The position numbers and the translations under genes are program-made. A stretch of DNA of 64,000 nucleotides, taken from Pseudomonadota bacterium. GTDB taxonomy: Bacteria; Myxococcota; JACRCW01; JAFGSX01. The first letter of the stretch is position 1. The number at the start of each line of letters is the position of its first letter. The notes under the pieces were generated by a model. The model did not search any database. It was not told the DNA's origin and worked only from the letters and a program-made list of their open reading frames with translations. The stretch covers positions 87,560 to 151,559 of the forward strand of contig JBDRCO010000046.1 of the NCBI GenBank assembly GCA_043821645.1. The letters are read 5' to 3'. Positions 1 to 64,000 of the stretch are shown here, one piece after another.

Positions 1-126
1 CTTCGGAGCGAGAGAGCCTCTCTGTGCGGCTGCAGGCACAAACCATAAGCATTCCGTCCATGAACCGAGCTCTGGGAGGCCGACTGCCAGCGCCAGCCTT
101 CGAGCCTCGCGGCCTTGAATCTCGGT

Positions 127-3100
127 CTAGGGGGCTGCGGAGAGTACCAGCTGGGTCGAGGTTCGCGCCTCGACGCGCTCGCCCAGGGCTCGCAGTGCAG
201 GTTCCTGCTCGACCTCGACGCGGCCATAGGGCACGTCGATCTCGCGCTTCACCTCCAGGGCGTCGCCGCGCAGGTGGGCGTGCTGGTGGTAGCGGCCAAA
301 AGGCCCTTCCTCGGCCAGCTCCGCCGGCATGCTGCGTGGGCGCAGGCCTGCAGGGAGGTGCAGGATCACCTGCGCTGTCTCGTGATGGGGATCCATCAGC
401 ACGGCCACGCTGCGCTGACCCACGCGCAGGTAACTGGCGGGCGCAGCGCGTTCGCCGCCGAGAACCAGCGACAGTGACGGCAGAAAGCGGGCGATGACCA
501 GGTCACCGTTGTTTGCCAGGGCATAGCTCGCCACGTCGAAGCGCGCGCGGAGGGCCAGAGGCTGCAGGTCGTCGTCGAGAGCGTCGATGGCGAAGTCGTG
601 CAGCGCGGCGCCAGGGAAGATGCTGCCGAACCAGCCCTCGATGGCGCGGGCCGTATCGTCGAGGGGGACCGCGCGCAGGCGCTGCCGCAGGTATCCCGCC
701 AGCGGAGACTGCACGACCATGTGCAGGGATCCGTCAAGCCGTCCGCTCCCGTCGAGGGTCGCCTCGACGTTCATCCGCGAGGGGGCGCGGCACACCCAGG
801 TGTCGGGCACCGGCTGCGCGCGGCCGAGCTGCGGCGCCGTCGCCAGCACGGGGTCGACCTCGACCCAGTGGCCTCCCCGAGCCTGGGCAAACCACCCGTC
901 GAGAGCCACGTTGCGTCCCGCCAGCACGAGCGGCCGGTCGCCTCTGGCCGTGTGGTGCAGCAGCACGCGTTCGGGCAGCTCGCTGTCCGGCCAGTCCACG
1001 ACAGGTGCAGGCGAGGCGCGGTGCAGGGCGACCCAGCGAAGGTCGAGTCCCACCTGGCGGCCCGCCGCTCGCAGCAAGGCCTGGCGATCGCCACGGCCGG
1101 CGGCCAGGATGGTGACCGGGTCGCGTTCCGGGCCAGGGTCGCGGACCCGACGCACCACGGCCTCGACCAGGGCGCGAAGCCGAGAATCGTCCCCTCGCTT
1201 GCCGGCAACAGCGTCGCGGGCGAAGCGATCCAGGTCGGCATTCGTGCGCTCGGCCTCGGCCAGGCTGCGCAGCGCGCGTCGCGCGTAGAGTCCGATGTCG
1301 ACACCGTGGCTGGCGGTCACGTGAGGCAAGACCTCGACCGGGGAGGGGGCAAAGGGCTGCGTGCGATGGGCTGGCACGTCGCGGGCTTCGAACTGAAGGC
1401 GCACCTGGTCGTCGTCGACCTGGCGCTGCGGCGGTGGCAGGCCGAGGGAGTGGATCTGAAGGCGGCTCATCTCGGAAGAGGGACCCACCAGCACGAGCTG
1501 GCTGCAAAAGATCGGGACCTGGGTCGCAAAGAAGAAGCGCACGAGCTGGTCGTGATCGACGGCATCGGGCCATTGCTCCTGGATCCAGTGCAGCTCGATG
1601 AAGTCCCCCACGTCGATGCCGGACAGCGACACGTCGCCACTGCTGTGGGCCGCCTCGGGTTCGATCACCCGGCCATCGGCCTTGATCACCCGCAGGGCGC
1701 GCAGCTCGGCACCGGCGGGTGGCCGCACCTCTCCGAGCTGGCTGGCGGCTTCCTTGCTTTGCACGCGCAGGATCTGGTGGGTGATGCGCAGGCCGCCGCC
1801 GCCACCGGTGAAGATCTGCGCCGCAGCGTCGAGAACAAACACGAAGGGAAAGCCCGCGTAGAGCTCCGGGTGGGCGCTGGAGTGCGCGCCAAAATCCGCG
1901 ACCAGCGCGGCGGTGTCGACGCGAAGGTGGCGATCCGGATCGAGCCCGGACGCGCGCTCGCGCAGGTGTTGCCACGTGGGGAGACCGAGCCGGATCGCCT
2001 CGGCGCGCCGCAGGGCCGCCTCGAGGTCACCGCGCGCGCGGCCGGCGCGAACGAGCCAGCGCGCAGCGAGCAGGTCGCGTGGGAACATCTGCAACCTGTC
2101 GTCGACGCGCCGCTGCACGCCATCCCAGCCCTCGACTGCCAGCGCGACCTCCAGCAACTGTTCGAAGCCCGGGCGATCCGGGGCCAGCTCAAAGGCCTGT
2201 TCATAGGCCTTCAAGGCGCCGGCCAGGTCACCCTGCTCGCGAAGTCTCTGGCCGCGGCGTGCACTGAAGAGTGTGGTGCTGCTGTCGAGCTGGGCCTGTC
2301 GCGCCTCGACGGCGCGCTGCACCATTCCCCGACGTTCGAAGAAGCCCACCGCGTAGCCCAGGCTGGTCTCACCGGGGGCCAGGGCGAGGCTGCGATCGAG
2401 AGCCGCCAGGGCCGGAACGGGGAGCCCGCGCCGTGACAGCATGTCGTGCACGCGGCGCTGTCCCCAGGGGTAGTCAGGGTGCGCGGCGACGAGGTCCTGC
2501 ATGCGTTGCAGTGCCTCGTCCTGGCGCTCATCTTGATCCAGAAGGGCCAGGCGATAGCTCGCGATGAGGTGCTGCGGCTGGTGCTCGAGGGTCGCGGCCA
2601 GGGCACTCCGCATGTCGAGCTGGCGACTGGTCTCGGGCAGGGTGGGGTCACTGCGCGTGCCCTCGGCCAGGGCGAACCAGGCTGCAGCGCTGTCCGGGAA
2701 GCGTGTGGCGAGCTGCCGGGCCAGCACCCGGGCGCGTTCACCGTCGTCGAGCAGGTCGCCAGTCCAGGCGCCGACCAGGCGCAGCGCTCGCCAGGGATCG
2801 CGATCCACGTCCAGGCCAGCCTCGAGCCAGGTCGCGGCCGTGCTCGGCACGGGTCCCAGCTGCGACAGGGTCGTCGGTCCGTCGTCGGGTGGGTGCGCTT
2901 GCCAGCGATCCACCGCGCTGCGACCGCTCCTGTCCAGGGCCCAGAGCGACAGGCTGTCGCCCGAACCGGCGGGCAGCACCAGCGCCCGAAGGTGGTGCCA
3001 GCCCTGTGCCAGCTGCAGGCCGACCAGCACACTACCCGGGCGGGCGCGCAGCCACCTGTCCCTGTCCACCACCACCAGTCCGTCGACCAGGATGCGGGCA

Positions 3101-3918
3101 GTCTGCGGCACCTGCCACAGCAGGGCCGCGCTGCTGTCGGCGGGAACATGAACCCAGCTCTCGACGAGCTGCACCCCGAGCGGATCCGCGGTCGCCAGCA
3201 TCAGGCTGGCTTCCCCGGTGCGCCTTTCACGACAGGCGGGGTGGTCGACGGGGCCCTGGGCCAGGTCCTGGCGCGCGCGCCGAAAACTCTCCACGCTGTC
3301 CGGGGCCATCTCGGGGCACACGCGCCAGGTGCGGATGGCACCCGCGCGGTCCAGGACCTTCTGGTACGCGGCGACATCCTTGCGCTGGGCGGCCACGGTG
3401 AGGCCTGCCCGGGTGGCGGCGATGGCTAGGCCGAGGCAGCTCGCGGTGTTCTCGACCTGCTGCGCGCAGCGCTGGCGGGCCCGCTCCAGCGCAGCCGCGA
3501 CGGTGGCGTCGGTGTCCCGGGTTTGATCAAGGGTCAGCAGCAGCTGGCTCGCCGCGAGTTCTGCCAGCGGGCTGCCTGGGACCCATTCCAGGACCTGAGA
3601 ACAGCTGGTGAGGATGGCCGGGTAGTCGCGCCGAGCTGCTGCCAGCTCACAGGCCAGCAACGCGCCGCGTGGCGGTGTGGCCGGAGGCGCAGGCAGTTTG
3701 CCCAGCAGGGCCCGGGCGTGATCGTCATCGCTGAAGAAGGCGGCGAGCTCGGCGCGCTCGACGAGAGCGACGACGTCCCCAGGCGTGCGCGTGAGCAGCT
3801 GGTCCAGGACCTCGGCACGTCGGCGTGCCGCCGGGGACTGTGTGCTCGCCGGGTCCAGGTGCTGCTCGCTGGCGCAGGCCAGCAGCAGGCTCGTCAAAAG
3901 CACGGCGCTGCGGGTCAC
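127..3918 (-). CDS. Large TPR + DUF3857/transglutaminase-like-fold lipoprotein, catalytic residues apparently lost
   Basis: Lipobox LLLAC, helical TPR-like segments, DUF3857-like region (VFVLD...LRVIKADGRVIEP...IDVGDFIE). Architecture parallels the neighbouring gene, but GRGDRQALL replaces the GDCKDKA motif. Confidence 0.75.
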   Translation of the reverse strand: MTRSAVLLTSLLLACASEQHLDPASTQSPAARRRAEVLDQLLTRTPGDVVALVERAELAAFFSDDDHARALLGKLPAPPATPPRGALLACELAAARRDYPAILTSCSQVLEWVPGSPLAELAASQLLLTLDQTRDTDATVAAALERARQRCAQQVENTASCLGLAIAATRAGLTVAAQRKDVAAYQKVLDRAGAIRTWRVCPEMAPDSVESFRRARQDLAQGPVDHPACRERRTGEASLMLATADPLGVQLVESWVHVPADSSAALLWQVPQTARILVDGLVVVDRDRWLRARPGSVLVGLQLAQGWHHLRALVLPAGSGDSLSLWALDRSGRSAVDRWQAHPPDDGPTTLSQLGPVPSTAATWLEAGLDVDRDPWRALRLVGAWTGDLLDDGERARVLARQLATRFPDSAAAWFALAEGTRSDPTLPETSRQLDMRSALAATLEHQPQHLIASYRLALLDQDERQDEALQRMQDLVAAHPDYPWGQRRVHDMLSRRGLPVPALAALDRSLALAPGETSLGYAVGFFERRGMVQRAVEARQAQLDSSTTLFSARRGQRLREQGDLAGALKAYEQAFELAPDRPGFEQLLEVALAVEGWDGVQRRVDDRLQMFPRDLLAARWLVRAGRARGDLEAALRRAEAIRLGLPTWQHLRERASGLDPDRHLRVDTAALVADFGAHSSAHPELYAGFPFVFVLDAAAQIFTGGGGGLRITHQILRVQSKEAASQLGEVRPPAGAELRALRVIKADGRVIEPEAAHSSGDVSLSGIDVGDFIELHWIQEQWPDAVDHDQLVRFFFATQVPIFCSQLVLVGPSSEMSRLQIHSLGLPPPQRQVDDDQVRLQFEARDVPAHRTQPFAPSPVEVLPHVTASHGVDIGLYARRALRSLAEAERTNADLDRFARDAVAGKRGDDSRLRALVEAVVRRVRDPGPERDPVTILAAGRGDRQALLRAAGRQVGLDLRWVALHRASPAPVVDWPDSELPERVLLHHTARGDRPLVLAGRNVALDGWFAQARGGHWVEVDPVLATAPQLGRAQPVPDTWVCRAPSRMNVEATLDGSGRLDGSLHMVVQSPLAGYLRQRLRAVPLDDTARAIEGWFGSIFPGAALHDFAIDALDDDLQPLALRARFDVASYALANNGDLVIARFLPSLSLVLGGERAAPASYLRVGQRSVAVLMDPHHETAQVILHLPAGLRPRSMPAELAEEGPFGRYHQHAHLRGDALEVKREIDVPYGRVEVEQEPALRALGERVEARTSTQLVLSAAP

Positions 3919-6900
3919 GGTGCACCTCCGACGGTCTGAGGGGACCTGACCAGCTCGAGGCGCTGCTGCATGGCCGCGTCGGCACGAAGGCAGGCTTCCC
4001 GAAATCCCTGGTAGTCGGCGACGGGAACGCGACGCGAAGGCAGCTCGGTGACCTCGTCGACGAGCACGCCCTCGGCCGTGGCCTCGATGCGCTGCTCGAA
4101 CACGAGATGCGGGGTGGTGATGCGCACGGGCTGGGGGAGTGCGCGACCCCGCACGCCCGGGGGGAGGGTGTAGTGCATCACATTGCGCGTGCGCCAGGGG
4201 TGGTCGAGGACGAGGTCAGTGCGGCGCTGCGGGCTGGACGCATAGGCCGAGGCCAGGCCGTGGGGATACAGCGATATCGGAAGTCGCCAGCCGCCATCGA
4301 CGGGCTGGGCGCGCGCGGGCAAGCTGGCCTCGAAGCGATACCAGACCTCGGCATTGAGATCGTCAAGATCCGAGAACTCGACCGCGTGCACCACGGCTCC
4401 GGCAAAGCCCTCGCTGACCTCTCGCTCGAGGTGTTCCTGGCGCGTGGCCGGGTCCTCGAACTGCCGGCGCAGGCGGGCGGCGCGGGCACCCCAGAATCGT
4501 TCCGTGCCGCTCAGGCGTGCCGTGCCCTTGTCATCGAGGGCGATGCGGTACTCGGAGGTGTTGAGGTTGCGCGCCGCGGGCTGCAGCGGGATGTGCACGA
4601 GTTCGCCGCTACCGTCGCGACCCACGCGCAGGGCCATCGCCCCCTGGTCGACGGTCGGCAGCTCATCGAGGCCGGAGAATTCCGCCGTGCCGTCGAGGTA
4701 CAGGTCCAGGGCCGGCACGTAGGCGATGGCGTGATTGAAGGCCCACATGGACGCGGGCTCGCGGGCCAGCTCGCCCAGGTTGACCGTGCGCAGGAGCACC
4801 AGCCTGGCCTCGACGCCGACCTCACCCAGCATGGCCACCAGCAGCGTCGCCTTGTCCTTGCAGTCGCCGTAGCCGCGGCGATGCACCACCGAGGCGCGGT
4901 AGGGCTTCCAGCCATGGATGCCGAGCTCGATGCCCACATAGCGCGTCTTCTTGACCACGTGGTCGTGGATACGCCGCACGCGCTCTCGCGTGTCGTCGAG
5001 CGCGACTCCATCGACCAGGTGCTGCGCCAGGGCCCGGGTACTGTCGTCAAGCTGGTACTGATCCTCGATGAGCTGGGCATACCAGTGCAGCATCTCCTCC
5101 CAGCTCTGGTAGGTGCTCACCGAGAACCAGGGAACGGTCTCGAGCCAGGGCGGCATCAGCGGCTCGATGGGATGGCCGGGCAGATTGTCGACGGTGAAGT
5201 GGTGCGCGATCCACGGTCCTCCGTCGTCCTCGACCTCGTGCCGGAGACCCTGCACGTGGACGTACAGCGGGCGCGATCTCGGGGCCAGGACCGTGTGACT
5301 GTAGTGAAGCACGGGCCACTGGCGCTGCGCCGTGAGGATCTGCCCGAAGAAATCGCCGAACAGGTTGACCTCGCCCACGGCCTCGACACGGCTGCGCACG
5401 CGCACGATGTCACCGGTCTGCAGTTCTCCGAACTCCACGACCATGGCCGCGCGATCGCTGTAGACGCCTTGGCTGCGGCCACTCGAGCCGCTGTCGCGCA
5501 CACGGTCTGGCGGCAAGGAGAGGCCCCGGGCATCGATGCGCTCGGCGAGCTGCACCGAGGCGATCTCGCGCCCCGGGGAGTAGGGCACGCCTTGCTTCCG
5601 CAGCACCTCGGCGCGGCCTGCGTCGAGCAAGCGCAGGGAGATCTCCTCGTCGGTGCGGTAGAGCCCATTTTCGAACAGACGGGTGACGCTGCGCTGCTGC
5701 AGCACCACGGCGCCAAAGGCCCGGGCACTGTCGGGAACCTGCAGTCGACGCAACGCGGTGACGTCGATCGCGGGAAGCATCGAGGTGTCGGACGCACGCG
5801 TCAGGGCCTCCAGACGCCGGCGCAGCTCGGGTTGTTGCGGACGGCGCGCCAGGCTGCGTTGCCAGGCACGGGCCGCACCATCGCGGTCACCCGCCAGCAG
5901 CCGGGTCTCGCCGAGGGCTTGCGAAAACTCCGCATGATCCGGGAAACGCTGCGCCATCTCCTCGAGCAGTCGCGTCGCCTCGTCGTGGCGGTCGTTCCAG
6001 GCCAGGCGATGGGCCAGTCTCAGGCGCGGACCAGGAGCCTGGGGATCGCAGGCGATGAAGCGCCGCTGCAGGGCCAGCACGCGCTCGAGATCACCGGCCA
6101 CCTCGGCCCCGTGGAGCAGGACCCGCAGCGCACCGCTGTCCGTGGCGTCGTGCTCGAGCATCGCGGTTGCGAGCTCCCGGGCTTCGCGGTGCCGTCCGGC
6201 CTCCTCGAGGTCATGCATCCAGCGCCGGGCGACCTCGGGCCCTCCGGCCACACCAGTGGTGGTCCTGTGGGCGTGGACAAAGCGCTCGATCAGTTCCCGG
6301 GCCTCGTCGTCATCGGGATCCCGCTCGCGCAGGGTCTCGACGAGGGTCAGCAGCGCCAGCGGATCCCCTGGCTCCAGGGTGTGGGCTTGCCGCAGCGAGG
6401 GCAGCGCCTCGTGATACAGCATGCGCCCCTGGCGGTGCTTGCCCAGGGCCAGGTGGGCAGGACCCAGCTGTGGGTTCACCCGCAGGGCGCGCTCGAAGGC
6501 CTCGCGGCCGGCGTTGGGATCGTGCACCGAGAGCGCGTGGCCGAGCAGAAGCAGCACCCAGGCATCGTCTGGACGCAGCGTGAGGGCCTGACGCAGAACG
6601 ACGGCCTGGGGCGTCGGGTCCGCCCGCAGGTCGGACGCGTGGAGTGCGGTCTGGGTCCTGGCCAGATCGACCAGGGCGTCGGCGCGCTGGTTGCCTCGAC
6701 GTCCCTGGGCGCGAGCCTCCAGGGCCGGGATGAGATCCAGCACGGACCGCGCAGTCACTGCATGCCCCTTCATCTGCAGCGGGGTCGCGGGTTCCGGAAG
6801 CGCGACCCGCACGTCGGTTGGCACTGCGGAACCATCGAGGGCCGTGAGCCGCACCGTCGTCTTGAAGCCCCGGTCCAGGCTCCCGAGCTGCACCAGCACG

Positions 6901-7643
6901 GGTGTGCGACCCGCGGCCACATGCAGACCCACCGCGTGCTGCTCGAAGCTCCAGGCGTGGCGCTCGTCGAAGCAGCGCCGGGGCAGGGTGCCGACGTGCA
7001 GGCACAGCTGATCGGTGGTGCCCAGGCGCAGGGCCAGGTCGACCGCGCGCGGCGCCTCGATCTCGAACAGGAGCAGGGCCGCAACCTCGTCCGCAGGATC
7101 GAGCAGGGCACCGAGATCGAGGTAGCCCTCGGTGTCGCCGGCTTCGACCCGGCGCCAGGACACCGGACCGAGCTTGCCAGCCGCGGGCGCCGACAGGTCC
7201 AGCAGGTCCGGGTCGACGGGGAGTCCGGCGAGACCCGAACCTCCGGTGTTGTCCAGAGGTCCCAGCAGCCAGAACCTGGTGACCAGGCCGGTGTCGGCGA
7301 GCAGACGCCGGGCCCGGGCATCGTCGCCGGCGCGTCGGGCCCTCCGGGCGGCCAGGGCGCGGGCGTGGTCGCGCAGCGCCGGGAAGCTCCGCGGGTCCTC
7401 GGCGATGTGGTCGACGAGGGCGTCGAGGGCCGTGGTGTCGACCAGGTGGGCGCGGAGCCACAGCAGCCGATGGAGGTCCGCGAAGCCATCGAGGGTGCGC
7501 GAATGCGCGCGGAGGGCTGCCAGGGCAGAGGTCCACTCGCGCTCGAGAGAGGTCGGCGTGGTGCTGGGGTGCGCGCCGACCAGCAGCAGCGCAAGGGCCA
7601 GGGTCGCGGCGAGACGGCCGGGTACGCGGTGGCGGGGCGTCAT
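3915..7643 (-). CDS. TPR + DUF3857 + transglutaminase-like (papain fold) exported protein
   Basis: Signal peptide, TPR repeats, motifs RYVGIELG, YGDCKDKATLL, FNHAI, YLDGT (Cys-His-Asp triad). Confidence 0.85.
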   Translation of the reverse strand: MTPRHRVPGRLAATLALALLLVGAHPSTTPTSLEREWTSALAALRAHSRTLDGFADLHRLLWLRAHLVDTTALDALVDHIAEDPRSFPALRDHARALAARRARRAGDDARARRLLADTGLVTRFWLLGPLDNTGGSGLAGLPVDPDLLDLSAPAAGKLGPVSWRRVEAGDTEGYLDLGALLDPADEVAALLLFEIEAPRAVDLALRLGTTDQLCLHVGTLPRRCFDERHAWSFEQHAVGLHVAAGRTPVLVQLGSLDRGFKTTVRLTALDGSAVPTDVRVALPEPATPLQMKGHAVTARSVLDLIPALEARAQGRRGNQRADALVDLARTQTALHASDLRADPTPQAVVLRQALTLRPDDAWVLLLLGHALSVHDPNAGREAFERALRVNPQLGPAHLALGKHRQGRMLYHEALPSLRQAHTLEPGDPLALLTLVETLRERDPDDDEARELIERFVHAHRTTTGVAGGPEVARRWMHDLEEAGRHREARELATAMLEHDATDSGALRVLLHGAEVAGDLERVLALQRRFIACDPQAPGPRLRLAHRLAWNDRHDEATRLLEEMAQRFPDHAEFSQALGETRLLAGDRDGAARAWQRSLARRPQQPELRRRLEALTRASDTSMLPAIDVTALRRLQVPDSARAFGAVVLQQRSVTRLFENGLYRTDEEISLRLLDAGRAEVLRKQGVPYSPGREIASVQLAERIDARGLSLPPDRVRDSGSSGRSQGVYSDRAAMVVEFGELQTGDIVRVRSRVEAVGEVNLFGDFFGQILTAQRQWPVLHYSHTVLAPRSRPLYVHVQGLRHEVEDDGGPWIAHHFTVDNLPGHPIEPLMPPWLETVPWFSVSTYQSWEEMLHWYAQLIEDQYQLDDSTRALAQHLVDGVALDDTRERVRRIHDHVVKKTRYVGIELGIHGWKPYRASVVHRRGYGDCKDKATLLVAMLGEVGVEARLVLLRTVNLGELAREPASMWAFNHAIAYVPALDLYLDGTAEFSGLDELPTVDQGAMALRVGRDGSGELVHIPLQPAARNLNTSEYRIALDDKGTARLSGTERFWGARAARLRRQFEDPATRQEHLEREVSEGFAGAVVHAVEFSDLDDLNAEVWYRFEASLPARAQPVDGGWRLPISLYPHGLASAYASSPQRRTDLVLDHPWRTRNVMHYTLPPGVRGRALPQPVRITTPHLVFEQRIEATAEGVLVDEVTELPSRRVPVADYQGFREACLRADAAMQQRLELVRSPQTVGGAP

Positions 7644-9439
7644 GGTGCCGACGGCGCAGTCACGGGTGTGGCACGACGCCGCGAACGCGTCAGGGGGCCT
7701 TCGAGCACACGCAGGGTCGACCTCATGCGGGGGTTGGCGAGGAACCCCGCGAGCATCAACTCCGGCCTGATGAGCGGATCGAAGCGCCGGATCTCCGCCG
7801 GGCGGTGGGTCAGCACGAGCTTCTCGATACGGGCCGCGAGCCGGGTCGTGGCGACGAGGAGCGAACGCCGGGGTCCTATCTGTAACTGGATCTTTTCCTC
7901 GGGCAGGAAGCTCAGCGGGTCCACCGCGAGCAGATCGCGCTCGATGGCGTCGAAGTAGGGTGGTGGCGCGCCGAAGCGGCGAATCTCGCTGGTGTCGAGC
8001 ACCGAGCTATCGTGACTCCTCGACGAGGAGAATGCGGCGCGTGTGTGCTCGACCAGTTCCCGGCACATGGCCTGCACTGTCGCCGTCTGATCGACCTCGA
8101 TCAGATCCTCGACCACCTGGCCAGCCAGGTTCTGTTCGAGCGGCGCGCCGAGCATGGCCAGTACGCTGGGTCCGAGCTGCAGCAGATCGACCTGCACCTC
8201 GCTGGGCGGCGTGCCCAGTCCTCGGATCCACATCGCGGCACTCCCGCCCAGACCTGCCGGGTGACCGTCGTCGTCGAAGGTGATGCCATCCTCGGCCACG
8301 ATGGCTAGGGCAGAACCTGGTTCCAGCTCGAGGAGACCGGCAACGCGCTTCACTGCGGAGCGCCAGGGCCCGGCCTGGGTGGCCCACAGATCCGCGGCAT
8401 GGAACCGATCACCGCTCAGGGCGTCGCCATCCTTCTGCAGGTGCAGAGGGTCTCGACCCTGCACCACGGTGTAGCGAAGTTGCGCGGCACCGCGGCTCTC
8501 GAGACGCGCGCTGCCATCCCGGTTCACCACGGTCAGCACCTGCCCGGCTGCACCCGCGGCCTGGCGGGCCACCACCAGCGCCACACCTTCGATCATGGCC
8601 AGCTCGCGGAGGACCGCCGGACCGCTGCGACGGCCGCGCGCGGTCGCGTCCAGCAGCTCCTCGAAGGTGGACGGAGCCGGTGTGACGCCGGCCGGCAGGG
8701 TCCGACGGGGCTGCACCAGGGCCACACCACCGCGATGGCGCACATCGAGAGGAGAGAATGCGTGCAGGAGATTTTTCAGGCGCCCCTGCCGTCGCTCGCG
8801 GGGCGGGAGCAAAGGGGCAAGCACCCTGTCCACGTCGATCCGACGCGGGCTGTCGACGAGCCCAGCCGGCGAGACGAGGATGAAGCTGCTGTGATCGAGC
8901 AGACCGCGCGCCTGGTACCAGGTGACCAGGGCGTCGACCTCGTGGTCGAGCTGGGCCAGGGCTGCCGTGGCTTGCACGCTGGCGCGGCCGTGGCTGCTGG
9001 CCAGCCGAGCAAAACGCGCGTCATGGGCGACCACCAGCACCGGTGGCAGTGCGTCCTGAGGGATCCTCTGCAGCGCCGCCAGCACGCTCGTGAGGTCGCG
9101 GCCACTTGCGGTGACCTGGCCAGGGCCATCCAGACCCTCCAGTTCCGGGGGCAGCAGGCAGTCTCCCGTGAGGAGACTCTGCGGGCGACCGGTCGCGACG
9201 CTGCAGGCTTCTCCGACCCCGCGCTGTGGCCACCAGGCGCTCGAGGGCAGGTGCCGTCCCGCGTCGACGAACTGGCGGCGGATCGCTGCCAGGGCGCCCA
9301 CCTTGAGGCGTGCCTCGAGCTCGCCATCCCCCAGGCCGTCGACGACGAGCAGGACGGCGTGCCGACCCGTGTACCAGTTCGGTGTCGCCGAGGAGATGGC
9401 GGCGGTGAGCAGCAGCGCAGGTACGAGCAGCACGATCAC
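7640..9439 (-). CDS. Alkaline phosphatase / nucleotide pyrophosphatase superfamily-like exported protein, degenerate
   Basis: Signal peptide, VLLVVDGL, ATGRP, ALAQLDHEV. FILVSPAG replaces the usual SDHG. GTG start. Confidence 0.6.
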   Translation of the reverse strand: MIVLLVPALLLTAAISSATPNWYTGRHAVLLVVDGLGDGELEARLKVGALAAIRRQFVDAGRHLPSSAWWPQRGVGEACSVATGRPQSLLTGDCLLPPELEGLDGPGQVTASGRDLTSVLAALQRIPQDALPPVLVVAHDARFARLASSHGRASVQATAALAQLDHEVDALVTWYQARGLLDHSSFILVSPAGLVDSPRRIDVDRVLAPLLPPRERRQGRLKNLLHAFSPLDVRHRGGVALVQPRRTLPAGVTPAPSTFEELLDATARGRRSGPAVLRELAMIEGVALVVARQAAGAAGQVLTVVNRDGSARLESRGAAQLRYTVVQGRDPLHLQKDGDALSGDRFHAADLWATQAGPWRSAVKRVAGLLELEPGSALAIVAEDGITFDDDGHPAGLGGSAAMWIRGLGTPPSEVQVDLLQLGPSVLAMLGAPLEQNLAGQVVEDLIEVDQTATVQAMCRELVEHTRAAFSSSRSHDSSVLDTSEIRRFGAPPPYFDAIERDLLAVDPLSFLPEEKIQLQIGPRRSLLVATTRLAARIEKLVLTHRPAEIRRFDPLIRPELMLAGFLANPRMRSTLRVLEGPLTRSRRRATPVTAPSAP

Positions 9440-9441
9440 CT

Positions 9442-9870
9442 CTACAGGATGCGGCAGAAGGTCAGCTCGGAGCCGCCGAAGTCAAACAACAAACCCAGGC
9501 GCACGCCCGCCGCGCCCAGGCCTTGCAGGACATGGTCCTTGAAGCGCACGTCCAGGTGACCCTGGGCCATGACCTTGACCAGCAGCGCGTCGTCGACCAG
9601 CACGTCCGCCATGTAGCTGCCGACCACCTCGCCGCGGAAAGCCACGCTCAGGGCGACGTTCTTCTGGCAGCGTACCGCGCGTCGTCGCAGCTCGACCACC
9701 AGCGCATTGCGGTACACCGTGACGTCGTAAAAGGGCCCCAGGGCCGAGCGCACCGCCAGTGCACTGTCGACCACCTCAGCAGTTAGCCGATCGCGCAGCA
9801 CCTCCTCGGGGAGGGCGGGCGCGGTGCGGCGTGCGAGCCGGGTCGAGTTGCGAGACTGCGCGCTGGTCAT
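9442..9870 (-). CDS. GxxExxY-family (PD-(D/E)xK-like) protein, degenerate
   Basis: ALAVRSALGPFYDVTVYRNAL...FRGEVVGSYMADVLVDD...GLLFDFG follows the GxxExxY pattern. ATG at 9870 is preceded by GAGAGGA. Confidence 0.7.
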   Translation of the reverse strand: MTSAQSRNSTRLARRTAPALPEEVLRDRLTAEVVDSALAVRSALGPFYDVTVYRNALVVELRRRAVRCQKNVALSVAFRGEVVGSYMADVLVDDALLVKVMAQGHLDVRFKDHVLQGLGAAGVRLGLLFDFGGSELTFCRIL

Positions 9871-10006
9871 CGTCCTCTCGCGTGGGTTCGCCCTCCACGA
9901 TAGAACGGTCCGGTCGCGGGGTCGAGCGAGCGCTGGCCCGCTCCCGTTCCATCCCGGCGCTGCCCACCGGTCAAAGGCCTGGGGACCGCCGCAGCTCAAC
10001 AGGCTT

Positions 10007-11548
10007 CTAGGAGGAGATCGTCACGCTGCGCTCACCCCTGTGCAGCTTGTCCTTGACCAGGTCCACGGCGCGATCCACCGGGATGCGCTCCTGCTTCATG
10101 TCGTCGCGGTAGCGCACCGTGATGGTGCCGTCCTCCTTGGTCTGCCCGTCGATCGTCAGGCAATAGGGGGTGCCGGCCTCGTCGTGGCGACGGTAGCGGC
10201 GACCGATGGCATGTTGCTCGTCGAAGCGGGTATGGATGCCTTCGCCCAGGAACTTCTTCACGATGCCGTGGGCGATCTCGGGCAGACCATCCTTCTTGAC
10301 CAGGGGAAGGATGGCCGCCTTGTATGGTGCCAGGCGCGGGTGCAGGCGCAGCACCACGCGGGTGGCATCCTCGCCCTTGGCGTCAGGCACGGCTTCCTCG
10401 GTGTAGGCGTCGAGCAGCAGCATCAGCAGGGTGCGGGTGGCACCGGCCGCGGGTTCGATGACGTACGGCGTGAAGCGCAGGCCGGGCTTTCCGGTCTCGG
10501 GGTTGAGCTTCTGGGGGTCAAAGAAGCTGAGCTTCTTGCCCGAGTGGGTCGAGTGCTTCTGCAGGTCGTAGTCGGTGCGGCTGGCGATGCCCTCGAGCTC
10601 ATCCCAGCCCCAGGGGTACTCCCATTCGATGTCGTAGCAGGCGTCGGCGTAGTGGGCGAGCTCGCTGGTTTCGTGGGCACGTGCGCGCAGTTTGTCCGGG
10701 CTGTTGACGTAGCGGCGATACCAGGCCAGGCGCTCGTCCTTCCAGGTCTCGAGCCACTCCTTGTGCGTGCCCGGCTCGACGAAGAACTCCATCTCCATCT
10801 GCTCGAACTCGCAGGAGCGAAAGATGAAGTGCTCGACGGTGATCTCGTTGCGGAAGCTCTTGCCCATCTGGGCGATGCCGAAGGGTACCTTGAGGCCCAT
10901 GGTCTCCTGCACGTTCTGGAACTGCACGAACATGGCCTGGGCGGTCTCGGGGCGCAGGTAGACCGCGCTCTCACCGATGATCTTCTCCAGTGCCTCGCGC
11001 AGCGCCGGACCCTCGAGGTCGCGGTGCTGCTCGACGTAGCGCGCCATGTCGCCCACGGGATCCACCGGACCGAGGCTGGAGCGAAACATGAGGTTGAAGT
11101 GGCGCTCGTCGCTGAGGTCCGGGCTGCCGCAGACCGGGCACACGTAGCCGCGGTTGGCCACGCCCTTGAGCTTCTTGCCGCTCTTCTTGCCGCCCTCGCT
11201 GTATTCGACCTCGGTGCCTGTCGCCACCACCGGGGCCTTGTCAGCCCGAAAGCGCTCCTTGCAGTTCTTGCAGTCGACCAGGGGATCGCTGAACCCGGCG
11301 AGGTGTCCCGAGGCCTCCCACACCCGCGTATGCATGATGATGGCGGCGTCGAGCCCGACCACGTCGTCGCGCTCGTACACCATGGCGCGCCACCACTCGT
11401 TCATCAGGTTGCGCTTGAGCTCGATACCCAGAGGGCCGTAGTCGTAGGCGCTCTTGAGACCGCCGTAGATCTCGGAAGACTGGAACACGAAGCCCCGGCG
11501 CTTGCACAGGCTGACGATCTTCTGCATCAGGTCGAGATTTTCTGCCAT
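10007..11548 (-). CDS. glyS: Glycine--tRNA ligase, alpha2 (GlyQS) type
   Basis: CKRRGFVFQSSEIYGG, YLRPETAQ, GKSFRNEI, EFEQME, ELEGIASR, IGRRYRRHDEAGTP anticodon-binding domain. Confidence 0.97.
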   Translation of the reverse strand: MAENLDLMQKIVSLCKRRGFVFQSSEIYGGLKSAYDYGPLGIELKRNLMNEWWRAMVYERDDVVGLDAAIIMHTRVWEASGHLAGFSDPLVDCKNCKERFRADKAPVVATGTEVEYSEGGKKSGKKLKGVANRGYVCPVCGSPDLSDERHFNLMFRSSLGPVDPVGDMARYVEQHRDLEGPALREALEKIIGESAVYLRPETAQAMFVQFQNVQETMGLKVPFGIAQMGKSFRNEITVEHFIFRSCEFEQMEMEFFVEPGTHKEWLETWKDERLAWYRRYVNSPDKLRARAHETSELAHYADACYDIEWEYPWGWDELEGIASRTDYDLQKHSTHSGKKLSFFDPQKLNPETGKPGLRFTPYVIEPAAGATRTLLMLLLDAYTEEAVPDAKGEDATRVVLRLHPRLAPYKAAILPLVKKDGLPEIAHGIVKKFLGEGIHTRFDEQHAIGRRYRRHDEAGTPYCLTIDGQTKEDGTITVRYRDDMKQERIPVDRAVDLVKDKLHRGERSVTISS

Positions 11549-11757
11549 GGGGGCGCTCCGTGTCGTCGCGATGTCCAGCTGCGACGAAGCCGGCATCCAA
11601 GTCGAGCAGGCAGGGGATGGCAAGGGCAAAGCGTTCCGGGCAGGCATCGCGATCAGGTCGCGCATCACCGTTGAGCCCACGCCGCACCTGCTGCTAGCAT
11701 CCCCCGGCCCTGGCACCCCTGCAGGTTCGACGTCAGCGTGCCAGGAGGGGGCTGATC

Positions 11758-13239
11758 GTGATCCACGTTGCCCTGATCGGCTGCGGGCGCATCGCAGACC
11801 TGCACGCGCTGGGTTACCGCGACAACGCGCGCGCGCGCATCCACAGTGTGTGCGATCTGGACCCGGCTGTTGCCGAGCGCCGCAGGCAGGAGTGGGGTGC
11901 CGACAAGGTCGCACGCTTCGAGGCCATCCTGGCAGACCCCGAGATCCACGCGGTGGAGATCCTGACCCCGCATGACCAGCACGAGCGCCAGGTCGTGCAG
12001 GCGCTGCAGGCGGGCAAGCACGTGGCGCTGCAGAAGCCCATGACCACGGATCTCGCCAGCGCCGACCGCATGCTGCAGGCGGCGGCCGCGCGGCCCGATC
12101 GCGTGTTCAAGGTCACCGACAACTACCTGACCTATCCGCCGCTGGTGCTGGCCAAGAAGCTCCTCGACGAGGGCGCCATCGGTGATCCCCTGAGCCTGCA
12201 TCTCAAGTACATCGGTGGGTCTTCGGGGGGCTGGCCCATCGAGGCCACCTCCTGGGACTGGCGCATCCGCGAGGCCGTGGCCGGCCGCCCCTTCGTGACC
12301 TTCGATCATGGCCACCACATGCTCGCCGTGGCCTGGCACCTGTTCGGTGAGGTCGAGCGGGTTGTGGCCTGGATAGATAGCCTTGATGGCGTGGTGGACT
12401 CGCCCGCCGTGATCATGTGGAAGCACCAGGGGGCCAAGCGCTACGGCGTGCTCGATGCGGTGCATGCCCCGGACATGCACGTGCCGTCGAAGTACTACGC
12501 CAACGACGAGTGGTTCGAGATCGCAGGCTCCCGGGGGCTGCTGCTGCTGCGGCGCTGCACCGGCAATGTGCTCGACGGGCCTCCTGTGTCCCTCTTCGAC
12601 GGTCAGGGCTGGAAGCACTTTGACGACGTCGACTCAGACTGGGCTGCGGGTTTTGTCGGCGCCACCCACAACTTCCTCGATGCCATCGAGGGCAAGGCGC
12701 CCCCCCTGCTCACCGGCGCCCAGGGCCGCGAGGTGCTGCGCTTCAGTCTCGCCCTGCAGCGCTCGGCCGCGGTGCGGCGCGAGGTCTACCTCGACGAGAT
12801 GGATGGAACGATCGGGCGCCTGGGGGCCTGGCAGAGACGGCGCCGTGAGCAGCGACCGGCCCAGGGTTCCCGCTTCTCACTGCGTGGGGGTGGTCGCACC
12901 ACGCGCTACGCGCCTCTGGCCCGATCGCTCACCGACGAGCTGGTGCGCAGCGTCGATGCCGCCACGGCGAGGCAGATAGATTTCGATGTGGGCGTGCGGC
13001 TCACCACCGACGGTGGCGTCGAGGACACGATGGGCTTCTTCTTCTCGGACGGACGCGTGCGCTGCGAACGCGGCAGCTTGCCCGAGCACGCCGGGGTGAC
13101 CTTGACCCTGCCTGCGGGCCTGTGGGCGGCCATCCTGATGCGCAAGGCCAGGGTCGAGACGGCCCTGTTGCGTGGGCAGATCCGTTTCGATGGCAAGCCC
13201 GAGCTGGCGCTCAAGCTGCGCAAGGTGTTCCAGCTGTGA
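11758..13239 (+). CDS. Gfo/Idh/MocA oxidoreductase with C-terminal SCP2 (sterol/lipid-binding)-like domain
   Basis: IGCGRIA Rossmann motif, AGKHVALQKP, DHGHH. C-terminal VTLTL...TALLRGQIRFDGKPELALKLRKVF is SCP2-like. Confidence 0.85.
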   Translation: MIHVALIGCGRIADLHALGYRDNARARIHSVCDLDPAVAERRRQEWGADKVARFEAILADPEIHAVEILTPHDQHERQVVQALQAGKHVALQKPMTTDLASADRMLQAAAARPDRVFKVTDNYLTYPPLVLAKKLLDEGAIGDPLSLHLKYIGGSSGGWPIEATSWDWRIREAVAGRPFVTFDHGHHMLAVAWHLFGEVERVVAWIDSLDGVVDSPAVIMWKHQGAKRYGVLDAVHAPDMHVPSKYYANDEWFEIAGSRGLLLLRRCTGNVLDGPPVSLFDGQGWKHFDDVDSDWAAGFVGATHNFLDAIEGKAPPLLTGAQGREVLRFSLALQRSAAVRREVYLDEMDGTIGRLGAWQRRRREQRPAQGSRFSLRGGGRTTRYAPLARSLTDELVRSVDAATARQIDFDVGVRLTTDGGVEDTMGFFFSDGRVRCERGSLPEHAGVTLTLPAGLWAAILMRKARVETALLRGQIRFDGKPELALKLRKVFQL

Positions 13240-13286
13240 CCGAGGGTGGAATTGCCAGAGCGGGGGCGCGTTCCCAGGGAGCAGAC

Positions 13287-15305
13287 ATGCAGGTGCCTCG
13301 ACTCATTGGCATCGATCGACTGCTGCCTGGCGAGGCGCTGGTCAATGCCGACCAGGCGCTGCGATCGCGTGTGCTTGCGGTCTCCATCCTGCTGCTCACG
13401 GCGCTGAGTGCGGCCTTTGGATATCTCATCGGCTCCCTCCAGGTCCCCTTCAACTGGAGCGATCCGGCCACGCTGGTGCTCTTCGTCTGCACCGGTATCG
13501 GCCTGTTCACCAGTGTCTATTTTCGCATTTTCTTCCACTACAGGCTGGTCTCGCTGTCGGTACCCGTGATCACGCTCACGGCCATCTTCGCCATGCTCTC
13601 GCAGTTCGGCCTGGAGCATCAGTCCTTGTGGTTCCTCACCGTGGTCCCCCTGATCTCGACCATCCTGGTGGGGCCGCGCCTGGCTTCGCTGTTCACGACC
13701 GTGGCCGTGACGGGCATCCTGTACTTCTGGTGGAACTGGCAAGACTACCTGCTCGCGGGCAATTCCTATTCCAACCCGAGCTGGCACTTTGGCTTTCATG
13801 CCGGCGCCTGCATCACGTCCATCGTCGTCATTCACGTGATCTCGCACCTCTTCGAGTGGCAGCGACAGCAGGCCGTGGCGCAGGCCACGCACAGCATGGC
13901 CGAGTTCGTCCGCGCCAACGCGGAGCTGAGCGAGGCTCTGACTCAGGTCGAGCTCGCCAAGCGCAGCACCGAGCAGGATTCGGTCCATAAGAGCGAGTTC
14001 ATCCGCAAGATGACCGGTGCGGCCGCCTCCCAGGGGGTGGCCCTGCGCTCGACCCGGGCAGCCATGGCGCAGATGAATGAACTCAGTCGCACCATCGACC
14101 AGAGCGCCGGGATCATGGCCCGCTCGGCCGAGGACAGCAGCACCGCCGCGGATCAGATCGCGGCCACCACCCAGGGCGTGATGCGACAGATCGAGTCCGT
14201 GGTGACCACGGTGGACCAGACCGCGGCCTCCACCGACGAGATGGTCGAGGTCATCGGGCACGTGGCTGCCAACGTCGAGGCTCTGCGCACCGACGTGGAT
14301 CAGACCTCGGCGGCCATGCAGCAGATGGAGACCTCCATCGCCCATGTGGAGCAGAACGCCAGCCGCACCGCGACCCTGGCGGACGACGTGATTGCCCACG
14401 CTGCCCGGGGCTCCTCCTCGCTACAGAAGACCCTGAAAGGCGTCGAGGCCATCCGCAACAGCTCGGCGCAGGCCTCCGAGGTGATCCGGCGCCTGGTCGA
14501 CGAGATTGGTTCGATTGGTCGCATCCTCACGGTCATCGAGGACGTCGCCGACCAGACCAAGCTCCTCGCGCTCAACGCCTCCATCATCGCCGCCCAGGCC
14601 GGAACCGAGGGGCGAGGCTTCGCGGTGGTGGCCGAGGAGATCAAAAATCTGGCAGCGCGCAGCGCGGACTCGACCAAGGAGATCGGGGCTCTCGTGACCT
14701 CGGTGCAGCAGCGCGGCCGCGAGGTGATCCGGGCCATTGACGACGGAGACGCAGCGGTGCACGCCGGGCACCGCCAGACCCAGGAGACCGAGCAGGTGTT
14801 TGCCGAGATCGTCACGGCCTCGGCGAGCTCCAACCAGATGGTGCAGGCCATCGCCCGCTCTGCCTCGGAGCAGGCGCGCGCCACCGCCTCGGTCGCCCTG
14901 GCCATGGAGCGCATCGCGACCGCAGCGAACCAGGTCGCGGGCTCCACGCGGGAGCAGAAGCGCGGTGCCCAGCAGCTCCGCGAGGCCACCCAGCACCTGC
15001 GCCTGGTCGCCGAGCACGTCGAGCGCTCGTCCAGGGAGCAGGCGGAGGGCATCCAGCACATCCTCGATGCCCTGCGCCGTATCACCGAGCTGGTGCAGCG
15101 CGTTCACGAGGCGCAGACAGATCAGACCTCGCGCAGCGCCCAGGTCCTCGATGCGGTCGAGGAGGCCCTGGCCTCGCAGCTGGAGCAGGTGGAATCGCTG
15201 GAGCTGTTCGGTGGATCGCTCGCTGCGCGCGTTCCGGAACCCCGCCCCGTCCCCGGTGCGGCTCCGGCCAGGTCCCCGCCGGGGCGCTCGCCGTCGCCAG
15301 GCTGA
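13287..15305 (+). CDS. Methyl-accepting chemotaxis protein with multi-TM sensor
   Basis: About 6 hydrophobic segments followed by MA hairpin motif ADQTKLLALNASIIAAQAGTEGRGFAVVAEEIKNLA. RBS GGAG before ATG 13287. Confidence 0.92.
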   Translation: MQVPRLIGIDRLLPGEALVNADQALRSRVLAVSILLLTALSAAFGYLIGSLQVPFNWSDPATLVLFVCTGIGLFTSVYFRIFFHYRLVSLSVPVITLTAIFAMLSQFGLEHQSLWFLTVVPLISTILVGPRLASLFTTVAVTGILYFWWNWQDYLLAGNSYSNPSWHFGFHAGACITSIVVIHVISHLFEWQRQQAVAQATHSMAEFVRANAELSEALTQVELAKRSTEQDSVHKSEFIRKMTGAAASQGVALRSTRAAMAQMNELSRTIDQSAGIMARSAEDSSTAADQIAATTQGVMRQIESVVTTVDQTAASTDEMVEVIGHVAANVEALRTDVDQTSAAMQQMETSIAHVEQNASRTATLADDVIAHAARGSSSLQKTLKGVEAIRNSSAQASEVIRRLVDEIGSIGRILTVIEDVADQTKLLALNASIIAAQAGTEGRGFAVVAEEIKNLAARSADSTKEIGALVTSVQQRGREVIRAIDDGDAAVHAGHRQTQETEQVFAEIVTASASSNQMVQAIARSASEQARATASVALAMERIATAANQVAGSTREQKRGAQQLREATQHLRLVAEHVERSSREQAEGIQHILDALRRITELVQRVHEAQTDQTSRSAQVLDAVEEALASQLEQVESLELFGGSLAARVPEPRPVPGAAPARSPPGRSPSPG

Positions 15306-15315
15306 CCACAGCGCC

Positions 15316-16563
15316 TCAACGCCAGCGCAGCCCCATGCGCAACATGCGCAGACCCAGGCGCGCCAGCATGGAGACCGTGAGCAGGTCGCGCTTGGGGCGC
15401 AAGCCGGCAAAGACCTCGCCCAGGCGCACGGCAAAATCGCGCTCGTCGCGACCCATGGCCACGACGGCGTCGCTCACCCGCGAGTGGTTCATCAGCAGGT
15501 CGAGGGCGCGATCGGCCATGCGGAACTCGTCCTGAAACTCCGAGCGCCAGCGCCGCTCGTAGCTCGCCAGTCCCACCGCGCTCAGATCCCCATGGTGCAG
15601 CGCCTCGATCGCGGTCTGAGCCGCCAGCTCCCCCGAGCGCAGGGCGAAGTGGATGCCCTCACCCGTCAGAGGGTCGATGAAGCCGTTGGCGTCACCCACC
15701 AGCAGGGCGCCACTGGCCACGCCGCTTCCCGCTCCGGTGCCCAGTCGCAGCGGCCAGCCCTGGAGCCTACCCTCGGGTTCACCGCCGGCGAGCAGGCGTC
15801 GAACCAGCGGCGAGTCCTCGATGAAGCTGTTGAAGAGCTGCGGCAGGGGCGGCGCGTCAGCAGCAGTGTAGCGATCGAAGCGTCCGACTCCCACGTTGGC
15901 GCGACCCTCCGGGAGCGGGAACACCCAGAAATAGGCCGGCATGAAGCGCTCGTCGTACACGAAGTGGACGTCGCTCTCGACGGCGCGCAGACCACGGTAG
16001 TAGGTACGCAGGGCAAAGGCCCGATGCCGTGGATCGCGGTCCAGCTGTCCAAGAGCGCGCGCCACCTGCGAGTGCACGCCGTCGGCACCGATCACCAGCC
16101 GGCCGTCCAGGGTGGCGCCGTCGTCGAGCGTGACGCCGCAGACCTGCCCCTGTTCCTGCAGCAGTCCCTTGACCCGGCAGTTCTCCCGCAGCTCGGCTCC
16201 TGCAGCCTGGGCCGCGCGGACACACGCTTCGTCGAGCAGCACCCGCGGGGCAATGAGCAGAGGCTCGGGGCGCAGGGTCGATTCGTACACGATGCGACGA
16301 TGGTGGAATTGCTCGCCGCCCGGGCTCTGCAACCCGTAGCCCGTGGCCAGGCCGGCCCCGGCCTCGACCAGGCGATCGTACACCCCCATGGTTCGGAGCA
16401 CGTCCACCCCGCCTGCTCCGACACCGTCCCCACAGGTTTTATCGCGGGGAAACCGCGCGCGATCGAGCAGCACGGTGCGCAACCCGGCGCGGGCGCAGTA
16501 GAACGCGGCGGCACTCCCCCCGGGGCCGGCACCCACCACGATCACGTCCCACGACCTGCTCAC
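15316..16563 (-). CDS. Geranylgeranyl reductase family FAD-dependent oxidoreductase
   Basis: VGAGPGG, FPRDKTCGDG, GADG, GDANGFIDPLTGEGIHFAL. Confidence 0.9.
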   Translation of the reverse strand: MSRSWDVIVVGAGPGGSAAAFYCARAGLRTVLLDRARFPRDKTCGDGVGAGGVDVLRTMGVYDRLVEAGAGLATGYGLQSPGGEQFHHRRIVYESTLRPEPLLIAPRVLLDEACVRAAQAAGAELRENCRVKGLLQEQGQVCGVTLDDGATLDGRLVIGADGVHSQVARALGQLDRDPRHRAFALRTYYRGLRAVESDVHFVYDERFMPAYFWVFPLPEGRANVGVGRFDRYTAADAPPLPQLFNSFIEDSPLVRRLLAGGEPEGRLQGWPLRLGTGAGSGVASGALLVGDANGFIDPLTGEGIHFALRSGELAAQTAIEALHHGDLSAVGLASYERRWRSEFQDEFRMADRALDLLMNHSRVSDAVVAMGRDERDFAVRLGEVFAGLRPKRDLLTVSMLARLGLRMLRMGLRWR

Positions 16564-16649
16564 GTCTCACGCCCTCCAACCCGCACCCAGGCTGTGCTGG
16601 CACTTGTGGCGTCGCACGGTATACAATTCTGCCGACAGGGGGCAACTGG

Positions 16650-17039
16650 ATGGCGCAGGATTCCGCAACCATTCTCGTCGTCGACGACGATGACGAGATC
16701 CGGCGCGTGTTGCAGATCGTGCTGCAGAAGTCCGGTCATGTCGTGGTGCAGGCCGCGAACGGCGAGGAGGCTCTCGCACGCATGGTGGAGCACGTACCGG
16801 ACCTGGTCCTGCTCGACATCATGCTGCCCCGACTCGACGGCCTCGAGGTGATCCGGCGCATGCGCGAGCAGGCCGCCCTGCGGAGCATTCCGGTCATCGC
16901 CTTCACTGCCCTGACCAGCCAGCTCATCGAGAAGGAGCTGTTCGAACTCGGGGTCAAAGGTTTCATGCGCAAGCCGCTGCGCCTGGCCGACCTCAAGGCC
17001 ATGATAGCCAACGAGCTGTCGACGAACGCTACTGCCTGA
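16650..17039 (+). CDS. Single-domain response regulator (receiver)
   Basis: ILVVDDD, LLDIMLPRLDG, FTA, KP; 129 aa. Confidence 0.95.
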   Translation: MAQDSATILVVDDDDEIRRVLQIVLQKSGHVVVQAANGEEALARMVEHVPDLVLLDIMLPRLDGLEVIRRMREQAALRSIPVIAFTALTSQLIEKELFELGVKGFMRKPLRLADLKAMIANELSTNATA

Positions 17040-18018
17040 GCGGCTGTTGCTGGGCCACCTGGGCCTCCCGCACCAGGCGCCGCCCGCGCCGGAACTGATC
17101 GATACGCACCTCGATCTCACCATAGGCGGTGGGGGACACCAGGCGCACCGGGAGTCTGTCCTCGTCGTCGGTGAGCCACACGGTGAATTGTCGGGCATAG
17201 CGAGGCTCGCCCTCGCGCACGGCCTCCCCGCGCACCGGCATCGCGCGGTAGGGTCCTGCAGGCGTACTCACACTCTCTGCCTCGCCAACCTGCCCGCGCA
17301 CCACCCACAGCCTCTTGCCATAGTAGATCTCGGTGCAGTAGCTGGCCCCTGGCTGCACCTGTCGGCTGCGCGCGAAGTACACGATGGAGACCACATCCTG
17401 GACGGCCTGGCCTCCCTGCGCCTCGCCTTTCCAGTCCCTGCGTTGCTGCGACGAGCTGGTCCCCTCCATGCGCAGCGAGGCCATCGCCCTGTGCTGCCCG
17501 GGATCGAAGCGCACTTCTTCCTGGCGGGTCAGGGTCTCGGCCCGGGCGTGGCTCTGCATCAGCAGCGGGAACACGCCGTCGGGGGTGACCAGCGAGGTCT
17601 GCTGCGACTCCATCTTGGACATCTTGGTGAAGAAGGAGTTGGTCGAGGCTTGGCCGTAGGCCGGATACACGACATGAGATCCATGGCTGGAGCGCTCGCC
17701 CAGAGTCAGGCTGGCGCGCCCCACGTAGACGCCGGACAGCGAGATCACGAAGCCCAGCTCCTCGCCCGGGCCAAAGGGCAGCCGTGCGTCGAGCTGGGGG
17801 ATCAGAACCTCGCAGCGCTGGAGGCCCGGAGCGGGCCGTCTCGGGGAGGGGCGCGCCGAGGGTGCGGCAGGACGCGGCGACTGCACGACCTGGCGGCGCT
17901 GCACCGTGTCACGCTTGCGAGGCGAGATCTCCGGGGCCGGGGCGCGTTCCGGTGCCGAGCTCGGGCCGGCGGCTCCTAGAAGCACGAACAGGCCGGGAAC
18001 AAGAAGTCGGCTCGTCAT
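17029..18018 (-). CDS. DUF3108-like exported protein
   Basis: Signal peptide, PFGPGEELGF, VSTPAGPY, VWLTDDEDRLPVRL. Confidence 0.8.
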   Translation of the reverse strand: MTSRLLVPGLFVLLGAAGPSSAPERAPAPEISPRKRDTVQRRQVVQSPRPAAPSARPSPRRPAPGLQRCEVLIPQLDARLPFGPGEELGFVISLSGVYVGRASLTLGERSSHGSHVVYPAYGQASTNSFFTKMSKMESQQTSLVTPDGVFPLLMQSHARAETLTRQEEVRFDPGQHRAMASLRMEGTSSSQQRRDWKGEAQGGQAVQDVVSIVYFARSRQVQPGASYCTEIYYGKRLWVVRGQVGEAESVSTPAGPYRAMPVRGEAVREGEPRYARQFTVWLTDDEDRLPVRLVSPTAYGEIEVRIDQFRRGRRLVREAQVAQQQPLRQ

Positions 18019-18089
18019 GCAACTCCGACGCGCGAGTTCCTTCGCGCATTCAGTGGCCCTGATCACAGGCTAACCTGTATCCTCTGCCC

Positions 18090-18791
18090 GTGCATCGTTT
18101 GAGCCGAGAAGCCCGCAGGATCCTCCTGCTGGGTCTGTGTGCAGGAAGCCTCGCCGCGGCACAGGTCTCTCCCTACCGCTTCCAGGAACTGTTTCGTGCC
18201 AACGAGGCTGCCGTGTTGCGCTTGCGCAGCGAGTTGCCGGGCGGCTCCATCTACACCACGGCTTTCCTGGTGCGCCACGACGGGACCATGATTACCAGCG
18301 ACAGGGCTGTGCGCGGCGCGCGCGCGATTCACGTCGTGGATCCCTCGGGTGGAACCCTGCCATGCGAGGTGCTACGCCATGACCCGGAGCTGGGGGTGGC
18401 GATCCTGCGGGCTCCCAGTGCGGGCTTGCTTCCCATCGTGCAGCTGGGGCCCGCCACGCGCCTGCGCAAGGGCGACTGGGTGGTGGGGATCGGGCACGAT
18501 GAGCACGGTCAGGTGAGCGCTCGCGCGGGCTGCGTGTCGCGCGTGTTCACACCCCGGGGAGCCGGGCAGGCACGCCACTTCGTCATCGACGCTGCGACCA
18601 CGGAAGGTGGTGCCGTGCTCGACCTGCAAGGCCGGGTCGTGGCGCTGGTGCTGCGTCCTCGTGGTGCGCGCCGGGCCGAGGCCCTCGCCATCGACGTGCT
18701 GCTGCCAGTTCTGGCCCTGACCCCCGCCTTTGTCCCGCTGAACCCGGAGTCGCCATCCTCGACGACCGAGGCTCGCCCTCTCAAGGAGTGA
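18090..18791 (+). CDS. Trypsin-like (S1C/HtrA-type) fold protein, catalytic triad apparently lost
   Basis: DGTMITSDRAV, DPELGVAIL, GDWVVGIG, IDAATTEGGAVLDLQGRVV. No His or GNSGG serine. Confidence 0.7.
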   Translation: MHRLSREARRILLLGLCAGSLAAAQVSPYRFQELFRANEAAVLRLRSELPGGSIYTTAFLVRHDGTMITSDRAVRGARAIHVVDPSGGTLPCEVLRHDPELGVAILRAPSAGLLPIVQLGPATRLRKGDWVVGIGHDEHGQVSARAGCVSRVFTPRGAGQARHFVIDAATTEGGAVLDLQGRVVALVLRPRGARRAEALAIDVLLPVLALTPAFVPLNPESPSSTTEARPLKE

Positions 18792-20794
18792 TGATGAGCA
18801 TCTCGCCTCTGCTCTCCCCCCTGCGGGTGGGGTCCGTGACCCTGCGCAACCGCGTGATCCTGCCGGCCATGGAGCTGACCTATTCGATGGACGGGTCGGT
18901 GACGCCACGGCACCTGGCCTTCTACCGGGCACGGGCCAAGGGCGGCACGGCCCTGGCCATCGTCGGTGGCTGCACGGTGGAGCCGCGGGCGGGTGGTCGC
19001 CACATGCTCAGCCTCAAGGAGGACGCCTGCATCGAGGGCATGCGCAGCCTGGCGGGCGCCATCCACGACGGGGATGCCCTGGCTGGCGCGCAGCTCTACC
19101 ATGCCGGCGCTTACTCCCACGCCATGCTCAGCGGCGAGCAGGCCGTGTCCGCGAGCGCTCATGTCTCCGCCTTCACCCGCGAGGAGTCCCGCGCCCTGGG
19201 TCGCGACGAGATCCCGCAGGTCCTCGACGCCTTCGTGGCTGCGGCGCGTCGCGCGGAGAGCGCGGGGTTCGACCTGATCGAGATCTGCGGCTCGGCGGGC
19301 TACCTGGTGTGCCAGTTCCTGTCGCCCCTCATCAACAAGCGCGACGATGACTATGGCGGGTCGTTCGACAACCGAGCGCGCTTTGGCGTCGAGCTGTGTC
19401 AGGCCCTGCGCCAGTCTCTCGCTGCCTGCACTGCGCTGGGCATTCGCATCGCGGGCAACGACTTCGTGCCAGGCAGCCATACCAACGTCGAGGCGCAAGC
19501 CTTCGCCAAACTGGTGGCACCGCATGTCGACATGATCAACGTCACTGGAGGATGGCACGAAACGCGGGTGCCTCAGCTTCCCGCTGACGTCCCCCGGGGT
19601 GGCTTCGCGTACCTGGCAGCGGGGGTACGCCGAGTGGTGGACAAGCCCGTGGCAGCGTCGAATCGCCTTGGTGATCCTGACCTCGCCGAGCAGGTGTTGC
19701 GACGCGGCCTGGCGGATCTCGTGTGCCTCGGGCGGCCACTCATCGCCGATCCCGCATGGGTGGACAAGGTGACGCGGGGCGCGCGTGACGAGATCGTGCC
19801 CTGCACGGCCTGCAATCAGAGCTGCTTCGACGCCATCATGAAGCTGCAGCCCGTGGGCTGCATGGTCAACCCCCGGGCCGGCCGGGAGGACGAGACCCCC
19901 ATCGAACCCGCCGTCACGGCACGCACGCTTCTCGTCGTGGGGGGGGGCGTGGCCGGTTGCACGGCGGCCATCACGGCCGCGGCGCGAGGTCACCAGGTCA
20001 CCCTGGTCGAGCGCGACGACCACCTCGGCGGTCAGGTGGCCTGGGCGGCGATCCCGACCCACAAGCCCGAGTTCCCGGTGCTGCTGCGCTACCAGGCCGC
20101 TGCCCTCGAGCGCCTCGGCGTGGACGTGCAGTGTGAGACCATCGCGGACCGCGCGCTGGTCGAGCGGATGAAGCCCGACGTGGTGGCTGTGGCGACGGGT
20201 GCGGCCCCCGTGCGGCCCGCGATTCCAGGAGTCGATCTGCCCCACGTGGTGCAGGCCTGGGACGTGCTGCGCGGCGAGGCAGAGGTGGGGCAGCGCGTGG
20301 TGGTCGTGGGTGGAGGCTCGGTGGGCTGCGAGACCGCACTATGGATCGCGGCCGAGGGCACTGCCACGCCCGAGCAGCTCGCCTTCTTGCTGTTCTTCGA
20401 AGCGGAGTCGCTGGAGACCCTGCGCCAGCTGCAGCGGAGCGGCCAGCGCGAGGTCGCGGTGGTGGAGATGGAGCGGCGCCTGGGGGGTGACCTCGGGTCG
20501 CGGCGCTGGATCGTGGTCGACGCGATGCACAAGCGCGGTGTGCGAGCCCTCAAGAGCACCACCGTGCTGGCCATCGAGCCGCAGGGCGTGCGGGTGCGCA
20601 AGGCGGGCGGTGACGAGGAGCTGCTCGCCTGTGACAGCGTGGTCCTGGCGGTTGGTGCTCGGTCCACCGCGGACCTTGGCCGCGCGCTCGAGGGGCTGCC
20701 CGGTGTCGAGATTCGCGTCGTGGGTGACGCGGGCGCCGTGGGCAAGATCCCGGACGCCATCGCGCAGGGCTTCGAACTCGGGCGGACGCTCTAA
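18791..20794 (+). CDS. fadH: 2,4-dienoyl-CoA reductase (FMN / 4Fe-4S / FAD)
   Basis: OYE barrel with GSAGYL and GWHETRVP, cluster motif CTACNQSC...CMVNP, two GxG Rossmann motifs. Confidence 0.8.
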   Translation: MMSISPLLSPLRVGSVTLRNRVILPAMELTYSMDGSVTPRHLAFYRARAKGGTALAIVGGCTVEPRAGGRHMLSLKEDACIEGMRSLAGAIHDGDALAGAQLYHAGAYSHAMLSGEQAVSASAHVSAFTREESRALGRDEIPQVLDAFVAAARRAESAGFDLIEICGSAGYLVCQFLSPLINKRDDDYGGSFDNRARFGVELCQALRQSLAACTALGIRIAGNDFVPGSHTNVEAQAFAKLVAPHVDMINVTGGWHETRVPQLPADVPRGGFAYLAAGVRRVVDKPVAASNRLGDPDLAEQVLRRGLADLVCLGRPLIADPAWVDKVTRGARDEIVPCTACNQSCFDAIMKLQPVGCMVNPRAGREDETPIEPAVTARTLLVVGGGVAGCTAAITAAARGHQVTLVERDDHLGGQVAWAAIPTHKPEFPVLLRYQAAALERLGVDVQCETIADRALVERMKPDVVAVATGAAPVRPAIPGVDLPHVVQAWDVLRGEAEVGQRVVVVGGGSVGCETALWIAAEGTATPEQLAFLLFFEAESLETLRQLQRSGQREVAVVEMERRLGGDLGSRRWIVVDAMHKRGVRALKSTTVLAIEPQGVRVRKAGGDEELLACDSVVLAVGARSTADLGRALEGLPGVEIRVVGDAGAVGKIPDAIAQGFELGRTL

Positions 20795-20954
20795 GTCGCC
20801 ACGCTGCGGCTGTTCGTTCTGTATACCCACCGTCCACCTGACCTCCACCATCGCGCCGCGGAACGACCGGAGGCTTGTCCGGCGGCGCGCCGGCGTTACG
20901 TGCTTTCCCACAAACGGAACGGCGGGTCGCACTCGACCCGCGACGGAGAACGCG

Positions 20955-21413
20955 ATGTCAAAGATGTTCAAGAACCTCCTCGTGGTGACCGGCGCCACCC
21001 TTGTCCTGACCGGCATCTCGTCGGTGAGCCTCGCCTGCGGAGAAGATGGCCAGATGGCCATGACGGTTCGCCAGGTCAGTGTTGCCGAGCTGGCGGGGTT
21101 GATGGACTCGACAGCGGGACTGCAGGACAAGCTGGCGGTGGTGGACGTGAACAGCTCCAAGACGCGATCCAGCATGGGGGTGATCCCCGGCGCGATCCTG
21201 CTCAGCTCGTCCTCGCAATACGTGGTCGCGAAGGAACTGCCCGCGAGCAAGAGCACGCCGCTGGTGTTCTACTGCGCCAACACCCACTGCACGGCCTCCA
21301 AGACCGCTGCCCAGCGAGCCCTCGACGCGGGCTACGTCAACGTCGCCATTCTGCCCGAGGGCATTGCGGGTTGGCGCCAGGCTCGCAAGCCCACCGAGAC
21401 ACCCTCCATCTGA
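20955..21413 (+). CDS. Exported single-domain rhodanese-like protein
   Basis: RBS GGAG, signal/lipobox-like SLAC, GVIPGA, active loop YCANTHCTAS, GIAGW. Confidence 0.85.
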   Translation: MSKMFKNLLVVTGATLVLTGISSVSLACGEDGQMAMTVRQVSVAELAGLMDSTAGLQDKLAVVDVNSSKTRSSMGVIPGAILLSSSSQYVVAKELPASKSTPLVFYCANTHCTASKTAAQRALDAGYVNVAILPEGIAGWRQARKPTETPSI

Positions 21414-21587
21414 TCCCTCCCCGTCCTGTATTGGACCGCGTGTCACTGAAGCGCACCACGGGGTCTGCTGAGCGCCTGCGGGATTTCTGCGCAGGAGCGC
21501 CGCGCGTGCCGCGGGCGTATGAGCATTGCAGCGCCCTGCGGACAGCACTACGTTGAGTGCCCCGATCGACCACCGTGGAGCAGCACC

Positions 21588-24257
<2,670 letters not shown>

Positions 24258-24427
24258 GGCGAAGTTCGCCTGGACCGAGCCTGCGCCGCCTCCACACTTG
24301 CCTGCGCGGTGGACTCCAGCTATTCGATCCCGGTCACACGGCGGTGCGGGGGCGATCGGGTGTTGCCGGGTCTGGCGATTCCGATGGGCTCCGGAATTCA
24401 CCCCTTCCGATCACGAGGAGACACACC

Positions 24428-25006
24428 ATGCCATTCACGCTCCCGGCTCTGCCCTTTGCCCTCGATGCCCTGGCTCCGCACATCAGCACCGAGACCCTGG
24501 AATTTCACCACGGCAAGCACCACCAGGCTTACGTCACCAACCTCAACAACCTCACCGAGGGAAAGCCCGAGGCCAGCCAGAGTCTCGACGAGCTGGTGCG
24601 CACCGCCGAGGGCGGCGTGTTCAACAACGCCGCTCAGGTGTGGAACCACAGCTTCTACTTCAAGGGGCTCAAGCCGGGCGGGGGCGGCACGGCCACGGGT
24701 GCGATCGGGAATGCCATCACCACCAGCTTCGGCAGCTTCGACGCCTTCACCGCGCAGTTCACCAAGGCCGCGACCACGCTGTTTGGCTCGGGCTGGTGCT
24801 GGCTGGTCAAGAACGCGCAGGGTGGCCTCGAGATCGTGCAGACCCAGAACGCGCAGAACCCCCTGCGCGACGGCAAGACCCCGCTGTTGACCTGTGACGT
24901 GTGGGAGCATGCCTACTACGTCGACTATCGCAACGCTCGCCCCAAGTACGTCGAGGCCTGGTTCCACCTCATCAACTGGGACGCGGTCAACGCCTTGCTC
25001 GGCTGA
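24428..25006 (+). CDS. sodB: Superoxide dismutase [Fe]
   Basis: HHGKHH, NNAAQVWNH (Fe-type AAQ), FGSGW, DVWEHAYY. RBS GAGGAG. Confidence 0.96.
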   Translation: MPFTLPALPFALDALAPHISTETLEFHHGKHHQAYVTNLNNLTEGKPEASQSLDELVRTAEGGVFNNAAQVWNHSFYFKGLKPGGGGTATGAIGNAITTSFGSFDAFTAQFTKAATTLFGSGWCWLVKNAQGGLEIVQTQNAQNPLRDGKTPLLTCDVWEHAYYVDYRNARPKYVEAWFHLINWDAVNALLG

Positions 25007-25088
25007 GGCACCTCGATCCGACTTGCCCGGGCTGGCGCGGGCCTGCACAATCCAGATCGCTTCCAGATTCTTTCCGTGGGGGGGAGAC

Positions 25089-26237
25089 ATGGTCGCGACA
25101 CTCGGCGCGCAAACGCTCTTTGCTCCGGCAGAGCGCGCAGCTCCAGATCTCCTGCATCGCCAGGTACACCAGGTCGCCGGTCACGCGCTCACTGCGGCAC
25201 TGCTCGAGGCCATGGGCGGCGTGGTGCTCGTGCTCAACGCGCAGCGCCAGATCGTGGCGGTCAACCGGACCCTGCTCATGACCGTGGGCGTCGACGTTCC
25301 GGAGGGCGTTCTGGGTCAGCGCCTGGGCGAAACCCTCGAATGTCGACACGTCTTCTCGACCCCGTCGGGTTGTGGCACGGGGGAGGCCTGTCGCAGCTGT
25401 GGCGCCGTGCTCGCGACCCTGGCCTGCCAGGAGCACGATGCGGCGGTGGAGCGGGAATGTGTGCTCACCCCGGCGCGGGAGGATGTCGGCACGCTGGCTT
25501 TTCGCGCGCGCTGCGCACCCCTGCGTCTCGATGACGCATGCTATTCCGTCCTCACGCTGCAGGACATTCGGCGCGAGAAGAGGCTCGACGAGCTGCAGCA
25601 GCTGTTCTTTCACGATCTGCTCAACGTGCTGCAAGGCCTCGGTGGACTGTGTGAGGCCTTGCCCAGCGCGGGCAACGGCGAGCGCCAGAACATGCTGCGA
25701 ACCCTGCAGCATGTGACCGCGCAGCTCGGCGAGATGGTCCTTGCGCAGCGCGACCTGCACCGCATGGAGCAGGGGAGCTACCGCACACGCCGCGAACGCA
25801 TCTCCGTCGACGAGGTCGTCGCGCGCCTGCGGGCGGTCTTCGACAGCGAGAGCCGCTCCGCGCGCCTGGCCTGGCCTGCGCCGATGGGCGCCACGCTGGT
25901 GACCGATCCGCCCGTGCTGTTGCGCGCCCTGGGCAACGTGCTGCGCAATGCCCTCGAAGCGAGCCGAGACGACGACAAGGTACAGCTCGAGGTGGAGCCG
26001 GGCCCCCTGCACGTCTGCTTTGCCGTGTGGAGCGCTCCCCCCATTGCCCCCTCGGTGGCGCTGCGTGTGTTCGAGCGTCACTACAGTACCAAGGGAGGTG
26101 GTGGGCGAGGCCTGGGCTGCTATGCCGCCAAGCTCATGGTCGAGCGCACCCTGGGCGGTGCCCTGTGGTTCGAGACCGGCGATGCGGGCACGAGCTTCTA
26201 CCTGCGCGTGCCCGTCGACGACAGGGCTACCACCTGA
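25089..26237 (+). CDS. Cytoplasmic sensor histidine kinase with Cys-rich PAS-like input domain
   Basis: H-box FFHDLLN, N-box NVLRNALEA, YSTKG...GRGLG. N-terminal PAS-like segment contains C-x9-C-x5-C-x2-C. Confidence 0.9.
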   Translation: MVATLGAQTLFAPAERAAPDLLHRQVHQVAGHALTAALLEAMGGVVLVLNAQRQIVAVNRTLLMTVGVDVPEGVLGQRLGETLECRHVFSTPSGCGTGEACRSCGAVLATLACQEHDAAVERECVLTPAREDVGTLAFRARCAPLRLDDACYSVLTLQDIRREKRLDELQQLFFHDLLNVLQGLGGLCEALPSAGNGERQNMLRTLQHVTAQLGEMVLAQRDLHRMEQGSYRTRRERISVDEVVARLRAVFDSESRSARLAWPAPMGATLVTDPPVLLRALGNVLRNALEASRDDDKVQLEVEPGPLHVCFAVWSAPPIAPSVALRVFERHYSTKGGGGRGLGCYAAKLMVERTLGGALWFETGDAGTSFYLRVPVDDRATT

Positions 26238-26297
26238 GCGGATGCACCTGCTTCCACCTGTCGTCGTGGCCCTGGACCAGCCCTCGCGGGCGCCCGC

Positions 26298-27020
26298 TTA
26301 TTCTTGAGGCTCGCGCCGGGGAGGAGGCCGCCGGCCGCGACGGCGATTGCGCTGTGGTGGGCGTGGACGTGCGGGCTGCGAGGGTCGGGCATCGGTGGGG
26401 AGGTGTTCCAGGCTCATCACGGCGAAACAGCGCCGCTCGCGAATCTGCCTCACCAGGTCCGCCTCGCTGGCCACAGGCTCGGGGAAGTACGTCGCGGCCA
26501 TGCCCACGTGTTCCTCGGTGCGTGCGGCCGAGCCGCCGACGCAGGTGAGTTGTAGCGTCTCGCTGGCTTCGATGGCGAGGTCCCGCTGCATGCCGGTGGT
26601 CAGCGGTGAGGCCACCTCGCAGGCATGCAGGCCCTGCAGCGAGAAGATGTGGTCCCCCATCGGAGCGGGCACCTGCTTGTAGTAAGGGTGTGCGGCGATG
26701 ACCACACCTCCCAGGGCCTCGACCGCGGTGATCACATCGGTGGCAGCGGGCAGCTTGTCCGCGTCGACACCGAGCCAGTTGCCGGCGCTGCGCGCGCTCT
26801 CCAGGTCCGGGATGAAGCACAGCAGGACGCCGCGATTGGTGGCCACGGAGCAGCCGCACAGCGCCGTGAGCCCGGCCGCGGCACCGGCGGCTCGCACGGC
26901 GTCCACGTCGGCAAAGTCCGGTGAACCGGCGAAGGCCAGACCGTCCATCCCCTGCGCCTTGGCGTGCTCGAACATGGCGCCAGGGTTCCCCTCGTTGTGC
27001 ACATGAATGTCGATCAGCAC
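26298..27020 (-). CDS. PHP-domain protein, degenerate metal sites
   Basis: IDIHVH, GMDGLAF, GGVVIAAHPY, VGGSAAR. GTG start after AGGAG. Arg/Pro-rich tail. Confidence 0.75.
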   Translation of the reverse strand: MLIDIHVHNEGNPGAMFEHAKAQGMDGLAFAGSPDFADVDAVRAAGAAAGLTALCGCSVATNRGVLLCFIPDLESARSAGNWLGVDADKLPAATDVITAVEALGGVVIAAHPYYKQVPAPMGDHIFSLQGLHACEVASPLTTGMQRDLAIEASETLQLTCVGGSAARTEEHVGMAATYFPEPVASEADLVRQIRERRCFAVMSLEHLPTDARPSQPARPRPPQRNRRRGRRPPPRREPQE

Positions 27021-27173
27021 GTCGTTCTCCTGTTGAGACCCCATCTTGGCGGGGCGAGAGGCCGAACTTGTAGCAGCTTCGTCGCGGGCGCTCAACAGAC
27101 CACGCGCGTGGCCAGGACGCCGGTGGGTTGATACCATGCTCATGGCGAGGGCTGGATGGGTTATCGCGGCGGC

Positions 27174-27371
27174 ATGACACGAGGTCCCGAAGGTGCGCTG
27201 CGCGACGGTTGGCGACGCCTTGGAGTCCTTGCCGTCGCGGTGGTGATCATGGGTTGCTGCTGCCCTGCGCTGCCCCCGGCGACCCTGGTCTGGCACATCG
27301 AAGCAGGTCCCCCGGCCTCGACCGAGGCCGTACTCGAGTCTGTGGATCCGCCAGTCCTCTGGTCGCGCTGA
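27174..27371 (+). CDS. Possible small lipoprotein
   Basis: 65-aa ORF with basic n-region, hydrophobic stretch and IMGC(CC). No recognisable domain. Confidence 0.3.
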   Translation: MTRGPEGALRDGWRRLGVLAVAVVIMGCCCPALPPATLVWHIEAGPPASTEAVLESVDPPVLWSR

Positions 27372-27412
27372 GCGCAGGCTCTCCGTCGACCAGCCGAGAA
27401 CCAGGAGACGTG

Positions 27413-28645
27413 GTGCGAAGCCTGCTGTGGTTCGTGCTGGGATGCATGGTTGGTGGCCTCGCCGTGGCGGGTGCCTTCACGCTGTGGATCCTGGTCGAGG
27501 AGCCCCCGCCGGTGGTGGTGGTGGATGCGGGCCCGCCATGTCCCGACTTTCCGTTCGAGAAACCGCCGTGGCTGCCCGAGACACAGGCCAAGGACATCGA
27601 CAGACCCGTTCTCCTCGATGTTCCCGCGAGCCTGGAGCCGCGGGTCCAGTTCTGGGAAAAGCTGTGGGGCGTGCACGCCGACCGCGTCTACCTGCTGGCG
27701 GATCGTCGCGTGCCCTGGGTCGTGCACAGCCTGGTCGACTGCCGCTCGATGTTTGCCGATGGCGATTCCGCCGCGGCAGAGAATCTGTGCGACCGTCGCC
27801 TGATCGCGGCCAAGAAGCGCGTGATCCAGCGCCTGAACCGTCAGCGACGACGGCCGGGTCCCGAGCTGCTGGCCCAGTACGGGGGGCAGCGCAAGCTGGT
27901 GGCCACGGCCGCGCGGCACATCCTGGTCATCCAGGGGCTGCGCGGTCGCCTGGACCAGGCTCTGAATCGGGGTGCCCACGCCCTGGTCCTGGCCGAGCAT
28001 GTCTTTGCCATGGAAGGTGTGCCCCCCGCCCTGGCGCGCCTGGCCATCATCGAGTCGCTGTTCGAAGCCGACGTGGCTTCGCCGGCAGGCGCGGTGGGGG
28101 CCTTCCAGTTCGTCGTCGACACCGCGCGGGAATATCTGCAGGTCGATCCCTTCGTGGATGAGCGCCTGGACCCCCTGCGCTCAAGCTGGGCCGCGGCGCG
28201 CTACCTCGACGCCATGCACCGCGAATTCGGCGACTGGCCGCTGACCGTCACCGCCTACAACACCGGACCCACCCGCCTGCGCCGCTTGCTCGGGCGTGGT
28301 CGCAATCGCGACCTTGGCCGGCTGGTCGCGGCAACGCCGCGGGGCGGATTCGGCTTCGATGGTCAGAACTACTTTGCCCAGCTCGCTGCGGTCGTGCGTG
28401 TGACCCAGAGCTGGCAGCCGCCCACCCTGCCCCCGGCTCCCCGCGTGCTGCGCATGGTTCAGCCCTTGCCCCTGGATCGCCTGGCGGCCTGTGTCGGCGT
28501 CGACATCCCGCAGCTCATCGACCACAACCCAGCGCTGACCGACCTGGTGACCCAGCAGGGCGCCGACATCCCGCTGGGGACCCTGATCGCAGTGCCCGCC
28601 GCAGAGCTAGCCCTCGAGAGTCCGCAGACCGGTGCAGGGAGCTGA
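27413..28645 (+). CDS. Membrane-anchored lytic transglycosylase (SLT/MltD-like)
   Basis: N-terminal TM, IIES catalytic Glu, GAVGAFQF, DERLDP, AYNTG. RBS AGGAG. Confidence 0.9.
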   Translation: MRSLLWFVLGCMVGGLAVAGAFTLWILVEEPPPVVVVDAGPPCPDFPFEKPPWLPETQAKDIDRPVLLDVPASLEPRVQFWEKLWGVHADRVYLLADRRVPWVVHSLVDCRSMFADGDSAAAENLCDRRLIAAKKRVIQRLNRQRRRPGPELLAQYGGQRKLVATAARHILVIQGLRGRLDQALNRGAHALVLAEHVFAMEGVPPALARLAIIESLFEADVASPAGAVGAFQFVVDTAREYLQVDPFVDERLDPLRSSWAAARYLDAMHREFGDWPLTVTAYNTGPTRLRRLLGRGRNRDLGRLVAATPRGGFGFDGQNYFAQLAAVVRVTQSWQPPTLPPAPRVLRMVQPLPLDRLAACVGVDIPQLIDHNPALTDLVTQQGADIPLGTLIAVPAAELALESPQTGAGS

Positions 28646-28740
28646 TGCGCGGCGGCAGATTCGAGTACAATCGTTGCGGCGAGCGGGCGGCGGTCCTGGT
28701 GTCGGGACCAGAGCCACAGGCAGCTCGAGAGAGAGGACGT

Positions 28741-30021
28741 ATGCGCGCCACCCGTGCGGTCGCCGTGAGCTTGCTGGGCCTGTCGCTGCTTGCAGCCTGT
28801 CCTGGCCCCACGGCGCCACTCAAGGTCGAGATCCTGGACTACGACCAAAGCAAAACGGAGTGGCGTCTGGCCACGGCCACCCTGACCTCGGTGAAGGACC
28901 TCAACAACCTCACGGGGCAATGGTTCGATCTCGTGGGCAACCAGCAGGTCGCCCAGGATGTTCTGGCCTACCAGGAGCTGGACCCCGACACCGTGACTCT
29001 GGAGCAGCTGCGCGACATGACCCTGGACCGGCGCGGCGAGCCGGTGCAGCTGTCCTACGACTTCGTCACCGACAGTGCCGGAGATCCGGTCGCGGTGGCC
29101 AACGACTTCGAGAGCCTGTCGATGATGACGGTGTTCCACCACTTCGAGAAGGTGTGGGGCTTCGCGCACGACACCATCGGTGACAGCACCGACGCCACGT
29201 CCGCGCACTCCCTGGTCGGGTTCTACGCCACGGTGGCGGCGCGGGTGGGCATTCCCATCCCCGTTCTGTCCGCCGACAACGCGGCCTTCGTGCCCATGAC
29301 CGACTCCTTCGTGGTGCTGCGAATCCAGCTCATCGACGGCATCCCCTTCGCGCTCAACCCCGGCGTCATCGCGCATGAGTTCAGCCACCGGCTGTTCTTT
29401 CACAACGTGTTCGCGCGCTCGGCTTTTCGCAACTGGTTTGACAAGACCTTGCGCAGCGCGACCACCCAGACCGACGAGGAGACTCGCTTCGGTGTGTTGC
29501 TCAAGGCTCTCGACGAGGGCTGTGCCGACGTGCATGCCCTGGCGTTCTCGGGTCGCACCCAGTTCATCGCGGACAGCATCCAGGGGGATCTCGGTGAAGG
29601 CACTCGGTTGCAGCGCGACGTCGAGGGTGCCTTTGCGGACTGGGCGACCTACACGGCCCTGGAGAGTGGCGAGACCTTCCCCGGGACGTCGACAGACCTG
29701 TGCTCGGGCGCCTCGGATAACTTTCACAACGCGGACTGGAACTTTTACTGCCTGGGGACGGTGTGGGCACGGGCCCTGTGGGATGCCTCGGGTCGTGACG
29801 TCGGGGCACTGCGCCAGGACATCGCGCCAGCCCTCTACCGAGCCCTCAGCCGCCTGGGCGAGGAGCAGCTGGCGGCCAACTGGTACTTTGACTTCGAGCT
29901 GGTGCTGGAGCTGATGGCGCAGGAGGTGTCGAGTGGCGCCCCCGCGCGCCTCGGCATGCTGTGCGACGCCTTCCAGGACAAGTTCTCGACCCTGATGGGC
30001 TGGGTGACCACATGTCCGTGA
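28741..30021 (+). CDS. Lipoprotein zinc metallopeptidase (gluzincin, thermolysin/M4-M36-like)
   Basis: Lipobox LAAC, DNAAF, AHEFSH, downstream ALDEGCAD third ligand. Confidence 0.75.
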   Translation: MRATRAVAVSLLGLSLLAACPGPTAPLKVEILDYDQSKTEWRLATATLTSVKDLNNLTGQWFDLVGNQQVAQDVLAYQELDPDTVTLEQLRDMTLDRRGEPVQLSYDFVTDSAGDPVAVANDFESLSMMTVFHHFEKVWGFAHDTIGDSTDATSAHSLVGFYATVAARVGIPIPVLSADNAAFVPMTDSFVVLRIQLIDGIPFALNPGVIAHEFSHRLFFHNVFARSAFRNWFDKTLRSATTQTDEETRFGVLLKALDEGCADVHALAFSGRTQFIADSIQGDLGEGTRLQRDVEGAFADWATYTALESGETFPGTSTDLCSGASDNFHNADWNFYCLGTVWARALWDASGRDVGALRQDIAPALYRALSRLGEEQLAANWYFDFELVLELMAQEVSSGAPARLGMLCDAFQDKFSTLMGWVTTCP

Positions 30022-30605
30022 TCGCACTCGCCGTCGTGGCGGCGCTCGCTGCGGCCTCGCCCCGCAGTGCGGCCAACGTCAAGAAGCAGAGCGAGGTGGA
30101 CGCGCCCCTGGGTGTGGCCCTGGACCTCACCGGCAGCGTGACCGCGCGGCCCGAGCGTTCCAAGGGTGGCACCGACCCCCTGCTGCAACTCGGGTTGCGC
30201 GGGGCCTACCTGTGGGGTGTGACCGGACGCAGTGGCCCCGTCGTGGGCGGAGAGCTGGCCCTGCGCACCCTGGGCATTCCCGAGAGCGACGGCTCCAGCC
30301 AGGTGGGATCGGATCTCTTCACCCTGTCGACCCAGGCGGGTGCCCTGGCAGGCTACCGTCTCGCCACCCGCAACCTGACCCTGACCCCGCACCTGAGTGC
30401 CGGGGTGCTCAACGATGTGGTCCTGGTTCACCTCAAGAGCCCGGGGGCCGAATCCTGGCGACCACGCTGGTTGCCCGGGGCCTACCTCGGCGGTGGTGTC
30501 GTCGGAAGCTTCTTCATGGTCATGCTGCGACTGGACTCGGCGCTCGGAGTCCTCGACGGCCGCCCGGTCTATCGCTTCGATACTGGACTGGGGGTGCTGT
30601 TCTGA
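30012..30605 (+). CDS. Putative outer-membrane beta-barrel protein
   Basis: Signal peptide, alternating amphipathic strands, C-terminal TGLGVLF. Confidence 0.6.
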   Translation: MSVIALAVVAALAAASPRSAANVKKQSEVDAPLGVALDLTGSVTARPERSKGGTDPLLQLGLRGAYLWGVTGRSGPVVGGELALRTLGIPESDGSSQVGSDLFTLSTQAGALAGYRLATRNLTLTPHLSAGVLNDVVLVHLKSPGAESWRPRWLPGAYLGGGVVGSFFMVMLRLDSALGVLDGRPVYRFDTGLGVLF

Positions 30606-31120
30606 TGCGACCCCACCTGCTGTCTCTCGTCGTCGCCCTGGGCCTGGCCACGGGCTGTGCGCACAAGGTCAAGGTGGTCACGACGCCGCCGGGCGCGATG
30701 GTCATCGTCGACGGTACCAAGGTGGGCACCTCGCCCGTGGTGTACGAGGAGAGCATCTTGCCTGGCAATCACCGCATCGAGGCGCGCCTGCAGGGCTACA
30801 GGTCAGCGCGCGTCGAGGTGCAGCGCACCGAGATCGAGTGGTGGTGGGTGGCCGGCGGTATTGGCGGCTGCGTGCTGTGCAGCGGGCCCATGTGCCTGGT
30901 CGGTGCCTCGCTCGCCAACCTGTCCCTGTGTCCCGCCTGCCTGGGCTGCCTGCTGACCCAGAACCCAGGGACGTTGCTGGCGATCTTCACCGCGCCGAGC
31001 CTGCTCACCGTGCCCCTGCTGAGCCTGGGTGCGCTCATCGGTGTCGCTCCCCTGGGCTTGCTGGCCCTGTCCGAGCGCTCACCTGACGTCGTCAAGCTGA
31101 CGCTCCAACCCGAGCGCTGA
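30605..31120 (+). CDS. PEGA-domain lipoprotein with hydrophobic Cys-rich insert
   Basis: Lipobox ATGC, TTPPGAMVIVDG..GTSP, GNHRIEARLQGY. Confidence 0.8.
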   Translation: MRPHLLSLVVALGLATGCAHKVKVVTTPPGAMVIVDGTKVGTSPVVYEESILPGNHRIEARLQGYRSARVEVQRTEIEWWWVAGGIGGCVLCSGPMCLVGASLANLSLCPACLGCLLTQNPGTLLAIFTAPSLLTVPLLSLGALIGVAPLGLLALSERSPDVVKLTLQPER

Positions 31121-31128
31121 GGAAGCCC

Positions 31129-32085
31129 TTGTCCGGTGTCCGAGCCCAGGGTGTGATCTACGAGGCCGGAGGCCAGCGCCTGCTGCATGGCGTGTCGCTC
31201 GAGGTGGGGCCGGGGCGGCTGGCTGCCATCGTCGGGCCCTCGGGTGCGGGCAAGAGCACCCTGCTCAAGGTCCTGTGTGGTATTCGCCGGCCCTCGACGG
31301 GGCGTGCCCTGCTCGATGGTGACGACGCACACCTCAGCGGTCGGGCCCCAGAGCGCGTTGGCTACGTGCCCCAGGACGACATCGTGCACACCGGCCTGCG
31401 GGTCGAGGCCGTGCTGCGCTACGCCGCCGAGCTGCGCCTGGCCCGGGCCAGCGCCGAGGAGCGAAAACAGCGGGTCGATCGAGCTCTCGCCCTGGTGGGA
31501 CTGCAGGACAGGCGCTCACTCAAGGTCAAGAAGCTCTCGGGGGGACAGCGCAAGCGCGTCTCCATCGCCGTCGAGTTGCTGGCCGAGCCGCGGGTGCTGT
31601 TCCTGGACGAGCCCACCAGTGGACTGGATCCAGGGCTCGAGAAGCAGCTCATGCACACCCTGCGCGGGCTGGCCCAGGGCGAGCGTACCGTCGTCGTCAC
31701 CACCCACATCATGGAGACCATGGACGTGGTGGATCTGCTGGTGGTGGTGGTCCGCGGGCACCTGGCTTACGCGGGCCCACCCGCCCAGGCGCTGCCCTTC
31801 TTCAAGGCCGACGGCTTCAGGCAGATCTTCGATCAGCTGACCAAGCGCGAACCCCGGGCCTGGGTGCAGGCCTACGAAGCCCAGCGGGCGGCGCTGGCCT
31901 TGCCGTCTCTCCCTCCCGCTGCGGTCACCGGACCGTTGCCCCCCCCGCCGGTGGCGCGGCCCTCCGGGCCTCCAGGATCCGCGTCCCCGGACCATGCACG
32001 CGAGCCGGTGCAACCTGCGACGGACATCGAGCGCCAGCTCGCGGCGCTCAAGCAGAAGATCCAGGGCGACGGAGGTGCCTCGTGA
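31129..32085 (+). CDS. ABC transporter ATP-binding protein (ABCG-like)
   Basis: GPSGAGKST, GYVPQDDIVH, LSGGQRKRVSIA, LDEPTSGLDP. TTG start. Confidence 0.93.
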   Translation: MSGVRAQGVIYEAGGQRLLHGVSLEVGPGRLAAIVGPSGAGKSTLLKVLCGIRRPSTGRALLDGDDAHLSGRAPERVGYVPQDDIVHTGLRVEAVLRYAAELRLARASAEERKQRVDRALALVGLQDRRSLKVKKLSGGQRKRVSIAVELLAEPRVLFLDEPTSGLDPGLEKQLMHTLRGLAQGERTVVVTTHIMETMDVVDLLVVVVRGHLAYAGPPAQALPFFKADGFRQIFDQLTKREPRAWVQAYEAQRAALALPSLPPAAVTGPLPPPPVARPSGPPGSASPDHAREPVQPATDIERQLAALKQKIQGDGGAS

Positions 32086-32858
32086 GCGCGGTGCCCGCCC
32101 CCCGCAGCGTCGTCGGTCTGCCGTCGTGGCGGCGTCAGGCCTCCATCCTCGGTGATCGCTATATCGACCTCATGCTGGGCGATCTCACGACCCTGCTGCT
32201 GCTCATCGCCCAGGCGCCGGTGATCGGCGCGCTGTGTGTGCTGGTCTGGGGTGGCATCGAACGCGACACCGACAGTCTCTACTTCGTGCTGGCGCTCACC
32301 TCGGTATGGTTTGGCTGCATCAACGCCTGTCGCGAGATCGTCAAGGAGCGATCCATCCTCGAACGCGAGCGCCTGTTCGGTCTGTCGACGGCGGCCTACG
32401 TGATGAGCAAGGCTCAGGTTCTGTTCGTGATCGACCTGATCCAGGTGGCGTTGCTCCTCGGCGTGGTCGAGAGCCGCATCGGACTGCGCGGCAATCTCCT
32501 CTGGCAGGCGCTGGCCCTCGCGGGTTGCGCCGCGGCCGGCACCGGTCTTGGTCTCCTGGTGAGCGCCCTGAGCCGGCGCCAGGAGTTCGCCGTGGCTGCG
32601 GTCCCCTTGCTGATCCTGCCCCAGATCCTGTTCAGCGAATTCGCCTTGCCGCGGGAGAACTTCAGCACCGCGGTGGAGTGGATAGAACGCTTCATGCCCG
32701 TCAAGTGGGGCTATCGTGTGTTCACCGAGGCTGTGAAGTCCGAGGTGGGCTACGGATGGATCGCCCTGTCGCTGGGTGTTCTCGTCGTCATGACCCTGGC
32801 GCTGCACCTGGCCTCGGTGCTGGTGCTCCGGGCCTCGTCGAGCGAGGATTTCCTGTAA
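32082..32858 (+). CDS. ABC-2 type permease
   Basis: Six TM segments, REIVKERSILERER, LILPQILFS. Confidence 0.88.
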   Translation: MSAVPAPRSVVGLPSWRRQASILGDRYIDLMLGDLTTLLLLIAQAPVIGALCVLVWGGIERDTDSLYFVLALTSVWFGCINACREIVKERSILERERLFGLSTAAYVMSKAQVLFVIDLIQVALLLGVVESRIGLRGNLLWQALALAGCAAAGTGLGLLVSALSRRQEFAVAAVPLLILPQILFSEFALPRENFSTAVEWIERFMPVKWGYRVFTEAVKSEVGYGWIALSLGVLVVMTLALHLASVLVLRASSSEDFL

Positions 32859-32884
32859 GGCCTGCTCCAGCGGAGGATCGCGAG

Positions 32885-33367
32885 ATGCGGAAAGTGAGTT
32901 TGATCGGCGCGGCGGTGGTGCTGGCGGTGGCCATCGGCCTCGCTCTAACGGCACGCCCGGATTTTCTCGACCTGGTGGGTCTGGGCGGAAGCAACGCCGC
33001 GCTACGCCGCATCGCCCTGTCCTTTCTCGAGGACATCCAGTTCAAGGATTTCGTCAAGGCGGCCCGCTACCACGCGCCGGAGATCCAGAAGTCCGTCGAC
33101 ATCCCCTACCTGATCGAGAGGCTGTTCGCGCTCAAGCCCGAGTTCCTCGACATCATGGGCTACGAGGTGGTGTTCGCCAAGATCGACTCCTCGGGGCTGC
33201 GGGCACGGGTCAAGACCCTGGTCAAGGTCAAGAACCTCGCCGACGGCAGCCTCAACGAGCGCGAGCTGATGCTGTACTTCGAACGCGACACGCCCAAGAG
33301 CCCGTGGCACATGAAGCTGGAGTCCAGCCTGCGCGGCGTCGACGCTGATCCGGACAAGAAGCACTGA
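32885..33367 (+). CDS. Hypothetical N-terminally anchored protein (possible NTF2-like fold)
   Basis: RBS GGAGGA, hydrophobic N-terminus, GC3-biased codons. Confidence 0.7.
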   Translation: MRKVSLIGAAVVLAVAIGLALTARPDFLDLVGLGGSNAALRRIALSFLEDIQFKDFVKAARYHAPEIQKSVDIPYLIERLFALKPEFLDIMGYEVVFAKIDSSGLRARVKTLVKVKNLADGSLNERELMLYFERDTPKSPWHMKLESSLRGVDADPDKKH

Positions 33368-33375
33368 CCGCTTGG

Positions 33376-34260
33376 CTAGTACTTGGACGTCGACTTCTTG
33401 CCGGTCACGATGGCGACCGAGGCGCTGGCACCGACGCGGGTGGCGCCGGCCTCGCGCATGGCCTTGACGTCGTCGGCGGAGCGGATACCCCCGGACGCCT
33501 TGACGCCCATCTCGTCACCGACGATGCCGCGCATCAGCGCGATGTCCTCGGCGGTGGCGCCACCGGGGCCGAAGCCGGTGGAGGTCTTGACGAAGGCGGC
33601 TCCGGCAGACTTGGACAGGGCGCAGGCGATGACCTTCTGGTCGTGGTCCAGGGCCCCGGTCTCGAGGATGACCTTGACCGGGTAAGGCCGCGCCGCCTCG
33701 ACCACGGCCGCGATGTCCTCGAACACCAGGGCGTAATCCTTGGACTTGAGCGCACCGATGTTGACCACCATGTCGATCTCTCGGGCGCCGTTGCGCACCG
33801 CCTCGCGCGTCTCGAAGCCCTTGGCGGAGGTGGTGGCCGCACCGAGCGGGAAGCCAACCACTGCGATGGGCTTGACGCTGGAGCCGCCGAGCTGCCGCGC
33901 CACGAACGGGATGTTGGCGCTGTTGACGCAGACCGTGGCGAAGCTGTAGCGCTTGGCCTCGTCGCAGACCTTGCGCAACTCCTCCGTGGTGGCGTCGGGC
34001 TTGAGCAAGGTGTGATCGATCATCGAGGCCAGCTCGGGGCTGGGCTGGTCGAGGCCAGGGCGCGCTCCGAAGCGCACCGCACCCTTGGCTGCCAGCACGC
34101 GCACCTCGTCCGCGCTCTTGCTCACGCAGTGGCCACAGCCATGGCAGTCGCTGCACGACGCGGCGCCAGGTGCCGGTGCCGCCGAGAGCATGGCTCCGGA
34201 GAGCCGGTCCTGCACCCGGCGGGCAATCTGGTCGACGAGACGGTCGAGGTCGCTGGACAT
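33376..34260 (-). CDS. deoC: Deoxyribose-phosphate aldolase with N-terminal extension
   Basis: IDHTLLKP, VGFPLG, EIDMV, KVILET, FVKTSTGF, VKASGGIR. Confidence 0.96.
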   Translation of the reverse strand: MSSDLDRLVDQIARRVQDRLSGAMLSAAPAPGAASCSDCHGCGHCVSKSADEVRVLAAKGAVRFGARPGLDQPSPELASMIDHTLLKPDATTEELRKVCDEAKRYSFATVCVNSANIPFVARQLGGSSVKPIAVVGFPLGAATTSAKGFETREAVRNGAREIDMVVNIGALKSKDYALVFEDIAAVVEAARPYPVKVILETGALDHDQKVIACALSKSAGAAFVKTSTGFGPGGATAEDIALMRGIVGDEMGVKASGGIRSADDVKAMREAGATRVGASASVAIVTGKKSTSKY

Positions 34261-34396
34261 GAGGAGACCCCTTGTGTGGCCCGGATTGTGGCGATCCCGA
34301 GCCCCGAGGTCAAGCACGATGGGGCCGGCAGCACAGTTGCAGTGGCGGGCCGTGACGACGTAAGCTGCGCGCTCCATTACCTGCGAGAGAGCGCGC

Positions 34397-35290
34397 ATGC
34401 GGGCCCTCCTGGTCTACAAGAAAAGCACCTACCAGCTCTACGTGGTCGAGCGTCGCAGCGCGCGGGTGCAGGACCTTCTGCAAAAGGATGACCCCAGCGT
34501 GCGCGCCTTGCACGAGGCGCACGAGATCCACACCCTGGCCCTGGAGCGCGTGTCGGCGAGCCTCGGCCGGGCAGGCTACGAGGTGCATCGCACCTACCGG
34601 GCGCGGCTGGGCCGCCTCGACGGCTTCGATCTGATCGTTCCCGTTGGAGGCGACGGTACCTTGCTCGACGTCTCTCACCACCTGCGTGCGCCCATCCCGG
34701 TGCTCGGTGTCAACTCGGACCCTGGGCGCTCGGTGGGCATGCTGGCGGGGGCAAAGGTCGACAACCTCGATGCCATGCTGGCGCAGGTGCGCGCCGGTGA
34801 AGTCGAGGCCCTGGGGGTGACCCGGCTCGAGCTGCGCCTCGACGGCGAAATGCAGGGCGTCCTGGCCCTCAACGACGTGCTGGTGACCCAGCGAAATCCC
34901 GCGGCAATGAGCCGCTACCTGCTCGCCACCGGCGCGCACGAGGAATCGCAGATGGGTTCGGGTCTGTGGGTCGCCAGTGCCGTGGGTTCCACCGCGGCGA
35001 TCCGCTCCGCCGGCGGCGTTGTGCAGCCCATCGGCGAGGACCGGCTGCAGTTCCGGGTGCGCGAGCCTTACGGCGTCCGCGACAACATGCTGCTCACCGC
35101 GGGTTTCCTGGCGCCGGAACAGACCCTGCGCGTGCATTCGACGATGCGCGAGGGCCGCATCTACGTCGACGGACCGCACGTGCGCTTCGATTTTCCCCTG
35201 GGTTGCCAGCTCCAGATCCGGGCCGTGCCGCGCTCGCTGCACCTGTTCCTGTCCGAGGCTGCCATCGCCCGCCGCAACGCGCTGGCCTGA
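34397..35290 (+). CDS. nadK: NAD(H) kinase
   Basis: GGDGT, LGVNSDP, ALND, GSTA..SAGG. Confidence 0.88.
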   Translation: MRALLVYKKSTYQLYVVERRSARVQDLLQKDDPSVRALHEAHEIHTLALERVSASLGRAGYEVHRTYRARLGRLDGFDLIVPVGGDGTLLDVSHHLRAPIPVLGVNSDPGRSVGMLAGAKVDNLDAMLAQVRAGEVEALGVTRLELRLDGEMQGVLALNDVLVTQRNPAAMSRYLLATGAHEESQMGSGLWVASAVGSTAAIRSAGGVVQPIGEDRLQFRVREPYGVRDNMLLTAGFLAPEQTLRVHSTMREGRIYVDGPHVRFDFPLGCQLQIRAVPRSLHLFLSEAAIARRNALA

Positions 35291-35314
35291 GCTACGCTCG
35301 CTTCTGCAGCTCGC

Positions 35315-36121
35315 TCAACGAACCTCGAGGACGCCGCGGATCACCTCGGCGAAACCTGCGCCGCTGCGGCCCCGGGTGAGGTAGCGCGGCAGGGTCTCGA
35401 CCTGCGGGATGAAGCGCCTGAGGTTGGCCACGCCCACCGCACTGGGAAAGTACTCGAACAGGGGCGCGTCGTTGGGGGAGTCGCCCACAAACAGGAAACG
35501 ATCACGCTGCCGGTCCAGGTCGATGCCGAGCACCTCGCGGGCAAAGCGGCGGCACATGCCCAGCTTGTCGTAGTGTCCGAACCATCCGTTGACGTGGATG
35601 GAGCTGACCTTGGCGGTGGCGCCGCGCCGCCGGAACAGCGCGACGATGCGCTGTACCTGATCGTCGTCGAGCGCAGGCACGTCCTCGCAGAAATCGATGG
35701 CCAGGTCGAACAGGCGGTAGGGCTGGTCCGAGGCCACGCCGGCGCCGGGCACCGCGCGAAGGATCTCTTGCTGCAGCGCTGCGAGTCGCTTCCGGTTGCG
35801 GGCCCGGGCGGCTGTGTCTAGCAGGTACACGCTGCGCAGCCGGTCGCCGTCCAGAAAGGTGGCCATCGCTCCGTTTTCGGCCACCACACCGTGCACCGGC
35901 CACATGCGCGCGATGTGATCGGCCCAGCCCGCAGGTCGGCCTGTCACTGGCACCAGGATCAACCCCGCCCGGTGCGCTCGCCACAGTGCAGCAAAGGCGC
36001 GGTCACTGATGCGGCCGTCGGTGGAGAAGGTGTCGTCGATATCAAAGAACAGGCCGCGCACGCGCCGTCGCATCGCCACGGGCGCCTCAGCCCAGGGTCG
36101 CAGGCTTGCTGTCCTTGGCAT
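35315..36121 (-). CDS. HAD-IIB family hydrolase
   Basis: DIDDT, VTGR, AENG, K, GDSPND. Confidence 0.9.
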   Translation of the reverse strand: MPRTASLRPWAEAPVAMRRRVRGLFFDIDDTFSTDGRISDRAFAALWRAHRAGLILVPVTGRPAGWADHIARMWPVHGVVAENGAMATFLDGDRLRSVYLLDTAARARNRKRLAALQQEILRAVPGAGVASDQPYRLFDLAIDFCEDVPALDDDQVQRIVALFRRRGATAKVSSIHVNGWFGHYDKLGMCRRFAREVLGIDLDRQRDRFLFVGDSPNDAPLFEYFPSAVGVANLRRFIPQVETLPRYLTRGRSGAGFAEVIRGVLEVR

Positions 36122-36124
36122 GGG

Positions 36125-38176
36125 TCACATCGTCGAGCGGAAGCGCACCGTGTAAGCCGCGCAGCCCGGTTGCTGGCCCGGGGTCACGCGCACGCGCACG
36201 GTCACGTCGCGGTTGTCGTCGCCACCGCAGCTCGTGTTGGTGTACTTCCAGGTTCTCAGGCCGCACTGCTCGCTGCCCAGACCACAGCCGCTGCCCGAGG
36301 TCTGGTGGTCGATCGAGGAGACGCAGAATTCCACCCCCGCCGGTGCCGTGGTGAAGCTGACCTCGATCTCGCCATCGTCCTCCCACGGCCAGCAGAAATT
36401 CGAGTGGTCCTCGGCGAAGAAGGCATAGGTGTCCATGTCATTGGGATCGTGCAGGTTGCCGGAGCGGGTGGTCGAGGTGTCGCTGATGGTGCCCACCTCG
36501 TGCGCGCCGGAACAGAAGCTGCCCACCTCGGGACTTTCCTCGCGGCACTCGCAGCCGTTCTTCGGATCCTGATCTGCGTCGTGGTAGGCACTCTGGCAGG
36601 TCCCGATCTGGCAGCTGCCGGTGATGCAACTCGGCGTGGCATTGGGCATGGTGCAACCCTGCTCGCAGGTCACCCCCGTGCCCGTGACCTGGACCTCGGT
36701 GCGGGTGTAATCGATGCTGTTGCTCTCGACGACGAGCAGGCCCTGCGCGGGTCCCAGAGTGTAGGCCGTGTAGCTGATCTGCGCCTCGATCGGTGGAGCG
36801 CCGGGCAGCAGCTGGTCCGGGACCTGCGGCCGGGACACCAGGGTGAACTGCGTCGAGGAGCCGACCTCGAAGCGCACGTCGCGCAGGTCCAGAGTGCCGT
36901 GACCGACGTTGCTCAGTTGCACGGTGGCGGTCTCGCTCGACCAGCCCTGTACCAGGGTCCCGAAGGCCACCGGGTCCGGCGATACCACCAGCCGCGGAGC
37001 CTCGACGAAGGCACTCAGGGGGATCGCGCGCTGCGGGCGCAGGGGATCATTGCTGTCCAGGTGCAGGATGCCGGTGACTGCACCGCCCACCGATGCTGCC
37101 AGGGTCAGCTCCAGGGTGGTCTGCTCGAAAGATCCCACCGGGGGCAGCTCGACCCCGTCACTGGACACCGCGAAACCGACGTTGCCGCCAGCCACCAGGT
37201 TTGGCGTCACGAACAGGGGAACGCCACCGCCGTTGCGCAGCACGATCTGGGTGCTCTTGGGGGTCTGGAAGCGCGTCGAACCCAGATCCACGAGGGTCGG
37301 CGTCACCTCGAGGACGGGCACGTTCATGGCCGTGCCGAACAGCCGCAACGCCACCTCCGGGTACACCGGGTCGCTGGTGCGCACCAGCACCTGCGCGCTG
37401 TACAGGCGCAGGTCCGCAGCCGTGGAACCGGGCAGCAGCTGCAGGGTCACCCGCGTGTCCTCGCCGGGGTTGACGAAGCGCTGCTCGGGACCGAGCGGCG
37501 CAAAGTAGAACGCCGGTTCAAAGGGATCGCCGGGCATCACCTCGAACAGCTCCAGGATGGCGTTGCCGTTGGTCTGGTTGGACAGGATCAGGTCCAGTTC
37601 CCCGACGGTGCCACCGGGCACGTAGCCGAAGTTGAGGGTCAGGTCCTCCTCGACCAGATCCACCCGCTCGTCGGGCGCGCTGCCATCGCGGAACAGGCCC
37701 AGCACCGGGTCCCCGTTCTGCCGTACGCGCAGGGGCAACTCCACAGGTCCCGCATTGGAATTCTCGGGAGGCTGGGCGGCCGTGATCACGCGCAGCAGAC
37801 CGTAGTCGCGCTCGGCGTCGAGGGGGCGGTAGGTGACGGTGAGGCTGGTGCCCTGACCAGGACCCAGGTCCCAGGGCAGGGGCTGCGCGGCAGACAGCGA
37901 GAAGTCCGCGCTGGTGCCGGCGGTGAGCTGGGCGCTGACCACCGACAGCACGCCGCCACCCCGGTTCTCCACCTTGACCTCGCGGCTCTGGTTGCAGCCA
38001 ATGGCCACGCAGTCGAAGCCCAGCCCGAAGGCAGGCGCCACGTAGAGCACGGGGGGGGTGGTGGGCTTGGACGTGGGATCGCAGCTATCGCCCTCGCAGG
38101 TCTGCACCGGCTGGCCCGGGCAGGCCGCGGCGTCGAGCACGAGCAGCAGCCCCGCCATGATCCCGCGCAGCTTCAC
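36125..38176 (-). CDS. Surface protein with tandem choice-of-anchor-D/ASH Ig-like domains and Cys-rich C-terminus
   Basis: Repeated xxFGxV...NxGxxxL...SNDP/TSDP modules, NGCE Cys repeat, C-terminal DMDTYAF (PPC-like). Confidence 0.75.
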   Translation of the reverse strand: MKLRGIMAGLLLVLDAAACPGQPVQTCEGDSCDPTSKPTTPPVLYVAPAFGLGFDCVAIGCNQSREVKVENRGGGVLSVVSAQLTAGTSADFSLSAAQPLPWDLGPGQGTSLTVTYRPLDAERDYGLLRVITAAQPPENSNAGPVELPLRVRQNGDPVLGLFRDGSAPDERVDLVEEDLTLNFGYVPGGTVGELDLILSNQTNGNAILELFEVMPGDPFEPAFYFAPLGPEQRFVNPGEDTRVTLQLLPGSTAADLRLYSAQVLVRTSDPVYPEVALRLFGTAMNVPVLEVTPTLVDLGSTRFQTPKSTQIVLRNGGGVPLFVTPNLVAGGNVGFAVSSDGVELPPVGSFEQTTLELTLAASVGGAVTGILHLDSNDPLRPQRAIPLSAFVEAPRLVVSPDPVAFGTLVQGWSSETATVQLSNVGHGTLDLRDVRFEVGSSTQFTLVSRPQVPDQLLPGAPPIEAQISYTAYTLGPAQGLLVVESNSIDYTRTEVQVTGTGVTCEQGCTMPNATPSCITGSCQIGTCQSAYHDADQDPKNGCECREESPEVGSFCSGAHEVGTISDTSTTRSGNLHDPNDMDTYAFFAEDHSNFCWPWEDDGEIEVSFTTAPAGVEFCVSSIDHQTSGSGCGLGSEQCGLRTWKYTNTSCGGDDNRDVTVRVRVTPGQQPGCAAYTVRFRSTM

Positions 38177-38209
38177 CGTGTCACTCCGTCGCCAACCGGC
38201 ACAGCGGGA

Positions 38210-40120
38210 TCACGGGCAGCCCGTTTGAGGAGGCTGTGCGCCCGACACACAGTACAGGCCGTTGATCCGCTGCACGGTCACCGGGCACGAGTAGTCCCCC
38301 GCCGCACGCAGGCTGATCGAGGTCTGCGCCACCTGGGCGCCGTTGACGAAGGTCGAGATCTGGGCCCGGCTCGAGCTGTGGCTCCAGCAGTTGTTGCGGA
38401 TGAACTCGGCCACGTCCTGGGCGTCGGGCGAGATCAGGCCCTCGGTCAGACCCGTGAGCAGGGCGCTGACGCCTATGCCCAGCAGGCCGGCCAGCAGGTC
38501 GGTGGGGATGCTGTCGCAGTCCTCGCGGTAGTAGGCGCAGGCCTTGAAGGTGCCAAAGGCGTCCTCGTGGGCGTCGAACAGGATCACGCGCTCGGGTTCC
38601 TCCTGCACGCCGATGGAACTCCACACCGGGTGTCCGAAGTTGGTCTGGTCGTTGGCGCCGCCGTGGGTCCAGTCGGGATTGGGGCTGGCCTTGTCCACGA
38701 TCTCGCCGTAGGGGCTCTCCATGTACAGATTGACGTCGCGGAAGTCGTTGCCGAAGAACCCATCGTCACCGTTCTCGAAGATCATCTCGACCTTGAGCAC
38801 GTCGTTGTTGTACGGCGACACGCCGAACCCGAGCAAGCTCACGTTCTTGAGTGCCTCGTCCGGATCGTTGCTCTGGATCTGCAAGGTGGCGGTCACCTGG
38901 TTGAGCTGCGCGGCCTCGTAGTACACGTTCATGAAGGCCGTGCCGCCGGGGGGGATGATGGACTGCGATGGCGGCGTGTAGCGGAAGTCCGTCGACGACA
39001 GCACGGTCATGCTCACCTGCAGACTGAGGTCGCTCTGACCGTTGTTCGAGATGGTCACGGTCTCGTAGTCGGACTGGCCCAGGGTCATCTGGCCGAAGTC
39101 GATGGTGGTGTGCGAGACCTGGATCTGCGGCGGTCCTCGCGAGTCGCCCTTGAGATCGATGCAGCCGACGCCCGGGGTCGCCGTGGCGTCGCTGGCGCAG
39201 GTGCGGGTCAGGTCGTTGGAGAACACGTAGAGCACCGCGTTTGACGACGCCAGGTTGACCGGATCGTAGGTGATGGTGAAGACCTGGCTCTGATTGGCGA
39301 CCAGGGCGAGGGGTGTGTCGAGGGGCCCCACGGCCGGCGCCACGGTCATCTGCGAGGTGAGCGGGGGGTCGATGAACACGCGGCTGAGCTCCAGGGTGCC
39401 GGCGCCGACGTTGGTGACGGTCACCGTCTGCGTCGCGGGCGGATCGTTGGGCAGCACGTTGCCGAAGTCGACCAGCACCGGGTCAATGGACATGCGCGCG
39501 TGGCCCAGGCCCTCGCCACCCAGGGGAACCTCGACCAGGCCACCGGACAGGCTCGGGTCGTCGGTGCGCAGCACCAGCACGCCGGCGTAGGTCTGCTCCA
39601 CCACGGGGGTGAAGGTCAGGCGAATGGTCAGGGTGTGTCCTGGTGGAATGGACTTGGGGTAGTCCGCGACCGCGCAGTTGTCACAGGTCAGCGCCGGGTC
39701 GCTGCGGGCGCTGTCGAGCTGCGCCTGCTCGACGGTGAGCAGGCAGTCGCCGATGTTGTTGATGGTGACCGTGTCCTCGCCGAACTCGCCCACCGTCACC
39801 GTGCCAAAGTCCACGGCCGTGACGTCGAGCTGCACGATGGGGCTCAGGCCCGGCGCGCAGGCGTACACGTCGATGGACTCACACGTATGGGTGATGGGGT
39901 TGCAGATCTCGCCATCCCGGCAATCCTCGTCGCTGTTGCACTCGTTGACCGAGCACACCCCGGCCATGCAGCGCCCGGTCGAGCACTCGCCGTCCAGCAC
40001 GCAGGGCAGGCCGATGTCGCGCTTGTCCGCCGGCTTCTCGTAGATGATGACTTCGGTGTCGCAGGCGGCCCACAGGCCGCCCAGCGCCAGCACCGCGATC
40101 CCATTCCATGACATGCGCAT
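38210..40120 (-). CDS. Lipoprotein with Cys-rich repeats, three choice-of-anchor-D/ASH Ig-like domains and YfaP-like C-terminus
   Basis: Lipobox WAAC, CxxDxxC repeats, VDFGTV/VDFGNV/IDFGQM modules, DVNLYMESPYG...PERVIL. RBS GGAGG. Confidence 0.78.
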   Translation of the reverse strand: MRMSWNGIAVLALGGLWAACDTEVIIYEKPADKRDIGLPCVLDGECSTGRCMAGVCSVNECNSDEDCRDGEICNPITHTCESIDVYACAPGLSPIVQLDVTAVDFGTVTVGEFGEDTVTINNIGDCLLTVEQAQLDSARSDPALTCDNCAVADYPKSIPPGHTLTIRLTFTPVVEQTYAGVLVLRTDDPSLSGGLVEVPLGGEGLGHARMSIDPVLVDFGNVLPNDPPATQTVTVTNVGAGTLELSRVFIDPPLTSQMTVAPAVGPLDTPLALVANQSQVFTITYDPVNLASSNAVLYVFSNDLTRTCASDATATPGVGCIDLKGDSRGPPQIQVSHTTIDFGQMTLGQSDYETVTISNNGQSDLSLQVSMTVLSSTDFRYTPPSQSIIPPGGTAFMNVYYEAAQLNQVTATLQIQSNDPDEALKNVSLLGFGVSPYNNDVLKVEMIFENGDDGFFGNDFRDVNLYMESPYGEIVDKASPNPDWTHGGANDQTNFGHPVWSSIGVQEEPERVILFDAHEDAFGTFKACAYYREDCDSIPTDLLAGLLGIGVSALLTGLTEGLISPDAQDVAEFIRNNCWSHSSSRAQISTFVNGAQVAQTSISLRAAGDYSCPVTVQRINGLYCVSGAQPPQTGCP

Positions 40121-40299
40121 CGTCAGGCCTCCTGGGCTTCCATGTCCGCCACCGCGCGGCGCAGACACGGGTCCCCGCGGGACCGGGGCTGGTATGTGCC
40201 AGAGAAACGCACATTGCCCTACACCCCGGCCCACATCCAGTATCGAGTGCGAGCGCAGCAGGGTTGCCAGGCCCAGCTGTCCCGCCCAACATATACAGT

Positions 40300-41001
40300 A
40301 TGCCGCGTCGCTCACGATCTCACAAAGGCTCCGCACCAGCTGCCCGGGCAGGAACCCCCCACAGCAAGGACAGACCCTTCTTTCAGCCTTTTTCGGCTCT
40401 CAAGAAAACACCCACCCGGGCCGAAGCACCGCGGACCCTGCCACCAGCGCCTGTGCTCCCGGCCGCCGAGCCTGATGACGAGCAGCTCCTCGAGCAGGCC
40501 ATGGCCGGTGTCGCGCCCCTGTCCGGGGCCGCCTCGTCCTATCGACCGCCGCCCCCAGCCTCAGGGCCGCCACGCCTCGACGAGGACCAGGAAGCCATGA
40601 TCCAGCTCAGCGAGTTCGTGGCCGGACAGGGCGCGTTTGACATCGTCGACGGCGACGAGCACGTGGAGGGCGTGGCCACGGGCCTGGATCCCCGCATCCT
40701 GCGCCGCCTGCGGCGGGGTGAGTACTCCGTGTCCGCGCATCTGGACCTGCACGGGCTGCTCCGCGACGAGGCGCGGGCTGCCCTCACGCGCTTCGTCGAG
40801 CAGGCGCGGCGCGATGGCAAGCGCTGTGTGCTGGTGGTGCACGGTCGAGGTCTGCACTCCAAGGACCAGCGGGCGGTGCTCAAGGAGGGCGTGGTGACCT
40901 GGCTGGGACGTTCCGCGCTGCGTAAACAGGTGCTCGCCTTCGCCACGGCCCGTCCCTACGACGGTGGCGCCGGGGCACTGTACGTGCTCTTGCGACGCTG
41001 A
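40300..41001 (+). CDS. Smr/MutS2 C-terminal domain protein
   Basis: LRRGEY..HLDLHG, VVHGRGLHS, DGGAGALYVLL. Confidence 0.92.
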   Translation: MPRRSRSHKGSAPAARAGTPHSKDRPFFQPFSALKKTPTRAEAPRTLPPAPVLPAAEPDDEQLLEQAMAGVAPLSGAASSYRPPPPASGPPRLDEDQEAMIQLSEFVAGQGAFDIVDGDEHVEGVATGLDPRILRRLRRGEYSVSAHLDLHGLLRDEARAALTRFVEQARRDGKRCVLVVHGRGLHSKDQRAVLKEGVVTWLGRSALRKQVLAFATARPYDGGAGALYVLLRR

Positions 41002-41009
41002 CGGAGGCC

Positions 41010-42797
41010 TCAGGACGGTGTGGTCTCGGCGTGCGCAGCGCGGGCGCGATCCGATGCCTTCATGGCCTCGACCTCGTCGGCAATGCGCTTGATCACATTG
41101 AACAGCACACGCATCTGCCTGAGGTGGACCTCGCTGGTGTCCTCGCCCAGCATCTCGACGTGCTCGATGGCCTTTTCCAGGCCCCAGCCCAGGGGGCTCA
41201 GCGCGTCGACCATGCTGTGGAACTGCGCGGTGCGGCGCTCCAGCTCCTTGCCGAGCTCCTCCTCGTCGACTACTGAAAAATCTTCGGCGCCCGAATCCGC
41301 GGACTCGAGATCGCGCTGCAGGGTGGCGATGCGGGCGTCGCGTTCCGCCAGCTCTTGCAGGCGCTTCTGCAGGTCCTCGTTCAGGCGCACGATCTCGTTG
41401 CGCCGCGCCTCGTCATCGGCGGCAGTCTGCATCTTCTGCTGCTGCATCGAGGTGATCTCGTCCTGGGTCTCTCGCAGCAGGTTGAGCTCGCCCTCGAGGT
41501 CGCTCGCCTGGGCCACGGCGGCATCGCGCTCATCGCTGACCGCGGCCAGCTGATCGCCCAGAGCCTGCACCTGTTCTGCCACGGCGTCCCGTGCCTGCGC
41601 GGCGAGATCGAGCTGGGCCTGGATGCCATCGCGCTCGATGAGCAGGGACTGGTGCTGTAGCGCCAGCTCCTCGTGCATGGACTCGCGTTCGGCCAGCTGC
41701 GCGCGCATGGCCTCGACGGCGTCATCCAGCTCGCTCACCCGAGACCGCAACTGCTGGGCCTCGCTCCGGGCCTCGTCCCGGTCAAAGGTCAGGTCGGATT
41801 GCTTCTGCTCGAGCTTGGCTTTCTGGGTGGTGATCTCGGCCACCCGTGCGCGCAATTCCTCGGCCTCCGTGCGCGCGGTCGTGCGCTCGCCCTCGAGGGA
41901 TTGCACCTGGCGCCGGGTCTCACCCAGCATCTCCTCGAGTCCGGAGATGCGGGTCTTGAACATGTCGGTCGAGGCGCTGTCGTCCTCGGCAAGCTGCTCC
42001 AGCTCGAGCACACGCTGCTCGGCGCGCTTCGCGGTCTCGCGCTCGAGGACCACCTCCTGCTGGAGTTCGCTGATCTGCTGCTCGAGGCCGGCCAGATGCT
42101 GGCGCCCCTCCTCGAGCTGGCGGTTCACATCGGTGACGTAGCGCTGGGCGTCCTCGAGCTTGTGCTGGTCGTCTGCGAGCTGCCGGTTCTGCTGCTCGAC
42201 GTGTTGACGTGCCGCTTCGTTCTCGGCGCGCAGCTTCTCGGTCTCGGCCTGGTTCTGTTGCAGTGCGCCTTCGGCCTCCCGCACGCGGCGCCGGAGATCC
42301 TCCAGCTCCGCCGATGCTCCCCCCTCTGCGGGCAAGTGGATGGGCGCGGGGGGCGGCGCGGCATCCGGGACCTGGGGCGCTGCGGCAGCTCCGGAGGGCA
42401 TAGTTGCGCCCCGGGTCAGATCGCCCCGGCGGGCCATATCCGCGAGCTTCTCGCCGAGTTCCTGTCCACTCATGGTGGCGGGCACGCAGAACACGCGCCC
42501 GGTCGTCGCCAAGGACTGCTGGTCGGGCTCGGAGATGCCGGACCCATAGAGCACGACTCGGGTGCTCGGGACGTGGTGCAGGAGGCTGCGAGTGAAATCG
42601 ACGCCGGTCATGTCCATCAGCGACGTCGACACGATGACCAGGGGCAGGGCGCGCTGGGTCAGTACCTGGGCGGCCTCGGTGCCTGTGTCTGCCAGCTCGC
42701 AGGCAAAGCCATGCTCGGACAGCTCCATCTCGAGGAGCAGCCCGATGTCTCCGACGATGAGGACCGGCGGGAGGCCCGTGCGTTCTGCACCTGCCAT
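41010..42797 (-). CDS. Pseudo-receiver + long coiled-coil protein (FrzS/AglZ-like architecture)
   Basis: Receiver-like N-terminus lacking the phospho-Asp (VIVSTSLMDMTG), Pro linker, about 380 aa of heptad E/Q/R/L-rich sequence. Confidence 0.75.
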   Translation of the reverse strand: MAGAERTGLPPVLIVGDIGLLLEMELSEHGFACELADTGTEAAQVLTQRALPLVIVSTSLMDMTGVDFTRSLLHHVPSTRVVLYGSGISEPDQQSLATTGRVFCVPATMSGQELGEKLADMARRGDLTRGATMPSGAAAAPQVPDAAPPPAPIHLPAEGGASAELEDLRRRVREAEGALQQNQAETEKLRAENEAARQHVEQQNRQLADDQHKLEDAQRYVTDVNRQLEEGRQHLAGLEQQISELQQEVVLERETAKRAEQRVLELEQLAEDDSASTDMFKTRISGLEEMLGETRRQVQSLEGERTTARTEAEELRARVAEITTQKAKLEQKQSDLTFDRDEARSEAQQLRSRVSELDDAVEAMRAQLAERESMHEELALQHQSLLIERDGIQAQLDLAAQARDAVAEQVQALGDQLAAVSDERDAAVAQASDLEGELNLLRETQDEITSMQQQKMQTAADDEARRNEIVRLNEDLQKRLQELAERDARIATLQRDLESADSGAEDFSVVDEEELGKELERRTAQFHSMVDALSPLGWGLEKAIEHVEMLGEDTSEVHLRQMRVLFNVIKRIADEVEAMKASDRARAAHAETTPS

Positions 42798-42982
42798 CGG
42801 GACCCTGCACCTCACTCGCACCCGGGACAGCGCCGACGGCACCCGGGTGTGGACCAGGCCAAAAGTTGCCCCATGTTACTCGATAGGCAAGGGACAAGGC
42901 CAGTTCCAGTCAACGTCCCGGCACCGGGTCCCCTGGTGAAAAATCGCGATCCCCCTCCCGCTCTGCTAGATCTGAGGGTGAA

Positions 42983-45037
42983 ATGCGCGATCAGTGGACC
43001 CGCCGCGCCGGCTTTCTGACCGGTCTCTTTGCCTCCTTGCTGGCCAGCGGCCTGCTGTGCGTCGCCGACACCCTGGCGGCACTGGCTGCCCACGACGGCG
43101 TGATGGACCGCGAGCACGTGCTGGCCGTGGCGATGCGCGTGGTCCCGGTCGATCTCTTGCTGGCCGTGCCGGTGGGGCTGTGGCTCGGGCTGACCCTGTA
43201 TGGCGTGTGCGATAGACCCTGGCGTGTGCTGGTGCACGAGGCTGTCCTGAACCTGTGGCCCCGGCCGCGCAGCCTCGAGACGGTTCGCCTGGCCAGGCTC
43301 GGGGCCATGCTGCTGTCGGTGATGGTTGCCTCAGGTCTGTTGTTCGCGGTCACGGTGCCGGTGTTCGGGCGCATCGTGCGCGCTCCCAATGCGGCCGCGG
43401 TGGTGGCGCTCAGCGCGCTCGTGATCACGCTGCTGGTGCTGACGCTGCATCCGGCGCTGCGCGTGTTCGTGCTGCGCCTGGTGCGATGGCGGGAGCGTCT
43501 GCTGGGGTCCTGGCACGTGCTGCTGTCGCTGCCGACCCTGCTCGGCCTCGGTCTCGTCGGAGCACTGATCCTGGGCGTGGTGGCCAGGCAGCGTGGCGCG
43601 ACGCTGCTGTATGCCATGGACATGACCCCGCTGTGGTGGGTGGGCGCCTACGCAGGGTTCGCGCTGCTCGGTCTCCTCGTGGCCTGCACAGGTGCGGTCG
43701 AGCGTCGCCTGATCCAGCTCGCGGGTCCGCTGGGTTTCACGCTCTCCAACGTGCTGGTCGGCGCCGGCGTGGTGCTGGCGGTGCAGGTCATCGCGGAGAT
43801 GGGTGCGCATGCTGGGCTCCTCGACGGCACCGGGGTGGCCTCGCGAGTGTACAGCACGATCAGCGAGTTCAGTTCGGGCTCGCGCACGGTGCCGGAGGCG
43901 GCACCGGTGGTGGTGGTGCCGCAGCCCGTGGTCGAGCAGACCGGAAGCCGGGCCCCCGACGTCATCCTGATCACGGTGGACGCCCTGCGCGCGGACCATC
44001 TCGGTGTCTACGGGTACGGACGAAACACCAGCCCCAACATCGATGCTCTGGCGCGGCGTGGTTTGTTGTTTCGCGAGGCCTATTCTCCCGCACCTTGCAC
44101 GGCGTCGTCCTTTGCCGGCTTGCTGACCTCGCGTCTGCCATCGCGCATTGCGGGGGAGGTGCAAGAGAACGAGCAGTTCACGGTGCCCGAGGAGACGCCC
44201 TCCTTCGTCGAGCATTTCCGGCGCGCGGGCTACCACACCGTGGGCCTGGTACCGCTGGTGAGTGAGTACCTGACCCACATCCGTAAGGGCTTCGACCGTT
44301 TCGACAACTTCTTTGGCAACTCGGCTGAGTTCTCGGACAAGGTGATCCGGACCCTGCAGCGCGAGGCCGGGGACGACCGCCCCCTGTTCCTGTGGGCGCA
44401 CTTTCTCGACGTGCACTACCCCTACCAGAGCTGGCCGGGCTACGGGGACTTCGGGGACACACCCGAGGACCGCTACGACCAGGAGATCGCCTATACAGAC
44501 AGTCAACTGGCGCGAGTGCTGTCCCAGCTGCAGTGGCTGGGCCACATGGACAGCTCGATCGTCGTGTTCAGTGCCGATCATGGCGAGGCCTTCGAAGAAC
44601 ACGGAGTCCGCCTGCACGGCGACACCCTGCACCAGGAGCAGATCCACGTGCCGCTGATCGTGGCCGCCCCTGGTTTGCCCCGGGGTGAGGAGTTCAAGAC
44701 CCGGGTCAGCCTGCTCGACCTGGGGCCGACTCTGGCGGATCTGGCGGGCGTGGACCGCATCTCCTACCACACCGACGGCGGCAGCCTGCTGGCCCGGCTC
44801 AAGGGGCTGGACACAGCCAACCCCACGGTGATGGTCGATGCCTGCCGTGTCGGCACCCAGTTCGCGCTGGTTGACGACTACAAGCTGTATTACCAGCGCT
44901 CGAGCGGCGCCTTCTACCTGTACGACCTGCGCAACGATGCCGCCGAGCACAACAACCTCTTCGGCGATCTCTCCGACGTGGCCACTCCGATGGTGCAGCG
45001 CCTGCGCAAGGAACTGGCCAAGGCCGGCGAGCGCTAG
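42983..45037 (+). CDS. Multi-TM anchored sulfatase-like hydrolase/transferase
   Basis: About 7 TM segments, then DVILITVDALRADH, PCTASS..LLTS, HFLDVH, SADHGE. Confidence 0.87.
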   Translation: MRDQWTRRAGFLTGLFASLLASGLLCVADTLAALAAHDGVMDREHVLAVAMRVVPVDLLLAVPVGLWLGLTLYGVCDRPWRVLVHEAVLNLWPRPRSLETVRLARLGAMLLSVMVASGLLFAVTVPVFGRIVRAPNAAAVVALSALVITLLVLTLHPALRVFVLRLVRWRERLLGSWHVLLSLPTLLGLGLVGALILGVVARQRGATLLYAMDMTPLWWVGAYAGFALLGLLVACTGAVERRLIQLAGPLGFTLSNVLVGAGVVLAVQVIAEMGAHAGLLDGTGVASRVYSTISEFSSGSRTVPEAAPVVVVPQPVVEQTGSRAPDVILITVDALRADHLGVYGYGRNTSPNIDALARRGLLFREAYSPAPCTASSFAGLLTSRLPSRIAGEVQENEQFTVPEETPSFVEHFRRAGYHTVGLVPLVSEYLTHIRKGFDRFDNFFGNSAEFSDKVIRTLQREAGDDRPLFLWAHFLDVHYPYQSWPGYGDFGDTPEDRYDQEIAYTDSQLARVLSQLQWLGHMDSSIVVFSADHGEAFEEHGVRLHGDTLHQEQIHVPLIVAAPGLPRGEEFKTRVSLLDLGPTLADLAGVDRISYHTDGGSLLARLKGLDTANPTVMVDACRVGTQFALVDDYKLYYQRSSGAFYLYDLRNDAAEHNNLFGDLSDVATPMVQRLRKELAKAGER

Positions 45038-45067
45038 ACCGATTTCACCCGACAGCGATCGAGCGGA

Positions 45068-46213
45068 TCAATCCAGGCGCTTGCGGAAGCGCAGCAGCGC
45101 GCCAGCGAACAGCAGCGAGCCGATGATGGCCAGGCCCAGGGTCTCGGGCCACAGCACGTCCATGCCCACGCCCTTGAGAAACACGCCGCGCACGATGATC
45201 AGGAAGTAGCGCAGGGGGATGACGTAGGTCAGCTTCTGGATGATCGCGGGCATGTTCTCGATGGGAAAGACGAAGCCCGACAGGAACATCATGGGCATGA
45301 GGAAGAAGAAGATCACCGTCATCATGGCCTGCTGCTGGGTGCGCGAGATGGTGCTCACGAACAGGCCGATGGCCAGGGTGTTGACGACGAAGAGCAGGAT
45401 CAGGGCGTAGAGCAGGGCCAGGGAGCCGCGCAGGGGCACCTCGAACCACAGCGTGGCCACGGCCACGACCAGGGTCGACTGCACCAGCCCGATGGCGACG
45501 AAGGGCAGCAGCTTGCCCAGCAGCAGCACCGTCGGCGACAGGGGCGCCACGATGAGCTGCTCCAGGGTGCCCACCTCCTTCTCGCGGACGATGGCCATCG
45601 AGGTCAGCACCGAGGTGAAGATGACAAGGATGAGGGCCAGCACCGCCGGCACCATGAAGTTGCGGCTGGTCAGCTGCTCGTTGTACAGCACCTTGCCCAG
45701 CACCTGGATGCCCGCCGTCGATTCCAGCCCGGCGGCGGCGGCCTGGCTGCGCAGGACCTCGAGGCCCAGCCCCTGCACCACGCTGGCGACGACCGCGGAG
45801 CCCAGACCTGCGGAGACCGCATCGCTGCCGTCGATGATGAGGTGCACGGGCACCGCCGGGCCACCGGCGAGGGCCTGACCGAGCCCCGGCGGCAGTACCA
45901 GCACCAGGTCGACCTGGGCGCGCTCGATGCGCGCCAGGGCGGCCTCCTCGCTGTCCTCGACAAAGAGGATGCTGGCGTTCTCGGCGGCCTCGAGCGTGGA
46001 GGCCAGCAGCCGGCTGCCCGGGGTGTGGTCGTGGTCGACGATGGCGATGCGCGCGTCCACCACGTCGAGGGTAGCGGCGTAGCCGAGCAGCAGCAGCTGC
46101 ACCACTGGCGCCACGAACACCATGGGCAACATGCGGCGATCGCGCCTCAGCTGCAGCAGCTCCTTGCGCATGACGTGGGGCAGGGCTGCCAGGGGTCGCT
46201 GCCGGGTCGTCAT
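45068..46213 (-). CDS. ABC-2 permease (YbhR-like)
   Basis: KELLQLRRD, REKEVGTLEQL, FLSGFVFPIENMP. Confidence 0.92.
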   Translation of the reverse strand: MTTRQRPLAALPHVMRKELLQLRRDRRMLPMVFVAPVVQLLLLGYAATLDVVDARIAIVDHDHTPGSRLLASTLEAAENASILFVEDSEEAALARIERAQVDLVLVLPPGLGQALAGGPAVPVHLIIDGSDAVSAGLGSAVVASVVQGLGLEVLRSQAAAAGLESTAGIQVLGKVLYNEQLTSRNFMVPAVLALILVIFTSVLTSMAIVREKEVGTLEQLIVAPLSPTVLLLGKLLPFVAIGLVQSTLVVAVATLWFEVPLRGSLALLYALILLFVVNTLAIGLFVSTISRTQQQAMMTVIFFFLMPMMFLSGFVFPIENMPAIIQKLTYVIPLRYFLIIVRGVFLKGVGMDVLWPETLGLAIIGSLLFAGALLRFRKRLD

Positions 46214-47319
46214 AGCCGCACCCGCTTCAGGCGCGCCCGGGCGATGCCCATGGTGACGACGGCGAACAGGGTCAGCGCCAGCAGGTCGGGCCAGAAGCGC
46301 TCGGGTCCGGTACCGCGCAGGATGATGCCGCGCAGCACGCTCAAAAAGTAGCGCGCGGGCACGGCGTAGGTTACCAGCTGGATGGCCGCGGGCATCGAGC
46401 GGATGGGAAAGGCGAAGCCCGACAGCAGAAAGGTCGGCAGCAGGGTGATGAAGGTGGCCACCATGAAGGCCAGCTGCTGGCTCTCCGTCGCCGTCGAGAT
46501 GAGCAGGCCCAGACCCTGGGCGCCCAGGATGAACAGCAGCGAGGCCAGGCCCAGCCACCACAGGCTGCCGCGGATCTCGACCCCGAACAGCAGCATGCCC
46601 GTGACCAGCACCAGCACCGTGGCCAGCACCGACACGCCCGCGTAGGGCAGCGACTTGCCGACGATGACCTGGGCCGGGGTCAGGGGCGACACCAGCAGCT
46701 GCTCCATGGTGCCGGTCTCGCGCTCGCGCACGACGCTGAGGGCGGTGGCGATGGTGCACGAGATCATCAGCACGAAGGCGATCAGGCCCGGTACCAAGAA
46801 GCGCTCGCTCTTCAGCTCGGGGTTGTACAGGACGGTCTGGCGCAGCTCGACCGGTGGGTGTGCGGACAGGCCGGAGCGAGCGAGCAGGGTCGCGCCGTGG
46901 GACCCGACAAAGGCCTGCAGGTAGGCCAGGGCGGTCTGCGCCGCGTTGGCATTGCTGCCGTCGACGACGGCCTGCACCGTGGCCAGCTCGCCCCGCGCCA
47001 GGTCGCGCCCGAGCCCCGGCGGCAGCACCAGGGCCACGGTGGCCTCGCCACGGTCCAGGCGCGCCAGGGCGGCGGCTTCCTGCTCGTCGCGGTGCACCAG
47101 GTCGAAGTACTCGCTCGAGGTGAGCGCGGCCACCAGGGCGCGGCTGTCGGCGCTGCGGTCCTGGTCGACCACGCTGAGCGAGATGTGGCGCACGTCGAAG
47201 CTCAGCACGTAGCCGAAGAGCACCAGCATCATCGACGGCACCAGCACCAGCACGGCGATGGACCGCGGATCGCGGCTGAGCTGGCGCAGCTCCTTGCGGG
47301 CCACGGCGCGCACGGTCAT
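46210..47319 (-). CDS. ABC-2 permease (YbhS-like)
   Basis: KELRQLSRD, YNPEL, RERETGTMEQL, LSGFAFPI. Confidence 0.92.
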   Translation of the reverse strand: MTVRAVARKELRQLSRDPRSIAVLVLVPSMMLVLFGYVLSFDVRHISLSVVDQDRSADSRALVAALTSSEYFDLVHRDEQEAAALARLDRGEATVALVLPPGLGRDLARGELATVQAVVDGSNANAAQTALAYLQAFVGSHGATLLARSGLSAHPPVELRQTVLYNPELKSERFLVPGLIAFVLMISCTIATALSVVRERETGTMEQLLVSPLTPAQVIVGKSLPYAGVSVLATVLVLVTGMLLFGVEIRGSLWWLGLASLLFILGAQGLGLLISTATESQQLAFMVATFITLLPTFLLSGFAFPIRSMPAAIQLVTYAVPARYFLSVLRGIILRGTGPERFWPDLLALTLFAVVTMGIARARLKRVRL

Positions 47320-48254
47320 CGCTCCACCTCCCGCGCCAGCGAGATGAACACGTCCTCGAGGCTGGGCAGGGTGGGCGTGGGCGCCTCGAACACCAGCTGC
47401 CGCTGCTGCAGCACCTGCACCAGGGCCGCCGTCAGCTCGGCCGGAGCGACCCCGGTGCGCCCGAACACGTGCAGACCTGCGCCGTGCAAGGTCGCCTCGT
47501 CGACCAGGGTCAGGGTCTGCGCCGCCTCGAGCGCTCGCGCCGGGTCGCCGCAGCGCAGATCGAGCAGGGCGCGGTCGCCGAGCAGGGCCTTGAGCTGCGA
47601 GGGGGTGCCCCGGGCGATGACCTTGCCGCGGGCGATCAGGGCCAGGGCGTGGCAGTACTCGGCCTCGTCGAGAAAGTGGGTGGTGAGCAGGATCGTGGTG
47701 CCCTGGGCTGCCAGCTCGGCGATGAGATCAAAGAAGGCCCGGCGCATGATGGGGTCCACGCCGCCGGTGGGCTCGTCGAGGAACACGATCTGCGGCTGGT
47801 GCAGCAGGGCGCACACCAGCGCCAGGCGCTGGGCGATGCCGCCAGGGAGGTCCCGGGCCAGGGACCTGGTATGGGCCTGCAGCTCACCAACCTCCACCGC
47901 CCAGTCCCGACGCAGGCGCAGGCGCTCGGCGTCCAGGCCGTAGATGCCGCCGAAGAAGCGGATGTTCTCGTCGACGCTGAGGTCGCGGTAGAGGCTGAAG
48001 CGCTGCGACATGTAGCCGATGCGCGCCTTGACCCCCTCGGGGTCGCGGGCCACGTCGAGCCCAGCCACCTGGGCGCGGCCATCGCTGGGCTGCAGCAGGC
48101 CGCACAGGATGCGGATGGTGGTGGACTTGCCAGCGCCGTTGGGGCCGAGCAGGCCGAACACTGCCCCCTCGGCCACGTCGAGGTCCACGTGGTCCACGGC
48201 CAGGAAGTCGCCGAAGCGCTTGCACAGGCCGCGCACCTCGATGGCCGGGCTCAC
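47316..48254 (-). CDS. ABC ATP-binding protein (YbhF second-half-like)
   Basis: GPNGAGKST, GYMSQRFSLY, LPGG, LDEPTGGVDP. GTG start overlaps the upstream stop. Confidence 0.92.
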   Translation of the reverse strand: MSPAIEVRGLCKRFGDFLAVDHVDLDVAEGAVFGLLGPNGAGKSTTIRILCGLLQPSDGRAQVAGLDVARDPEGVKARIGYMSQRFSLYRDLSVDENIRFFGGIYGLDAERLRLRRDWAVEVGELQAHTRSLARDLPGGIAQRLALVCALLHQPQIVFLDEPTGGVDPIMRRAFFDLIAELAAQGTTILLTTHFLDEAEYCHALALIARGKVIARGTPSQLKALLGDRALLDLRCGDPARALEAAQTLTLVDEATLHGAGLHVFGRTGVAPAELTAALVQVLQQRQLVFEAPTPTLPSLEDVFISLAREVER

Positions 48255-49207
48255 GCCGGGGCTCCCGCGGCCACCTTGGCGCGGTCGACCATGTCGATGA
48301 ACACGTCTTCCAGCGACGGCGCCACGTCGCGCTGGTGCTCGACCTGGATCTGCTGTGCGGCGAGGGCCTGCACCAGGTCCGCGAGATCGTCGTCGCGCTG
48401 CACCGGGATGGCGTGCAGCCTGTCGCCGTAGGGGTGCACGCGACGAACGCGTGGTGAGGCCTGCAACAGCAGCTGGGCGGCGCGCACCGGCTGACACACG
48501 ATCTCGATGAGGCGATCGCTGAAGCGCTGGCGCAGCTGCAGCGGATCGTCCTCGGCCAGGGCGCGGCCCGCGTGCACCAGGGCCACCCGGGTGCAGCGCT
48601 CGGCCTCGTCGAGGTAGGGCGTGGTCAGCAGCACGCTCAGGCCGTCCTGCAGCAGGCGGTGCAGCAGCGACCAGAACTCGCGCCGCGACACCGGGTCGAC
48701 GCCGGTGGTGGGCTCGTCGAGCAGCAGCAGCTGCGGCTGGTGGATCAGGGTGCAGGCCAGGGCCAGCTTCTTCTGCATGCCGCCGGACAGCTGATCGGCG
48801 CGGCGCCGGGTGTAGGGCCCGAGCAGGGTGAAGTCGAGCAGTGCCCCCAGGCGTCCCCGGATGTCGGGCACGCGGTGTATCTCGCCGAAGAACTCGATGT
48901 TCTCTTGCACCGTGAGGTCGCCGTACAGGGTGAAGCGCTGCGACAGGTAGCCGACGCTGTGCTTGACCACTTCGGGGTTTTTCTGCGGGTCCATGCCGAG
49001 CACGCGCACCGTGCCTGCACGCAGCGCGAGCAGGCCGAGCAAGGTGCGGATGGCGGTGGTCTTGCCCGCGCCGTCCGGGCCCACCAGGCCGTACATCTCG
49101 CCCCGGCGCACCTCGAAGCTCAGACCGCGCAGGGCTGCAATCTCGCCGTAGGCCAGCTCGGCATGGCGGAACTCGGCCACCAGCTCGATGTCGCGTCCGG
49201 CGCTCAC
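48251..49207 (-). CDS. ABC ATP-binding protein (YbhF first-half-like)
   Basis: GPDGAGKTT, LSGGMQKKL, LDEPTTGVDP. Confidence 0.92.
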   Translation of the reverse strand: MSAGRDIELVAEFRHAELAYGEIAALRGLSFEVRRGEMYGLVGPDGAGKTTAIRTLLGLLALRAGTVRVLGMDPQKNPEVVKHSVGYLSQRFTLYGDLTVQENIEFFGEIHRVPDIRGRLGALLDFTLLGPYTRRRADQLSGGMQKKLALACTLIHQPQLLLLDEPTTGVDPVSRREFWSLLHRLLQDGLSVLLTTPYLDEAERCTRVALVHAGRALAEDDPLQLRQRFSDRLIEIVCQPVRAAQLLLQASPRVRRVHPYGDRLHAIPVQRDDDLADLVQALAAQQIQVEHQRDVAPSLEDVFIDMVDRAKVAAGAPA

Positions 49208-50202
49208 GGCGTCGCCGCCGGCCGCGGCCCGAACACCACCCGCGCGGGCATGCCGGGCTTGAGCTTCTCGTCGTCGTTGGCGAGCTGGATGCGGATCTTG
49301 AAGACGAGGCGCGCCCGCTGCTCGGCGGTCTGCACGTTCTTGGGGGTGAACTCGGCGCGGTCGCTGATCGACGCCACGTGCCCGGGTCTGGGTGCACCGG
49401 GAAGGGCATCGACGTGCACCTGCACGGCCTGGCTGAGCTGCACCAGGCCCAGGTCCTGCTCGGCCAGGTAGACGTCGACGTGCACCTGGCGCAGGTCTGC
49501 CAGCACCAGCAGCGGGCCCCCCGGGCGCGCCACCTCGCCCGGCTCGACCAGGCGCGACAGCACGCGGCCGGCGAGAGGGGACGTCACCACGGCATCGGTG
49601 ATCTTCTTGTCCAGCATGGCCAGCGCGGCTTCGGCCTGCTCGCGCATGGCGGTGGCGGCCTCGATCTCCTCGGCGCGGGCGCCCCGCCTCAGCTTCTCGA
49701 CCACGCTCTGCGCCTGGGCCTCGCGGGCCAGCGCCAGGTCGCGCATCGAGGCCGCGTCGTCGAGCTGCTTGGGGGTGACCGCCCCCTTGGCGAGCAGAGC
49801 CTGGGTTCGTGCCAGGTCCCGCTCCCCGGCCTGCACCTGCAGGTGGGCCTGGGCCAGGGCCTGCTCGGCGCCCTGCACGTCCTCGCGCCGGGCCCCGCGC
49901 CGCGCCATCCTCTCCTGGGCCTGGGCCGCCTTGAGCTGGGCCTCGATCTGGGCGCGCTGCAGCTCCAGGTCGCGCACGTCCGTGCGCACCAGCACCTGCC
50001 CGGCCTGCACGGCATCGCCCTCGGCCGCGCCCACCTCGAGCACGGCCCCACCCAGCAGCGAGGCCACCCGCACCTCGGTGGCTTCGACGGCTCCGTAGGC
50101 CACGATCTCCCCGGCGTCCGGGTCCTCGCAGCCTGGCAGGTCCAGACCCGCCGTGGCCAGGAACAGCCCTGCGGCTGCGGCTAGCGTGGTGGCGCGTCGC
50201 AT
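49204..50202 (-). CDS. HlyD-family membrane fusion protein (YbhG-like)
   Basis: GAVEATEV, coiled-coil hairpin, AEFTPKNVQT, LKPGMP. RBS GGAGG. Confidence 0.92.
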   Translation of the reverse strand: MRRATTLAAAAGLFLATAGLDLPGCEDPDAGEIVAYGAVEATEVRVASLLGGAVLEVGAAEGDAVQAGQVLVRTDVRDLELQRAQIEAQLKAAQAQERMARRGARREDVQGAEQALAQAHLQVQAGERDLARTQALLAKGAVTPKQLDDAASMRDLALAREAQAQSVVEKLRRGARAEEIEAATAMREQAEAALAMLDKKITDAVVTSPLAGRVLSRLVEPGEVARPGGPLLVLADLRQVHVDVYLAEQDLGLVQLSQAVQVHVDALPGAPRPGHVASISDRAEFTPKNVQTAEQRARLVFKIRIQLANDDEKLKPGMPARVVFGPRPAATP

Positions 50203-50792
50203 GAAGACACCTCCTGTGCGCGGGCGCTGAGCCCGCCAAGAAAGATCGCGCGCAGCATCTGGATCACGTCGCCCAGCTCGAGGCCGGAGCGCTCGACGAA
50301 GGCCGGCGTGCCCACGGTCTCGACGATGGCCAGCACCGCCTGGGTCAGCATCGACGGAGGGAAATCGTCCCGGATCTCCCCCGCCTGCTGGCCCTGTTCG
50401 ATGAGCGTCAGGTAGCGGGTCAAGAAGTGGTGCCGGCGCTGCATCACCTCGGCCAGCACCTCGGGGTACAGCCGGGCCAGGTCCAGGGGGGCGCCCGGCG
50501 GCAGCGAGCGCACGAAGCTCTGGACCTGGCTGAACAGGGCCTCGAGCTTGTGCAGGGCCGAGCCCTTCTGCTGCAGGTTCAGCTCGACCTGGGCGAACAT
50601 CGCCTCGGCCGTGTTCACCACCACCTCGCGAACGAGGGCTTCCTTGCTCTCGAAGTGCAGGTACAGGGTCTTCTTGCTGATTCCCAGGTCTCGGGCCAGG
50701 TCGTCGATGCGCACCGCGCGCAGGCCGTGGCGCTGGAAGGCCAGGCGCGCAGCCTCGAGGATATCTTGTTTGGAAACTTTGGAAACCCTCAT
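50181..50792 (-). CDS. TetR/AcrR family transcriptional regulator
   Basis: HTH IDDLARDLGISKKTLYLHFESKEAL. First gene of the ABC operon. Confidence 0.93.
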   Translation of the reverse strand: MRVSKVSKQDILEAARLAFQRHGLRAVRIDDLARDLGISKKTLYLHFESKEALVREVVVNTAEAMFAQVELNLQQKGSALHKLEALFSQVQSFVRSLPPGAPLDLARLYPEVLAEVMQRRHHFLTRYLTLIEQGQQAGEIRDDFPPSMLTQAVLAIVETVGTPAFVERSGLELGDVIQMLRAIFLGGLSARAQEVSSCDAPPR

Positions 50793-50804
50793 GGTTTCCA
50801 AAGT
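50769..50804. promoter_or_regulatory. Putative TetR operator: 12-bp perfect inverted repeat spanning the tetR start codon
   Basis: ACTTTGGAAACC(50776-50787)-ctcat-GGTTTCCAAAGT(50793-50804), plus an extra TTTGGAAAC half-site at 50769-50777. Confidence 0.75.
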
Positions 50805-50846
50805 ACTCTTCGCGGGGGTGGAGATCCAGCACAATCCGCCAAGGCT

Positions 50847-51032
50847 TCAGATCTCTTCATCTTCGAGAGGGGTGAGACCGGGGCCCGAGTCCTCCTCGCT
50901 GTCCGGGTGGCCCGGCACACGGTAGCCCTCTCCCAGCCAGCGGCCCAGATCGATGAGCTTGCAGCGCTCACTGCAGAAGGGCCTGTGCATCGTTTCCGGG
51001 CCTAGGTCCTTGTGACAGACAGGGCAGGTCAT
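50847..51032 (-). CDS. yacG: DNA gyrase inhibitor YacG
   Basis: CPVC...[24 protein letters not shown], acidic tail. Confidence 0.93.
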
Positions 51033-51108
51033 CGCGCACACCCGCTGCACCCGGAGACAGGAACCCGCACGGGATCGCGATCGGGCCTGCGTCGGGAACG
51101 ACCCATGG

Positions 51109-52332
51109 TCAGCTCTCGAGGGCGCGTTCGGGCACGGTGTCGAAGAAGTGATCGTCGTCGAGGTAGAGGCTGCGCACCAGCTGCTCGACGGTGTCGGGCA
51201 TGTACTTGACCCACAGCTTGATCGGGACGTCATGCACGTCGTTCAGACCCGGGGCGCGGCACAGGCTCAGGATGAACTCCATGAGGAAGCGGATATTCAT
51301 GCCCAGGTTGCCGTTGTAGTCAGGGTGTCGGCGCTGGCTGAGCACCCGCTCCTCGTGCATGGCGCGGCCGATCTCGCTTTCGAGGTATTCCTGAAAGCTG
51401 GACACGATGATCTCGACGCTGACCTCATCGTCGGCCTGGGTCAGGAAGGTCAGATAGTCGTCGAGCACGCGCTCCGGCTCGAAGCCTCGCAGGTGCAGCA
51501 AGGTGAGGAAACGGCCCGACGGTGGACGCGCAGCCAGCATGGCCTTCGGGAACGGCAAGGCCACGTGCATGTTGGTCGCGTTGTAGACGCCCCGGTGCTC
51601 CTCGACCTCATCGACGCGACAGCCGAACTGCTCGAGCAGGGGCAGCAGGCGCGATCGTTCGTGGTCCTCGAGGATCAGCTTGACGCCCACCACGTCGGGG
51701 ATGGACTGCACACCCAGGTCGCGGGCGATGGTGCCCTGCTTGATGCGCTTGATCACGCGCCGCTCGGCGTGGGCGAACTCCTCGGCCATCTTCTCCGGCG
51801 GCGTGACCAGGGTGCGACGGTCGACGCCGAGGGAGCGGGCGCGCTCCTCGGCGAGCTGGTCCGCGCTCTCGCGGATCCGGCGCAACATGTCGTCGACGAT
51901 GCGGCGCCCTCCCTTCTCGGCAATACGCCGGAAGCGCTTGATGCGCGTGCACGCCACCAGCGACGGCTGGCCACTGGCCTCGACCGTGTAGTAGCCGCCA
52001 TCCACGGGGGTCTCCCGGTAGAAGTCCTCGGGAAAGCGCAGGTAGCGATCGCACATCTGCTCGATGCGGGGTGAGGTGTAGCGCAGGTTGCGGACCGCGA
52101 AGTCCTTGTAGGCGCCCTTGACCTGCGTCGGGTGCCAGGTGGGCTCGGCGCTGTGCAGCTCCCGGAGCAGGCGGGTGGTCAGGTCATCGAGCCAGATGCG
52201 AGCGCAGTACAGGTTGAAGTTGACGATGGTCTTGAGCTGCCGGACGTCACCGGAGCGCGGACGGTTGAGCATCCAGCGCGTGATCAGCTCGGCCAGCTGC
52301 TGTCGGTGTACGAAGCTATCGATGCGCAGCAT
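51109..52332 (-). CDS. Divergent RelA/SpoT-synthetase-like nucleotidyltransferase (407 aa)
   Basis: Ordered motifs [58 protein letters not shown]. Confidence 0.6.
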
Positions 52333-52546
52333 GGCGTCCTCGCGAGGGGCGGCCCCAAGGTATAGCGCGCTGGCGATGACGGGTCGAGGTGGGAGATCGG
52401 ATGCCGGGGCCGGCCCACAAGACAGCTCAGGAGGAGCCGTGGCATAATCCTGCGCGATAGCGCCACGCCGCTGTGCAGGAGGGCGCGTCGCGTCGTGACT
52501 GGAGCGAGTGCAGGTCCCATCCTGCCGAGGGGAAGAGAGGTTGAGC

Positions 52547-53254
52547 ATGCGACACCTGTCCATCGCTGCCGGGCTCGGGTTGTGGATCCTGACGGGGTGC
52601 GTGACCTACTTCGGTGTGGACGCGGCGGAACCCGGAGACACGGGCCCGGATGGCAGCACGGTGCAGGACGCCAGCACGGCGTCGGATCTGGCGGGTGGTC
52701 AGGACAGGTTCACAGGCCTCGATCGCGCGACCGGCGTCGATCACACCACAGGTTTCGACGCAGGCGCACCCCGGGACGCCGCAGCGGGAGTCGACCTGGC
52801 GGTGCCGCACGACGCAGCTTCGGGCGGCGACCTCGGCGCGCCCCGCGACGCCAACGTGGTGGTGCCCGATGGTGGCATGCCGGTGGGGAGTCACTGCGAG
52901 AGCGCGCCCTGTACCCAGGAGGCCATGTGCATCGGCACGGCGACCAACGCCGTGTGCCGGCTCAAGTGCATCCGGGGCGACGGCACGTGCCAGGCGCAGA
53001 CCGAGTTCTGTCAGAACATCCTGCTCCCTGACGGCGGTCCCTCGCCCACGGGAGCCTGTGTACCCGCGCAGGGTGAAGGCCAGACGTGCGTCGACGAGCC
53101 CTGCGCCGAGATCTACACCTGCGCCTACTCGGGCGCGGATGCCGCATCCGTGACCTGCCACGTGTCGTGCTGGCCTCAGTCCACCGACGCCGGCTGTCCC
53201 TCCGGTCAAGCCTGCATGGGCTTCACCGGGCAGGATTCGGGGGCGTGCTTCTGA
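52547..53254 (+). CDS. Cys-rich lipoprotein with Asp/Ala/Gly linker
   Basis: Lipobox LTGC, DAG-rich linker, duplicated G-x-x-C...C Cys modules. Confidence 0.8.
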   Translation: MRHLSIAAGLGLWILTGCVTYFGVDAAEPGDTGPDGSTVQDASTASDLAGGQDRFTGLDRATGVDHTTGFDAGAPRDAAAGVDLAVPHDAASGGDLGAPRDANVVVPDGGMPVGSHCESAPCTQEAMCIGTATNAVCRLKCIRGDGTCQAQTEFCQNILLPDGGPSPTGACVPAQGEGQTCVDEPCAEIYTCAYSGADAASVTCHVSCWPQSTDAGCPSGQACMGFTGQDSGACF

Positions 53255-53329
53255 TCCGTCTCCAGGTGCGGTCCATACCTCGGCAATCGTCGCAGCTCCG
53301 GCGCCGCCCCTGGTCGCGGATGTCCGGGC

Positions 53330-54862
53330 TCAGTTGCCCGGCGTCTCGTCGTCGGGCACGACGTCTTCGGCCTGGGCGAGGTCGGGCGGTGGCGTGGTGT
53401 CTGGCGGCGGTTCCAGGCCCAGTTCCCGGGCCATGGGGTGCAGCGGAGGTGGGTGCGGGTTGTATCCGCGCGGTGCGGCAGCGGCACCCTGCTTGGCGCG
53501 AAGGATGGCCTCGAACGAGGTCTGCACAGGCGCGCCGACCAGGCACGCCGGCGGCGTGGCAGGTCCCTCGGTCGACAGGTCCTGCGCGCTTCGCCCGTGA
53601 TTGCTGCGATCCATGACCTCGACTTCCCAGCCAGGATCGTCGTTGTCGGAGCCCGGGTCAGGGGTGACATCGCGCGCCAGCACTTCGGCCGCCCCGACGC
53701 TGGCGTCGACCAGACCGCGGCGAAGCATGGGTGACGGCAGGGGAGGGATCACCGGCGGCGCGAGGTTCGGAGCCGCGGTGGGCGCGGCGGGTGGGGTCGG
53801 TTCTGCGGCCGCAGGGAGTCCGTGGCGCGAAGGATCGAACAGCGCGGGATCGAGCCGGGCGCCCAGGGGCACCAGCGACGGCAAAAAGCTCGGGATCCGG
53901 CCGGTGGGTACCAGCACGGGCACGGCCGCGTCGTCGTCGTCCGATGCGACGCAGTGAAACAGCGTGCTCAGCGCAGAGCCCTCGACACTGGGCACCAGCT
54001 CGTCGATCTCGACCACTGCAAGGCGCTTGTCGGGTAGGCGTCCCACGACCACCACCAGGGACAGCGCCGCGTCGCACAAGGTGCGCGCCACGACCGCATC
54101 CATGCCGCCGGCGCAGGCCAGCGCGACCAGCTGGGCGAGCCCACTGCGCGCATCGACGGCCGTTCCCCGGGCCATGGACCCCGCCAGACCCGTGGCGGCC
54201 TGCAGGAACCAGGGCGCGGTGGTGGCGTCGAGCCAGGGCGCCACGGCGCGATCCGGGCGCAGGGCAAGGACGCCCGGCAGCAGCTCTGCCGCATTCGAGG
54301 CATCGATGTGGAGTGGAATGCAGCCCGGGACCAGCGGGGCCATGCCAGGGTGCGCGATCAGCACGACGACGCGTTCCTGCGGGGTCAGGGCTTGCACCAG
54401 GGCAGCCAGCAGACCGCCATCCACCGCCGGTGGCGGCGTCAGCAGCAGGATGCCTCGGCGTCCCGCAACCGCGGCACGCAACAGGGGCAAGGCCAGGGCT
54501 GGCACCACGTCCGCATCGACCAGCATGTCCAGGTCCGGACCCTGCCTGGGTGGCAGGCTGAGGGCCAGATGTGGAACCTCGCCAGCTTCCATCCGCAACA
54601 CGGTCAGTTCCTGTCCGTGCTGGCCCTGCCCCCGTAGCAGGCGGCTGTCCACGCTCAGGCCCGCGTCGGCCGCGACAGCGCGGGCGATGCTCTCCAGGGC
54701 ACCTGCAGGCAAGGCGCCCTCGATGGTCTGCAGCTGACCGCGGCGCTCGACCAGCAGGCTGGTTTCACCGTCCGCGAGCAAATGGCTGACCTCCGGATCG
54801 CTCGCGTGATCTGCCAGGGGACCGAGCCAGCCGCGAAAGGGATCTGAAAAAAAGTCGAGCAT
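53330..54862 (-). CDS. CpaF/TadA/VirB11-like protein, degenerate ATPase, Pro-rich C-terminus
   Basis: DPEVSHLLADG..VERRG, ERVVVL, LALRPDR, VVVGRLPDKRLAVVEIDE. Walker A replaced by LTPPPAVDGG. Confidence 0.7.
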   Translation of the reverse strand: MLDFFSDPFRGWLGPLADHASDPEVSHLLADGETSLLVERRGQLQTIEGALPAGALESIARAVAADAGLSVDSRLLRGQGQHGQELTVLRMEAGEVPHLALSLPPRQGPDLDMLVDADVVPALALPLLRAAVAGRRGILLLTPPPAVDGGLLAALVQALTPQERVVVLIAHPGMAPLVPGCIPLHIDASNAAELLPGVLALRPDRAVAPWLDATTAPWFLQAATGLAGSMARGTAVDARSGLAQLVALACAGGMDAVVARTLCDAALSLVVVVGRLPDKRLAVVEIDELVPSVEGSALSTLFHCVASDDDDAAVPVLVPTGRIPSFLPSLVPLGARLDPALFDPSRHGLPAAAEPTPPAAPTAAPNLAPPVIPPLPSPMLRRGLVDASVGAAEVLARDVTPDPGSDNDDPGWEVEVMDRSNHGRSAQDLSTEGPATPPACLVGAPVQTSFEAILRAKQGAAAAPRGYNPHPPPLHPMARELGLEPPPDTTPPPDLAQAEDVVPDDETPGN

Positions 54863-55100
54863 CCTGGATCCCGTCCTGGTCCGGCTCCGCTGCGCGCTCC
54901 GGACTCGGTCTCGAATGCGGGGCGATCTTCACGTGATACCGAGCTGTTGGAGAATGCTATGGCGCGCCCATCGCGGGGTCAAACCGCACTGCGTGGATTC
55001 TGTATCCAGAGTGCGGTCTGTGTCACAGAACGTCCACATGTCACCTGCGCGCCGGGAGCAGCGTGCTACATACGCCGGGTCCCACACGAAGGAGTCCACG

Positions 55101-55574
55101 ATGAATCGTGTCAAGGTGGAAAACATGCCGAGCAACGAAGTCGAGGAGAAGGACGATGCGAGCGGCGGACCGTCGCCGCTGCGGCTGGCTTTCGGCCGCC
55201 GCCTGCGCACCCTGCGTCACCACCGCGTGATGTCGCAGCGCGTGCTCGCCACCACGTCCAGCGTCTCGATGAATACCATCGGCAGCATCGAGCGCGGTCT
55301 GCGCTTCCCCTCGCCCGAGGTCCTGGAGTCCCTGGCCGGCGCCCTCGACGTCGAGGTCAAGGAGATGTTCGACGTGGATGACCACGCCGCGCCGGTGACC
55401 CTCGAGGGTGCCGCGCGGGAGCTGTGTCGGGTGGTCAACGACGATCTGTTGCCGCGGGTCGAGGCCCTGACCCAGCTGGCGAACAAGCTGCTGGTCGAGA
55501 TCGACCGCGAGCATCTGGTCAAGCCCGAGGCTCGGCGGTCGACGGATCGCTCGATGTCCGTCAGCGCAGCCTGA
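55101..55574 (+). CDS. XRE-family HTH transcriptional regulator
   Basis: FGRRLRTLR..MSQRVLA....SMNTIGSIERGLRFPS. RBS AAGGAG. Confidence 0.9.
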   Translation: MNRVKVENMPSNEVEEKDDASGGPSPLRLAFGRRLRTLRHHRVMSQRVLATTSSVSMNTIGSIERGLRFPSPEVLESLAGALDVEVKEMFDVDDHAAPVTLEGAARELCRVVNDDLLPRVEALTQLANKLLVEIDREHLVKPEARRSTDRSMSVSAA

Positions 55575-55580
55575 GCGCGC

Positions 55581-57740
55581 CTACTCGCTGCCCAGTGGTC
55601 CTGCCCGCGCTGGAACCGCTTCCACATCCACGCCGGTGATGGCATCGCCCTCGAGCAGGGTGTCCACCACCTCCATGCCCGAGGTCACCCGCCCAAAGGC
55701 GGTGTAGCGGCCGTCCAAATGCGGCTGGCGCGACTGCGTGAAGAAGAACTGGCTCCCGCCGGTGTCGCGGCCCGCCAGGGCCATGCCCAGGGTCCCCCGT
55801 TCGTAGGCCCGGGGCGTGATCTCGTCGGGAATGGCATAGCCAGGCCCGCCGAAGCCATCGCCGCGCGGGTCGCCGCCCTGCACCACGAAGCCCGCGACCA
55901 CGCGATGAAAGCTCAGGCCATTGAAGAAGCCCGTGCGGGCAAGCTGCACGAAGTGGGCAGCAGTCTCCGGCGTTTCGTCGGCAAACAGCTCGATCTCGAT
56001 GCTGCCGCGAACCGTGTGCATGCGGGCGCGGAGCCCCCGCGGGTCGACCGCGGGTGGTGTGCCGAAGCGGGGCGCCATGCCAAACACCGGGGCCCGGCCC
56101 GTGGCGCGGCGCACGGCATTGCGCACCTCGACCGGCCCGGTATCCGCGAGCAGGGCGATGGCCTGGGCTGCGGTGCTCTTGCCGTGGGTGACCAGGGCTC
56201 GCGCCAGGGTTGCCCGGGCTGACAGCACCGCGGCATCACTGGCGCTCTGTGTTCGTTCGAGGGCGCGCTGGATGTCGTCAACCAGCGAGGGGTCCTCGGG
56301 CCAGGCCGTCAGGGCATCCGCCACAGCCTCGATCACTGCCGCGTCGTCGTCGGCAGCGAGCCGTGTTCGCAACAGGGTGCGGGTCGCGGCGTCGTCGGCC
56401 TCGCCCAGCGCCAGCACGGCCTGGATGCGCACGCGAGGATCGGCGTCACTCAGGTAAGGATGAAGCCTGGTGCGCAGGGGAGCGGAGCGCTGGGCAGCCA
56501 GGGCCAGGGCCTTGACCTCGCGGATGCGGGTCGTGACCTCGGGCTCGGTCTGACCGCTGCAACGGGCCAGGGGCTTGAGATCGAGGCTACGCGACGCCAG
56601 GGCAATGGCCACCTGGCAGCGCACGGGCCCCAGCGCCACACTGCTGGACGTGACCACGCGGCCGCTCGCCGGCGTCAGTACTCGCTCCACCCGGCGCAGG
56701 CCGTCGTCGTCAAGCAGGGACAGCGTCGTCCCCAGCACGTGGGCTGCCGGCGTATTACTGTCCGGCGCTGCCAGGATGGCCGCCACCGCCCGGTCTGCAG
56801 CCAGCTGCAGCGGCGCCTTGTTCATCTTCGGATCGCGGGAGGCGCGTCGTCCCAGGGCGCGCAAGGCCTCGACCTGTACCCGCCAGTCCTCGTCGTCGAG
56901 GGCCCGGACCAGTGCGTCCGCGCCTTCATCGCAGGCGCCCAGACCGCGCGCGGCCCAGGTCCTGACCCGCGCGTCGGCGTCCGCGCGCAGCAGCGTCGGG
57001 AACAGTTCCTGGGCCTGGCAGGTCTCGTGGCGTGCCAGGGCATAGACGGCTGCGAAACGCACCTCGGCCAGGGGACTGTGACCCAGGGCGATGAGCTTGC
57101 CGAACAGGTCGACGTTCTTGTGTGCGTCCTTGCCTCGTCGCACCGCGTGTACACCGTAGGCGAGGGCGGCATAGGCAGCGTTGAGGCCCTCCTCGTCGAG
57201 GCCGGCATAGATGTGGTGCAGACCCGGGCCGATCACGACCTGGCCCAGCGCCGCATACACCTGCTCGCGCACGCGCGGATTCTGCTCGACGTGCAGCCTG
57301 GCGTCGAGGGCGCGCTCGGCCTGGGCCCGGGTCTGCGCGGCCTGGCGCACCCAGGCGTCGGAGCCCTTGTGGCCGGCGTGGATCTGGTCGAGCAGCAGGG
57401 GCAGCTCCTGATCGAGGGCACCCAGGGCAAAGGCCGCATGACCGCGAACCGCCGCATCCTTGTCGCCCAGGGCGGTGATGAGGCTGGGCGCACCCTCGGG
57501 GTCCGCCAGGCGCGCCAGGGCCAGAGCCGTGCGAGCCCGCACCGACGCGTCCTCGTGCGCCAGGTAGGGCACCAGCGCCGTGGCCCGGACCCGTGCGCGC
57601 TCGAGCTTGGCCACGGTCGCCGTGGCCTGAACCGGGTCGCGTTCGACAGCAGAGGCCGCGGCTGCGGGCGCGCGCTGGGGCCCCGGTGACGAGGTGGTGC
57701 AGGACAGTGCAAGCAACGCGACGAGGGACAGGCGACGCAT
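55581..57740 (-). CDS. HEAT-repeat lipoprotein with C-terminal cyclophilin-type PPIase
   Basis: Lipobox ALSC, multiple L.D.D..VR..AA.ALG repeats, FHRVVAGFVVQGGDP, GSQFF, HLDGRYTAFG. Confidence 0.92.
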   Translation of the reverse strand: MRRLSLVALLALSCTTSSPGPQRAPAAAASAVERDPVQATATVAKLERARVRATALVPYLAHEDASVRARTALALARLADPEGAPSLITALGDKDAAVRGHAAFALGALDQELPLLLDQIHAGHKGSDAWVRQAAQTRAQAERALDARLHVEQNPRVREQVYAALGQVVIGPGLHHIYAGLDEEGLNAAYAALAYGVHAVRRGKDAHKNVDLFGKLIALGHSPLAEVRFAAVYALARHETCQAQELFPTLLRADADARVRTWAARGLGACDEGADALVRALDDEDWRVQVEALRALGRRASRDPKMNKAPLQLAADRAVAAILAAPDSNTPAAHVLGTTLSLLDDDGLRRVERVLTPASGRVVTSSSVALGPVRCQVAIALASRSLDLKPLARCSGQTEPEVTTRIREVKALALAAQRSAPLRTRLHPYLSDADPRVRIQAVLALGEADDAATRTLLRTRLAADDDAAVIEAVADALTAWPEDPSLVDDIQRALERTQSASDAAVLSARATLARALVTHGKSTAAQAIALLADTGPVEVRNAVRRATGRAPVFGMAPRFGTPPAVDPRGLRARMHTVRGSIEIELFADETPETAAHFVQLARTGFFNGLSFHRVVAGFVVQGGDPRGDGFGGPGYAIPDEITPRAYERGTLGMALAGRDTGGSQFFFTQSRQPHLDGRYTAFGRVTSGMEVVDTLLEGDAITGVDVEAVPARAGPLGSE

Positions 57741-57943
57741 GGCGGTCCTCGTGTGGGTCGGGGCAGCCAGAAGGTGCTCATGCTATCCTGTAAAAAAATT
57801 CCGGTCACGCCAGGAGCAGGGCTGGGGTTGGTGGGGCTGGACTCGCAGACTTGCCGCAGCACGCCGCCGCTGCTACACGCTGCAGCAGTGAATCGGCGAC
57901 ATGAGCAGGACGGGCGCGGCGGAAAGTCCGCGAAGTGAGTGCA

Positions 57944-58915
57944 ATGAGCGAGGTCAAGAGCCAGGTGCTGGAGCGCGAGCCAGAGGCCTCCCCGGCCTCG
58001 AGCACGGCCCTGGTGCCCGCGCGCCGGGGCGAGAGTGCGCTGGTCGCGGCCGATCCCCTGGCTCGGTACCTGTCCTGGATTCGAGAGTTTCCGGTGCTGC
58101 CCGCCGACGAGCAGATGGAACTCGCTCGCGCCTACAAGGCAACCGGCGAGCGCCAGTCCGCCACCACGCTGCTGCGCTCGAACCTGCGCCTCGTCGTCAA
58201 GATCGCCTACGAGTACCGGCGCCGCTGGGTCGAGATGCTGGAGCTGATCCAGGAAGGGAATCTGGGTCTGGTCGAGGCCATCGAGCGCTTCGATCCGCTG
58301 CGCGAGGTGCCCTTCACCAGCTATGCCCAGTACTGGATCCGCGCCTACATCCTGCGCTACGTCATGGACAACTTCCGGGCCGTGCGCCTGTCGTCGACAC
58401 GTGCGGGTCGCAAGCTGTTCTGGCGACTGGGCAAGGAGCGCGCCAAGCTCGAGCGCGAGGGCTTCGTACCGACCACGCTCATGCTGGCCGAACGCACCGG
58501 GGTCACCGAGCAGGAGATCCTGGATGTGTCGCGGGTGCTGGACAGGCCCGCAACCTCCCTCGACGCGCCGACCCGCGGCAGCGACGGCGAGAGCGGTGCG
58601 TCCCTCGGGGAGCGCCTGCCCGACGAGCACGGTGACGATCCGGAAATGAATGCGGCGCTGTCCGAGCTGCGCGAGAAGGTGCAGCGGGTGCTGCGCAGCT
58701 TCGAGGCGGCGCTGGAAGATCCGCGCGAGCAAAAGATCTTCCAGGAACGTCTGGTGGCCGAGACCCCGGTGCCGCTTCGCGAGATGGGGGCGCGCATGGG
58801 TATCAGCCGTGAGCGCGTGCGCCAGCTCGAGTCCCGCCTGCGCGAGCAGCTGGCCAAGGTCCTGCGCGCCGAGCTCGGCGAGGATGCCATCCTCGACTTT
58901 GTCCGCGGCGATTGA
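57944..58915 (+). CDS. RNA polymerase sigma factor, RpoH/sigma-32 family
   Basis: SNLRLVVKIA, ELIQEGNLGL, WIRAYI, RpoH-box-like RKLFWRL, ISRERVRQLE. Confidence 0.88.
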   Translation: MSEVKSQVLEREPEASPASSTALVPARRGESALVAADPLARYLSWIREFPVLPADEQMELARAYKATGERQSATTLLRSNLRLVVKIAYEYRRRWVEMLELIQEGNLGLVEAIERFDPLREVPFTSYAQYWIRAYILRYVMDNFRAVRLSSTRAGRKLFWRLGKERAKLEREGFVPTTLMLAERTGVTEQEILDVSRVLDRPATSLDAPTRGSDGESGASLGERLPDEHGDDPEMNAALSELREKVQRVLRSFEAALEDPREQKIFQERLVAETPVPLREMGARMGISRERVRQLESRLREQLAKVLRAELGEDAILDFVRGD

Positions 58916-59034
58916 CGGGGCCACGCTCGCCGGCCGCCGTCTCACCTGTCGTGGATGGACCGTGCCGCGCTGCCGGGCTGAAGCCGGCAAGACTCTCGTC
59001 GCCGAGGACGGGCCTGCCGCGCACAGCACAAAAG

Positions 59035-59123
59035 AAGACCGCCGTACACACGACCGGGAGTCCGCACCGTTGCTCCCTTCCGGGCCTGGCGGGGTTAGGA
59101 CGCGGCCGTTGCACGGCGGTCAC
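59035..59123 (-). ncRNA. ffs: Signal recognition particle 4.5S RNA
   Basis: Minus strand contains AACCCCGCCAGGCCCGGAAGGGAGCAACGG (domain IV, GGAA loop). Ends pair (GACCGCCGTGCA / TGTACGGCGGTC), followed by a T-tract. Lies downstream of tRNA-Ser. Confidence 0.88.
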
Positions 59124-59189
59124 AGGCGCCCACGTGGGGCGAGAACCTATCCTACCTCGATCCGTCGCGCGCGGGGCGCGGGTTTTTCA

Positions 59190-59280
59190 TGGCGGAGAGG
59201 GCGGGATTCGAACCCGCGGCACCCTTTTGAGGTGCACACGATTTCCAGTCGTGCACCTTCGGCCTCTCGGTCACCTCTCC
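59190..59280 (-). tRNA. tRNA-Ser(GGA)
   Basis: GGAGAGG...CACGA-CT-GGA-AA-TCGTG, long variable arm, GTTCGAATC, CCA end. Confidence 0.97.
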
Positions 59281-59284
59281 ATGG

Positions 59285-59402
59285 CCCTGGCAGCACCGTT
59301 TTTCCAGGGGCGTTCGGCACGCCCCTCCCCCGTCGAAGTGAATTCGACGGGGCCCCCACCCTGGCAGCACACCACGTTTCTCGAGGGGCGTTCGGCACGC
59401 CC
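59285..59402. repeat. Two-copy imperfect direct repeat with hairpins in the tRNA spacer
   Basis: CCCTGGCAGCAC at 59285 and 59359. AGGGGCGTTCGGCACGCCC at 59306 and 59384. A 10-bp hairpin lies between them at 59328-59352. Confidence 0.8.
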
Positions 59403-59435
59403 ACCAATCATCGCTCCGGGGTGCGGCGCCGGATC

Positions 59436-59527
59436 TGGCGGAGAGCGAGGGATTCGAACCCCCGGTACCGTTACCAGTACACCTGATTTCGAGTCAGGCG
59501 CCTTCGACCAGGCTCGGCCAGCTCTCC
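59436..59527 (-). tRNA. tRNA-Ser(CGA)
   Basis: GGAGAGC...CCTGA-CT-CGA-AA-TCAGG, long variable arm, GTTCGAATC, CCA end. Confidence 0.97.
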
Positions 59528-59559
59528 ACATCCGACGCCGCGTCCCGGCGCGAAGGCGC

Positions 59560-59589
59560 TATTTACGTGAGCGCAGGCTGGTCCGTCAA
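59560..59589 (-). promoter_or_regulatory. Putative sigma70-type promoter for tRNA-Ser/tRNA-Ser/ffs
   Basis: TTGACG-N18-TAAATA on the minus strand, followed by a GC-rich discriminator. Confidence 0.45.
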
Positions 59590-59692
59590 TACCGACACTG
59601 GTAAAAAGCATGTCCAGTCACTGACGGCCATTTTTAACGGCGCGGCTGTGGTAAGAGAGGCGCTCGGTTCTTTTTACTTTGGGAGTTCCTGC

Positions 59693-60844
59693 GTGACCAC
59701 GCCCAGCCTGCGCGACGTCATCGAGAAGGCCTCGCTGGTGGTGTGCGTGGGGCCTGGCGGGGTGGGCAAGACCACGATCTCTGCCGTGCTGGCCCTGCAT
59801 GCAGCCGCCACCCGGCGTCGCGCGCTCGTGCTGACCATCGATCCTGCCCGGCGCCTGGCCGACGCCCTCAGCCTGCCCGGGCTGACCAACGACCCGGTGG
59901 CGATCACAGGTTTCGCCAAGATGCATCCTGGTGGCAGCCTGCACGCGCTCATGCTCGACCCCACCGCAACCTTTGACCACATGATCGCCATGCTGGTGCC
60001 CGACGAGGCGCGGCGCCAGGCCCTGCTCGCCAACCGCTTCTACCAGCACATGTCGCGCTCGCTGGCGGGAACCCTCGAGTACATGGCTGTCGAGCGCCTG
60101 CACACCCTGACCCGCAGCGGCGACTACAACGCCGTGGTGCTGGACACGCCGCCCACCACCAATGCCCTGGACTTCCTGGACGCCCCGGACCGCCTGGCGG
60201 TGTTCTTCAACGAGAAGATCATGCGCTGGTTCGTGCCAGGCGAGCGCGCGAGCAGCTGGACCGCGCGCCTGGTCGATCGCGCCGGCGCCACCGCCATGGG
60301 CTTGCTGAGCAAGGTGGCCGGTGAGGAGTTTGTCGACGAGACCCGCGGCTTTTTTTCGGCCTTCAGCGATCTGCTGGGTGACTTTCGCTCCCGCGGCGAG
60401 CGGGTCGGACGCCTGCTGCGCGATCCGAGCACGACCTTCATCGTGGTGACCTCGGCCGACGCCCAGCGCCTGGATGAGGCCCGAGAGATCGATCGCCGCC
60501 TGGGTCAGTCGGGGTGCCACGCTGGTGCCTTCGTGGTCAACCGGGTGGATTCGCCTTTTTTACCGCCGGACGTCGACGTGGAACGCGCGCTGAGCCAGGC
60601 CACCACCCTGCTCGGAGGGAGCAACGAACGCGAGCGGGTGCATGACTTCATCGAGCGCCTCGAGGTGCTGCGGCACTCGCGGGACGTCTCGGCCAGCCGG
60701 CATGCCGAGGCTGTGGACTTGCTGCGCGCCCAGGCCGGTGGCCGGCCCGTGTTCACCGCGCCGCGGGTCCCCGCGGGTCAGAGTCCACGCGCCTCGTTGC
60801 TCGCGATCTACCTGGGGCTTTTCGCCGACGCCGCAAGCGAGTAA
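59693..60844 (+). CDS. ArsA/Get3-family ATPase (BagB/Rv3680-like subunit)
   Basis: CVGPGGVGKTT, LTIDPARRLA, DTPPTTNALDFLDAP, VVNR. GTG start after GGGAG. Confidence 0.9.
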   Translation: MTTPSLRDVIEKASLVVCVGPGGVGKTTISAVLALHAAATRRRALVLTIDPARRLADALSLPGLTNDPVAITGFAKMHPGGSLHALMLDPTATFDHMIAMLVPDEARRQALLANRFYQHMSRSLAGTLEYMAVERLHTLTRSGDYNAVVLDTPPTTNALDFLDAPDRLAVFFNEKIMRWFVPGERASSWTARLVDRAGATAMGLLSKVAGEEFVDETRGFFSAFSDLLGDFRSRGERVGRLLRDPSTTFIVVTSADAQRLDEAREIDRRLGQSGCHAGAFVVNRVDSPFLPPDVDVERALSQATTLLGGSNERERVHDFIERLEVLRHSRDVSASRHAEAVDLLRAQAGGRPVFTAPRVPAGQSPRASLLAIYLGLFADAASE

Positions 60845-60890
60845 AAAGCACCTCTCCCGGTTATGGCAGCGGAGCTGTCGAGAAGGCTGG

Positions 60891-61949
60891 ATGCTTACCA
60901 ACATCAAGATCGAGAGCATCGGTGTGTACCTGCCACCAGGGCGGCTGACCACCGAGGAGCTGATGCAGCGCTGCCGCCACCGACCGCGCCTGGACCTGGA
61001 GCGCATCACGGGCATCCAGGAACGGCGGGTGGCCGAGGGCGAGTTCGGGGTCGACCTGGCCGTGCAGGCCGCGCAGCGCGCCCTAGCCATGTCGCGCTAC
61101 TCCGCCGGGGAGCTGGACCTGATCATCTGCACCAGCATCTGCAAGTACAACCGCGTACCCGAGGTCGAGTTCGAACCTGCGTCTGCCACCACGATCCGCC
61201 GTGCCATCGGCGCCGAGAACGCCCAGACCTTCGACGTGGTCAACGCCTGCGCCGGCATGTTCAACGGTGTGCTGCTGGCCCAGGCCTACATCCGCTCGGG
61301 CCAGGCACGAAGCGTGATGGTGGTCAGCGGCGAGTACAACTGGCCCCTGGCCGACAGTGCGACCCGCGAGATCCTGACCAGCTTTGACGGGCAGATGGCG
61401 GCCCTGACCCTGGGCGACTGCGGCGCGGCCTTGATCCTGGACGCCTGCGACGACGACGCGCACGGCTTTCGCTACCTGGAGATGGTGACCGGCGCCAAGC
61501 ACAACCACTTCTGCTACTCGGTCCCGTCGCGGCGTGGCACCGGCGGCATCCTGGTGACCAAGGCGCGCGGGCTGCAGCTCAAGGGCGCCGAGCACTTTCC
61601 CTTTTATCTGAAGAAGGCCGTGGATCGCTCGGGCTGGAGCATGGATCAGATCGACTTCGGCATCGCCCACCAGGTGTCGGTGCGCGGCATCAAGAACGGC
61701 ATCAAGGTGGTGAACCGATTTCTGGGCACCGAGGTGCCCCACCCCTACCTGCAGAACTGCGAGACCTACGGCAACACCACCACGACGAGCCACTTCCTGG
61801 TGATGCACGAGCACCTGCGCGATGGCACCTTGCAGCCCGGACACAAGCTGCTGTTCGTGAGCGGCGCCTCGGGCATCGTCATCACCCATGCCACCTACGT
61901 GCTGGATGATCTGGGCGAGCGCCTGCGCGCGAGCCTGGGGGAGGCGTGA
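60891..61949 (+). CDS. Ketosynthase III (FabH/OleA-like condensing enzyme), intact C-H-N triad
   Basis: TGIQERR, FDVVNACAG, LGDCGAA, AHQVS, YGNT. Confidence 0.9.
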   Translation: MLTNIKIESIGVYLPPGRLTTEELMQRCRHRPRLDLERITGIQERRVAEGEFGVDLAVQAAQRALAMSRYSAGELDLIICTSICKYNRVPEVEFEPASATTIRRAIGAENAQTFDVVNACAGMFNGVLLAQAYIRSGQARSVMVVSGEYNWPLADSATREILTSFDGQMAALTLGDCGAALILDACDDDAHGFRYLEMVTGAKHNHFCYSVPSRRGTGGILVTKARGLQLKGAEHFPFYLKKAVDRSGWSMDQIDFGIAHQVSVRGIKNGIKVVNRFLGTEVPHPYLQNCETYGNTTTTSHFLVMHEHLRDGTLQPGHKLLFVSGASGIVITHATYVLDDLGERLRASLGEA

Positions 61950-61951
61950 CC

Positions 61952-62830
61952 ATGCGCGCACGCATCGAGAGCCTGGGGGTCAGCTCTCCCCGTCGCCAGT
62001 GGGGCCGCGCCAGCTCGCTGGACCACGCCGTGCGCGCCGGTCGCGCCTGCCTGGAAGCCTCGCACTACCACCCCGAGGACGTGGCGGTGCTGATCAACGC
62101 GGGCGTGTACCGCGATCACCACTACGCCGAGCCGGCCTTCGCCTGTTTCATCCAGGAGCAGCTGGGTATCAATGTCGAGTTCCAGGGCCGGCAGACCCTG
62201 AGCTTCGACCTGCAGAACGGCGGCTGTGGCCTGCTCAGCGCCTGCCAGGCCATCACGGCCATGCTGCAGGCCGGCATGCTGCGCGTGGGTCTGGCCATCT
62301 CCTCCGAGGCCAACGCGGACAAGAATCCGGATCCCAGCTGGTGTTATCAGCCCAGCGGCGCGGCTCTGTTGCTCGACGTGTCGCCGCACGGCGATCGCGG
62401 CTTTGGCTCCTTCGTGTTCAGGACCCTGGACCAGCACCTGGAGCTGTACCGCTCGGCGGTGCGCCTGGACCGCAAGCATGGCGTGCTGCTGCTGCGCAAG
62501 GATGCGGCGGTGGAGCAGGTGTACCTGGAGGCGGCAGGCGAGGTCTTGAAGGCCGTCCTCGACGCTGAGGGGCTGGCGCGCAGCGATCTCGACCTGGTGA
62601 TCCCCGCCCAGATCTCGCCAGACTTCCTGCGCGCGTTGCCCGCGGCCATCGACATGGCACCGGACAAGATCGTCGACCTCGGCGCCGAGCTCGGCGACAC
62701 CCTGACCACCTCGTGGGCCCTGGCCCTGCACCGCGCCCGCGAGACGGGCCGGCTGAAGGACGGGCAGCGCGCGGCCATCCTCGCCTTCGGGTCGGGCGTC
62801 ACCCTGGGCGCGGCCATCTATCGCGCATGA
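61952..62830 (+). CDS. Ketosynthase III-like protein with degenerate triad (putative non-catalytic partner)
   Basis: EPAFA, FDLQNGGCG, GAALLL, IPAQIS (no His), LGDT (no Asn), AFGSG. Alternative GTG start at 61946. Confidence 0.8.
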   Translation: MRARIESLGVSSPRRQWGRASSLDHAVRAGRACLEASHYHPEDVAVLINAGVYRDHHYAEPAFACFIQEQLGINVEFQGRQTLSFDLQNGGCGLLSACQAITAMLQAGMLRVGLAISSEANADKNPDPSWCYQPSGAALLLDVSPHGDRGFGSFVFRTLDQHLELYRSAVRLDRKHGVLLLRKDAAVEQVYLEAAGEVLKAVLDAEGLARSDLDLVIPAQISPDFLRALPAAIDMAPDKIVDLGAELGDTLTTSWALALHRARETGRLKDGQRAAILAFGSGVTLGAAIYRA

Positions 62831-63318
62831 GTGCGGCGCTGCGTCGGCGCCTGGCCCTGGGCTGTCACGGCCTGGTCGTGCTCGGGCTGGCGCTCGCCGG
62901 CCTGCGCTATGGCCTGGCCACGCAGCCCATGCCCTACCACCTCGAACTGCTGGGTCGCCGCTGGCCAGAGATCCCGCTGCCCACGCAGACGCTGCTGCTG
63001 GCCCTGCTGCACGGCGCAGGAGCAGCCATGTTCGCCGGCAGCCTGGCGCTGGGAGTGCTGCTGGCCATCCCCTGGCGCCGTGGTGAACGCTGGGCAGGCC
63101 ACGCGGTGCCCGTGCTCGCCGCCGCAGGTTTGGCGCCCCTCCTCGTCATCACCGCGCAGTTGCGGGAGATGGGAGCCCGCACTCCATGGTGGCTGGTCGC
63201 CCTCGCCATGGCGCTGTCGCTCGCAGGCTGGGCGCTGGGCCCGGGCGCGCGCGACTTGCCAGGTCCCGAAGTGCCCGCCAAGATGGCCGATCACGACCCT
63301 GGTGACGGCCAACGATGA
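62827..63318 (+). CDS. Four-TM membrane protein of unknown function
   Basis: Four hydrophobic helices, MPYH and TPWW motifs. ATGA overlaps at both ends. Confidence 0.75.
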   Translation: MSAALRRRLALGCHGLVVLGLALAGLRYGLATQPMPYHLELLGRRWPEIPLPTQTLLLALLHGAGAAMFAGSLALGVLLAIPWRRGERWAGHAVPVLAAAGLAPLLVITAQLREMGARTPWWLVALAMALSLAGWALGPGARDLPGPEVPAKMADHDPGDGQR

Positions 63319-64000
63319 TGCAGACCCTGGATTCCATGTCCCCCACCCTGCGCGGCCTCGAAGACGTGGTGCGCTCGCGCGACCTGATCCTGGTCACGGG
63401 CAAGGGCGGCGTGGGCAAGAGCACGGTGGTGGCTGCACTGGCGATGCTGGCTGCGCGCCATCGGCGCGGCGCGGTGGCGGTGGAGATCGCGGCGCGCCCG
63501 CACCTGGACCAGCTGCTGCAGGCCGATGCCCGCATCGAGCTGTGCAACATCGACCTCGAACGCTCGCTGCCGCGGGTGCTCGGGCGCATGCTGCACTTGC
63601 CCGCCATCGTCGGGGTGGCGCTCAACAATAGGGTGCTGCGGCTGTTCGTGCGCACCTCACCGGCGGTGGTCGAGACCATCTACCTCGACGAGATCTACGA
63701 GCTGGTGCAGCAGAACGCGAAGCGGGACAGACCCGTGATCGTGGATCTGCCCGCCACCGGCCATGCCGTGACCCTGCTCGACACGCCGAGCTCGGTGCGG
63801 CGCATGCTGCGGGTGGGTCCTGTCGCTGCCAAGGCCGCGCTGATCGAGGCGCTGCTGTTGAACCCCCAGCGCTGCGAGCTGGTGGTGGTGGCCCTGCCCG
63901 AGGAGCTGCCGGTCAACGAGACCATCGAGCTGGTCCAGCGGGCTCGAGAGCTGGGGCTGTCCAGCCGCACGGTCGTCGTCAACCAGGTGCCGGTGTCCCT
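63315..64000 (+). CDS. ArsA/Get3-family ATPase (BagA/Rv3679-like subunit), truncated by window end
   Basis: Translated by hand: LVTGKGGVGKST, VDLPATGH, ALPEELPVNET, VVNQV. Confidence 0.88.
   Translation, partial: MMQTLDSMSPTLRGLEDVVRSRDLILVTGKGGVGKSTVVAALAMLAARHRRGAVAVEIAARPHLDQLLQADARIELCNIDLERSLPRVLGRMLHLPAIVGVALNNRVLRLFVRTSPAVVETIYLDEIYELVQQNAKRDRPVIVDLPATGHAVTLLDTPSSVRRMLRVGPVAAKAALIEALLLNPQRCELVVVALPEELPVNETIELVQRARELGLSSRTVVVNQVPVS

Follow-up and report, generated by a model that had tools for sequence, protein, structure and literature searches.

The gene at positions 51109..52332 (minus strand) of the window, the 64,000-nucleotide stretch of DNA analyzed here, encodes a protein that we take, with a probability of about 0.6, to be a stand-alone, chromosomal, and deeply divergent relative of the RSH synthetases. 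It would be a pyrophosphokinase that is not a toxin and whose acceptor is probably altered; its activity is predicted. RSH enzymes control the stringent response and make alarmones such as ppGpp. The RSH synthetase is a known kind of enzyme, and what is new is a conserved family resembling it that standard domain libraries do not recognize.

The gene and the sequence searches

Translation of the frame gave 407 aa plus a stop, in agreement with the coordinates of the original prediction. An alternative, longer ATG frame reaches 52563. The first Met of the shorter frame is the start in 35 of 35 aligned homologues, with the pattern ML.(L/I)(D/E)SF. Because the 36-sequence alignment fixes the N-terminal end, we placed the start at the Met at 52332. 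The next gene downstream is yacG, as had also been predicted. The features of the locus are as follows:

51109..52332, minus strand: CDS of the RSH-synthetase-like protein, stop included (translation; start by the 36-sequence alignment; 368 homologues at E<=1e-3)
52337..52341, minus strand: GAGGA, ribosome-binding-site-like, 5-9 nt upstream of the ATG (sequence reading)
50847..51035, minus strand: yacG, a neighbor only and outside the system, 73 nt downstream (Pfam YacG, E 1.2e-18)

Scans of the window protein with Pfam, NCBIfam, and PADLOC gave no family call. The RelA_SpoT model PF04607 found nothing in it at E<=1, and none of 60 family members reached the gathering score of that model (27 bits; best E, 0.17). 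Twelve genomes were searched for both PF04607 and this family; their PF04607 matches lay on other contigs and never on this locus. Weak matches to the Pfam family DUF7893 in 20 of the 60 members (best E, 9.7e-4) were all below the 27-bit cutoff and were uninformative.

A profile of 60 family sequences had a sole significant match in the PDB, chain 6fgk_A of Bacillus subtilis RelP/YwaC (E 8.8e-4). This alignment paired InDvaGiKvi of motif 2 with IHDIAGVRII of YwaC and GeYnatnl of motif 3 with GYRSLHL. A single-protein phmmer search of the PDB returned nothing meaningful, and segment profiles of motif 1 (34 sequences) and motif 4 (39 sequences) found no RSH chain there at E<=10. We also compared the family profile by hhalign with the synthetase domains of 21 Myxococcota long RSHs, a set from which 10 of 31 loci had been dropped, the R.K...S pattern being absent from their longest frame. 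This aligned 16 columns around motif 2, at a probability of 0.55%. Eight PF04607-type frames from Myxococcota genomes, each weak or short, had no significant link to the family HMM (best E among 22 frames, 0.01). No described family of this kind was found in the literature. Three member accessions had no matches in the part of the PMC7229694 supplements that was covered, and the member MAGs perhaps lie outside that data set.

Predicted fold and architecture

An AlphaFold2 model of the window protein had a pLDDT of 87.1 and a pTM of 0.85. When it was compared by VIA-align with 48,161 PDB representative chains, ranks 1 to 11 were all RSH synthetase domains, and rank 12 was an unrelated chain with a Z score of 4.9. 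The first four ranks were 6ewz_A RelP (Z, 9.2; 149 aa, 3.2 A), 5dec_A RelQ (9.1), 6fgk_A (9.0), and 8acu_B Rel (8.3), although Z scores of 8 to 9 are only moderately above the background of 7 to 8 stated for the tool. Ranks 5 to 11 were 8vx3 (7.4), CapRel (6.9), Rel (6.7), SpoT (6.5), RelA (6.5), Tas1 (5.6), and SpoT (5.2). We repeated the analysis with a homologue of 30% identity, Mesoterricola silvestris WP_316414524.1, using a second AlphaFold2 model made from an independent alignment (pLDDT, 82.8). Its ranks 1 to 6 were RelP (8.6), RelQ (8.3), Rel (8.0), RelP (8.0), EAS (7.8), and Rel (7.6). Therefore, the RSH core that the original prediction had named as a point on which it could fail is present in the model of the window protein, and the second model repeats it.

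RelP/SAS2 and RelQ/SAS1 (6EWZ, 6FGK, and 5DEC) are the best structural matches of both proteins, over about 149 residues. The fold is shared with the long RSHs (8.3 for 8acu_B and 6.5 to 6.7 for Rel, SpoT, and RelA) and with toxSAS and secreted RSH toxins, namely CapRel (7ZTB), Tas1 (6OX6), the exported EAS (8VX3), and FaRel2/FaRel (8PU1), the last at a Z score of 4.3. In a Foldseek search, the top 28 among the matches listed were all RSH enzymes, with a best E of 6e-3, none at E<=0.001, and low TM scores (0.16 to 0.19 by query). Of the seven structural rows in the ESM Atlas, the four that fall outside the family of the window protein (rows 4 to 7) were all PF04607 clusters, and the nearest named feature clusters had PF04607 in 15% of their members. 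The models thus show the window protein with the alpha/beta RSH synthetase fold of RelP, RelQ, and Rel.

Like RelP and RelQ, the window protein has a single domain and no hydrolase domain. However, it is 407 aa long, whereas they are about 200 aa, and it adds three insertions and a 70-aa C-terminal extension to the core:

52153..52332, minus strand: residues 1-60, a short strand, helix 10-21, and long helix 29-60 with invariant D29; the helices belong to the RSH core (model secondary structure; RSH alignment starts)
51970..52152, minus strand: insertion 1, residues 61-121, a strand, two helices, and a strand, with invariant K72 and P109 and a conserved PEDFY stretch (alignment, model)
51718..51891, minus strand: insertion 2, residues 148-205, a long antiparallel helical hairpin with conserved A189-E190-R-R (model helices 134-168 and 179-199)
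51433..51549, minus strand: insertion 3, residues 262-300, three helices that include the near-invariant R282-G283 (model, conservation)
51112..51321, minus strand: C-terminal extension, residues 338-407, helix 342-359, conserved P370-I-K-L-W-x-x-Y377-M-P379, helix 379-390, and a variable tail (alignment, model)

The original prediction had described an N-terminal region of about 125 aa as being of unknown fold, and 129 aa do precede motif 1. However, the structural match to RSH synthetases already begins at model residues 8 to 35. Therefore, long helix 29-60 is part of the core, and the true insertion is reduced to residues 61 to 121 or so. Judging from the aligned lengths, the 149 aa of RelP and RelQ that align as the core would lack an equivalent of insertion 1. 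The hairpin of insertion 2 recurs in the Mesoterricola model, and its structural matches were generic helical hairpins only, in both searches. The C-terminal extension falls outside the residue range of the RSH structural matches (17 to 337).

Hydrolase (HD), TGS, and ACT domains had been predicted to be absent, and none had a Pfam match in the window protein or in the 60 members. The window protein differs in this from the long RSHs, two of which are encoded separately in the same genome (frames of 730 and 746 aa). No fused or longer relatives were found among 7,999 scored proteins of 714 to 2035 aa, which is weak evidence; together with the lack of a conserved neighbor (see below), it agrees with the description of the protein as stand-alone. 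Five longer members were also scanned. Those of 467, 488, and 524 aa contained no Pfam family at E<=0.1, and P0013 (457 aa) had only weak, subthreshold matches, to DUF7893 and cwf21. The fifth, P0251 (439 aa), contains enolase-type domains, with the family match confined to residues 304 to 388, and is probably a gene-call or assembly chimera.

Conserved motifs and the substrate sites

Four motifs in RSH synthetase order had been claimed from the sequence, and we found them at those places, at residues 130-140, 213-221 (DVVGVKLIL), 248-257, and 307-326 (EIIVSS...MH). The wide spacing was borne out too, motif 2 following motif 1 after 72 aa and motif 4 following motif 3 after 49 aa (about 70 and 48 in the original prediction). 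In the gene and the model they are placed as follows:

51904..51945, minus strand: motif 1, R130-x-K132-x3-R136-x3-K140-x2-R143, where strand 122-131 ends and helix 134-168 begins (conservation 95-100%)
51679..51696, minus strand: motif 2, D213-V-V-G216-V-K218, on strand 215-220 (D213 and G216, 60/60; K218, 97%)
51571..51597, minus strand: motif 3, H246-x-G248-x-Y250-x3-N254, at the G-loop position, in the loop joining strand 239-246 to strand 252-260 (Y250, 95%)
51352..51414, minus strand: motif 4, E307-I-I309-V-S-S...E318-S-E320-x-G322-x3-H326-E327, strand 303-311 and two helices (E307, 97%; I309, 92%; G322 and E327, 100%; H326, 98%)

K132, R136, D213, G216, G322, and E327 are invariant in 60 homologues with identities down to 21%. 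R130, K140, R143, K218, Y250, E307, and H326 are present in 95 to 98% of them (within motif 1, R130 and K140 in 98% and R143 in 95%). This alignment shows the four motifs to be fully or almost fully conserved in the family, and not a matter of chance. Conservation among homologues was the second point on which the original prediction could have failed. The RSH-synthetase-like identity that it proposed has therefore come through the checks of both fold and motif conservation.

Residues were mapped to roles by fold, secondary-structure order, and spacing, and from the fold, strand order, and spacing in the models we infer the assignment of motifs 1 and 4. According to PMC5794853, R78, K80, S84, K88, and R91 of SaRelP are ATP-site residues, with Ser84 on the alpha-phosphate; D107 and E174 are the Mg carboxylates; and the base of the acceptor is stacked by a Tyr of the G-loop, which lies between beta3 and beta4. 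Motif 1 matches the five ATP-site residues in strand/helix position and spacing, with invariant R136 at the Ser84 position, and its residues are the proposed adenine-stacking and phosphate-binding set for ATP. D213, which HMMER pairs with the YwaC Asp, is the proposed Mg-binding Asp; E307 is the proposed second Mg carboxylate; and H326 is the proposed ribose-contacting His. Y250, paired by HMMER with the Tyr of GYRSLH in YwaC, is the proposed acceptor-stacking Tyr of the G-loop. Thus, counterparts of SaRelP R78, K80, K88, R91, D107, Y151, and E174 are conserved in the family, and both Mg-carboxylate positions are retained (D213 in 60/60 and E307 in 97%), as had been claimed. The stretch from E307 to H326 aligned without gaps to FEVQIRTEEMHLHAEAGIASH of a long-RSH Rel (Geothrix Rel, from the PMC7229694 supplement), with E0, E13, G15, and H19 identical. 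This bears out the gap-free register with the RelA-type motif that had been claimed.

The substrate-contact changes noticed in the single sequence proved to be family-wide. Compared with RelP and RelQ, Ser84 is replaced by Arg (R136), and the second adenine-stacking Arg (SaRelP R112, five residues past the Asp) is replaced by K218 in 97%; HMMER pairs K218 with the Arg of IHDIAGVRII in YwaC. The His of GYxSxH is replaced by Asn (N254). The Q-x-R-T that follows the catalytic Glu is absent, the family having E307-I-I309-V-S-S instead (I309 in 92%), and Holophagaceae members carry E-V-I-L-T-T at the E-x-Q-x-R-T position. In addition, acidic E242 and E244 flank the G-loop. For FaRel2, bioRxiv 2021.04.30.441581 describes D and Y as essential, including a Y128A result, and names a "catalytic glutamine." That residue may be the Gln of E-x-Q, which is replaced by I309 here. 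If so, catalysis in the family may be impaired or different.

The loss of the Q-x-R-T residues, the Ser, and one stacking Arg would fit a pseudo-enzyme, an RSH fold that binds a nucleotide (ATP or the alarmone of the long RSHs) as a sensor or scaffold and transfers no pyrophosphate. Its large conserved insertions and C-terminal extension could be interaction surfaces, and two long RSHs are already present in the genome. However, we consider this unlikely because 95 to 100% of the 60 members, even at 21% identity, retain both Mg carboxylates and the full set of four basic residues for phosphate binding, which is hard to explain without catalysis.

Distribution, alternative readings, and possible role

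Members of the family come from Myxococcota, Acidobacteriota, and Desulfobacterota; the RelP/RelQ pair, in contrast, is described as typical of Firmicutes (PMC5794853). At E<=1e-3, searches starting from the window protein gathered 368 sequence clusters and those starting from the Holophagaceae branch gathered 491, all unnamed. Among the members are proteins of the cultured Mesoterricola silvestris and M. sediminis (WP_316414524.1 and WP_243329244.1), in the Acidobacteriota. The gene was in 17 of 17, 4 of 4, and 1 of 1 sampled genomes of three Myxococcota families, and in 0 of 123, 0 of 19, and 0 of 18 of three others. A tree of the family had 8 phylum-label changes, compared with a mean of 18.7 after shuffling, which suggests a phylogeny largely congruent with taxonomy.

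No neighbor is conserved across 59 loci, the most widespread neighbor cluster being found in 10. The window yacG, TetR, and two upstream ORFs had no tblastn matches in 58 related loci. Gene calling for the neighborhoods was crude, and 8 of the 58 loci were excluded with the target ORF uncalled. The immediate neighbors that were scanned (72 of 90 ORFs, the 18 shortest having been dropped) are heterogeneous. Seven of the 72 are translation related: two of the ABC-F type, two EF-G, and one each of EF-P, RtcB, and an RsmD-like protein.

These data bear on whether the protein could be a toxSAS-like effector that is restrained by its own C-terminal extension and has no separate antitoxin. The longest structural alignments, one in each search, were those to CapRel (172 aa, Z 6.9; 175 aa, Z 6.7), the G-loop Tyr and Mg Asp needed by FaRel2 are retained, a conserved C-terminal extension exists, and some neighbors are translation related. 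However, those neighbors are few and scattered. The original prediction saw no obvious antitoxin, and we agree: there is no conserved adjacent gene and no PADLOC match. In contrast to toxSAS and secreted toxins, the gene has neither an antitoxin nor an immunity gene beside it, its product has no delivery domain, and the gene appears to be vertically inherited and core within its lineages. Its genome has a single copy, and in whole families every sampled genome carries it, as would be expected of a core gene rather than a mobile defense gene; the protein is near neutral overall (pI 6.66). A toxSAS-like effector is therefore quite unlikely, and the distribution argues against a toxin of a toxin-antitoxin or defense module. 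It points instead to a lineage-core regulatory or housekeeping enzyme working beside two ordinary long RSHs.

RSH synthetases are part of a wider nucleotidyltransferase fold, and classical Pol-beta-type nucleotidyltransferases carry a D-x-D/E carboxylate pair on the strand after a Gly-rich turn. Other chemistry on the same fold, whether of the Pol-beta type (AMPylation or the attachment of nucleotides to RNA or protein) or pyrophosphorylation of a non-nucleotide acceptor, would suit the acceptor-side location of the changed residues and the Iojap/RsfS, Pol X, TUTase, and MenT chains at Z scores of 4 to 6.8 in both searches, but it is very unlikely because in each search RSH chains rank above every other nucleotidyltransferase, the R-x-K...K..R set specific to RSHs is retained, and the Asp strand has D213-V-V and no D-x-D or D-x-E pair (I-P-D213-V/A-V/A-G in 36 sequences, with V or A at position 215).

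For the divergent pyrophosphokinase that we favor, conserved residues at matching structural positions suggest that ATP-Mg would be bound as in RSH synthetases, with R130 stacking on the adenine, K132, K140, and R143 as the phosphate ligands, D213 and E307 coordinating Mg, and H326 in contact with the ribose. The beta,gamma-pyrophosphate would then pass to the 3'-OH of a nucleotide, or of a nucleotide 3' end, stacked on Y250. The RSH fold takes acceptors other than GDP and GTP, namely ATP, ADP, or AMP or the tRNA 3' end (PMC7229694, bioRxiv 2021.04.30.441581, and PMC12691689). R136, K218, N254, and I-V-S-S in place of the usual residues, with E242 and E244 at the G-loop, suggest that the acceptor, or how it is held, is probably not that of RelP, RelQ, or Rel. 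Both catalytic activity and a differing substrate are what we infer for the window protein.

A more speculative extension, which we regard as doubtful, is that the family is a second branch of alarmone-type signaling, core to several uncultured Myxococcota families and Holophagaceae. It would be an RSH-derived pyrophosphokinase whose rebuilt acceptor site (K218, N254, I309, acidic E242/E244, and invariant D29 and K72) makes a product other than (p)ppGpp, and the hairpin and C-terminal PIKLW..YMPD would be its regulatory input. Candidate products are a new 3'-pyrophosphorylated nucleotide and a nontoxic, regulatory modification at the 3' end of an RNA.

Sequence HMMs are the basis of superfamily surveys, one of which classified 30 SAS subfamilies from 24,072 genomes (PMC7229694). 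A large, conserved, lineage-fixed family that is invisible to PF04607 means that alarmone-synthetase counts in Myxococcota, Acidobacteriota, and Desulfobacterota may be too low. With donor-site residues kept and acceptor-side residues replaced, the family is a natural place to look for pyrophosphoryl transfer with a new product or target, and because cultured M. silvestris and M. sediminis have members, a bench test is possible.

Fold and membership of the RSH-like family

Window 51109..52332, minus strand: the RSH-like (RelA/SpoT homologue-like) gene, translating to 407 residues and a stop

The start Met of the original prediction is the start in 35/35 aligned homologues, and GAGGA lies 5 to 9 nt 5' of this ATG. 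An alternative longer frame opens at an ATG at 52563. GC content is approximately 64 to 69% at the gene versus approximately 70% in its surroundings. The family is single copy in the source genome (assembly of 7.07 Mb in 140 contigs, estimated completeness 94.7%), which also encodes two long RSHs at other loci.

The gene encodes a genuine, conserved, stand-alone protein whose fold is of the RSH synthetase type and which the domain libraries miss. Pfam, NCBIfam, and PADLOC scans of it gave no family call, and of 60 family members just one gave a weak, sub-threshold PF04607 match (E 0.17). Our literature search found no description of this family. Relatives are numerous. At E<=1e-3, a word-indexed search returned 368 clusters. 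Matches listed besides the query (119) were 376 to 488 aa long, 51 to 82% identical, and, where named, called "hypothetical protein," with the single exception of "malate synthase." Exhaustive phmmer found 162 representatives at E<=1e-3, including 57 at E<=1e-30. Querying with a Holophagaceae member added 491 clusters at E<=1e-10, among them proteins of the cultured Mesoterricola silvestris and M. sediminis.

An AlphaFold2 model of the protein (pLDDT 87.1, pTM 0.85) was compared with known structures. Foldseek against the PDB gave nothing at E<=0.001. All rows listed within its top 28 ranks were RSH enzymes (best 2be3_A, E 6e-3), with TM scores by query of just 0.16 to 0.19 because of the insertions. 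With VIA-align against PDB representatives, ranks 1 to 11 were all RSH synthetase domains: RelP (Z 9.2), RelQ (9.1), BsRelP (9.0), Rel (8.3), an exported small alarmone synthetase (SAS; 7.4), CapRel (6.9), Rel (6.7), SpoT (6.5), RelA (6.5), Tas1 (5.6), and SpoT (5.2). The next row was an unrelated helical protein at Z 4.9. We also folded the M. silvestris homologue WP_316414524.1 from its own 38-sequence alignment (pLDDT 82.8), and ranks 1 to 6 were again RSH synthetases (Z 8.6 to 7.6), with general nucleotidyltransferase-fold proteins such as iojap/RsfS close behind (Z 6.8). The tool describes Z 7 to 8 as common background, and therefore these scores are moderate. The weight is carried instead by the consistent RSH ranking and by a match of the family sequence profile to YwaC (E 8.8e-4), in which motifs 2 and 3 aligned residue by residue. 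ESM Atlas pointed in the same direction.

Predicted active site and architecture

The four motifs and the gaps between them were as predicted, at residues 130-140, 213-221, 248-257, and 307-326. In an alignment of 60 sequences reaching down to 21% identity, D29, K72, P109, K132, R136, D213, G216, G322, and E327 were invariant, and R130, K140, R143, K218, H246, G248, Y250, E307, I309, E318-S-E320, H326, and R334 were kept in at least 90%. The Mesoterricola homologue, at 30% identity, retains the same conserved residues.

A study of Staphylococcus aureus RelP (PMC5794853) describes R78 and R112 sandwiching adenine; K80, K88, and R91 holding phosphates, with S84 on the alpha-phosphate; D107 and E174 binding Mg; H190 contacting ribose; and Y151 in the beta3-beta4 loop binding the acceptor. 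In our model, R130 and K132 end strand 122-131, and R136, K140, and R143 begin helix 134-168, with spacing identical to the RelP set. D213 and K218 are on strand 215-220, five residues apart as in RelP, Y250 is in the loop joining strands 239-246 and 252-260, and E307 is on strand 303-311. E307 to H326 matches, gap free, a long-RSH sequence from the supplement to PMC7229694, and H326 is probably the counterpart of RelP H190. Therefore, the donor and metal sites look intact in this mapping, which is by order and spacing rather than residue-level superposition. However, the whole family has R136 and K218 in place of RelP S84 and R112, and N254 and I-V-S-S in place of the canonical GYxSxH His and Q-x-R-T. 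Profiles of motif 1 alone or motif 4 alone retrieved no RSH chain. Another Myxococcota protein (L097, G021:C65:17500-19700, a frame of approximately 420 aa), which only just reaches PF04607 (26.1 bits), also has Lys for Arg in the D-x-x-G-x-R strand (VKDVFGVKIVV), and so the Lys variant is not unique to this family.

The part of the model that aligns with RelP or RelQ amounts to approximately 149 residues and falls between residues 27 and 337. The additions are as follows:

Residues ~61-121: insertion 1
Residues ~148-205: insertion 2, a long helical hairpin
Residues ~262-300: insertion 3
Residues 338-407: C-terminal extension, including a conserved PIKLW..YMPD stretch

The N-terminal region had been described as of unknown fold, but the core includes helices 10-21 and 29-60, and so only the rest (insertion 1) is extra. 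The insertions and the core are similarly conserved, with mean column identities of 0.38 to 0.46 and 0.45 to 0.63, respectively.

Distribution and gene neighbourhood

Scanning species-representative genomes turned up 58 family loci, all in metagenome-assembled genomes (MAGs) labelled by submitters as Myxococcota or "Deltaproteobacteria," Acidobacteriota (including Holophagaceae, 28 to 30% identity), or Desulfobacterales. In samples of the two phyla, the gene was in 26/301 Myxococcota genomes, with a sharp split between families (17/17, 4/4, and 1/1 versus 0/123, 0/19, and 0/18), and in 8/201 Acidobacteriota genomes. A quick maximum-likelihood tree built from 58 sequences required 8 changes of phylum label, compared with a shuffled mean of 18.7. 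Holophagaceae formed a separate long branch, and one clade of Acidobacteriota MAGs (L008, L012-L015, L025) and one of Desulfobacterales (L038, L040-L042) were nested within Myxococcota (SH-aLRT 98 to 100). This suggests a few between-phylum transfers, unless bins are mislabelled. Overall, the distribution is that of a core gene with mostly vertical inheritance and a few transfers, not that of a mobile toxin.

Clustering all ORFs from 59 loci revealed no partner gene. The most widespread neighbour cluster was in 10 loci, and the remaining large clusters were overlapping frames of the RSH-like gene itself. Among 72 immediate neighbours scanned, 21 had no Pfam family and the others were ordinary and diverse; the commonest, Peptidase_S49 (four) and alanine dehydrogenase (three), each came from closely related loci. 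Seven were translation related (L001:7301-9286, L007:5871-7796, L048:4857-6938, L049:1395-3509, L032:5100-5663, L002:3135-4580, and L006:7301-7897), of types ABC-F-type ATPase, EF-G, EF-P, RtcB, and RsmD-like methyltransferase; these are too scattered and too few for a link. Around the gene in the window are the following:

46210-50792, minus: probable efflux operon downstream of yacG; TetR-family regulator (Pfam) first, then long frames for a putative HlyD-type adaptor, two ABC ATPases, and ABC-2 permease (from translations)
50847-51035, minus: yacG (Pfam YacG, DNA gyrase inhibitor, E 1.2e-18)
52508-53254, plus: divergent 248-aa ORF, no family in Pfam scan
53330-54862, minus: 510-aa ORF, no family in Pfam scan, Pro-rich C-terminus
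55581-57740, minus: 719-aa ORF, long helical-repeat region and putative cyclophilin-type peptidyl-prolyl isomerase C-terminus (from translation)
59031-59527, minus: small SRP RNA (Rfam RF00169, 69.8 bits) adjoining two tRNA-Ser genes (anticodons GGA and CGA)

yacG follows 73 nt downstream in the same orientation, with no terminator-like site found in between, and this adjacency is absent from the 58 related loci. yacG, the TetR gene, and two upstream ORFs have no counterpart there. The 248-aa ORF and the RSH-like gene share an intergenic region of approximately 215 nt. This ORF is Cys rich, and an internal Met is followed by a lipobox-like LTGC; it therefore may encode a secreted lipoprotein.

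Predicted activity and classification

We favour (probability 0.6) a protein that would bind ATP-Mg as RelP does and pyrophosphorylate an acceptor that would stack on Y250. The acceptor, or its mode of binding, would be unlike that of canonical (p)ppGpp synthetases, and the role would be regulatory or housekeeping. A pseudo-enzyme that binds nucleotide is unlikely. A self-contained tRNA modifier resembling the toxin-type SASs is slightly less likely again. Other nucleotidyltransferase chemistry is the least probable. The protein is below the PF04607 threshold and departs from two canonical motif positions, and therefore we do not file it in PF04607 or a named SAS subfamily. Rather than a member of these, we call this putative pyrophosphate-transferring protein a deeply divergent new variant within the RSH synthetase fold.
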